The notes under the pieces: generated by a model | Told to the model about the DNA's origin: nothing | The model's input: only the letters and a program-made list of their open reading frames with translations | Databases searched by the model: none | Shown here: positions 1 through 64,000 of the stretch, in pieces | How positions within the stretch are numbered: the stretch's first letter is position 1 | Layout of the letters: every line of letters starts with the position of its first letter | Program-made: the position numbers and the translations under genes | DNA from: Lama glama | Taxonomy: Eukaryota | Direction of reading: 5' to 3' | Assembly (NCBI GenBank): GCA_028534125.1 | Contig: CM052822.1 | Location: 73,532,001 to 73,596,000 of the forward strand | Length of the DNA stretch: 64,000 nucleotides

Positions 1-3000
1 CTGCCCCTGCACCCAGCTCTCTCTGCCCTGGGGCCTCACCCTGACTCTCGAAGAGCAGGCCCGGGAGCTGCCCCCAGGGACTGTACTCACCCAAAACTGC
101 AGCCGCTGGTGAGCGCCGGGGCGGGGCAGGGAGGCGTGGAGGGAGGGGTGGCTGGGAATGGGTGTGGAGAGGAGGGCATGGCAGGTGTCTGAACCCGAGC
201 TTCTGTCTTCCCAGTGTCTGCCAAGATGGGGCCTTCAGCTGCTCCCTCGCTGACTGTCAGGGTGAGATGTGGGCCACCCAGGTCTCTGCTGGTCCCTCCA
301 AAGCCAAGGCCAGGCTGGCCCTCATATGGGGAGTAGAGCCTGCCTGTCGTAGGCGATGCTACCTCCTTCGGGAAGCCCTGTCCCCTGCTCTGTCCACACA
401 GACTCCCATCCCCAGGCTGAGAGCCAACTCTCCCTGCCCTGTGCTCCCTGGACACTTAGTGTGGTCCCCACTGGGTGGTTGGGGCATTTTTCAGGTACAC
501 TGTGTGCACACCGAGCCGGGCTGTGAGTGGTGCAGGAAGTGGAGGCTTCTTTCCCTGCAGACGAGGAAACTGAGGTCTAGAGGCTGAGCCGAAACAGGAC
601 CCTTGCCTGGCAGTCTGCAGACTCATGGTGTCTGCTTTGTGCTGTGTCAGTCCCAACTAATCAGGGTCCACAGGCCTTTGCTAAGGGCCCACATGTGCCA
701 CACTGGGCTCTGAGTGGGTTCAGAGACTCACAGGCATTCAAGCCCCAGGCACCCCCAGCCTGGCTGCTGAGGGCAGACCTGGCCACCAGAACGGGTGGAG
801 ACAGGAGACAGTGTCTGGCTCACAGACACAAGCTGCATCCACAGGATGTGACTTTGGTACTGAGAATGGAGAGGGTGGGGTGGACAGGACTGGTCAGGGG
901 AGGCTTCCTGGAGGAGGCAAGAACCAAGCTGGGCCTCACTAGTGTTTGGAAGGGTGGATAAGAGCAGAGAGGTGTGTTTGGAGACCTAGAAGTCTGGAGG
1001 CTGCTGGAGCAGAGTGGGCAGCACTAGGGAGGGGAGAAGGGACCCAAGGGTGCCCAGCGTGGGAGGGGGGAGCATTGAGACTGGACCCAGGGCTGACCTG
1101 AGTGGTGGGATGGGTGGTCTTCCCTGGCAGAGTGCCCCCCCGGGGAAATGTGGCAGCAGCATTTGGCCCCCGGGGAGCTGGGGCTCTGCGAGCAGACGTG
1201 CCGGGAGCCCGACGCCACAGAGACTCAGGGCAACTGCAGTGTGGGGCAGGTCCCAGGCTGCGTGTGCCAGCGGGGGCACTTCCGCAGCCAGGCGGGTCCC
1301 TGCGTGCCCTGGGACCGCTGCGAGTGCTGGCATCACGGGCATGCCCACCCGGTGAGACACTTTAGTCCTCCGTGCCACCTAGTCCTTGACTCAGGCCTCC
1401 CGTCCACTGCTTTGTCCCTTTACCGCAGTGGCTCCTCCTCCTACTCTTGGCCCGCAGCAGAGGGCAGCTGGGCCATCAGCCACCACCTGGGACAGTCTCT
1501 GGCCCCTAATGGCCCACCTCCTGCAACTCTTGTTGCCAACGCTAGTCCCAGGCTACTGCCCTGGCTAGGCCCCCAGGCTGGGTTCTGGGTTGGAGTAGTC
1601 TAAGAGGGAAATCTGCAAGAGGAGGGATGGAGAGGAGGCTCTCCCTACTCTCCCCAGCCTGGATCCGAGTGGCAGGAGGCCTGTGAGAGCTGCCGCTGCA
1701 TCAGTGGGAGGAGTGTCTGCACCCAGCACTGCCCCCTCCTCACCTGTGCCCAGGTACCCGCCTGCAGCCCTGCCGCCCTCTCAGAGGGCTCCCCGGGCTC
1801 CTTCCTGGGTCCCTCCCCAGAGGCTGGTCTCAGGGCCTCAAGCAGGCAGTGCCAGGGTTCTGAGCCATCTTCCTGAGTGGACTGGGGACCACACCCTCTG
1901 CAGGGCGAGGTGGCCGTGCAGGAGCCAGGGAGCTGCTGTCCCACTTGTCGCCAGGAGACTCTGGGTGAGCAGGGGACCTGGGGCACCTCCTGCCGCACCT
2001 GTCCCTGCTCTGGGCCCTTCTCCTGAGCCACCCCTGCACCAGCCCCTCATCACGGCCTTCTCTCTGCTCTCCCCTCACCTCCTGCCACTTACCTGCCCTT
2101 TCCCCAGAGGAGCAGCCTGCCTCCTGCCGGCACCTCACCGAGCTTCGCAACCTTACCAAGGGCCCCTGCTACCTGGACCAGGTGGAGGTAACCTACTGCA
2201 GTGGGCACTGCCCGTCCAGCACCAACGTCCTGCTTGAGGTGAGCAAGGGGGCTGCAGGCCCGTGGGGTCAACCTGAGGCCCCCAGGGGCCTGCAGCTGCG
2301 AGCCTAGAACCCAGGCAAAGCCCAGGGGACATGAGGGATGAGGTTCATCTTAGGGGCAAACAGCTGATCAGAGCCGGGGTGAGTTTTCACCAAGGTGGTG
2401 GTGCACCTGCTTCTTGGCCCAATGACCTCAGCTGGGCTTGGGCTCTGAAGGCTGCTGCAGGCCTCTGCCCCCTCCCCGGGGCCTTGTCCCACTTCTCCCT
2501 GGTCCCCCACTCCGCCCCGCACAGCCTGCCCCTCAGCCCACTGTGCCTCACAAGGCAAGCAAGCCAGGACAACAAAGAAAGACATGGAAGAGCTAAGTTA
2601 ACCCATTACACAGTGAGTGAAAGCTTGAAGGACAGGCATTTCACGGGTAGCCTTGTTCCCGATGTTTCCCCGAAGACTGATGGAGCTGTGCTCCACCCTC
2701 ATTCTCCTTGGACCCAGAAAGGCCAGACCTGCTCCTTTGGGTGGCCCTTCTCAGGGGCTCTGGGATCCCCCTTACTTCCCCAGCCCTGAGCCTGGAGGGC
2801 TGTGGCTGCAGCTGGGTCCTGGCCAGGGTCCAGCCAGAACAGAACCTCGGCACCTGGCCTGGCCTCAGGTCACCTGTGGCTTGGCCATTCCCTCCCGCCT
2901 CAGCCCACCTGGCCAAGGTCATCTATTCCTGGAAGACAAAGGTGCTTTCCTACCTGGTCTTCAACCTTTGGCCCCTCTCCTGCTCCCCTGGGCACTCCCT

Positions 3001-4512
3001 GCACCTCCTGGGAATGCCTCCCAAATCACTTTTGGATTTTTTAAAACAGTGAGGAGAAGAGAGTAGTTAAGAAATTTTTTCTGGGAGGAAAAATGATAGT
3101 GGGATAGAATCAGAGGGAGTTACTTTTTTTCTGAATCTTTTGTAGTTTTTTTAAACTTGGTATTGTGTAAATGTATTACCTATTTAAACATAAAGTTAAA
3201 ATAGAATTATACATAAAATTAAAGCAAACGTTCAGTGGGACTTACAGAGTTACCACATAATCAGAGAGCAAGAGTGTCTGCTTTGGAGTGAGAACTCACT
3301 TTGCACTTCGATCCGACTGTGCAGTTTAGGACTTTATTATTTGTAGTTTCAGAAATTGTTAGCCTGTCTCTCCAACTAGGCTGGAAGCCTCTTGGCTTAC
3401 AGTAGAGTCTGTGTCTTTTCCCTCTGCTGATGGGATGCAGTGATGATGGTGTTAAAAGCCTTCATTTACCCTGAAAGTTGTTGGTTGCCAGACAGGTGGG
3501 GGCTGGAGTGAAGGAGGTGGGCTTCTGGGAAAACTGGGACTTGGTGGTGACACATCCTTTCCCTGCCCGGCTGTCCTGCTTGGCAAGATGTGGGATCTGA
3601 GACCTTGGGAATCTGGCCGTCCCTCGGCCCAGCTCTGCGGGGATAGGACGGGCCAAGAGAGGAAAGGAAGGTGGTTTGGGCCGACTCCTCCGCTTGGTGC
3701 CTCCCTGGCTCAGCCACCCGCTTTCTCCCAGGAGCCATACCTGCAGAGCCAGTGCGACTGTTGCAGCTACCGCCTGGACCCCGAGAACCCGGTGCGGATC
3801 CTGAACCTGCACTGTCCCGGCGGCCGCACAGAGCTGGTGGTGCTGCCGGTCATCCACAGCTGCCAGTGCAGCGAGTGCCAGGGTGCGTCTGCACGAGGGT
3901 CCTGGAGAGGGCAGGGGCAGGGCAGGGGAGGGGCCGGGGTCCCCGGAGGCCTGGAGTGGGCTGACCTCTGGCTGGAGCGGGGCCAGGCTGGGCGTTACCC
4001 AACATCCCCTCGCTGGATCCTTCTTGAGTCCTTCCGCTCCACCCCATCCCCCTTCTTAGCATTCATGTTGATTTCTTCCCCAGTCAAGAGTAAGGTTGGG
4101 TGCTTGGAGTCAGGCAATACTGGGTTCAAATCCCAGCTTGTCTATTTCTTCCTTGCTGAGTCTCCATGACCTCATCTTTACAACTGGGCTGACAATCTGC
4201 ACAGGCTTGTTGAGAGAACTCAGTGGGAAGTGTCTGGTTCTTGTTAAATACCTGGTATATGATACCCCGAGGCCAAAATGTGTGGCAGGTGAGAGAGAAA
4301 CCCAGGCACTGATACCCCGTGGATGGAGCGCAGGGCAAGAGCCCACCTTTGCTCTTGGCTTCTTCCTGGAACCTCTTCCTTCCTCTTCTGCCAGTTGGCT
4401 CAGACGGCCCTCTCTCCAGCCACATCCCTTCCAGGCCTGACCACTCTGCCTTTTTTTGCTAGCACATCTGCCCTTCATTTGTCCTCCAGGAGGTGATTTC
4501 TCAAAGCGCTGA
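1..4512 (+). CDS. SSPO: SCO-spondin, 3' terminal coding exons (partial gene; TIL/VWC-like cysteine-rich repeats and C-terminal cystine knot)
   Basis: Exons <1-108, 215-261, 1131-1351, 1658-1753, 1904-1964, 2108-2238, 3732-3882 and 4490-4512, all GT-AG with matching phases. The joined translation [19 protein letters not shown]...CPPGEMWQ...CEQTC...[64 protein letters not shown]...[14 protein letters not shown] matches the recalled SSPO C-terminus. No stop or frameshift in this part. Confidence 0.95.
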
Positions 4513-4626
4513 TGGCTCCGCTGGATGAGGCCCCGCTGCTCCTCACGTGATCACTTGTCTCAGCAGCACTGACCCCTCCTCCCATGCCCAGCCATCCTCT
4601 CCATGCCCTGGCTCCAGCATATTCCA

Positions 4627-4632
4627 AATAAA
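4627..4632 (+). terminator. SSPO polyadenylation signal AATAAA
   Basis: Canonical hexamer about 115 nt after the SSPO stop codon. Confidence 0.8.
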
Positions 4633-4974
4633 GTGACATTGGCAGCAAGCCTGTATGCAGAGTCTGCATCCCTGGGCCCAGAAAGGAAGGGGAGGAAGGA
4701 GGGGTCTCAGCCCTGGCCTGGACCAGCACAAGGACTGTCTCCTAGGGAACCTCTATGAACCTGCCGTGCTAGTGAACTTGGGCAAGTCACTTCCCATATC
4801 TGAGCCTCAGTTACCCCATCTGTAGCCAGTGAATGTCAAGTCTGAAGAGCTCTGGTGTAAGTCATCTCTAGGGCTCCAGGTTGCATCACACCCCATCTGA
4901 CGTCAGCTGCAGCTGTGGTGGGCATTTCCACACAAGATCCACTCATCTCATGCTGATGTGTGCTTCTCCTCCTC

Positions 4975-5262
4975 CTTTTATAAAGTTTTATTGAGATATA
5001 ATTTATATCCTATGAAATTCACCCATTTTAAGTTTACACTTCAGTGACTTTTACAGAAAATACCTAAAGTTGCACAAAAGCATGACAATCCAGTTAGAGA
5101 ACATCTCCATTATTTCAAGCCCATTTTACAATCCATCCTTCCCATCTCCAGCCCCAGGCAGCCACTAAACTGCTTTCTACCTCAACAGATTTGCCTTTTC
5201 TGGACATTTCATGTAAATGTCTAGCAGCTTTGGATTAGCACGATGATTTGGAGATTCATCTG
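4975..5262 (-). mobile_element. Old L1 (L1M-type) 3' end fragment
   Basis: ttttattgagatataattt..aaattcacccattttaag..ttgccttttctggacatttcatgtaaat is the typical antisense L1MB/MC 3' UTR pattern. Confidence 0.7.
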
Positions 5263-6674
5263 TTAACCAAAATAAATACTGCAGGAGGCTGCAAATAAGT
5301 TTATTTGGGGTCTTAAGAATTGCAATTCAGGAGACACAAATTTGGGTAACCCTGAAGGAGTGGTCCAAGGAAGAGAAAGAGACAGGGGATGGGTTTACAA
5401 AGACAAAAAGCCACGAGGTCATTAAAAGTTGCGTGGACAGAATTGTGATTGATATGAGTCAGTAAATATTTGTCCTTAAGGCATTCCTGTCTGCCCAGGA
5501 CAGAGAAAACTCTGATTTTCAAAGGCCCCATGTGCACATTGGGTCCACCCAGATCAGGATACTCTCCCCATTTTAAGGTCAATTGTGCCACACAGTGTAC
5601 CACAATCAAGGAAGTGATATCTCATCACATCCACAGGCCCTGGGAGTTAGGGTGGGACATCTCTCGGGGGAGGGCATTTAGAAATCCCTCCTCCCATAGT
5701 AGGGCTGCATGGCTAGTCAGGGTCTCAGTATGGCTTCAAGGCCAGGCTGGGGTCCCTACTTCCCACCAGGTTTCCTAACAGGAAACCAATGATAATTATT
5801 CATTTTTAGTCACATATATGGCTGCCTCTTTTTGCTCCTTTGTCTTCAGAGATGGCCCGCGCCCTGTGTATCTACTTCTACTTTAACCTGAGCACCCAAC
5901 CCCTACACCTTGTGGCCTTTCTCTTGCCTCCTGAAACAGCCTACACTCTAAGGAGCATGTATCTCTCTAAATAAACCTATCTTTACTTAAAAAAAAAATC
6001 ACATACATCCCTCAATGGAGGACTATCAGAAATATTTGGGAAGGAAACTGTGTAAAAGGATTGGCATTCCTGATAGTAAAGCAGCCATTATAACCTGATT
6101 GTCCACTTGGTTTCTGTCCTTCAATACACATGCTATGCACTTGGATATACTGCTGACCAGAATATCAACCTGAATATCACTTATCATCTCTCCCTGAGTC
6201 TCCGCCCACCTGGAAGCTGATATTTCTCCCAAATTCTCCTGGTTTTGCTGGCCAGCTGTCCCTCTTCCTCCCACAAAGAGCCCTCTTCCTGCGTAGCTTG
6301 TGGCACCTAGCTACACCACCCTCTCCTGCTCCCTGTGGTCCTTCCCCATCTCCAAAGACTTCACCTCTTTCCACACATTTTCAGTGTCCACGTGGGTAAT
6401 CCATTTAAAATTTCAGTCTCATATTCTTTGCTTCCTCACCTGTCATGACCTTCTCCTTCACTTCACCTTGGGAATCCACTCCTACGATTGACCATTTTCA
6501 AACACGTGCAAATATTTACTCACTGATTGTAACTTCCTCTCATCCCAGCTTACTTTCTCTCATCCCCACTGCTGTCATTCATCGCTGTTTTTGTGATTTC
6601 AAATCCATTGAGCCCTCCAAGTTCTCACTTCTCATTACCCCGCCTCCTGTCTTCCATCAGGATTCCTGGTCTGC

Positions 6675-6828
6675 ATGGTTAGTCTCAACACCAACTGCAA
6701 ATTAGAATCACCTGAGAAGCTTTTAATAAATAACAATCCCCAGGCTCCATCCTGAACCATCAAATCAGGTTCTTTGAAAGGCCCATGGGTAATTCTAATG
6801 TGCACCTAGCTGGAATTGAGAATCACCT
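6675..6828. mobile_element. MER5-like hAT-Charlie MITE
   Basis: ttagaatcacctgagaagctttt...ccccaggctccatcc...gtaattctaatgtgcac...ttgagaatcac motif pattern. Confidence 0.6.
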
Positions 6829-7731
6829 TTCTATAATTATTATTGGCCACTCCACTGCAATTACCATTCATTCCCTCACTTTTCTATCCCTTCATTCATA
6901 TCCACCTGGCAATATTCCAACCAAAATATCTGCCCAAGTTTTTTGCTTCTAGACAGAGTAAATGGGTTGTTTTTACCTTAAATCTGTGATCACAAAACTC
7001 AAATTGGCTTTTAATTCAACTGGCCATCCGACTTGCTATGTTTCTCCATTAGCTGTTTCCCATTCTCTGAGATGACCAGGCACACCTCCACTTTTTCCCC
7101 CTCTGCATTTTCCTGAGATGATCTTGTCTCATTGAGATGTCATCAAATGGGAATTCTCTCAGTAAACCTACAAACAAACCTACACCTACTCCATCTTCTC
7201 CTCCTTCCCCTCTGGTATCATCCAGAAGCACCCCTACCCCTTGAAAGGGCCCCTGTACTCTGGTCCTTGCTCCTCTTGCCTCCTCAAGGACTTGGGTCCT
7301 TGCATCACCCCATCTTTGCTGAACCATCAGTTCCCATTCCACCAACATAGAAACAGGATTTTGTGTCTTCACATCTTAGCCCTTGGCCTCAATCCCACAT
7401 TCCCCTCTAGATACTGCCCTATTTCTCTGTACACTTTCATTGAAAAACTTGTGGAAAGAATTATCTACCCTGGCCGTCTCAACCACCTCACCTCCAAATT
7501 TTTAACCTACAGATGAGAATTTGTTATACAGATACAGGGATAATGCATGAGCAGAAATATAGCTCTCCAAGGTCCTGATATAGCTGAGTCTGGGAGCCAG
7601 AGGCTGGAGGGCTATCTGGAGCCCTCTCTCTGCCTTCTCATTTGTTGTGCATCGCCCTCTTGGTACTTTCTCAGTAATGCAGACTCCGCTACTAGTGAGT
7701 GCACCTAGCAGAGGGTGACTGCTCAAAACAA

Positions 7732-8102
7732 GGTTGTGGACTGAATTGGGTCCCCTGCCAAATTCATATGCTGAGGCCCTAAATCCCAGTGTGCCTGTGT
7801 GTGGAAACAGGACCTTTATGGAGGTAACTAAGGTTAAATGAAGTCATAAGGGTGGGGCCCTGATAGATTAGCATCCTTATTAGAAGAGACTCCAGAGAGC
7901 TTGTCCCCACCCCCCACTCTCCGCCAGTACACAGAAAGAAGAGGTCAGATGAACACACAGCCACAAGCCAGTAGCAGAGGTCTTACCAGAAACCAATCAC
8001 GTTGGCATGCTGATCTCAGACTTCTAGACTGTGAGAAAGTAAATGTCTCTTGTTTAAGCCACACAGTCTATATTGTTATGGCAGCCTGAGCTGACTAATA
8101 CA
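7732..8102 (+). mobile_element. MaLR solo LTR (MLT1A/B-like)
   Basis: tgtggactgaattg..ccaaattcatatg..aaggttaaatgaagtcataagggtggggccctgat..ctgtgagaaagtaaat..ttgtttaagccac..gttatggcagcc..actaataca. Confidence 0.8.
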
Positions 8103-9153
8103 AAGTCTACTGCAATTCCACCGACCTGATCGAACTCTCTCACATTTCTAGAGAAGATATTCTCATTGGCCCTGCTGAGTTTAACTCTGGTCAACCCTGG
8201 CCAGGAGAGCAGGATCATATAATGGAAAATGGTTACTTGGGACCTTTCAGGGGTGATAATCAAAATATTTAACAATAAGTATGGCAATATAAATTAATTA
8301 AAAATTTAAATATAAATTATATTTGCTTTATTTTTATTTAAAACTTTGAATTGCAGTTTAAAACACACATATGTAAAAGTGTATGAAACATAAATGAACA
8401 ACTCAATAAATAATTGTAAAGCAGACATCGGGTAACCACCATCCAAGTCTAGAAATAGAACACTTCTCACCCCAGAAGCCCTCAGGGGTCCCTTCCCACC
8501 CATATTGAATTCCCTCTCTCCTAAAGTTAGTATAAAATACTTTTATAATAATTATTTCCTTATTTTCTGTAGTTTTACCTTCACATACACATAATGAGAG
8601 GGTCACAAGGAAGCCTTCTAGAATGCTGCAAACTTTTTATATCTGATGTGGGTGGTGGCTATATGGTACACATGTAAGAATATGAGCTGTACACTTAAGA
8701 TTTCTGCACTTTACTGTCCATTATTTGTACGATTATTATACATATTACATCCATATATAACAAGTGAAACAATGCATTGTTACAATTATTACTTTAATTT
8801 TACATCTTTTAAAGAAGATGAGAGGAGAAAGGAGAGCAAGTATTTATTTATAGAGTGTTTTTTTTCTCTTCTATCCTTTGCTTTTTAAATTCACCCTCTA
8901 CTCTGTAATAGTACTGATCAACTGAAGTGTGAATCTGCCCATACCGTTTGCCAGCTAAAAACTTATTTCAAGTCCTATAAGGCAGTACACAGTGCCTTCC
9001 ACATCCAGCCCCAGTGTCTCTCCAGCATCACTTCCCACAACTTCCCGTCTTACACACTGTCCTTATAGACACCATTTGCTCATCTTTCTGGTTTTGCTGA
9101 TGCTGTTTCTTATGCCCAATTGCCCTTCCTACACAATACCTCTCTTCCCCTCC

Positions 9154-9505
9154 TGTTTCAGTTGGCTCAGGCTACCAAAACAAAACATTATAGACTGGGT
9201 GACTTAAACAACTGACATTTATTTTCTCACTGTTATGGAGGCTGGAAGTCCAAGATCAAAGTGCCAGCATGGACAGATTCTGGTAAGAACTCTCTTTCTG
9301 GCTGACAGACAGCTGCCTTCTCACTGTTTCCTCACATGGCAGAGAGAAACAGGAAGTCCCCGGTGTCTCTTCTTATAAACACACCAAACCCATCGTGAGG
9401 ATCCCACCCTCATGATCTCATCTAAACCTAATTACTTCCCAAAGGCCCCACATCTAAGTACCATCCTATAGGGGTTATATATGAATTCTGAGGGAACACA
9501 ATAGA
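9154..9505 (-). mobile_element. MaLR solo LTR (MLT1A-like), opposite orientation
   Basis: atagactgggtgacttaaacaac..atttattttctcac..ggaggctggaagtccaagatcaa..cccaccctcatga..taattacttcccaaaggcccca. Confidence 0.8.
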
Positions 9506-10034
9506 ACCTGCTTCACATAACTAAATGCGAGGGAATAGACGCAAGAGAAAGCAACTTCATAGCCCAGTCGGAGCACTTTGCCCTTATTACAGGGCCTGAG
9601 AGAGCATCGTGGGTACGTTACTTAGTAACCGTCGCCGGGGAGGGAGGCTGGAAGTGCCGAGAGCAAGCTGCTCGGGGTCCAATCCGGACCCCGTATTCCC
9701 GGAGCCAATAGCAGCGTTGAGAGCCGCTTACCGAGCCTGGACTGAGCTTCCCATGATGCCCCGGCGCCTCGGGCTAGGCGGCTGCCGTAAAGCAGCTCAC
9801 TCGACGCGACGCAAGTGACCGCTGCGCGCCTCTCCCGGCTCGGCGAGTGCCACTCCCCGCCCCACAAGGGAGAGTCGGCTCCAGGCCGCGCCCCCTCCTC
9901 ACCGGGGCGCCCTCCCTTCTGGGGGCCCGGTCCTCACGGTGGTCGCGGTGGCAGCGCCCTCGGGCCAGGCCACAGGGGGAGGGGGCGGCCTGGCGGCAGT
10001 GGCGGGGTCAGCACGGGGCACCAAAGGCGAGGCC

Positions 10035-35714
<25,680 letters not shown>

Positions 35715-37832
35715 TCAAGAGCTCTGGTCGAAGCAGGCATTGTAGGGATCGCCTTGGAGACCCCCATGCTGCCCTGGCCCTTGTGATCACGATGACAGGC
35801 CCTCTGAGAGTCTCGGCTGCCCCAGAATCTTCGTTTGGTGGGGACTCTAAGCACCAGGAGGTGGGCAGTGAGAAGACAGTTAAGCCCACATCTCAGAGAG
35901 GCAGGAGGCACGCACGCAGCCTGTTTGCCAAGGCCCTTCCCTTAGCAGAGCTGCAACCTCACAGCACTTAATACACAGAAAGGTTCTTATCTCAAGCTCA
36001 TTTTTAAGGTACTTCAGGAAATAATCCCATCATGGAAGATTTTGCCCCATGTTCTGGTGGCCAGAGGACTTTTCTGAAGTGGGAGAGATGGTTAGGGGCA
36101 GGGCTTAAGCCCCTAGATAGTTAGGGAGCAGGAGGCCGCTCGCCGCGCCAGAGGCATGGAGAAGGCATGTGGTAAGGGGTAGAGGATGACCAGGTCCAGG
36201 GGGAGCTGGCCTGGATCTGTCACCATGGCTCCATGGCAGAAGCCAGGAAGCTTCAACTTCAAATGGGAGACACCAGAGAATTTCTCTGCCTCCTCCCACG
36301 GCCTTCCTGTAGCGTGAGGCAAGCAGAACCCCTTTGCACAGAGCACTCGAGAAAGATCATCCCCCTGCAGCTCCAGAACGGGAGGAGTGTTTCCCAGGAG
36401 GGAGCCTGCCACGTCCCTCCAGTCACAGCCTTGTAGCACGCTGAGCTCGGGTTTTGTACGGAGCGGAGCAGACAGGGCAAGTGTGTACTGGGGAGGCTTG
36501 GGCTCCGGTCCCAACTCTGCTGCAGGCAGTGGTTCAACCATGATTTCTGTGCCTCTGTTTCCCTGTCCATGAAGTGGCAGCAGAGACTCCAAGTGCCTGC
36601 TGGCGCCCAGGCTGCTGTAGGGCTGAGGAAGGTCTCAGATACACCTCGGGCTGCAGAGGGCACTGGACTGCCTTCAGCCCCTGTCCTTGTCCCTTGCCAC
36701 CGACGTCCTTATTGTGGGAAGAGGTGCTCTCTAAACATGCCGTCAGCATCATGGTCTAGTTCATGCTTCCCAGAGTTGCTCTGGGGACCAGCTTGGAAGT
36801 CAATAGAGGTGTTTGTTTAAATATGCTCCACCCAGACCTGCCCGATCGGATCCCAGGGACCAGGGCTCAGTGACTGGCTATTTTCAGCCAGGCCCCCCAG
36901 GAACTTCGTGGGCTCACTCAAGCTTGAGAATCACCACCCTGGAGGCACAGAAGGGTGTCCCACACTGTCCGGTTCCTGTTGCCCTCTCCCATCTCCCCTT
37001 CCTCCCTGAAGTAAAGCACTTTTCCCTCCAGGGCGGCTGCTTTGGGGTAGGCTCCTAGGCTGCTTACCTGGCTGGGGATGATGTAGTGTCTGGGTCCCGC
37101 CTTCCTAACCACAGGTGGGAAATGAAGTGGGGTTAGAGGGAAGGGCTTCTGTGCTGCTGCCTCCCTCTTGTGTTAGACAGGCTGGAAGTAGTGCTCTGTC
37201 CTGGCCTTGCCGTCCAGCTCCAGGCAGGGTCCCTGCTCTGCGCTGCAGGTCAACCAGTGGTCTGTCCACTTCCCATCTGTGGAAGTTGCTGAGAGCCCCT
37301 GAGATGCTGGTATCAGAGTGTCTCACTGTGGGGCAGAATCCCTGGTTCCCGGTGTTTTCTGAATCTTACCTCCCCTCCTTCCCCCGGAGCACTTAGCCTT
37401 AGCGCCATTGCTTTCCTGTTTTCTTCAGCTTCGAGCCAGAATTCTGTTCTCACTTTCTGCCTTTTACCTTGTGGAACTATCTCCCTGCCAGCCCCTGGTC
37501 CTGGGGCCTGAGGGGTACCACGGGCCCTTGAGTTGGAGCTCTGGTGGTCCATACAGCCAAGATGGAGTCCAGGCCTCGCTCCCCCATTCACATGGGTTTC
37601 TATGGGGAGTTTAGAACTCTGTGCTGTGCCAGGTGCTACAGGTGCAAATGGTGGGGTGGAAGAAAGAAGGACCCTTTAAAGTAGGGGTTATAACCTACCA
37701 CCCTATCCATAGGGATTCAAATTGAGGTGACTTTCTAGCTGGCCTCATTCCTCTGGCTTCTTCCCTCCTTTAAGAATCCTTAGATCAAGAATCTTGATCT
37801 TAGATCAAGGTCACAAGCAATGCTGTGTGAGT

Positions 37833-37835
<3 letters not shown>

Positions 37836-37886
<51 letters not shown>
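37836..37886. repeat. (CA)n microsatellite, about 25 units with one interruption
   Basis: Directly visible; lies in the inferred ZNF862 3' UTR. Confidence 0.97.
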
Positions 37887-38674
37887 ATTCCCTACCCAGG
37901 TCTAGGCATGGAGGTGGGGCCCAAGTAGGGATGCACCCTGCCCCTCCACATCTGGGCCCTGAGGAAGCCTCTAATGCCAACTTGTGAAAAAGTTGGGCCC
38001 CTTGGAGGGGGTGACTGAAAATACTATTTCATAAGGATTTGCACTACCCAGGTTTCTCCAGGGGCACAGGCACGCCCTGGCTCCCCTCTGTTAGCTAATG
38101 GCAGAGAGGATGACTGATGATTTTGTGCAGGACCACAAGGCTGAAGTGTGAGACCTTTTGCCAGGGTTGGCCTCTTTGTTTTGTTTTAAGAGACTCGCTG
38201 TATTTCAGACCCTACGGCCTGGAGAGCCTTCCTGTTTTGCCTCACAAAAAAAACAGGCTGAAGGGCACTGGGAATAGGAGCGAACTGCCTTTGGCCTCCA
38301 CCCTCATCCTCTACCTGTAATCTCTAGACTGATGCCCACAGGGCCCAGCGTTCTGAGTGACCAGCAGTATAACTGACAGTTTGAGTTCAACAGCCATAGA
38401 CCAGGCTGGAGGGAGAGGCCTCAGCCCTGTCCTAGCCAGACATGTTCCGAGTGTACTTCTGCTCGTCCTTTGCTTCGGGAGAAGACCAGGTTGAGTTCCT
38501 AGGGTGCTAAGTATTTAGCAGGACAGTGTGCAGATTAGCCATTTCCCTCATCCAGGTGTCTTTTAGCCAAGGTCACCCTAGGTGATTGGCCCAGGGATGT
38601 CCTCTCCTCTGGTTTCAAAGATGTTCAAATGAGGTTTAAAAAACCATGTTTGATTCTCAGCCTTTTGCTATCTG

Positions 38675-38680
38675 AATAAA
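38675..38680 (+). terminator. Probable ZNF862 polyadenylation signal AATAAA
   Basis: First canonical AATAAA I could find after the ZNF862 stop codon, giving a 3' UTR of about 3 kb. Confidence 0.6.
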
Positions 38681-38769
38681 GCAGAGTTTATTTCGACACA
38701 TGCCTCTGTCCTGTAAATCAGGAACTTGGAAACTGGAAGCGCTGATTGATCAAAGCTAATTATATTTGG

Positions 38770-39300
38770 CTCCTCTGAAAGCCCGGCCCCGCCTCTAAGT
38801 GACGGGCTGGCGCGCCTGCGCAAGTTGAGTTGGCTGAAAGCGCTCCTCTGGGAGGCCGGGTCCTGCTGCGCATGCTCGGCCCGCTGCCCTGCCCGGAGCT
38901 GCGCGCACAGGAGCACCTGCAGCTCTGACCTGCATCCCGCCTGGGCATCCCGCGCCCGGCCATGACCGCGCACTCCTTCGCCCTCCCGGTCATCATCTTC
39001 ACCACGTTCTGGGGCCTCATCGGCATCGCCGGGCCCTGGTTCGTGCCGAAAGGACCTAACCGCGGGTAAGGATCGCGCGCGGCCTGGCCTCCCTGCGGAC
39101 CCCTCCCCGGCCGGGCCCACCCCTTCCCCCGGGCGGCGGCGGCCCGCAGTGCAGCGAGCACTGGCCGAGGCACGCGCGGCGCCCCATTCCTCCTCCCAGG
39201 TCTGCAGTGGGCCGCGTTCAGCCGGGAGCCGGGAGCAGGCAGGCTGTCGGGGCCAAAGAGTAGAGACGGTCGTGCTTTAGAAAGGTAGAGACAGCCGCGG
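38770..39300 (+). promoter_or_regulatory. CpG-island promoter of ATP6V0E2
   Basis: CpG-dense, with GC box CCCGCC, a TGACG half-CRE and an NRF1-like GCGCCTGCGCA (38812-38822). Confidence 0.85.
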
Positions 39301-42300
39301 GCACCTCCTCCCGCCAGTAAAGGTAAAGGCTATGGCTAGGCGCTGGTGCAGTTTGTCTACTCCTGCCCAGCTGTGACCTTGAGCGTTTGTCACCCCTTCA
39401 AGCCTCGCTTTTGTCTTAGGTAATTGGGGGTTGTGATGATACCTGCCTTTTAAGGCTGCTGTGAAGATGACACGAAATATTGTATATAAAATTCTTAATG
39501 CATGGCACATATTATGTTAAATAATTTTTAGCCGGTATCATTGCTTTTTGAAGGTCCCCCAGCAGATTTCTGTACCTGTTGCACCATTTACCAGTTTCTG
39601 CTTTATATTATCTTCAGTTGTAAAGTGCTCTGTCTCCTGATTACAAGTTCCTCGAGGTGGAAAATTGTTTTGTTCACCACTGTATACCCAAGTGCCCAGC
39701 ACAGGACAGATTCACCGTTCTTAGTTATGTTGAAAGAATGGATTCGATGCTAATTTCTCTGGCAGCAACTTCACGTGCTTTATTTAGATCAGAGGTCATA
39801 GGACCTGGTCTGGGTTAGGTTTAGCTTTGGCTGAAGGCTGCTTGGACATATGGGTGTTGCCTCTGTTCTTCAAGATCTGAGGGGCTAAGGTTGCACGGCT
39901 TTGTAAACCATTTTAGTTCCTCACCTCTCCAGCAAAACTTGGTGAGTTCTTTCTTCTGTCTAACTGAAGTCTCTCTTGCTGCATTTAAAGCCTCTGTCTC
40001 CAGTCTTTGAGTGAACTCAGTGTAGCTAGGCCCCGTTCTCATTGTAACTGCTCACTTAGTCTCAGAGATGGCTCACAGGCTCCGTGCTTCTTGCCCTGTC
40101 TTCTGTCTCCCTTCCCCTTGCCCAGTGAAATTTGAATTCCAGAGATCACTCCACGGTGGGTTGCTGCAGATGCAGCTCTGTACGGTATCTTTTCCCGACA
40201 TGTCTACTCTACGATGGAGAAATAGTAGGTGATGGAGAAGGAAAACAGGTAAAGGGAAAGATTCATAATGTAACTTGGATATGGTCAAGGTTGACCTCCC
40301 CGTGAGGTGACGCTGGGAGTTTTTATTTTCCATCTTGCAATTCTCACCCCAAGTAGACTTCAGCCTCCTTGTGTTCAGGTGGCATCGGAAAGGCCAACGG
40401 AAAAGGGGCTGGCACCAGGAGCTCTTTCTCTGGCCCCGGTCAGTCCTCCTAAGGGCTCTGGTTCCACCTGCCCTGACCTGACGGCCTCTTCCATTGCAGA
40501 GTGATCATCACCATGCTGGTGGCCACCGCCGTCTGCTGTTACCTCTTGTAAGTACTGCTCTCCCCAGCTCAAAGTCAGTGGGTGCCTTTGTCCTCCCTTC
40601 TTTCCTCCTCTCCCAGCCCTGCTCTCCCCTCTGTCCTGGTCCTGACACCTACAGGCCTTGAAAGGCCGAGTAAAACAGAAGAGGAGGTGGTGTGCAGTGG
40701 CAGAGAGAGTGATGGGCTGGAAGTCATGAACTCTGGGTTCTGGTTCCAAATGTATCACCTGACAAGCTTTGTAATGTCCAAGGCGCCAGTTTTCTCATCT
40801 GTGAAATGAGCCAGTGCTTTTTATGCCTGACTGGGCTTCAGAATCACCCGGAGAGACTGTAAAACACAGCTTGCAGGGCTCCCCCTGCAGCCACTAAACC
40901 ACAGTTCTCAAGATCTGCACTTGGGAATCTGTATTTTTAGTGCTTGCCCCTGGGTGATTGTGATGCAGCCAGTTTAGAACCACTGGATGAACAGAGGTCT
41001 TCAAACTTGGAAAAGTTCCCTGGGAGATAGGGAAACATTCCAAGAGATGTGAGTACGAGGACAGTGTGAGGGAATCCACTTCCAAGGTTCCTCATGTCCA
41101 GATGTTCCCTTTCTAAAGCTGCCATTGTGATAGCCGCTCCTCTTTTACAAAAAAAGACACCCTGCCATCCGTCCCCAATCCTTCTGTGTTGGGTTTCTCC
41201 ATGTTAAATCATCCTGGCTGCCAAACTGAGGAATAAGTCCAAGTTCTGGCTTTGAGGGTGGCCTCTCTCCTAATCGGTTCAGCCACGTTAGGCCTTTTTG
41301 GCTTCCCACCTTCCTGGGTCTCATACACTACTTTCATGTGTTAAGCTTGGCATAGTTGGTATATTCTGAATCCAGAACAGTCAGGACAGGTAACATGATG
41401 AGAAGCTGATTCTTTAAAAGGTGATATTATTTCAAAAGTAACTGGACTATTTCTCAGGAATGCCAAATTTGTCAAAATACATAGAATAAAACCCACATTA
41501 AAAAAAATTTACATGACTAATTTCAGATTTGGTACATGTTATGTAGTTAAAACCTGTTTTATCTAATTAGATTATGAATTATTTATTCCTATTAGCAAAT
41601 TCTCTCTTGTTTCACTTTATATAATATTTAATATTTTCTACCTACTAATGAAAAAATAAAACTTGTAAAAAATAATGATGACTGTTAGATGTTAGCTTAA
41701 ATACATAGGGACATACAGTGTTTCAGAATTCTTCCTGACAGAGAGCATCTCTAAGGTCCTGTCTCTGTGTTGCTTCTTGGTTCTTCGGACCTTGGCAGAA
41801 TGTCTCCATCTGACCCAAGCAGGACCTCAGAGGGGCTCAGAGACCGGGACATAGAGGATGGTGGCTGGGAACATGGGGAGGCGGAGTGTACAAACATCAA
41901 GTCAACATGTGGGAAAGGGAGACTGGGCTGCAGATTGGATGCACACAGTCAGGTGGGACCACGTCTAGAAATTACATGCTCAGAATAGTACGATGATAAG
42001 TGGGCAGTGATTTCTGACAGCTTCCTGGGCATCAGGCACGTGCCCGGCTGCTGTGGGAGATTCACGGGTGGAAGAGCTGACCCTTCCTGCAAAACCATAC
42101 CGAGCACCGCAGTACCATCACCTAAGGCATGTAAAGTCACCCACCTCCAGAGGCCTTGGGGGCCTGCCACTGTGGGCAAGCGCAGTCACAGTGATGGGGC
42201 CCAGGCCCCCCCACCAGATGTGATGTGTAGCCTGCCGATGGGCCCTGAGAGCTCACTGGCCTGAAGGACAGTCCCTGTCCTGTCCTCAGCAGGCCTGGGA

Positions 42301-42851
42301 GTGGGGCTCTCGGTGTTCAGTTCCACACGTTGGGGTAGTTTCTACATCTTGCTCCTAAAAGGCAGTGGTTCTGACATGCCTGCCATCAGCCCAGCCTTGT
42401 CCTGCTCCAAGTACAGGTTGGAGGGGCCCGGACCAGAAACGTATTAGGGCACAGCTGCGAGTTGCTCCCTAGGTGCTGCTGGAGACTGTCTTTCCTCTTG
42501 CCTAATCCCAGGTCCAGCTTGACTCAGTGATCCTATAAATCTACAAAATATCAAGTCATACCAAGCCTAAACCCAAACCCACACGCCCCAGACAGAGCCC
42601 CCATGCCGGCTGCAGTGTGGATGGCTCGGCGGGACCCTTCACTCTGGAAGCCAGACCCTGCGTCTGTTGGGTTGATCACGTGACCAGCGGCCTGGTGTGA
42701 GGGGTGCATGGCAGTTCCTTGCGTCCAGGCTCACCCTCGCTCTGCTGTCCCTGGCAGCTGGCTCATCGCCATCCTGGCTCAGCTCAACCCCCTGTTTGGG
42801 CCCCAGCTGAAGAATGAGACCATCTGGTATGTGCGCTTCCTGTGGGAGTGA
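38962..42851 (+). CDS. ATP6V0E2: V-type proton ATPase subunit e 2, 81 aa
   Basis: Exons 38962-39065, 40500-40547 and 42758-42851 give [81 protein letters not shown]. There is a further 3' UTR intron at 42873-43282. Confidence 0.97.
40835..40985. mobile_element. MER5A-like MITE
   Basis: cagaatcacccggaga..aaaacacag..gggaatctgtattttta..ggtgattgtgatgcagccagtttagaaccactg. Confidence 0.65.
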
Positions 42852-45017
42852 CCGCTGCCGCTTCGGCCCCAGGTACCACGGGGCGGCGGGCAGGGTGGGG
42901 AAGGGCCCCAGGAGGAAGAGCCCAGGCAGGGTTGTTATAAGAGTTTGTGCTGGATTCAGGCATTCATTTATTAAGAAAAAAAAAGTGCTAAGCACCTGCT
43001 TCCTCCCCGCCTGGTGCTGTGCTGGGATGGATGGAAGACTGGGGTCCCCGGGGAGCACAACTGCCCAGCCCCGCTTGTGGGTTTACAGACCACAGAGAGG
43101 TGGCCGGGGACGCAGTCTGTTGTGAGTCGGGGGAGGGCTGGGGCACCGGAGCCCTGAGACGCTACCCAGGCAGAGGGATGTTTGAGGTAAGCTGGGTGAC
43201 CAACTCGGGCTCTCCATGGAGGGGTTGGGGGAGGGGGTCTCCACGGCGAGGAGGTGACTCTTTCATGTGATGTGATTTTCAGGTGTCCCAGCGCTCTGGA
43301 TAACCTTGGCTCCACCGCCCCTGATGACCCTTTTGTCACCCCCACAGCTGTGTCCTGGTTCCTCTGTGCTCCCTCCTTCAAGGCCTCCCTGGTTCTGGAA
43401 AGTCCCACCTTCCCAGCCAGTCTGGGTCTCAGGAAGCCCTGAGCTCAGAGTCAAGCTGGCGCAGGAGATACCCAGCCCTCTGGTGCCACTGCCCCCTCCC
43501 ATGTAGATCCTGCCTGGGAGCCTGCTTTTTGCAAAAGGGGGCGGCCCAGGGAAGGCCATGTGCCCTGTGGAGAAGGGGCATCCAGCCCAGGTGCTCTGAG
43601 CCTGGGATGGGCCAGGCCGGAGAGGAAGCCCTGGGTGAGGAGTCATGGGACCAGTTATGTCAGCCTGGCCACCATCCTGCTGCGTGACCCCAGAAAGCAT
43701 CTGCCCGCGTGGGCCCCCTCACCCGTGAGCTGGAGGGGCTCGATCAGGGTGTGTCAAAGGCCTTTCTTGGAGTTCTTTAATTTTCTGACACATGTAGATG
43801 TGAAATGTGTGAAAATGTTGAAATAATGGAAAAACATTTGCACACAAAAAAGCAACATAGTCTCTTGGGTCAGGATTGAAACCTGTATGTTTAGCATCCT
43901 TTATAGTTACACTCACTTAAATTGGCTTGCTCAGAAAGTGGTATATCCTCAGAGTATTCTGTTCCGCCTTCCTCCCTACCTGGGCCTCCCCGTCTGTGGA
44001 CAAGCTGTCCCCCCACCCTGAGGCTTGGTCTGAGCACTGTGTGAGCCGGGAGAAAGGGAAGGCAGCTTCTGCCCCAGGCCTGGCCTCTCCCTCATTTGGC
44101 TGCAGTGGGGGTAGATTCAGAGCCCCTTACGGCAGCACATACGTCACCTGGAGCTAGAGAGGGTGGGGAGACAGGTATAGGTGAGCTGTGGGTGGCACCG
44201 TGGGCCCCTGGGCCCACCCTGGCTCCTGAGGCCAGCACCAGACCTATCCTGCGGAGTGGCCGGGCTCTGTGCTGGGATGCTGTGGGGTGGAGGAGCACCT
44301 GCCTGGCGAGGGCGTCAGACCAAGCAAACCTAGGACCCCCAGCGCATGGCCTCACTTCTCCCAGGAGAGGTGGAGCTGAGACCTCAGACACTTGCCTGCA
44401 GTCCCAGAGCTAACTGGAGTCCCCTGACTACTCTGCTGCCTTTCCTCCCCGGGGGAAGGAGCCAGTATCTGTATATATTGACTGTTTATTAGACTGGCAT
44501 TCTATCTGGTGGGTGTCATTTTTGGGAACAGTGGTAGAAGATGATACGTCTCAGCTGGATTTCTTGGCTCTGGGCTTGGCCTGTTGCTCAGACTGGGGCC
44601 TCCCTTTGACATCCCACCCAACCCCTTTCAAACTCCCTTCCTGTGCTGACCTCTGTGGGCCTCCTGGAGTGGGGGGCGTCGAGTCTGGATTGTACTGGAA
44701 ACCTGACCCGTGTCTAGTGACTCACGCGTGGTGGGGGAATTACTGTTTGTTTGGAGGCTGCTCTTCCTCTGCCCACCCGCTTCCCATTCCCTCAGTGGGT
44801 GGATCTGGGGGACAGGAAAGGGGACTGGCAGCTGCTTGGAGCTGCAGCTCTGGGATGTGGATACTGAGAACTGCATTTTCCTGAGACCAGAGGAGACTGG
44901 ATGCTGCCCAGAACTAGGCCTGGCAGGAGGAGGAAGACAGAGGACTCATTCAAATGGAGCCTTGACCACCATTGTCCGTGTCCCGGATTACAGAGCATGT
45001 GGTCCCTGGGGCTCTGC

Positions 45018-45023
45018 AATAAA
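45018..45023 (+). terminator. Probable ATP6V0E2 polyadenylation signal
   Basis: First AATAAA in the terminal exon that starts at 43283. Confidence 0.65.
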
Positions 45024-47599
45024 GCAGGTCCCCAACATTCTGGAGTGTGGTCTGCCTCATTCCTAGATACCCAAGGGCTCTGCGCTGGGCTTGAGTGAGG
45101 ATCAGCTTCCAGGCAGAGTGAGGAGAGGGAGCTGGCACTCTGAGGCCAGAGAGTGTAGCTCATGGGAGGCGCTACAGAGTGTGGGGGTAGGAGGTGCACA
45201 GAGGAGGAACCGGGAGAAATGAGGAAGGACCACTGAGGGCCTGAACACTGAGGAGTCTGGGTTGATCCAATGGAATGTGGAGCCACAAAAGGGTTCGGAA
45301 GCAGGGTTGTCACATGACCCCACTTGGTTTCTAGAATCTCCACAGGAGAGGGGAGGGAGCCTGTTACCGGGGATCCGGATGGGAGTGGTGGTGAAGATGG
45401 GCATGCATGGGCAGACTGAAGGTCCAGTTAGGAGCTGAAGGTGAGTAGGGAGTAGGTGGTGGGGAGAGAGAGGCAGCAAGGTGGACCCTGTGATGAGCAG
45501 TAGGCTAAAAGAGTGCCCAGTACCTGGCGGCTGGACCCTCTCAGTGACAGGCTGTGAAGGAGGAGCAGGCTGGAGGGTGGTGATGACCTGGGGTCTCCTT
45601 TGTGTCCTGGTAAGCTGGGTGTGTCCGGGGCATCCACACTTGGTGAGTTGGAAACACGAGTTTAAAGGTCAAGAGGAAGATGTGGCCTGCAGAGGTGGGA
45701 TGTGTGTGTCTGTCCCTGAGTTCTCGTGGAACCACAGCCAGGCAGCCTGTTCCCGGGGCCCTGGGGAGCACCCTGGGTCTGGTGTCCCGTCCCCTTCCCA
45801 GCATGGTGACTGCCCACCCCTTCCTCACTGCAGCCATTCAGGGTGAGAGGAGAGGCCGGGAGCTTGGGATGCCCCCCCAGGGTCTGGGCCCGCCTGCTTT
45901 GTGAAGTTGGGATTCCTCTCAAAGCTTTCATCCCACCCGCAGGACAGGGACTGCAGGGAGAGAAGGTTTTGTCAGAAATGAACACAGCCAGACGTGAGGC
46001 AAAGCCATGAAGTAGGTTTTATTCTGTAACCACTGACAGTAGGGAAATGTGAGCTCTGTAGTGCCTGTGCCTATGTGAGGTGACTGGGCACTTTAACAGG
46101 AAAACAAGGGAGGGTGGGGTGGGGTGAGCGGGGCCTGAGTAGAGTCAGGAAAGTGAAAAGTCACCGAGGATTGGGGGCTGTAAGTGCATCCAAGCACAGA
46201 GACTGGGGACAAAGGCCCGAGTCATCCCGACTTCACCTCCGAGGAGCAGTCCTGGAGAGGCACTCCTGGGTGGCAGGAGATCCATACATGGATGTCCCAG
46301 AGGCACAGAGGAAGTGTTCACAGTGGTAAATGCTCTAAGAAAGGTCAGGTATTGGCTAGACAGTCGGTTCTCACAGCCCGGAGTTTGGTCAGACAGGAAC
46401 TCGATGGGGCCGGGTTGCCCAGGGATGCAGCCTTATGCGGCCAGAAGCCATGCCAGGTTGGGTGAGTCTTAGTTCAGGGTGTGGACCGACTTGTGCCGAG
46501 AGTTCTTTTGTAGTTTGTTTCAAGCAAGAAGCACCCCTTCCCCTGCCAAGTGGGAAGCACATCTGTAAATGTCAGCCTCTGACGCAGACGCTCCCAGCAC
46601 CTACAGGAAGCAAAAGATCCCTAAAGATGGGCAGTGGCCCAGAGTGGGTACCCCTGCACCACCCCTAATGGCAGAGCAGGAAGCAGCCTGGGAGACCACC
46701 CTGGGCCCGACAAGCCCCAGAGAAGACCATGGCCAGCGAGATTAGCTAAGCTGCACACACACAGAGCGGCCGACAGAGGGCAGTGCTGCACAAGGGATGG
46801 AGACCTCCAGACAGAACTGGTTGGGCGGCCCCTGGGGCCACGTGCTCGCACACTGACTAAAAGCCCTTGAAGGATATGGAACCACAACAGCTAGGTGCCA
46901 GGCACTGCTCGGGGAACCCAAAAGGCAAAGAACTAAGGGGACTTGCTAGCTGGATGCTGCACTGATGCCCGGCTTCCCAACAGTCTTCTGTGACTTTTCC
47001 CACCTCAGCATCCTGCCATCTGGCACATTCCAAGCCATAGCAGGGACGCCCATCAGCCCAGATTCTCAATGGAAAGAAGGAAATAATACAGAAGGTGGCT
47101 GTTACTGCAGCCACAGGGTCACCCCTCCCTGATGAAGCCCCTAAACCAAGGCCCTTGGAGAATTTGGGATTTTTGAACAAAAGTGGGATCATTGATAATA
47201 TTGGGAATTTGAGGAGTAGAGGTGAAATCAAGTGGGGGTAGTTGGCGTTGCTTCTGAGAATCTCCAAGTTCGAGTGCTGTAAGTGACCTTTGTTTATAAA
47301 CCTTGGGGTTTCCGGGAATGAAGTCAGTTGGCAGCCACCATAGTTTGCTTGACTTGTAACACCAGAAGGATGAGGGCAGGGGACCAAAGTCTACGCTAAC
47401 TCAGCCCATGCTCCGTGTAATGAACTTGCTTGAGAACCGCTCAGAACAAACAAACCCACAGAATGCTGGAACCGAAGCCAGGTCTACAAGGACAGACACC
47501 CAGGGATGGAGTGAGGATCCCAGACTTTGAACAAGTGCTCTGGGTTGTTCTTAGGCAGGCCCACTCAGGTCTAGGGACCAGCGTTGTGGAATCATGCAA

Positions 47600-48030
47600 C
47601 AGCATTTGTCAGGGTGGAACGTGGCCCACCTCTACTAGAATTGCCTGGAAGCTTGAAAATGCAGATTCCGGGGTCCCACTCCAAACCCCACTGGATTAGA
47701 ATGTCACAGACAGGAGTCAAGACTCTGCATTTTAAACAATGCTAGCTGAAACCCCCAAAGACAGGGTTCCCCTACCTCGGCACTACTGGCGTTTGGGCTG
47801 GATAATTCTTTGTTGGGGGCGGGGGGGGGTGCTGTCCTGTGCCTTGTAGGAATGTTAGCAGCCCCCTGACCTCTACCTAGCGGACGCCGGTGAAATTGTT
47901 CTCCTTGCTCCTGGTTGTGATCACCTTACATGTCTCCAGCCTTTGTGAAATGTTCCCTGGGGGGCCAAGTCCCTTCCCCCCTCCACAAGTAGGGAATCAC
48001 GACTCTAGAATCTTGACCCCTCAGGTGACT
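47600..48030. mobile_element. MER20 (47762-48003) inserted in or adjacent to MER5A
   Basis: MER5A motif aaaatgcagattcc..tctgcattttaaacaa is followed by MER20 cctcggcactactggcgtttgggctggataattctttgttg..tgtcctgtgc..aaatgttccctgggg. Confidence 0.7.
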
Positions 48031-48199
48031 GATAAGATTTCATCAGTTATCCACCCAGAGCCCCTGTGAAAAGATTGGGAAACCTCGACGGAAGGTGGTA
48101 TCCGGAGCACCAGGGTGACCCACGAGCATTTCCCCGCAGAACCTGGAGCTCCTGATCTGGAGAACACGCCCTGGGGAGAAGGAAGACCCAAGCTTTAGG

Positions 48200-49260
48200 G
48201 GATTATCGGGTGTCTGAGCGGATTCCAATCCCAGCGCATGCGGTGCAGCCCGAAGACGGTGCCTCCTCGGAGGCCAGGTGAGGGCGCGGGCGTCGCGGAA
48301 CCTTGGCTCACCCAGCGGGCATCTTCCCTGAAAAGGGCTGGGATGGATATTCTCAGAAAGCCACAGAACCCCCACCTCAGCTCCTTCACCTCAGGAGGAA
48401 GGGCCGTGATGACAGCAAGGCTTTTCCCCGCTACTGCGAAGGTCAGCCTTCCGTCTCCTGACAGACGGAGGCCCTTGGGGCACATGTCGGGGGGGGGGGG
48501 GGTCCCTGCGCATGCGCATTCTGGGTCTCAGCGGGAGCGCGGGGCCGGAAGGATTGCTGCAGAGGCTGCGACCTTAACCCGTTATGATACCAGGCAAAGC
48601 GGCCGTGCCCTTGGTCTGCAGCCATCGATTCAGCAAACATATTTCTCTCTTTTTTCTTTCTGCCCAGCCTCCCGGAAGCCGTTCACCTAGACTGAGCAGC
48701 TCAGCTCAGCTTCAACGTTGAGATAAAGAACTGGGCTGCCTGGGTTCAAATCCCAGCTCCTCCAATTATTAGCTGAGTGAAAGTTACTTAGTCTCCCCGA
48801 GCTTCCGTTTTATTGGGGATCTGGTACAGTAACCCTAGTGCCTGCCTCGTACAGGATGTGAGAGGAGCTGAGAGAATGGCCTAAAGTGCCGGCCTCATCA
48901 ATAAATGGCAGCTGCGAATCACATGATCTTTATATCATAACCCTGCCGCCACGCCCCCTTCACTCGGCCAGGAACTCAGCTTCCTTCTCCGTTTCTTGTT
49001 CCCGTCACCGACACCTTGGAAAAGGAAGTGACAGTCCCGGGAGCTAGGACTTGAGAAATAAGCGCCACGAAGAATACCTGGGGCCTGTTGACGTGTCTGT
49101 ATTTCTAGGTTTCGAGTCAAACGTCCTTAACGTAATCTGGAAATGTAGCGTCCTCGCGATAAAAATGCTAATACTCCTGGAGGTGGGGGAAGGAGGGGAG
49201 ATGGCTACCAGACTGGACACGCTGAATCTAAAGTTCTCAAGGAAAATAAGAAGGTAAGAA
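48200..49260. promoter_or_regulatory. Orphan CpG-rich promoter/enhancer-like element
   Basis: Perfect NRF1 palindrome TGCGCATGCGCA (48507-48518), ETS CCGGAAG (48545-48551 and about 48672), GGAAGTG at about 49024, and local CpG enrichment. No recognisable coding exon nearby. Confidence 0.55.
48735..48915 (+). mobile_element. MIR SINE
   Basis: ctgcctgggttcaaatcccagctc..tagctg.gtga..aagttactta..ctcc core. Confidence 0.7.
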
Positions 49261-52200
49261 ATAACCAGGAAATTTCTGAAAAAAAGCAGAGTATTGACAA
49301 GGACACCAGCCCTCCCAGATATTTAAAAATAGTATAAATATAAAGTCACAAATTGAAAGGCAGAAATGAAAGCAATAGTGCTGGCACATGACAAGACTGA
49401 CAAATCAATGGAAGAAAATGAGGGTCCAGAAATAAATTGATAAACATGGCAAATCAAGTCCACAAGGAAAAAATGAATAAAGGCAATGAACAGTGTTGAG
49501 ACTCTCTCCTGGCAACCAAATAAATGCCAGATGGATCAGAGATTTAACAAATTTAAATGAAACTATAAATGTACCAGAAGAAAATATAGGGGAATTAAAA
49601 AAACTGATCTTGTAATGGGGAAGGTCTAACTAAGGGGGTGAGGGAAGAAATCCAGCAGCGATGATGATAAAGTTTGACAAATTTGAATTTCCTGCAAGGC
49701 AAAAAAAAAAAAAAAGTAAAGAAAAAAGATAAAGGAAAAACAGGGAAAATGATTTGCAGCTCATAGACACAGAGCTCAGCAACAAGATAAGAACAACACA
49801 CCTAGGTAAATGGCAAAGGAGGCAAGCAGGCAATTCATCAAAGAAGTAGAAGTGATTTTTCTGCATGAAAAGATGCTTCAGAACATTTATAATCAGAGAA
49901 AGCAAATTGAAACAACAATGTAACTTCATTATTACCTATTATATTAGCAAAGATCAAAACTGATGAGACTGTAGTGGACACGTCTCTTAGTAGACACAGT
50001 CAATGTCCACGCGTTGCCTCTTGGTCTGAGTACTTCCATGCCCACCTGCCGACTTCAAACTGCCAACACCATCTTTAAGCCCTGTGCAAAGGCTGGAGGT
50101 GCTATCAGGAAATTATTGTCATCAGCACTCTTCAACCAAGGACTGAAGGGATTTTGTATGTAAATGCTCCCAGAGTTTCTCCAGCTCCAGTCACTCATAG
50201 AGTGGATGGCTTGCACTTCCGCCTTGATCATGAAAAATGCGTGCCCTGGGCAGCCTTCTGACCCCAGAGAAGAAACATGACCTGGAGCCAAGTTGGGCCA
50301 AACCTAGGCTAGTTTGGCCAAACCTCAGCGGAAGCAGAGTTATATGAGCAAAAAAAAAAAAAAAAAAAGTTCATTTTAAGTCAGGGTTTTCAGGTGTCTT
50401 ATGCAGCATTAAGGTGGCATCGATGACTAATACAATGTTATTACAGACAGATCTAGTCCAGTGTGACATACAGGTTCTGTTTCTGCATTAGTGTTAATTG
50501 ATGACACTTGCATCACTGCCAGCTCTTCCTGTTGCAAACAGTAAGCATCCCTGTAATACGTCTTCGTGCAAATGCGCTGGAACTCCGCTGGCATGTATGT
50601 GTCCGTGTAGAGAGTGGAGCTGTGGGTGATGCTTACTTTCAGCATTACCAGATACTGCCAACTTCCCCTCCAAAGCAACTGTTTCCATTTACACTCCTAC
50701 CAACCTTGTCTGAATTCCTGGACTTCATTTATTATTCAGCCTTTTAAATTTTTCAATCAGATAATGTGTGTGAAATGGTATCTTGTTTTAAGTTGCATTT
50801 TCCTAATAACTGGTGATGCTGATTCTCTTTTTTCTGTTTGTTGATTGTTCATTTGGGTTTCAGCTTCTCTAATTTGCCTGTTCATATTGTTTGCTTGCTT
50901 TTCTATTAGGGGTTTTTTTTTGATCTTTTTCTTATTGATCTATAGAATTTCTTTATCAATTTTAGCTACAAGTCCCCCTAATCCTTGGGAATCTAGTTCC
51001 AGGAAGAGAGAGGGAAGAAGATGGTGTGTGTGGGGTGGGGTTGGGGGCAGTGAGGTCAGACAGCCCCATCTCTTCTACTGCTCTTCACAATCATTGTTAA
51101 GAAAATGAAAAGCTAACCACAAATTAGGAGAAAATATTTATAATACATATAACTGTCAAAGGGCTTCCACCCTGAATATATAAAGGACTGAATAAAATAC
51201 AAATCTATAAAGAATATAAAGAATTCAACAGTAAGACAAACCCAATTTTTAAAAGCAGGCAAGTAATGTGAACCCACACTTCACAAAAGAAGACATACAA
51301 ATGGCAAGTAAGCACACAGTAGCATAATCAACATCATGTCATCCGGGAGTGCAAATTATAACCAGAATGAGATGTCACCACACCCATTTGAATGGCTAAG
51401 ATGAAAAAGACTGACAATACAAAGTGTTGACAAAGATTTGGAGCAACTTGAACATTGCTGCCAGGAATATAAAATGGCACAAACAGTTTGGCAGTTTCTT
51501 AAAGAGTTAAACATAATTTACCACCACTCCACCCAATCTTATTTACCAAAGATAATTGAAAATGTCAGTCCATACAAAGACTTATACAGGTATGTTCACA
51601 GCAGCTTTATTTGTGATAGCCTAAAACTGAAAACAACCCAAATCATCAACAGGGTGAATGGGTCAACAAATGGCACTGTATTCCTCTAGAGGAATTCTAC
51701 TCAGCAATAAAAAGTAATGGGTTCCTGATTCACACATCAACATGGATGAATCTCAAAAACATTGTGTTAAGTAAAAGAAGCCAGACATATAAAAACTGCA
51801 TACAGGATAGTTCCATCTATATGAAGCACTAGGAACTGTAAACCGAATCTTTCATAACAGAAGGTATAGTTACAGTTAGCTGGAGCCTAAGGTGAGAGGT
51901 TAACTGTCAAAAAGCTAGATGGATCTATTACTTTGGGGTATGTGTGGTAGAAATATCCTACATCGTGATTGTGGTGGTGGTTCTGCAGGTGAATAAATTT
52001 GTTAAAACTCATTGAAATGTGCACTTAAAATTGAGACATTTATTGTATCTAAATTATACCTGAAAAAATAGATGTATTCCTGTAGGGAGAGGTAATTAGT
52101 ATGGAACAGAAAGACATTAGAACAGAAATATAGAGCCTAGGAGTAGATCTCCAAGAACAAATCAGTGAGGAAAGGATGGACTGCAGAAGAACTGGCTCTC

Positions 52201-52900
52201 TAAATGAAAAAAAAAAAAAAGGTTAGATTTAATCTCTTTCTCAGATCACGCACAAAAGTCAAGTTCAGGTGGGTTAAAGACAGAAGCAAACATCTAGTTA
52301 TCTATGAGGTGTTTTTTCATAGGTGTCATATTTTTTCTGTGCTTTATTAGATGTTTGAAATAGTTTATATCTAAAAATATATACAAGTCATGAGGTAGTC
52401 GAAGATTTCTTTAAAAGGACACAAAAAGCACTAACCATCAAAGAAACACTGAAAAGTTGAACTTCATTGTGATGAACTGACCTCACAATACATGATTAAG
52501 AGAGAAGTTAACAGACAGATTGGGAGAGAGTATTCACAATATATATGCCTAATAAAGGATATATGTCCAGAAAATATTAACAACTCCTAACAAAAAACCC
52601 AATTGTTTTCAAAATGGGAACATTGTTGAATGAATTTACAGTGAATACTCCCCTCTTTGTTCAGGTCTTCCTAACCCTGAACATGATATGCCTGTCCACT
52701 TGTTCAGGTGTTCTTTTTGTAGTCCTATGTTTAAAAATGTATTTTTTCACATAAACTTTGTACATTTTATTAAGCTTATTCCATGACGTTTAATCTTTAT
52801 CATTAGTAAAATTTAATCTTTTCTTTATATTCGTTAAGTGGTTGTTGTTTGCATATATTTGCTTTTGATTTCTATATATTAGCATTAAATCCAGCCAGTT
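49260..52900. mobile_element. Cluster of degenerate L1M fragments (mixed orientation) with interposed LTR pieces
   Basis: L1 ORF2/3' end motifs such as cacttcacaaaagaagacatacaaatggca, gaatggctaa..aaaagactgacaatac..gtgttg and catggatgaatctcaaaaacatt. An antisense fragment lies at about 50550-50970. Confidence 0.75.
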
Positions 52901-53559
52901 TACTGAGTTCTCTTATCGTGTATAACAGTTCTTTCAGTTTATTATCTGTGTCTCCCAGTTTTGCAATCAAACCATCCTTGGTTCTAGAGTGCCTCTGGGT
53001 TAACACTGCAAAGGGACCAGCTCTGAGCCCACTATATACAGACCCCGACACAACAGTATGATTTTAGTATCACTTGTAGCTCCTCCCATCTCCTACTGTA
53101 ACATACTGTGGGACTGGGTCTCTGTGTCCTCATCTGTATGATGGAAAAATCAATAACCACCATCTCGGAGGCATGGAATCAAACAAGATTTAAAATAGCT
53201 TTGGTAAAGTGAAAAGATATATACTCTCATTGCAGGGGTCCTAGTTTTAGCCCAAGCCGGAGGACTGCACCAGCCTGGAGCTGATGGACTTGGGCACAGA
53301 GGAGGGGAGCCCGAAAAAGATGGCAAGAACTGAGATCAGTCCTGGGAAGGTGAGCAGGGAGGACTGCCCAAGGCCCAGTGGTGTCCCAGCAGAGGCCCTT
53401 GAATTTGTCTTACTGTAGCAGTGGAAAGAAGCTCAAGGTAGCCTGTGAAGCAAGAGCTGGGTTAGTGCCCAGGTGGGACCAGCGCAAGGAGATAGGGACA
53501 ATTGTTTGGGGAGTCCACAGTGGTGGAAGGCATGGATGACCCCTGGGTTCTGGGAGAGG

Positions 53560-54480
53560 CCATGGGCGCATCATCGGGAATGTGCCCCATAAGACGCTTT
53601 ATGGGCTTCCTGAAATGCTGGGTGAGCCTTCAAGGCAGGAAGAGACTCCGACACATGGATCACTGCCGTCACCGTGGTCCCTTCCGTCTGCTCGTGCGAA
53701 ACGAGACCCAGGTTGCACTCGGGCAGTCAGACTCTGGTGGCGCAGAGAGGCCGGGACGGAAGGGGCCTTGGGGATCGGCTGGTGGAGAAGTATGACTGGA
53801 CTACGTCGGCCCAGAGAGCGTGCAAGTGTTCCTTCTAAGGCCTATTAAACTAGCACTACTGAGCTAATACCAAGGGACCTCGGTCAAGGAGGGAGCCGCG
53901 GCCAAGATCCGGCGGAGGAGGCGGCGTGACCCCCACCCACTTCCGGCCTCGGCCTCTTGCGCCTGCGCACTTGGTGCTGGCCGCCGGCTCGGGGAACGTA
54001 CCAACCGCGGGACGGGGGTGGGCGCGGCGCCGCGGGCTGTTGCTCCCGGAGGTGTAGCCCTTTGCGACCCGGGACCCCCCCCCCGGCTCTGCGGGGGCCT
54101 TTGGCGCCTTCGGGTACGACTCGCGGCGGCGCGGAGGTGGGTGCGGGCGGCGGCCCCTTGCTACCCGCCGCGGGGGCGCGGTCGGCCACAGCAGGAGCCG
54201 CGTCCAGCTCCACCAGCCCAGCCAGCCCGACCCCTGGCCGTAGGTGAGCCGGGGAGGGGGCGTTGTGGTCCCGCTTCACAGCTGTGGACTCGGGGGGTGC
54301 GGAGATGGCTTGCTCTGGTCTGCCCCGCTCATTGGCGGCTCAGGTGACCCCCTCCTAGCCTAGCCTCTCCTTCTCAGTGCCCTGCACCGGAAACACGAGG
54401 TGAGGCCAGAATGTACCGGACGGCGGCTCGTAACGTATCCATTGCGCACTCTGCGCCAGTAACTGTCCTTAAACACTGTT
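53560..54480 (+). promoter_or_regulatory. CpG-island promoter and non-coding exon 1 (donor at 54243/54244), probably shared by LRRC61 and ZBED10
   Basis: Very CpG-rich, with ETS CACTTCCGG (53938-53946), NRF1-like TGCGCCTGCGCA (53958-53969) and donor TAG|GTGAGC. The LRRC61 identity is inferred from synteny only; its coding exon is not in the window. Confidence 0.8.
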
Positions 54481-54727
54481 GTATGCAGACATGGACTCCC
54501 TTAATCCGTAACAAGCCAGTGAGCTGGCTGCTGTTAACCCTGTTGTATAGACCAGGAAACCGAGGCACACTAGTGCACGTAGTGCTCAGTCACAGCTGGT
54601 GATCCATCTTGTTGTTGTTCTCAAGTGTGTGCGTGTGTCATCCGTTATGAGAAGTGTAACAAACAACTTCTGATAACCAAAGTCCTGGAATTTGTGGGTG
54701 ACTTTCTTTTTACATTTCCTATTTTAG

Positions 54728-54900
54728 ATTCACGTAGATTCAAGGTTGGCGCTGCACAGTGTCCACCTCGCTGTCATCCTGACATGGTTCAGTGGAAAAG
54801 AGAGGGGTAGCATTACCGTGGGTCCCAGGGATTGCACACGATCCTGGACCTATCCCCAGGGGGCTGTCAGGAGATAAGGATCCGGAAGCAGTAGCCTAAG
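54728..54900 (+). other. Probable non-coding 5' UTR exon 2 (LRRC61/ZBED10 transcript)
   Basis: Polypyrimidine tract plus ttttAG acceptor and a strong AAG|GTAAGC donor. It contains only a short uORF (54784-54810). Confidence 0.6.
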
Positions 54901-57327
54901 GTAAGCCACCCTTCCAAGACAGAATCGAAACTCCCATGTCATAGGCCTGGTTTGCCTCTAGGTCAGCCTGAGGCCTGGCTCCAGGGTGCCTTGCCCTGGC
55001 GCTGGGAGGCATTTCCAAGTCATCCTCTCCTCCTGAGCCCGCATGCAGCCAGGCAGTTACTCATCTTTAGATTTGTGTTTCTAGGGTACAGGGCTGACTC
55101 ACGGTAGACATTTGACAAATTTTTGTTAAATGGTCAAGTGGATCAAGAGTCTCTGCAGAATATGGACAGACTGGAGGGACAAGGCAAGTTGGCGGACGGA
55201 ACAGGATTGGTGCCCTGGGGTAAACTAGCAGGTCCTCAGGTAAAGGCTTTGGGGTGTGACCTAGGCAGCAGCCTGACTTGAAGTGTTTTCCTTTTCTTTG
55301 CTCTTATCAGTGAGAGCAGGCCGGCCACGGGCCCACCTAGTTCTGTGTTCTTGGGAGCAATGAAGCCTACCGACTGCTTCTGGAGGCCCGGCGCCGGCTC
55401 TGGACCTCCACTCTGCCACTGACCATCACATTGCCGCTCTGGGTTTACGTTTCCTCAATCAAAACAAGAGTGGAGGTGAGCCCCTGTGGTTCTGATGCCT
55501 GGAGCACCTCCTGTGGGGCAGGACAGGGTCTTGCTCTTCATTTGCACCTTGACCCACAGCATCATCCACAGCACCTCCACAGTGTCACTGCCCGCAGGCC
55601 GCAGACATCGGGTTCGGTGGCAGCTGCCTGGGTGATTTCTCTTAGTTCTTCTGAGGCCCCTCTTGCTGGAAGGGGCTCCTCTGCATCATATTGTCCATGC
55701 TTCTCCATGGCCAGTTCTCACTTGAGCCACCGGTCAACAGTGAAGGCCATCCTGCCAGCCCTGGTGATCCTTCTGAATGGTTATCATTGCCTAGTGTCAG
55801 AATGTTCTGGCTCCCATCTCCTCACTTACCCTGCCCTCTGCTCTGGTCTGGAGAGACGCACACTCCCTGCTCTCAGATGTTCAGGGTGGGATCTGAGCCA
55901 CCTTCCTCTGAACCTTCTCTTTCCCTGGGACCCGTGTCCTGGCTCCCCGGCCTCCTCCTTCCTCACATTCTCTTCTTCTTTCCACACATTTCTCTTTTGT
56001 TTTCTTCATGTCTTCTTTTCTTTTGAGAGTCCTGAATTTGACCTCATCCCCGGAAGATGAATGCGGGAAAGGGAATTAAGGATTGTCCATAGGTTTAGGG
56101 TCTGAGCATCTGGGTGAACAGGTGTCCCATTTACCGAGATGGAGTTGACTGTGGGAAGAGCAGGTGAGAGGAGCCTGGGAGGGAGTTGGGAGCCAAAAGG
56201 GGCTCACAGGGGTCTGTGTGGAAATGCAGATGCAGCTCCAGTTGGGGAGGAGGTGTGGAAGTAGAACCAGGGCCTGGAAACAAGGAACCCTGGGAATCGC
56301 CATTGAGGGATGGGCAGAGACTGAAAAGGAGTCACAGGTGACAGGAAAGCCAAGAGAACGTGGTGTCCCAGGGCCTCGGGCCGCAGCATTCTAGATGGAG
56401 GGCTCGAGCAATTGCTCCAGTGCAGAGAAGTCCCCTGAGGTGGGGCCACGAGGGTCACCAGGGGGCCTCAGCTGTGTCAGTGTCAGGGACCTGCTGGGGC
56501 CGGAGCTGGAGAGGAGTGGGCTTTTGAGGAATGGGAGGTGAGAAGGTAGAAACAGCCCTTCAGGAGTTTGTCTGTGATAGGACGCTGGGGGCCTGGGTCA
56601 GTGGCATCGGGAGTGGCCCCACACTATGTGCTCCGGCAGAGGCTTAGGAAGCCTCGGGCTGCATAATCCGTGAAAACTGATCGCTGTTATCTTTTCATGG
56701 TGCCCTGGAGGTGCCAAGTACCACCTAGGGGCACAGGATGCAGAGACCGGCCACCTCCACTCGCTGCCGGCCTGCAGCTCTTCCAGGGAGACCTAGCTGT
56801 TTTCCTCATGAGTGTCTTCCTCATGGGGTCTCACAGCCCCCGCAGTGCTCCTCCACACCCTACACCTTGGCTTAAATTGTGTTGTGCATGTCTCTTATTC
56901 ACATTTGTCTTGCCCACCAGCCTGAGAGCCATGTGCATGCAGGTGCCTTGCCAACTTTATATTGTATCCATCACACAGGAACATTGCCAAATGCCTACTA
57001 GGTTCTGAGTGAACATTGAAAGAAAAGAGAGAAACCTCACTTAGTTTGGCAAAGAAGATGGACCCAGAAACCACTAACGTGCAGAGGGCTGTGGGGGTTC
57101 TGGTCCAGGGCGGCTCCGTCGGGTCTGAAGGAGTGAACATCAGGCTTCATTCACCAAGGAGGTCGGGATCTGGAGAGTTTTGTCCTGGGGCTGATTCCAT
57201 GTGGTAACTGCACCTCCATCCTCAGCTCTCTTCTCCCCTCTCCGGCCTCCCCTCCCCTCGTTGAGCTGTTCTTCTCATCTTGCCTTACAGCCTGGGCCTG
57301 TCTTCTCATTGCCCAAAGCTCCCAAGC

Positions 57328-60300
57328 ATGTTGGAAGTAGAAACGGTCAGAAAGCCCCCCAAGAAACATACCCCCTCGAGGTCAGTGGGGCAAGAGCCCC
57401 CTCTGTGTGCTGACTCTGCCGAGACCAGATCCAAGAGCCCAGCCACCACTCTGGCTTCTTCCAGCTCCAAGTTCAACACCAGAGCCACCAACACCTCTTG
57501 TGGACTTGGCTGGGATGCTGGGGGGCACCTGCCAGAGAACGAAGTCAAGCTTGAGTTTGCAGACATAGAGGAGAAGGCCGGTGGCTCCAGGAAGATCAGA
57601 GCCTCCAACTCCCAGAAGAAGAGTGAGAGGGAGCTGCCCCTGCAGAGGAAGAGACCTCGACCCCTCCCCAGAGCCTTGTCTGTCCCTTCGCCTGACCAGG
57701 CTTTCCTGGAGGAGCAGGAGGAAGGTCCCCTGGGCCCGCATGTCTGCAGCAAGAAGAGAAGGGCCTACTCCCTGGAGAGGCCTGGTCTTCACCCAGCTGT
57801 CTCTGGGGCAAATTGCCACGCCAGCCCTGGGCAGGATAAGAATAAGCCAAAGGGAGACCCTGGACCCTGTGGTCTCAAATCTGTGCTGGGGCAGGAGCCC
57901 CCGGTGCAGCCTAGGAAGAAGGTGTCCAAGCAGAAGGCATGTGGACGGAGAAAGGAGGGGGAGCCGGCAGCAAGGACATTGAGGGACCCAGTGCTCAGCT
58001 CTGGACAGGCCCCTTCCAGCCTGGTATTGGTTCAGACCAGCAGCCTGGACAGGCGAGAGGTGGGCCAGCCTGGTGAGAATGAGGTGAGGCAGACCGATGT
58101 CCTCATAGCCCGCCTGGCCAGAGAGGTGCGTCACCTCAAGAAGTGGAAGAAGAGGCATTTGCTCCCTGGCGTTGGGGAGCAGCCGCCCCTGCTGAGCCTC
58201 CAGAGGCCACTCTGCCCCAAGAAGCTGGTCAGCACCGCAGGGGTGGAGGCCAAGGGCTGGGCCCCCGGGCCGCCCCCGGGCCCCCTGGACACCACGGGCC
58301 AGAAGCCCACGCCCGACCTGAGACGATTCTTCACCACCGTCAACTACAGGAACATCTGCCGAGTCACCTGCACTCTGTGCCACGCGAGCATCAAACAGGG
58401 CAAGGTGAAGGGGCAGTCCCAGCCCTCAGGTCTGGTCCGCCACTTGGCAAGAAAGCATGGGCTGGACGTGGGGAGAAAGCCAACTGCGGCCGGCCCTGGG
58501 AGGGAGCAGGGAGGGGCTGAGAAGAAACAGAAGGGCCTCCCCGCAGGTGCCGCCGGCCAGGTCTCCCAGGGGCTCCCATCACCACGACGCTGCCCGGACG
58601 CCTCACCTCCAGAAGACGGGGAGGGGCAGGCGGCCCCAGGCAGGCCTGAGCAGTTGGTACAGGCTCTGCCCCCGCTGCCTACTCCCACCAGAGATAAACC
58701 TACTGTTGCCCCTGTGGAGGGTGGGGAGGACCAGGGTGGCCTGTATGCCCCCAACCAGCCCCGAGCACAGGCCTGGAACCACAGCATTGCCGAGTTACTC
58801 TGCAGCCTGGCCTTGCCACTTTCTTTTGTTTCATCCCCACCCTTCAGAAGATTTATGGCCCAGGTGGATCCCTGCTACCACCTGCCACCTCCAGCCTTCT
58901 TCTCTGGGAAAGCCTTGCCTCTGCTCCATGAAGCAATGGGGGAGCAGGTGCGTCAGGAAATGCGGTGGGCTAAGGGTGGCTGCGTTCACCTCAGTGTGTC
59001 CGTGGCAGCCCAGGACACAGTTGTGGACTATGTGGCTATCACTGCCCACTGGGGGGTGACACGGCCGGGTAGCCAACAGGTGGGGTCTGGAAGCCCAAGG
59101 AAGCAGGCTGTGCTCTGGGTCCGGGGCCTTCCCCTGGAGAGTGTCCTAGAGGACAGGCAGCAGGAGCTGCGGGAGCAGCTCAGCTTGTGGCTCAGCCACG
59201 GCTCCCTGAGGCCGGGCTTTCTGGTGGCGGGTGGCTGCCCCAGCCTGGAGCAGGTGGTGAGGACAGAGGGCTACATCCCTGTCCCTTGCTTTGTCCACTG
59301 CCTCGACTCTCTGGTGGGAAGCTTTCTGTGTCACCATCACAGCGTCCAGATCATCCTGGGCACGGCCAGGGCCATCTGCAGCCACTTCCAAGGCTCCGCA
59401 GAGGCCCGGCGGCTCCTCTCCCGGCTGCAGCGGCGGTGCGGTCTCCCAGCGCACCAGCCCTTTTGGGAGCTCTCAGACCACTGGGTCTCTGCCTACCGCC
59501 TGATGGAGTGGCTGGTGGAGCAGCAGCGGCCACTGCAGGAGTATGAGGAGAAACACCAGCTGGGGAAGGCGGGGACAGCCCTGTCGGCCATGTTTTGGAG
59601 CCTGACAGACAGCCTGGTCCAGCTCCTGCGGCCCTTCCAGATGGTGGTCCGGGAGGCGAGCACCACACAGGCTTCCTTGAGCCTGGTGCTGCCCCAGCTA
59701 CGCTACCTGCACATCTTCCTGGAGCAGGTTCGCGGGTACTTTGAGGAGCAGAGCGCTGGGGAGATGGGTGCAGCTGTGCGGCTGGCTGAGGGCTTGGCCC
59801 TGCAGCTGACCACAGATGGCCAGCTCACCGAGCTCTTCCACCGCGAGGAGTTTGTGCTGGCGACCCTCTTGGATCCCCGCTTCAAGGGGAGGATCGAGGC
59901 CATCCTGCCCGCGGGGGCTGACATTGACCACTGGAAGCAGGTGCTCGTGTACAAGGTAAAGGAGATCATGGTGTCGGAATACTCCTTGCCTCCCTCGCCG
60001 TCCCTGCAGAGCCCCCGGGCTGTGCGTGCGGACTCCGCCTTGAGTGGCAGAGTGGCCAGGAGCTCCGGGGCAGAGGGAAAGGACCAAGAGGACCCTGTGC
60101 AGAGAGGCAGTGCCTCTGAGTCTTTGCTGTTTGGCCAGAGGGAGAAGAGCCTGCTGGAGCAGCTGGAAAGCGTGGGGCTGCTGGCCTCCAGGAGGAGTGG
60201 TGCCTCGCTCTCCATGGAGAACCACCAGGCCAGCGTCATTGTGAAGAAGTACCTGCGCGAGAATGAGGCGGTGGGTGCCCAGGAGGACCCCCTGGCTTAC

Positions 60301-60582
60301 TGGGAGAAGAGGTGGGATGTCTGGCCAGCCCTGGCGAGACTGGCCACCATCTATCTGTCCTGCCCCCCGACGGGCACCTTCTCGGCAAGTGTCTTGGCCT
60401 CCCTGGGCAGCCGGACCATCACGGAACATGACCCCTCTCTCCCAGTGGACGCCATCCAGTATCTTCTCTTCCTGAAGACCAACCTGGAGAATTTCCCCAG
60501 CTACACCCCGCCGCCCCTTATCTTCCCCAGTGGGGACCTGGCTGATGTGGAACAGACCAGTGAGCCTGACTGCACGGTCTGA
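57328..60582 (+). CDS. ZBED10: BED zinc finger / hAT transposase-derived protein, 1084 aa, single coding exon (likely full-length ortholog of human ZBED6CL/ZBED10P)
   Basis: Uninterrupted ORF whose first ATG is at 57328 (A at -3), after acceptor ccttacAG at 57290. BED finger RRFFTT..VTCTLC..SGLVRHLARKH. hAT motifs PLSFVSSPPFRRFM..DP.Y.LP, YVAITAHW, PCFVHCL, ATLLDPRFK, and the dimerization-domain DPLAYW..WPALARLA.IYLSCPP..LLFLKTN. The symbol is assigned by synteny. Confidence 0.88.
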   Translation: MLEVETVRKPPKKHTPSRSVGQEPPLCADSAETRSKSPATTLASSSSKFNTRATNTSCGLGWDAGGHLPENEVKLEFADIEEKAGGSRKIRASNSQKKSERELPLQRKRPRPLPRALSVPSPDQAFLEEQEEGPLGPHVCSKKRRAYSLERPGLHPAVSGANCHASPGQDKNKPKGDPGPCGLKSVLGQEPPVQPRKKVSKQKACGRRKEGEPAARTLRDPVLSSGQAPSSLVLVQTSSLDRREVGQPGENEVRQTDVLIARLAREVRHLKKWKKRHLLPGVGEQPPLLSLQRPLCPKKLVSTAGVEAKGWAPGPPPGPLDTTGQKPTPDLRRFFTTVNYRNICRVTCTLCHASIKQGKVKGQSQPSGLVRHLARKHGLDVGRKPTAAGPGREQGGAEKKQKGLPAGAAGQVSQGLPSPRRCPDASPPEDGEGQAAPGRPEQLVQALPPLPTPTRDKPTVAPVEGGEDQGGLYAPNQPRAQAWNHSIAELLCSLALPLSFVSSPPFRRFMAQVDPCYHLPPPAFFSGKALPLLHEAMGEQVRQEMRWAKGGCVHLSVSVAAQDTVVDYVAITAHWGVTRPGSQQVGSGSPRKQAVLWVRGLPLESVLEDRQQELREQLSLWLSHGSLRPGFLVAGGCPSLEQVVRTEGYIPVPCFVHCLDSLVGSFLCHHHSVQIILGTARAICSHFQGSAEARRLLSRLQRRCGLPAHQPFWELSDHWVSAYRLMEWLVEQQRPLQEYEEKHQLGKAGTALSAMFWSLTDSLVQLLRPFQMVVREASTTQASLSLVLPQLRYLHIFLEQVRGYFEEQSAGEMGAAVRLAEGLALQLTTDGQLTELFHREEFVLATLLDPRFKGRIEAILPAGADIDHWKQVLVYKVKEIMVSEYSLPPSPSLQSPRAVRADSALSGRVARSSGAEGKDQEDPVQRGSASESLLFGQREKSLLEQLESVGLLASRRSGASLSMENHQASVIVKKYLRENEAVGAQEDPLAYWEKRWDVWPALARLATIYLSCPPTGTFSASVLASLGSRTITEHDPSLPVDAIQYLLFLKTNLENFPSYTPPPLIFPSGDLADVEQTSEPDCTV

Positions 60583-61764
60583 TGCCCCGAAAAGCTGCCT
60601 GTGGAAAGAAGCAGAGTATTGCACCTGAGGACATTAGACAAGGGCAGCCAGAATCTTAAACCTGTTTGAAAAGAATGAGGGCAGTTTCTCACCTCTTGCC
60701 AGACGGCCGCTTTCACTTACAGGGAGGTGTCCTTTTCCATCTGGCCGCCGCTTGATTTATGGCCAGCGGTGTGTGTGTGGAAAGGTTTACTCCGCTCACG
60801 GGTGACTCCCAGTTGTACTACACAGCTTGTTAACTGTGGTGCTCTTTTAAAATACCAGCGGGTAGTAAGGGCCCCCCATACAGCTTGTCCGTGTGTGTCG
60901 GGGGTGCGGGCCCTGAGAGCAGCCAGAGCCCAGGGAGCCGTGTGTGCTGCGGGGGAGGTATGCCCAGCCACCCAGGCCAGGGGGACACTGTGGGCGCTCT
61001 TCCTGAGACAGAGGTGCTGTTTTAAGAGGAAGGGGCCCACGGGCACACGGGGCTTCTCAGGGCCTGTACTCTCCCTGGATCCCAGAGTGCCCCAGAGCTC
61101 TGGTGGCTGGGACTGCTGGCTCCTGAGGTCATGTGACTGAGGAGAGCTGAGACCCCCCCCCCCCAGTCCTCACACTGTCATTCTTACCTGTAGTTTGCAG
61201 ACCCCCAGAAACCTTGGGGTTTCTTCCTTTCTACAGTGGACACCTCAGGAAGCAAGGAAAGATGTATATCCTAGGAATGGAACAGCCTGGCCTGAGTTCT
61301 TTTGGGGCCAGGGCAGGACCTGAGGGCGTGGGACCAGGCACTGGGGGGATCCGGTGGAGAAGAAGGAAAAGGAGAGGTAGGGGTGTGGGGGGTGGCCCAT
61401 CTCACCCCACAAGACGCGAGTCTAGCTCTCCCAAGGTGCTGGGTCACCAGGGGACGTGGCGGTGAGACGGAAGGTGGGGAGACGCAGGGCGAGGCACCGA
61501 GGCCTAATCTGCACTGTGGCCCTGGCTGTGGGGGTGAGCCTGGGAGACCTGTCCCCTTGCGTCCCCGTGTCACTGTGACTAATTCACTGCAGGGCATTCG
61601 GAAGTTACTGAGAACATGAGAAGCTGGAGAAATTCCCTGTCATCCTTTCATTCAGACGGCCTCTGTTACTGCTTAAACATGTTTCCTTTTTTTACTTTGA
61701 GATCATACCCTGTCCTACTTAGCGTGGTGTATTTTCATTTTGACGGTGTCATTGTGGCATCTTG

Positions 61765-61770
61765 AATAAA
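61765..61770 (+). terminator. Polyadenylation signal for the ZBED-like terminal exon
   Basis: AATAAA about 1.2 kb after the stop codon, with GT-rich sequence downstream (cagtggttggagcagtgtgattgg). Confidence 0.7.
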
Positions 61771-62393
61771 GCTTCATAAAGATCACGTTCAGTGGTTGGA
61801 GCAGTGTGATTGGAAGTCAGGTCTGGCCTCCATACTGCTTAGGTCGCATCTCCTGCCCCAGCTGTTGGAGAGGGTGTGTGTCACCGGCTCCCTGTGATGA
61901 GAGGCGAGGGGTGTCTGGAGGAGAAGCCAGGACTGAGGCTGTGCTCTGTAACGTCCCCAACTCTGTATCAACTGCATTTGGTGATGAGATCAGGGCACGG
62001 CCCTGCACGAGCCCGGCCCCCTCCCTGCCTCCCTCCCTTACATTGCACATGTGGCTCAGACTTGAATGTGAATCACCTGAGATCATCTTAAAACTGCGTC
62101 ATCCTGTCCCTGCCTCCCACATGCGGGTGCAGTAGGTAAGGTGGGGGCGGGGATGTGATGCACCCCCAAGTTGTTCTGGGGGCCACTCATGGTCAGTGCC
62201 ACTATCCCCTTGAGCTGTCCTTGGCAGGGGCACCGTCCCCTTGCTGTTCGGTGTCACGGACCCACGCTCTGTGTTCCTGAGGGTGAGGGGCTGGAATGGA
62301 GAGGCAGTGGGGTGGGAGCACGTGAGGAAGACGGGGGTCGGTGCAAGGAGGAGGGTGAGAAGCTTCACGGTCTTGGGGGCTTGGGCTCCAGAG

Positions 62394-62605
62394 CAGTGGT
62401 TCTCAACAGGAACAGTTTTGTTCCCCAGGGGACATTCAGCAGTTTCTGGAGAGGTTTTGGTTGGCACAGCCTGTAGGGGGAATTGTTCCTGTCCTCTCGT
62501 GGATGGAAAGCACATGCTGCTGAACATCCTGCAATGGCCAGAGCAGACCCTACAACAGACGCAGTCCAGCCCCAAATGGTGGTAGGGCCAGGGTTGAAGA
62601 ACCTG
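62394..62605. mobile_element. MER20 MITE
   Basis: cagtggttctcaac..ttttgttccccaggggacatt..tctggaga..ttttggttg.cac..tgctgctgaacatcctgcaatg..gggttgaagaacctg. Confidence 0.78.
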
Positions 62606-64000
62606 TGCCAGATCGTGGACGGAAGGCGATGGGGTGCAGGAGGGTCCCCAGTCCGCCAAAGCTGCCAGGTGACTGTCCACCTGAGGCTGCTCTGAGTTGA
62701 ACTTTTTCTCTCCTAGACTTAGCTCTGCCCCACTCTTCCTGACTCACGGGCATCCTTTCCTGGCCCATTTCCTACAGAGGTAACCTGAGATTCAGAAAAG
62801 CTGGCTCTGAACAAGGGAAGATGGGCCTCCCTCCAGAGAGCCGAATGTCACCTGTGTCTTGGTCATAGTCTCATCCACATAACCAAGTCCTTTTCACAGA
62901 CCCGCACTGGGCCAACAGCCTCTGCTTATTTCCATAACAGGACCAGGATGCCCCTTGCTTTTCAGAGAGGAGGGCTGACAGGCTTAGGTGTGGCTGAGCC
63001 ATTCTCCCATCGTGAAGAGCCTCCTCTCAGTTGCTGGTCTCTCCATTTGGGTACACCTGGATTTGCACAGGTGTGTGGGCCCTTGCCTTGTTGAGGTGTG
63101 CAGATCTGAGGTAAGACAGTGACCAGGAGCAGAACAGAGATGGTTGATGCACTGGCAAATCGTGTTTTGACTGTGGTGCTGTTCATCTAACTGCAGACAA
63201 GGGTGCAGGACCGAAGGCACAGAGCCGTGGGCTGGAGGGTCACGTATTTCCCACCGGATAGGACCTTGGGGCACAGAAGGCTTGATTTGCAGTCCCAGTG
63301 GGATCTTTCTGCTCCTCTGGTTCCTCTTCTGCAGAAAGCATTCCTCTACCCTCCGGCTTTACCGTGGGCAGCGAGTGCACCATTCCGTCCCTGCTCCCTC
63401 GTTCTTTCCTTCCCTTCGGGCCACCACCTCCATCTCCATCACTAACCTGCTCCTCAGGGCATCTCTGCCTGACCCTCGTGGTCCACTGTGACCTCCCCTC
63501 TGCCCCAGACTACCCCACCTGATGGCCTCTTCTCGTTTGGACCCAGTGTGCACCAGGGGTTCCCGACCACTTTCACCCCCAAAATAGTATGGCTGGGAGG
63601 ATAGCCATCCTCCTAGAGTAAGGCCCACAGGTACTGAAAGAAGCCTGTGTCCCCTAAGGCTGGCCTGGTGTGCTGTGTGCTCACATGGTGGGTGGATCTG
63701 CACCTGCCTCCTAAGGCCGATGCCACAGGCACCCTAGAGCCTTGTCCCAGCTAAGTCTTCTTGCCCCCACCCTGCCTGTCCCAGCTGCGTGGGAGGTAGG
63801 AGCTGTGTGTCTGGTCACGTGGCCAGGTCCCGAGCACGTGTTCTCCCTCCTCTCCATCTCTCGTTGCCTTTGGCGGGGTCCTTGTCGCTTGCTAGGGCTT
63901 TTATGGCATGTTTTCAGGGTCTGGTGCCCCTCGTGCCCCACCCCACCCTACGGGCCAGAGCAGGTGTAACCAGATGCAGAGGGGACTGCGTCACTCCCTG

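What the first reader, a model, noticed from the sequence alone, without database searches (positions are those of the whole stretch)
53900..61790. Nested two-gene architecture: transposase ORF as an alternative terminal exon of a host (LRRC61) 5' UTR
Seen: CpG promoter, exon 1 donor at 54243, non-coding exon 54728-54900, a strong pyrimidine-rich acceptor at 57290 only 37 nt before the ATG, the ORF, then AATAAA at 61765. An in-frame TAA (54875-54877) in the upstream exon blocks any N-terminal extension. Inference: one promoter yields either the ZBED protein (proximal acceptor plus intronic polyadenylation) or the downstream host CDS outside the window. This would be a mutually exclusive switch, reminiscent of ZBED6 borrowing the ZC3H11A promoter.
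Basis: partly seen in the sequence, partly recalled or inferred. Interest (0 to 1): 0.7.

Follow-up and report, generated by a model that had tools for sequence, protein, structure and literature searches.

The report
Dead transposase gene shares LRRC61's leader
In this camelid, an intact but cutting-dead transposon-derived gene (ZBED6CL, a pseudogene in humans) sits inside the LRRC61 gene and is likely made from the same promoter and leader exons by choosing a different last exon, a known kind of arrangement that public annotation already shows for alpaca.

Summary
All quoted sites are at the stated coordinates, and the LRRC61 CDS lies just beyond the window. The 1,084-aa ORF is the ZBED6CL/C7orf29/ZBED10 orthologue; alpaca RefSeq lists a 99.5% identical protein as 'LRRC61 isoform X2'. 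RNA contigs of a related camelid confirm 54243>54728 and splicing into 57291, but reveal a missed exon (55311-55475); 54900>57291 was not seen, and 55475>57291 is inferred from contig breaks. One contig ends near 61785, after the AATAAA. Both forms appear to coexist in one sample; no regulated switch is shown. ZBED6 uses intron retention, so ZBED1/DHRSX and PGBD3/CSB are closer analogues. Human LRRC61::ZBED6CL splicing is published. The modest new point: papers call the mammalian gene truncated and BED-less, yet 52 full-length mammal-type proteins were found, 42 with all four BED zinc ligands, none with the two catalytic aspartates; catarrhines, whales and a ruminant gave only fragments.

The parts
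53800..54600 (.). CpG-island promoter, likely shared by both genes
   Evidence: CpG o/e 0.93 and 0.60; RNA contigs begin at 53988 (X2) and 53991 (X5), depth 0 upstream of 53868 in X2 and X13
53988..54243 (+). Non-coding exon 1 (start approximate)
   Evidence: Joint 54243>54728, GT..AG, in 2 of 3 contig runs
54728..54900 (+). Non-coding exon 2, with an 8-codon uORF at 54784 whose A is changed in the relative
55085..55183 (+). Minor cassette exon with a GC donor
   Evidence: Two low-depth joints in X5 only, 1 of 3 contig runs; sites read
55311..55475 (+).
   Evidence: Joint 54900>55311 in 3 of 3 contig runs; contigs end at 55475 in all 3; acceptor 18 of 20 pyrimidines
57058..57161 (+). Coding part of an optional upstream exon in an alpaca RefSeq model (47-aa N-terminal extension); not seen used here
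   Evidence: P0138 maps to 57058-57159 plus 57292-57327; contigs unbroken across 57161 in 3 of 3 runs
57291..61785 (+). ZBED6CL/ZBED10 alternative terminal exon (3' end approximate)
   Evidence: Contigs start at the acceptor AG with depth rising 10.2>29.2, 5.4>21, 10.3>104.7; X13 record 7 ends near 61785 by its length
57328..60582 (+). Intact 1,084-aa ORF: basic low-complexity N-terminus, one BED finger, hAT-derived core without catalytic residues
58369..58458 (+). BED-type zinc finger (C348, C351, H372, H377); the Trp of the BED signature is replaced
   Evidence: Pfam zf-BED E=0.0093, below the curated cut-off; alignment
60247..60486 (+). hAT C-terminal dimerisation domain (aa 974-1053)
   Evidence: PF05699 E=1.1e-7
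61765..61770 (+). AATAAA poly(A) signal followed by a G/T-rich stretch
61786..64000 (+). Rest of the LRRC61 last intron up to the window's edge. The LRRC61 coding exon lies beyond the window at G000:C7:73597500-73599017 (L002 3500-5017; window-equivalent acceptor 65500, CDS 65628-66407, ATTAAA 67012)

Best explanation
The ORF is the intact camelid copy of ZBED6CL (C7orf29/ZBEDX, ZBED10P in humans), a domesticated hAT transposase without its catalytic residues, and it is likely expressed as an alternative last exon of the LRRC61 transcription unit. Transcription starts in the CpG island and exons 1, 2 and 3 are spliced (shown in a relative's RNA contigs). The exon-3 donor (55475) then likely joins either the near acceptor (57291), with cleavage after the AATAAA at 61765, giving ZBED mRNA, or skips 10 kb to the LRRC61 acceptor (window-equivalent 65500), giving LRRC61 mRNA (both junctions inferred). 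No coding sequence is shared, so this is promoter and 5' UTR sharing, not a fusion protein. Both mRNAs are likely made side by side at a ratio set by splice-site and poly(A) competition. The protein is predicted to be a nuclear, dimerising DNA- or chromatin-binding regulator like other ZBEDs, not a transposase.
For: Identity: 99.5% to alpaca P0137, named 'LRRC61 isoform X2'; groups with human ZBED10P in a mammal clade at 100/100, apart from ZBED6-like and ZBED4 rows; one full-length copy in G000 (a floor). Host: LRRC61 CDS 5 kb after the ORF's stop, then a chemerin-like gene. RNA: joints 54243>54728 (2 of 3 contig runs) and 54900>55311 (3 of 3); contigs break exactly at 55475 and at the AG of 57289-57290 in 3 of 3. 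A break exactly after 55475 needs a next letter other than G; intron 3 and the LRRC61 exon both begin with G, the ZBED exon begins with C. In X2 exon 3 has depth 76, its G-branch 55, so about 21 goes elsewhere, matching the rise of 19 at the ZBED acceptor; of the 55, 10 is intron and about 45 leaves the stretch. X13 record 7 ends about 15 nt after the AATAAA. No CpG island near the ORF (o/e 0.30 at 57000). A 4-nt length difference between acceptor and ATG in the relative (read from loose ends) argues that the leader is non-coding. Annotation: 9 of 86 orthologue rows (including a turtle) and further members carry the name LRRC61, though none of 243 fetched proteins has LRRC61 sequence. Human: spliced LRRC61::ZBED6CL RNA in 17 of 27 AML and 8 of 12 T-ALL samples (PMC9315513, Table 2 row); ESTs with exonization upstream of C7orf29 (PMC3192792). 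Dead enzyme: the two catalytic Asp columns hold D in 0 of 85 orthologues but in 3 of 3 ZBED6-like rows; here S558, G635, and A1020 at the Glu column; no TIR with 8-bp target duplication.
Against: No record spanning 55475>57291 or 55475>65500 was displayed; both are inferred from contig breaks. RNA came from a relative about 97% identical (Camelus-like), not from this species; the one raw-read run laid only 2 reads. Contig depth is a poor measure of expression, and in X13 the ZBED exon (104.7) is deeper than exon 3 (59.8), so flow does not add up there. Only 53500-59000 was laid; the 3' end rests on one contig's length, while the X2 and X5 contigs run on to about 62650 and 65470. A direct 54900>57291 joint cannot be excluded in X2 and X5. 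The BED finger scores below Pfam's cut-off and lacks the signature Trp in 52 of 52 mammal-type proteins; no protein-level or functional data were found.
Confidence: 0.85

Rival explanations
1. The choice between the two last exons is a regulated, tissue- or state-specific switch that trades LRRC61 for ZBED (the first reader's strong version; an addition to the best explanation, not an alternative to it).
For: The layout forces one choice per molecule; crude contig depths differ between runs (ZBED share of spliced flow about 0.3 in X2, about 0.36 in X5, apparently higher in X13); the layout seems old (a turtle model carries the LRRC61 name).
Against: Both branches appear in the same run; depths are not expression values; tissues were not compared; hybrid 395-aa RefSeq forms splice from inside the ORF to the LRRC61 exon; humans keep the splice although the ORF is broken.
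Confidence: 0.2
2. ZBED6CL is an independent single-exon nested gene with its own promoter; splicing from the LRRC61 leader is a by-product (transcriptional interference).
For: PMC3192792 (section read) lists LRRC61/C7orf29 as host and nested gene with interference; an alpaca model has an extra exon ending at 57161 whose start is unknown.
Against: Depth rises exactly at the acceptor AG, not upstream; contigs run unbroken over 56750-57299 at intron depth; no CpG island there.
Confidence: 0.07
3. The protein is made ZBED6-style, from intron-retaining or read-through RNA that also carries the LRRC61 CDS.
For: Intron 3 is covered at depth 5-10 in all 3 contig runs; the X5 contig runs from the acceptor to about 65470.
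Against: Exon depth is 3 to 10 times the intron depth; X13 ends after the AATAAA; low even intron cover is expected from pre-mRNA (own knowledge).
Confidence: 0.06
4. The ORF is a recent or still mobile hAT element, or a neutral relic with an open frame by chance.
For: Humans carry a pseudogene and tolerate homozygous loss of function (PMC3868571, passage); several lineages gave only fragments.
Against: Single copy, same locus from frog to mammal (PMC3606216 Table 1), open frame of over 1,000 codons in 52 mammal-type proteins with the core about 80% identical against 50-65% for the N-terminus, catalytic Asp lost in all 85, no TIR/TSD.
Confidence: 0.02

Closest known systems
ZBED6CL / C7ORF29 / ZBED10P and frog ZBEDX (PMC3606216; parts 1-2 of 4 and passages read)
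   Same: Same gene and locus: human LRRC61 intron 2; orthologues upstream of the LRRC61 CDS in pig, horse, panda, dog, platypus, frog.
   Different: That paper (and PMC9859435, passage) describes the mammalian gene as truncated and without a BED domain and does not mention splicing (0 hits for 'splic'). Here it is full length with one BED finger; non-therians have two (27 of 33 by motif count).
Promoter-sharing pairs such as ZBED1/DHRSX and RBM12/CPNE1 (PMC2568002, passages)
   Same: Shared promoter and first exon(s), unrelated coding sequences; ZBED1 is itself hAT-derived and lies in intron 1 of DHRSX (PMC3606216 Table 1).
   Different: LRRC61/C7orf29 is not named in that paper's main text (0 hits); here three non-coding exons are shared.
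PGBD3 in CSB/ERCC6, the 'exon trap' (PMC2268245, passages)
   Same: Transposase ORF flanked by a 3' splice site and AATAAA acting as an alternative terminal exon.
   Different: PGBD3 is fused in frame to host coding exons; here the upstream exons are non-coding, so the protein is stand-alone. PiggyBac versus hAT; primates versus tetrapods.
ZBED6 in ZC3H11A (PMC5834713, passages)
   Same: Close ZBED relative (about 29% identity to ZBED6-like rows), single coding exon, in a host intron, uses the host's transcription.
   Different: [quoted passage not shown]
Hermes hAT transposase (PDB 6dww, 4d1q, 8edg, 2bw3)
   Same: Profile match E=4e-13 over core and dimerisation region; CxxH motif and the conserved Trp are kept.
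   Different: All three catalytic positions are replaced in this protein; no terminal inverted repeats.

Membership tests
ZBED6CL/C7ORF29/ZBEDX orthologue group | Position upstream of the LRRC61 CDS / in its last intron | tested here: met
   LRRC61 CDS at window-equivalent 65628-66407
ZBED6CL/C7ORF29/ZBEDX orthologue group | Groups with human ZBED10P, apart from ZBED6 and ZBED4 | tested here: met
   Tree of 25 chosen rows, C-terminal parts, alpaca P0137 as stand-in: mammal clade 100/100; human 236-aa protein maps to aa 772-1000 at 71%
Domesticated ZBED (Ac-type hAT) genes | BED zinc finger with four ligands | tested here: inconclusive
   C348, C351, H372, H377 present, and in 42 of 52 mammal-type proteins; Pfam score 16.4 is below the cut-off 20.6; signature Trp absent in 52 of 52
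Domesticated ZBED (Ac-type hAT) genes | hAT core and C-terminal dimerisation domain | tested here: met
   PF05699 E=1.1e-7; Hermes E=4e-13
Domesticated ZBED (Ac-type hAT) genes | Single copy, orthologous, no terminal repeats | tested here: met
   One full match in G000, others at 33% identity or less (stricter first look); 0 of 213 inverted 11-mers between the flanks had an 8-bp duplication with up to 2 mismatches, shuffles 0-2
Domesticated ZBED (Ac-type hAT) genes | Sequence-specific DNA binding and gene regulation | not testable with these tools
   No functional study found
Active hAT transposase | D-D-E catalytic triad | tested here: not met
   S558, G635, A1020; the first position is placed through ZBED6-like rows, the other two through the printed Hermes alignment
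Promoter-sharing gene pairs (shared 5' exons, different CDS) | ZBED exon spliced to the shared leader | tested here: met
   Contig breaks at 55475 and 57289 in 3 of 3 contig runs of a relative; junction inferred, not displayed
Promoter-sharing gene pairs (shared 5' exons, different CDS) | LRRC61 exon spliced to the same leader | tested here: inconclusive
   G-starting branch of depth about 45 leaves exon 3 in X2; the LRRC61 exon lay outside the stretch laid; RefSeq naming supports it
Promoter-sharing gene pairs (shared 5' exons, different CDS) | No shared coding sequence | tested here: met
   In-frame stops upstream of both ATGs; no LRRC61 sequence in 243 fetched proteins
Exon-trap fusion (CSB-PGBD3 type) | In-frame fusion to host coding exons | tested here: not met
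   Upstream exons are non-coding; TGA 55420 in frame
ZBED6-type expression | Expression by retention of the host intron | tested here: inconclusive
   Intron cover is 10-35% of exon depth; spliced entry dominates

The most novel reading that the evidence does not exclude
ZBED10 is an overlooked full-length chromatin regulator kept since early tetrapods, whose level is set by a regulated last-exon switch against LRRC61 and, in Camelus, further tuned by an internal splice that removes the last zinc ligand of its BED finger; it was lost independently in catarrhine primates and in whales and ruminants, so it controls a trait that humans have shed.
Probability: 0.15. Interest if true: 0.6.

Novelty: already known. 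Interest (0 to 1): 0.3.

Why it matters
As a system it adds little: the gene is named, the nesting is published, the shared-leader layout is implied by RefSeq names in many species, and the kind (promoter-sharing pairs, transposase as last exon) is described. It matters in two smaller ways. First, the papers found describe the mammalian gene as a BED-less stub, whereas most mammal groups sampled carry a full 1,020-1,140-aa protein, often filed under the name LRRC61, so an unstudied ZBED6-related regulator is hidden in pig, dog, horse, bats and camelids. Second, gene-level 'LRRC61' counts and knockouts of the shared leader in those species would mix two unrelated proteins.

Tried and rejected
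Raw-read run X20 (same species label as the best DNA holders) laid only 2 reads, so it gave no junction counts. Single-sequence search of solved structures found nothing; the profile did. The sigma-70 promoter scan is not meaningful for a mammal and was disregarded. Repeat searches in both flanks gave only short chance matches. I first took the human ESTs 'exonization about 1.2 kb upstream' for the 57291 acceptor; the human breakpoints suggest sites inside the decayed ORF instead, and without human DNA the match to camelid sites is untested. A conserved N-terminal extension was rejected: database extensions differ in length and sequence between alpaca, pangolin, marmoset and a fruit bat and the leader length differs by 4 nt in the relative. 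Zebrafish 'ZBEDX' is not syntenic and is a different gene (PMC9859435, passages). Literature searches for isoform or poly(A) studies of LRRC61 found none among the rows listed. L003 was fetched and not used. No structure or complex prediction was run. Supplements of the papers were not read and could list this pair.
Full report
1. Observation. The window is G000:C7:73532001-73596000. The next stretch (L002) holds a 259-aa leucine-rich-repeat ORF at window-equivalent 65628-66407, with an acceptor at 65500 and ATTAAA at 67012, followed on the other strand by a gene that I recognise as chemerin/RARRES2 (name recalled). The name LRRC61 for that ORF rests on my recall of the protein, its LRR domains, and the published neighbourhood (PMC3606216 Table 1).

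2. What the ORF is. Pfam gives the hAT dimerisation domain (E=1.1e-7) and a weak BED finger (E=0.009, below cut-off). The search returned 104 proteins among 7,991 candidates scored: 52 full-length mammal-type proteins at 55-97% identity, one partial seal protein, 33 from platypus, turtles and amphibians at 38-47%, then ZBED6-like, ZBED4 and two weak rows. The closest named protein is alpaca P0137, 99.5% identical (5 differences), listed as 'leucine-rich repeat-containing protein 61 isoform X2', so the genome is a South American camelid (inference). In a tree of 25 rows that I chose, built on C-terminal parts, it groups with human ZBED10P at 100/100, apart from ZBED6-like and ZBED4 rows. It is the ZBED6CL/C7orf29/ZBEDX orthologue, which PMC3606216 (parts 1-2 of 4 and passages read) places in intron 2 of human LRRC61 and upstream of LRRC61 in pig, horse, panda, dog, platypus and frog.

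3. Protein anatomy. The first 325 residues are basic and low in hydrophobic residues, with several clusters that look like nuclear localisation signals (inference). The BED finger has C348, C351, H372 and H377; all four ligands are kept in 42 of 52 mammal-type proteins and 31 of 33 non-therian ones, but the signature Trp is absent in 52 of 52 and present in 31 of 33 (P0053 and P0090-P0104 were left out of this count). Non-therians mostly have two fingers (27 of 33), therians one. Mean identity to other mammals is mostly 0.67-0.83 over aa 501-1050 (0.57 in one linker window) and 0.49-0.65 before that. A profile of 31 rows matches Hermes transposase at E=4e-13. The two catalytic Asp columns hold D in 0 of 85 orthologues and in 3 of 3 ZBED6-like rows; the Glu column holds E in 21 of 52 and 30 of 33; this protein has S558, G635 and A1020 (which Hermes residues are catalytic is recalled). 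There is one full copy in the genome (a floor) and no inverted repeat with an 8-bp duplication between the flanks. It is a long-domesticated, catalytically dead gene.

4. RNA evidence. Of 24 runs listed I laid 4 on 53500-59000: three sets of RNA contigs (X2, X5, X13; RNA is a guess for X5) from a relative about 97% identical, whose two codon-length indels match the camel proteins, and one raw-read run that gave 2 reads. Shown: 54243>54728 in X2 and X5; 54900>55311 in all three; a minor exon 55085-55183 in X5. No 54900>57291 joint was listed, and X13 has no branch at 54900. Inferred, on the recalled basis that these contigs break where the 31-letter word graph branches: all three runs break exactly after 55475 and start a new contig at the AG of 57289-57290, where depth rises from 10.2 to 29.2, 5.4 to 21 and 10.3 to 104.7. 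Intron 3 and the LRRC61 exon both begin with G, so a break right after 55475 needs a successor with another letter; the ZBED exon begins with C. In X2 the numbers fit: exon 3 at 76, a single G-ending word at 55, remainder 21 against a rise of 19 at the acceptor; the 55 splits into 10 of intron and about 45 that leaves the stretch, as the LRRC61 exon would. In X13 the depths do not add up. The junction contigs themselves were not displayed; a 4-nt difference just after the acceptor in the relative may be why. X13 record 7 (3,239 letters from 58547) would end near 61785, 15 nt after the AATAAA; the X2 and X5 contigs run on to about 62650 and 65470, which fits pre-mRNA or longer 3' ends. Depth is 0 upstream of 53868 in X2 and X13, so DNA carry-over is low there.

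5. Annotation and literature. Nine of the 86 orthologue rows (pig, two bats, ferret, armadillo, squirrel, tamandua, jerboa, a turtle) and further members (alpaca, dromedary, warthog, two pangolins, marmoset, squirrel monkey, gorilla) carry the name LRRC61, yet none of 243 fetched proteins has LRRC61 sequence. I read this as gene models that share exons with LRRC61 (inference from recalled annotation practice). In humans a spliced LRRC61::ZBED6CL RNA is listed as a conjoined gene in 17 of 27 AML and 8 of 12 T-ALL samples (PMC9315513, one table row seen), and ESTs show exonization upstream of C7orf29 (PMC3192792, one section read); whether those sites match the camelid acceptor is untested. The kind is described: 24 human pairs sharing first exons with different coding sequences, among them ZBED1/DHRSX (PMC2568002, passages), and PGBD3 as an alternative terminal exon of CSB (PMC2268245, passages). 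ZBED6 differs: it is expressed after intron retention (PMC5834713, passages). In the listings I saw no paper that describes the full-length mammalian protein or its last-exon expression; most listed papers were seen as title and abstract start only, the library lacks most subscription papers, and supplements were not read.

6. The stop nearest the ATG in the spliced leader is TGA 55420, ending a 20-codon uORF in exon 3. An alpaca model adds 47 residues through an exon ending at 57161, not seen in the three runs. Dromedary and alpaca models of 395 aa join aa 1-374 to a short out-of-frame tail read from the LRRC61 exon, so the two outputs are not strictly binary; the window has no GT at that donor. 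'Mutually exclusive' is true per molecule; a regulated switch is not shown.

7. Distribution. Full-length proteins came from camelids, pigs, donkey and rhino, carnivores, bats, pangolins, xenarthrans, lagomorphs, several rodent groups, New World monkeys, platypus, turtles and amphibians. The search for shorter forms (29 hits among 7,997 scored) gave only fragments for apes, Old World monkeys, mouse lemur, a serow and three whales; it also gave short models for species whose relatives are full length (mole-rat, pangolin, bats, turtles), so a fragment alone does not prove a loss. Human is named 'putative protein ZBED10P' and is listed among homozygous loss-of-function genes (PMC3868571, passage). 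Independent losses in catarrhines and in whales plus ruminants are likely but were not tested on DNA.

8. Verdict. The residual interest is the overlooked full-length protein and its patchy loss. Novelty: already known. Interest 0.3.

Noticed in passing
window 58451-58546: In run X13 a branch opens after 58452 and closes at 58547, which follows a good acceptor; the hidden genomic contig works out at depth about 34 (predicted bin depth 102.1, observed 102.1). This fits a 96-nt in-frame intron in the Camelus-like relative that would remove the last BED ligand (H377). The window has GA, not GT, at that donor; 30 of 52 mammal-type proteins have S-K-H here, which can encode a GT donor.
   Followed up: partly
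window 31801-33912 and 18490-19182 (+): A second hAT-derived gene about 25 kb upstream: 703-aa ORF with the hAT dimerisation domain and C17orf113-type zinc fingers; looks like ZNF862 (name recalled).
   Followed up: partly
window 54243-54727: In X13 the leader contig begins at 54243 and reads through intron 1 at full depth, with exon 1 not covered: a downstream start in the CpG island or a retained intron.
   Followed up: no
window 55085-55183: Minor 99-nt cassette exon with a GC donor, seen in X5 only.
   Followed up: partly
L002 3005 and 3108 (window-equivalent 65005, 65108): Two more AATAAA just before the LRRC61 acceptor; possible distal poly(A) sites for a long ZBED 3' UTR.
   Followed up: no
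proteins P0227, P0228, P0230, P0231 (human-like cluster 9): 322-aa forms on tens of contigs extend the 236-aa human ZBED10P frame to the full C-terminus (aa 772-1077), which suggests a polymorphic frame break.
   Followed up: no
L002 6933-7475 (-): Exons of a chemerin/RARRES2-like gene, tail to tail with LRRC61 (name recalled).
   Followed up: no
window 1-4200 (+): Cysteine-rich exon fragments that look like the 3' end of SCO-spondin (name recalled).
   Followed up: no

Follow-up and report, generated by a model that had tools for sequence, protein, structure and literature searches.

The window, that is, the whole stretch of 64,000 nucleotides of llama DNA analysed here, contains an intact gene derived from a hAT transposase, which is catalytically dead and appears to be retained for a cellular function. 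The identity of the gene, as the ortholog in South American camelids of a domesticated hAT (Ac-type) transposase with a tetrapod-wide distribution, is in itself virtually certain, and we put the probability that this identity is right and that the gene is moreover constrained, functional and non-transposing at about 0.8. The preliminary description of this DNA had reported a 3.25-kb stop-free open reading frame (ORF) and had placed it among the domesticated hAT transposase genes of the ZBED6CL/ZBED10 group. Both points stand: the ORF runs on the forward strand from the ATG at 57328 to the stop codon at 60580-60582 without internal stops and encodes 1084 amino acids. The nearest in-frame stop on its 5' side lies at 57262-57264, Met1 is the sole in-frame methionine among the first 450 codons, and the probability of encountering 1084 stop-free codons by chance at the local base composition is approximately 4e-17. 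The locus comprises the following features.

57328-60582 (+): complete coding sequence of the camelid ZBED6CL/ZBED10 ortholog (1084 amino acids plus stop, one exon), from the ORF, its orthologs and its identity to alpaca and Camelus models
57058-57161 (+): predicted optional upstream coding mini-exon with an ATG at 57058 and a donor GT at 57162, exactly matching the N-terminus of an alpaca model
53601-54800 (no strand assigned): CpG island by composition, likely the promoter and first exon that LRRC61 and ZBED6CL share as one transcription unit
61765-61770 (+): candidate first polyadenylation-signal hexamer (AATAAA or ATTAAA) 3' of the stop codon, from a motif scan

Use of the mini-exon yields the predicted 1131-residue alpaca isoform, with an intron at 57162-57290 and the main exon beginning at 57291. 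The CpG island shows a GC content of 0.62-0.74 and an observed/expected CpG ratio of 0.77. Transcription would start from this LRRC61 CpG-island promoter, and the transcript would be spliced into the single large coding exon starting at 57291. The orthologous ORF is labelled 'LRRC61 isoform X1/X2' in alpaca, pig, ferret, armadillo and others; an LRRC61 coding exon was sought within the window and not found, and it presumably lies beyond 64000. For a related organism, 48% of the sampled words of the ORF were recovered in contigs of five RNA-labelled runs from three studies, and one more run, of uncertain type and from a fourth study, is also among those whose contigs hold ORF words. Older camelid models of 395 amino acids were considered as well, but there is no GT at 58452, where their donor site was sought, and their alternative tail has no counterpart in the window. 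Runs of N occupy 24674-24813 and 24953-25130 of the window.

The llama protein is 99.5% identical to the alpaca RefSeq model XP_072820321 ('LRRC61 isoform X2', 1084 amino acids), from which it differs in five residues, and 96.7% identical to ZBED6CL of the camel (Camelus). The gene is thus not new. A protein-database search returned 86 matches, more than 80 of which are at least 900 amino acids long and stem from placentals, platypus, turtles, caecilians, a salamander and frogs. Full-length orthologs of 1016-1159 amino acids are present in perissodactyls, carnivores, bats, pig, xenarthrans, rodents, lagomorphs, New World monkeys, platypus, turtles and amphibians. The remaining full-length placental models share 57-76% identity with the llama protein, and the platypus, turtle and amphibian proteins 34-42% overall (39-47% over the aligned 70%), while the nearest relatives outside the group are ZBED6 (28-29%) and ZBED4 (25-28%). 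The names of the gene vary: frog entries carry ZBEDX, mammalian RefSeq entries ZBED6CL or 'LRRC61 isoform X', and names derived from HGNC ZBED10(P); ZBED10P, the pseudogene symbol of the human remnant, also forms part of the entry names for dog, mouse lemur and serow. A zebrafish 'ZBEDX' (PMC9859435) is a separate gene of 630 amino acids that reuses the name, and was set aside as irrelevant here.

Phylogenetically, the closest relatives of the llama protein are the members of the ZBED6CL/ZBEDX (ZBED10) group, whose gene tree agrees with that of the species. A tree of the core recovers amphibians, turtles, platypus, Xenarthra, Euarchontoglires and Laurasiatheria, with ZBED6 as the sister clade of the gene. 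In the same tree the placental stem branch is long (0.48), and the camelid terminal branch measures 0.13, near the median of 0.11. Judged from these relationships, the gene has been inherited vertically, its orthologs tracking the species tree for more than 300 million years. The view that it was kept specifically in the llama lineage is too narrow: as copies of full length are annotated for the majority of placental orders, New World monkeys among them, and also for platypus, turtles and amphibians, the gene is no camelid speciality, and the unusual lineages are those without it, not those retaining it.

Decayed models only, of 206-268 amino acids, were found in Old World monkeys, bonobo, a lemur and a ruminant. 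The catarrhine models (206-219 amino acids) span part of the alpha-helical insertion domain, and since these counterparts are short and decayed, the loss in the human lineage that had been proposed is supported, in agreement with Hayward et al. 2013 (PMC3606216). That study describes mammalian C7ORF29 as truncated and without a BED domain, attributes full length and two BEDs to Xenopus ZBEDX alone, and places ZBED6 as the sister clade. The truncated form given for human and chimpanzee is matched here by the bonobo and Old World monkey models. The camelid gene and most other placental genes differ from this picture: they are full-length and possess one BED finger. Among the protein-database matches there was no full-length protein from a marsupial, bird, squamate, murid or afrotherian. 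An unnamed 236-residue protein from Logan assemblies, possibly of human or ape origin, was left out of the comparison. Because of the short decayed models in catarrhines, a lemur and a ruminant, and the lack of a full-length protein in these several groups, the gene seems to be dispensable.

The C-terminal part of the encoded protein comprises three segments.

58753-59997 (+): hAT core, residues 476-890, with an N-terminal helical bundle, an RNase-H-like beta sheet and an all-alpha insertion domain, from fold and profile
59998-60132 (+): disordered, poorly conserved insert, residues 891-935 (pLDDT about 30; identity 0.41)
60133-60522 (+): C-terminal hAT dimerisation region, residues 936-1065, from Pfam and from alignment to the Hermes C-terminus (E 3e-6)

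An AlphaFold2 model of residues 470-1084 (pLDDT 78, pTM 0.77) has Hermes transposase as its top structural match (E 2e-14, probability 1.00, TM 0.56-0.72, about 590 columns), and the ortholog profile finds Hermes by sequence too (E 2e-11); a search of solved structures with the single sequence gave no match. According to the model, the protein has a complete hAT transposase fold, in which the RNase-H-like core is interrupted by a large all-alpha insertion domain. The C-terminal region contains a Pfam Dimer_Tnp_hAT match (PF05699) at residues 974-1053 (60247-60486) with E 1.1e-7 and 32 bits, above the cut-off of 21.4. A full hAT RNase-H-like core and a C-terminal dimerization domain had both been claimed beforehand, and the predicted structure and the Pfam match, respectively, bear them out.

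Hermes, an active hAT element of Musca domestica (PDB 2bw3, 4d1q, 6dww, 8edg), and the camelid protein share approximately 14% identity, the predicted overall fold, the CxxH motif, which is intact here (C654 and H657, 59287-59298) and aligned to that of Hermes, and a C-terminal W/P/L/S pattern. They differ at the active site. We take the catalytic residues of Hermes to be D180, D248 and E572 (Hickman et al. 2005). In the llama protein the first catalytic Asp position corresponds to S558 (58999-59001), which is His in non-placentals, and the second to G635/G636 (59230-59235) in a loop that has no acidic residue in any ortholog, the Asp positions being assigned by motif and model secondary structure rather than by a residue-level structural alignment. 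Asp is missing at both positions in all orthologs down to frogs. At the third position, that of the Glu in the Hermes 'SERTF', camelids have A1020 (60385-60387), pig also has Ala, and the residue varies across orthologs. The alignment hence indicates that the DDE triad is not intact, all three carboxylates being replaced.

A full-length transposase architecture with a long intact ORF could also be expected of an autonomous hAT transposon that was active recently or is still mobile. Neither terminal inverted repeats (TIRs) nor an 8-bp target-site duplication brackets the ORF within 55500-62500, however, and the best inverted-repeat arms in this interval (20-32 nt, 70-90% match) are scattered and non-terminal, which agrees with the absence of TIRs noted previously. 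With the three catalytic carboxylates gone and no TIRs present, the gene cannot transpose. The window holds no second copy of the ORF, and in many species the ORF is annotated within the LRRC61 locus. Since the catalytic residues are missing and the phylogeny shows vertical descent, we regard a mobile copy as refuted for practical purposes.

Several lines of evidence bear on constraint. In a neutral simulation none of 2000 copies stayed stop-free at a nucleotide divergence of at least 10%; dozens of lineages nevertheless keep the ORF, which points to constraint. Compared with Camelus, 2.2% of the residues differ within 481-1084 and 5% within 1-480. A crude omega of about 0.3 was obtained from approximately 37 non-synonymous changes over 2448 sites and 39 synonymous changes over 804 sites, a value for which the total nucleotide divergence was derived from a k-mer share of 0.48 in the runs of the related organism, and which assumes that this organism is a Camelus and that the contigs cover the whole ORF. 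Taken together, ORF survival, domain-wise conservation and the crude omega suggest purifying selection on the gene.

Within camelids, the gene might alternatively be non-functional and drifting already, its ORF still open because too little time has passed, as an early stage of a loss like that in catarrhines and ruminants. The repeated loss or truncation in other lineages and the variable third catalytic position are compatible with such drift. The same holds for the precomputed Pfam core-domain match PF27039, which is missing in the camel protein and present in nearly all other orthologs. Furthermore, all five differences between the llama protein and the alpaca model are amino-acid changes, at k-mer shares of 0.94-0.98 among these camelids that suggest only about 3-6 nucleotide differences, a weak hint that constraint was relaxed recently. 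On the other hand, the ORF is intact in Lamini and Camelus alike, although at their estimated divergence of 2.3% the neutral simulation leaves just 7% of copies stop-free, and the amino-acid change of 3.3% overall and 2.2% in the core stays below the neutral expectation of 4.9%. The camelid branch length is ordinary, and the protein of the window has all invariant core residues, as it must by definition of the ortholog set. In view of these data we consider drift in camelids improbable and retain a functional, constrained gene.

The N-terminal half of the protein is divided as follows.

57328-58317 (+): basic low-complexity N-terminal region, residues 1-330, from composition (placental mean identity 0.53)
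57541-57555 (+): conserved E-V-K-L-E motif, residues 72-76, followed by acidic residues, from the ortholog alignment
57820-57972 (+): degenerate remains of the first of two ancestral BED fingers (BED-I), approximately residues 165-215, from the ortholog alignment
58318-58482 (+): BED finger II (BED-II), residues 331-385, with ligands C348/C351 (58369-58380) and H372/H377 (58441-58458), from the alignment
58483-58752 (+): G/P/A-rich, poorly conserved linker, residues 386-475 (placental identity 0.43)

The first 340 residues have a high content of P, K, S and R and a net charge of +23, in keeping with the long basic region described before. E-V-K-L-E occurs in 28 of 32 aligned orthologs from frogs to placentals, with E72 and K74 at least 90% conserved among the 32; E-[VI]-K-L-E was sought in ZBED6 and ZBED4 and is absent from both. 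The motif fits the psi-K-x-E sumoylation consensus, so that K74 may be a sumoylation site. At the BED-I site platypus, turtles and amphibians have a CCHH finger, while aligned placentals retain at most one ligand, and the alignment thus indicates that placentals lost the first of two ancestral BED fingers. With regard to BED-II, the positions given earlier for CTLC (58369-58380) and RHLARKH (58438-58458) are exact, and all four zinc ligands of a BED finger (C-x2-C ... H-x3-5-H) are present and at least 90% conserved among the 32 orthologs. Its Pfam zf-BED match (residues 345-377) reaches 16.4 bits, under the cut-off of 20.6, and its profile match to the solved BED domain of ZBED2 (2djr) is weak (E 0.13).

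The published literature yielded no functional study of the gene, which matches its earlier portrayal as largely uncharacterised. Its sister ZBED6 is a domesticated hAT gene inside ZC3H11A and a transcriptional repressor of IGF2. Each of the two genes is presumably an ORF without introns that sits within a host gene and uses the host promoter, and their proteins are alike in an architecture of BED finger(s), dead hAT core and hAT C-terminus. ZBED6, however, has two strong BED domains (70 bits) compared to the one sub-threshold finger (16 bits) of the camelid protein, and is placental-specific and highly conserved, whereas ZBED10 is tetrapod-wide and was lost repeatedly. By analogy, the most likely function is that of a self-associating nuclear DNA-binding regulator. 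The protein would bind DNA via its sole remaining BED finger and would self-associate through the hAT core and C-terminal region as in ZBED6, and its activity could be modulated via the conserved psi-K-x-E motif. For this mechanism we see roughly even odds.

Speaking against a DNA-binding role are the low score of BED-II and its greater variability in placentals than in non-placentals. The protein could instead be functional in a placental role that is mainly not sequence-specific DNA binding, with the dead core and C-terminus serving as an interaction or oligomerisation scaffold, possibly SUMO-related; a SUMO-related activity has been reported for ZBED1. The distribution of conservation fits such a scaffold: the core and the C-terminal region, each with a mean identity of 0.76 among placentals, are by this measure the best-conserved parts of the protein, compared to 0.58 for BED-II, whereas among non-placentals BED-II ranks top with 0.83. 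The disappearance of BED-I from all placentals examined, the long placental stem branch and the conserved psi-K-x-E motif point in the same direction. Conversely, all four zinc ligands of BED-II are intact in 21 of 23 placental sequences, a retention that is unexpected for a finger out of use. We thus hold such a scaffold to be possible but distinctly the less likely alternative, and favour the DNA-binding regulator.

As RefSeq already contains the ORF for alpaca, for camels and for dozens of further species, the result for the llama is a sound annotation and not a discovery, and the residual value of the gene is evolutionary. The sole paper treating the gene (PMC3606216) calls the mammalian copy truncated, whereas the database models and the window show it full-length, with a single BED and catalytically dead, in most placental orders. 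On balance, we lean towards a scenario in which full-length, catalytically dead ZBED10 is a functional regulator in most placentals, BED-I having been lost and BED-II relaxed on the placental stem while constraint moved to the core, and in which the gene was then destroyed independently in catarrhines, humans among them, in ruminants and probably in others; the published picture of a truncated, BED-less remnant in mammals and a full gene in frogs alone would accordingly be wrong for most mammals. Repeated loss, together with a BED finger relaxing under a constrained dead core, would make a tidy case of how domesticated transposases change function or become dispensable. If this scenario is true, camelids, pig, horse and dog would offer natural settings in which to study a regulator missing in humans.

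The open reading frame (ORF) of the ZBED6CL/ZBED10 gene runs from the ATG at 57328 to the stop codon at 60580-60582, with an upstream in-frame stop at 57262-57264. Its extent (57328-60582, 1084 aa, stop-free) and the BED landmarks CTLC (58369-58380) and RHLARKH (58438-58458) are as the preliminary description had them. The chance of 1084 stop-free codons at this DNA composition was computed as about 4e-17, and the initiator ATG encodes the sole in-frame Met within the first 450 codons. The gene and its neighbourhood comprise the following features:

18415-19182, plus strand, further long ORF, 255 aa (Pfam zf-C17orf113 just under cut-off)
31771-33912, plus strand, further long ORF, 713 aa (Pfam zf-C17orf113 just under cut-off, and hAT dimerisation region)
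53601-54800, no strand, CpG island (GC 0.62-0.74, CpG observed/expected about 0.77), with the coding exon following after about 2.5 kb
57058-57161, plus strand, mini-exon with its own ATG, supplying the first 47 residues of alpaca isoform X1 (1131 aa, predicted model)
57382-58383, minus strand, antisense ORF of 333 aa, overlapping the gene
57541-57555 (residues 72-76), plus strand, E-[VI]-K-L-E motif (here E-V-K-L-E) followed by acidic residues (ortholog alignment)
residues 974-1053, plus strand, hAT C-terminal dimerisation region (Pfam, E 1e-7)
59698-60624, minus strand, antisense ORF of 308 aa, overlapping the gene
61765, plus strand, first polyadenylation hexamer past the stop (sequence scan)

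The mini-exon has its donor GT at 57162, and the acceptor AG is located at 57289-57290, so that in the predicted models the large exon begins 37 nt ahead of the ATG, at 57291. The CpG island is likely the shared promoter of LRRC61 and the ORF; an LRRC61 coding exon was not found within the window. We take the long antisense ORFs for a side effect that GC-rich coding sequence commonly produces. The 255-aa and 713-aa ORFs indicate a putative second hAT-derived gene in the window, and from the human gene order we presume that they are exons of ZNF862. An AT-rich stretch at 24001-26000 (GC 0.295) contains N runs at 24674-24813 and 24953-25130.

A protein search with the window protein returned 86 matches ranking above the ZBED6 and ZBED4 paralogs, the best being Camelus ferus (97% over 1084 aa), followed by rhinoceros, donkey, pig, cats, panda, bats, ferret and dog. 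Other placental orthologs belong to sloth, armadillo, anteater, beaver, rabbit, pika, squirrels, mole-rats, guinea pig, mole and titi monkey. The members of this second group span 1016-1139 aa at 55-75% identity, and the orthologs of non-placentals (platypus, turtles, caecilians, axolotl, many frogs) reach 38-47% identity over 70% of the query. Their source names are 'ZBED6 C-terminal-like protein', 'LRRC61 isoform X1' and 'ZBED6(-like)', and for the dog 'Zinc finger BED-type containing 10, pseudo'. Exact-cluster look-up yielded two alpaca RefSeq models, 'LRRC61 isoform X2' with 1084 aa and isoform X1 with 1131 aa, as well as a dromedary ZBED6CL model, likewise of 1084 aa. Between the window protein and the alpaca model there are 5 residue differences; the two Camelus proteins deviate from it at 35 and 36 residues, with two one-residue indels in addition. 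The window is accordingly of South American camelid origin. The identity of the gene as ZBED6CL/ZBED10 is virtually certain, and since a gene model is public for the same genus, the finding is already known as annotation. In older camelid RefSeq annotation (P0122, P0123, P0115, P0116), two separate proteins were modelled from this ORF, a 395-aa 'uncharacterized protein' and a 575-aa 'ZBED6CL'; the 395-aa models end in an alternative tail of 20 residues that has no coding match anywhere in the window. In our literature search ZBED10 was named in no paper and mentions of ZBED6CL were confined to gene lists and expression screens; the sole evolutionary study describes the mammalian copies as truncated (Hayward et al. 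2013, PMC3606216).

A maximum likelihood tree of the core region (quick IQ-TREE search) follows species-tree order, i.e. amphibians, turtles, platypus, Xenarthra, Euarchontoglires and Laurasiatheria. ZBED6 is placed as sister group and ZBED4 as outgroup, in agreement with Hayward et al. 2013 (PMC3606216). The placental stem branch is long (0.48), and the camelid end branch measures 0.13 compared to a median of 0.11. By this tree, the gene goes back to a domestication that took place in the tetrapod ancestor or earlier and has since been inherited orthologously; a recent insertion was rejected on the same grounds.

A profile of 32 orthologs matches chains of Hermes, an active hAT transposase, with E 2e-11 in two stretches (CxxH region and C-terminus), and weakly the solved ZBED2 BED domain; the Pfam BED finger at residues 345-377 scores 16.4 bits, under the 20.6 cut-off. 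An AlphaFold2 model of residues 470-1084 (pLDDT 78, pTM 0.77) has Hermes as its sole strong structural match (E 2e-14, probability 1.00, TM 0.56-0.72, about 590 columns), and therefore the hAT fold is complete. The full hAT core and the C-terminal dimerization domain proposed earlier are thus both recovered, by the model and by Pfam, respectively. According to alignment and model, the active site is not intact. The catalytic residues of Hermes are D180, D248 and E572. In the profile alignment, the Glu of the Hermes 'SERTF' motif corresponds to A1020, in a column that holds E in non-mammals, Euarchontoglires and xenarthrans and G, A, R or K in many laurasiatherians and the sloth. The first catalytic Asp position is S558, where non-placentals read H-V-W-T whereas placentals read S-x-A-A; the second-Asp loop, after strand 628-634, reads A-G-G-C and contains no acidic residue in any aligned ortholog, both Asp positions being assigned from motif and model secondary structure, without residue-level structural superposition. 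Orthologs vary little or not at all in the CxxH motif (C654, H657). Inverted repeats bracketing the ORF were not found in its flanks, as the preliminary description had already noted for TIRs; that this protein, with its complete fold and altered active site, belongs to an active transposon is exceedingly improbable.

Two CCHH fingers are present in platypus, turtles and amphibians. The first, BED-I, is absent from all 23 placental sequences examined, in which the N-terminus is alignable to the BED-I region with the zinc ligands gone; the second, BED-II, keeps all four zinc ligands in 21 of the 23. No such BED-II ligands are present in the models of Pteronotus (P0021) and Talpa (P0046), of which one has a deletion there and the other has diverged; this could be real finger loss or gene-model error. 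Domain conservation was calculated as follows:

Mean pairwise identity per domain, placentals and non-placentals taken separately
N-terminus: 0.53 placentals, 0.39 non-placentals
BED-II: 0.58 placentals, 0.83 non-placentals
Linker: 0.43 placentals, 0.28 non-placentals
Core: 0.76 placentals, 0.60 non-placentals
C-terminus: 0.76 placentals, 0.70 non-placentals

As read from these identities, constraint in placentals falls largely on the C-terminus and on the transposase core, which is catalytically dead. The foremost alternative, possible though doubtful, is that placental proteins act chiefly via this conserved core as an interaction scaffold. By analogy with the sister gene ZBED6, we regard a nuclear, self-associating, DNA-binding regulator as the most likely reading, with a probability of about one half. 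Of 32 sequences ranging from frogs to placentals, 28 have the E-[VI]-K-L-E motif, which was not found in ZBED6 or ZBED4; it fits the psi-K-x-E consensus and may constitute a sumoylation site.

Upon simulated neutral substitution of the ORF, none of 2000 copies was stop-free at a divergence of at least 10%, and about 19-27 stops are expected at 20-30%; the ORF is retained by dozens of lineages from different orders. The evidence for transcription consists of RNA-seq contigs with ORF sequence in 5 RNA-labelled runs, which belong to three studies; a fourth study adds a run of uncertain type. All six have a 0.48 share of the sampled ORF 31-mers, their source being a related organism ('organism D') or else material with the label 'reproductive system metagenome'. 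If reflecting species divergence, this share corresponds to about 2.3%, i.e. about 76 nucleotide differences. With about 37 non-synonymous changes from the protein comparison, a crude omega of about 0.3 results (dN about 0.015, dS about 0.049), which assumes that 'organism D' is Camelus and that contigs span the whole ORF, and which would be lowered if differences cluster and raised if coverage is partial. Relative to Camelus, 2.2% of the positions differ within residues 481-1084, against 5% within residues 1-480. As a caveat, each of the 5 differences from alpaca is an amino-acid replacement, while 31-mer shares of 0.94-0.98 in DNA runs of South American camelids imply only about 3-6 nucleotide differences; these numbers are too small to interpret. 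Incipient pseudogenisation in camelids is considered unlikely.

In the protein database, a titi monkey query retrieved neither catarrhine nor strepsirrhine proteins with a length of 596 aa or more, and full-length marsupial, bird, squamate, murid or afrotherian proteins were not seen, neither of which implies absence from the genome; the marmoset, squirrel monkey and owl monkey models that cluster with the titi protein are full-length. When the last 235 residues served as query, no models other than short ones were obtained:

Short models
bonobo, 219 aa
drill, 208 aa
pig-tailed macaque, 206 aa
mouse lemur, 220 aa, 'putative protein ZBED10P'
serow, 268 aa, 'putative protein ZBED10P'

In bonobo and drill, the modelled protein begins with the Met that corresponds to titi M768, ends short of the conserved C-terminal core and shows internal deletions as well as a change of an otherwise invariant Arg (DPRFKG to DPCFKG); the serow model lacks 24 residues including the invariant TLLD motif. 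The human and chimpanzee protein is truncated at both ends (Hayward et al. 2013, PMC3606216). These decayed short models match that description, and therefore the loss appears to be catarrhine-wide, with a parallel in at least one ruminant. Of the proposal that the gene was kept in the camelid lineage and lost in humans, the human-side truncation stands, in line with the short catarrhine models, but lineage-specific retention does not, as orthologs occur across placentals. Loss of BED-I and relaxation of BED-II on the placental stem are added to the picture, and among placentals retention of the gene is the rule and its loss the exception.
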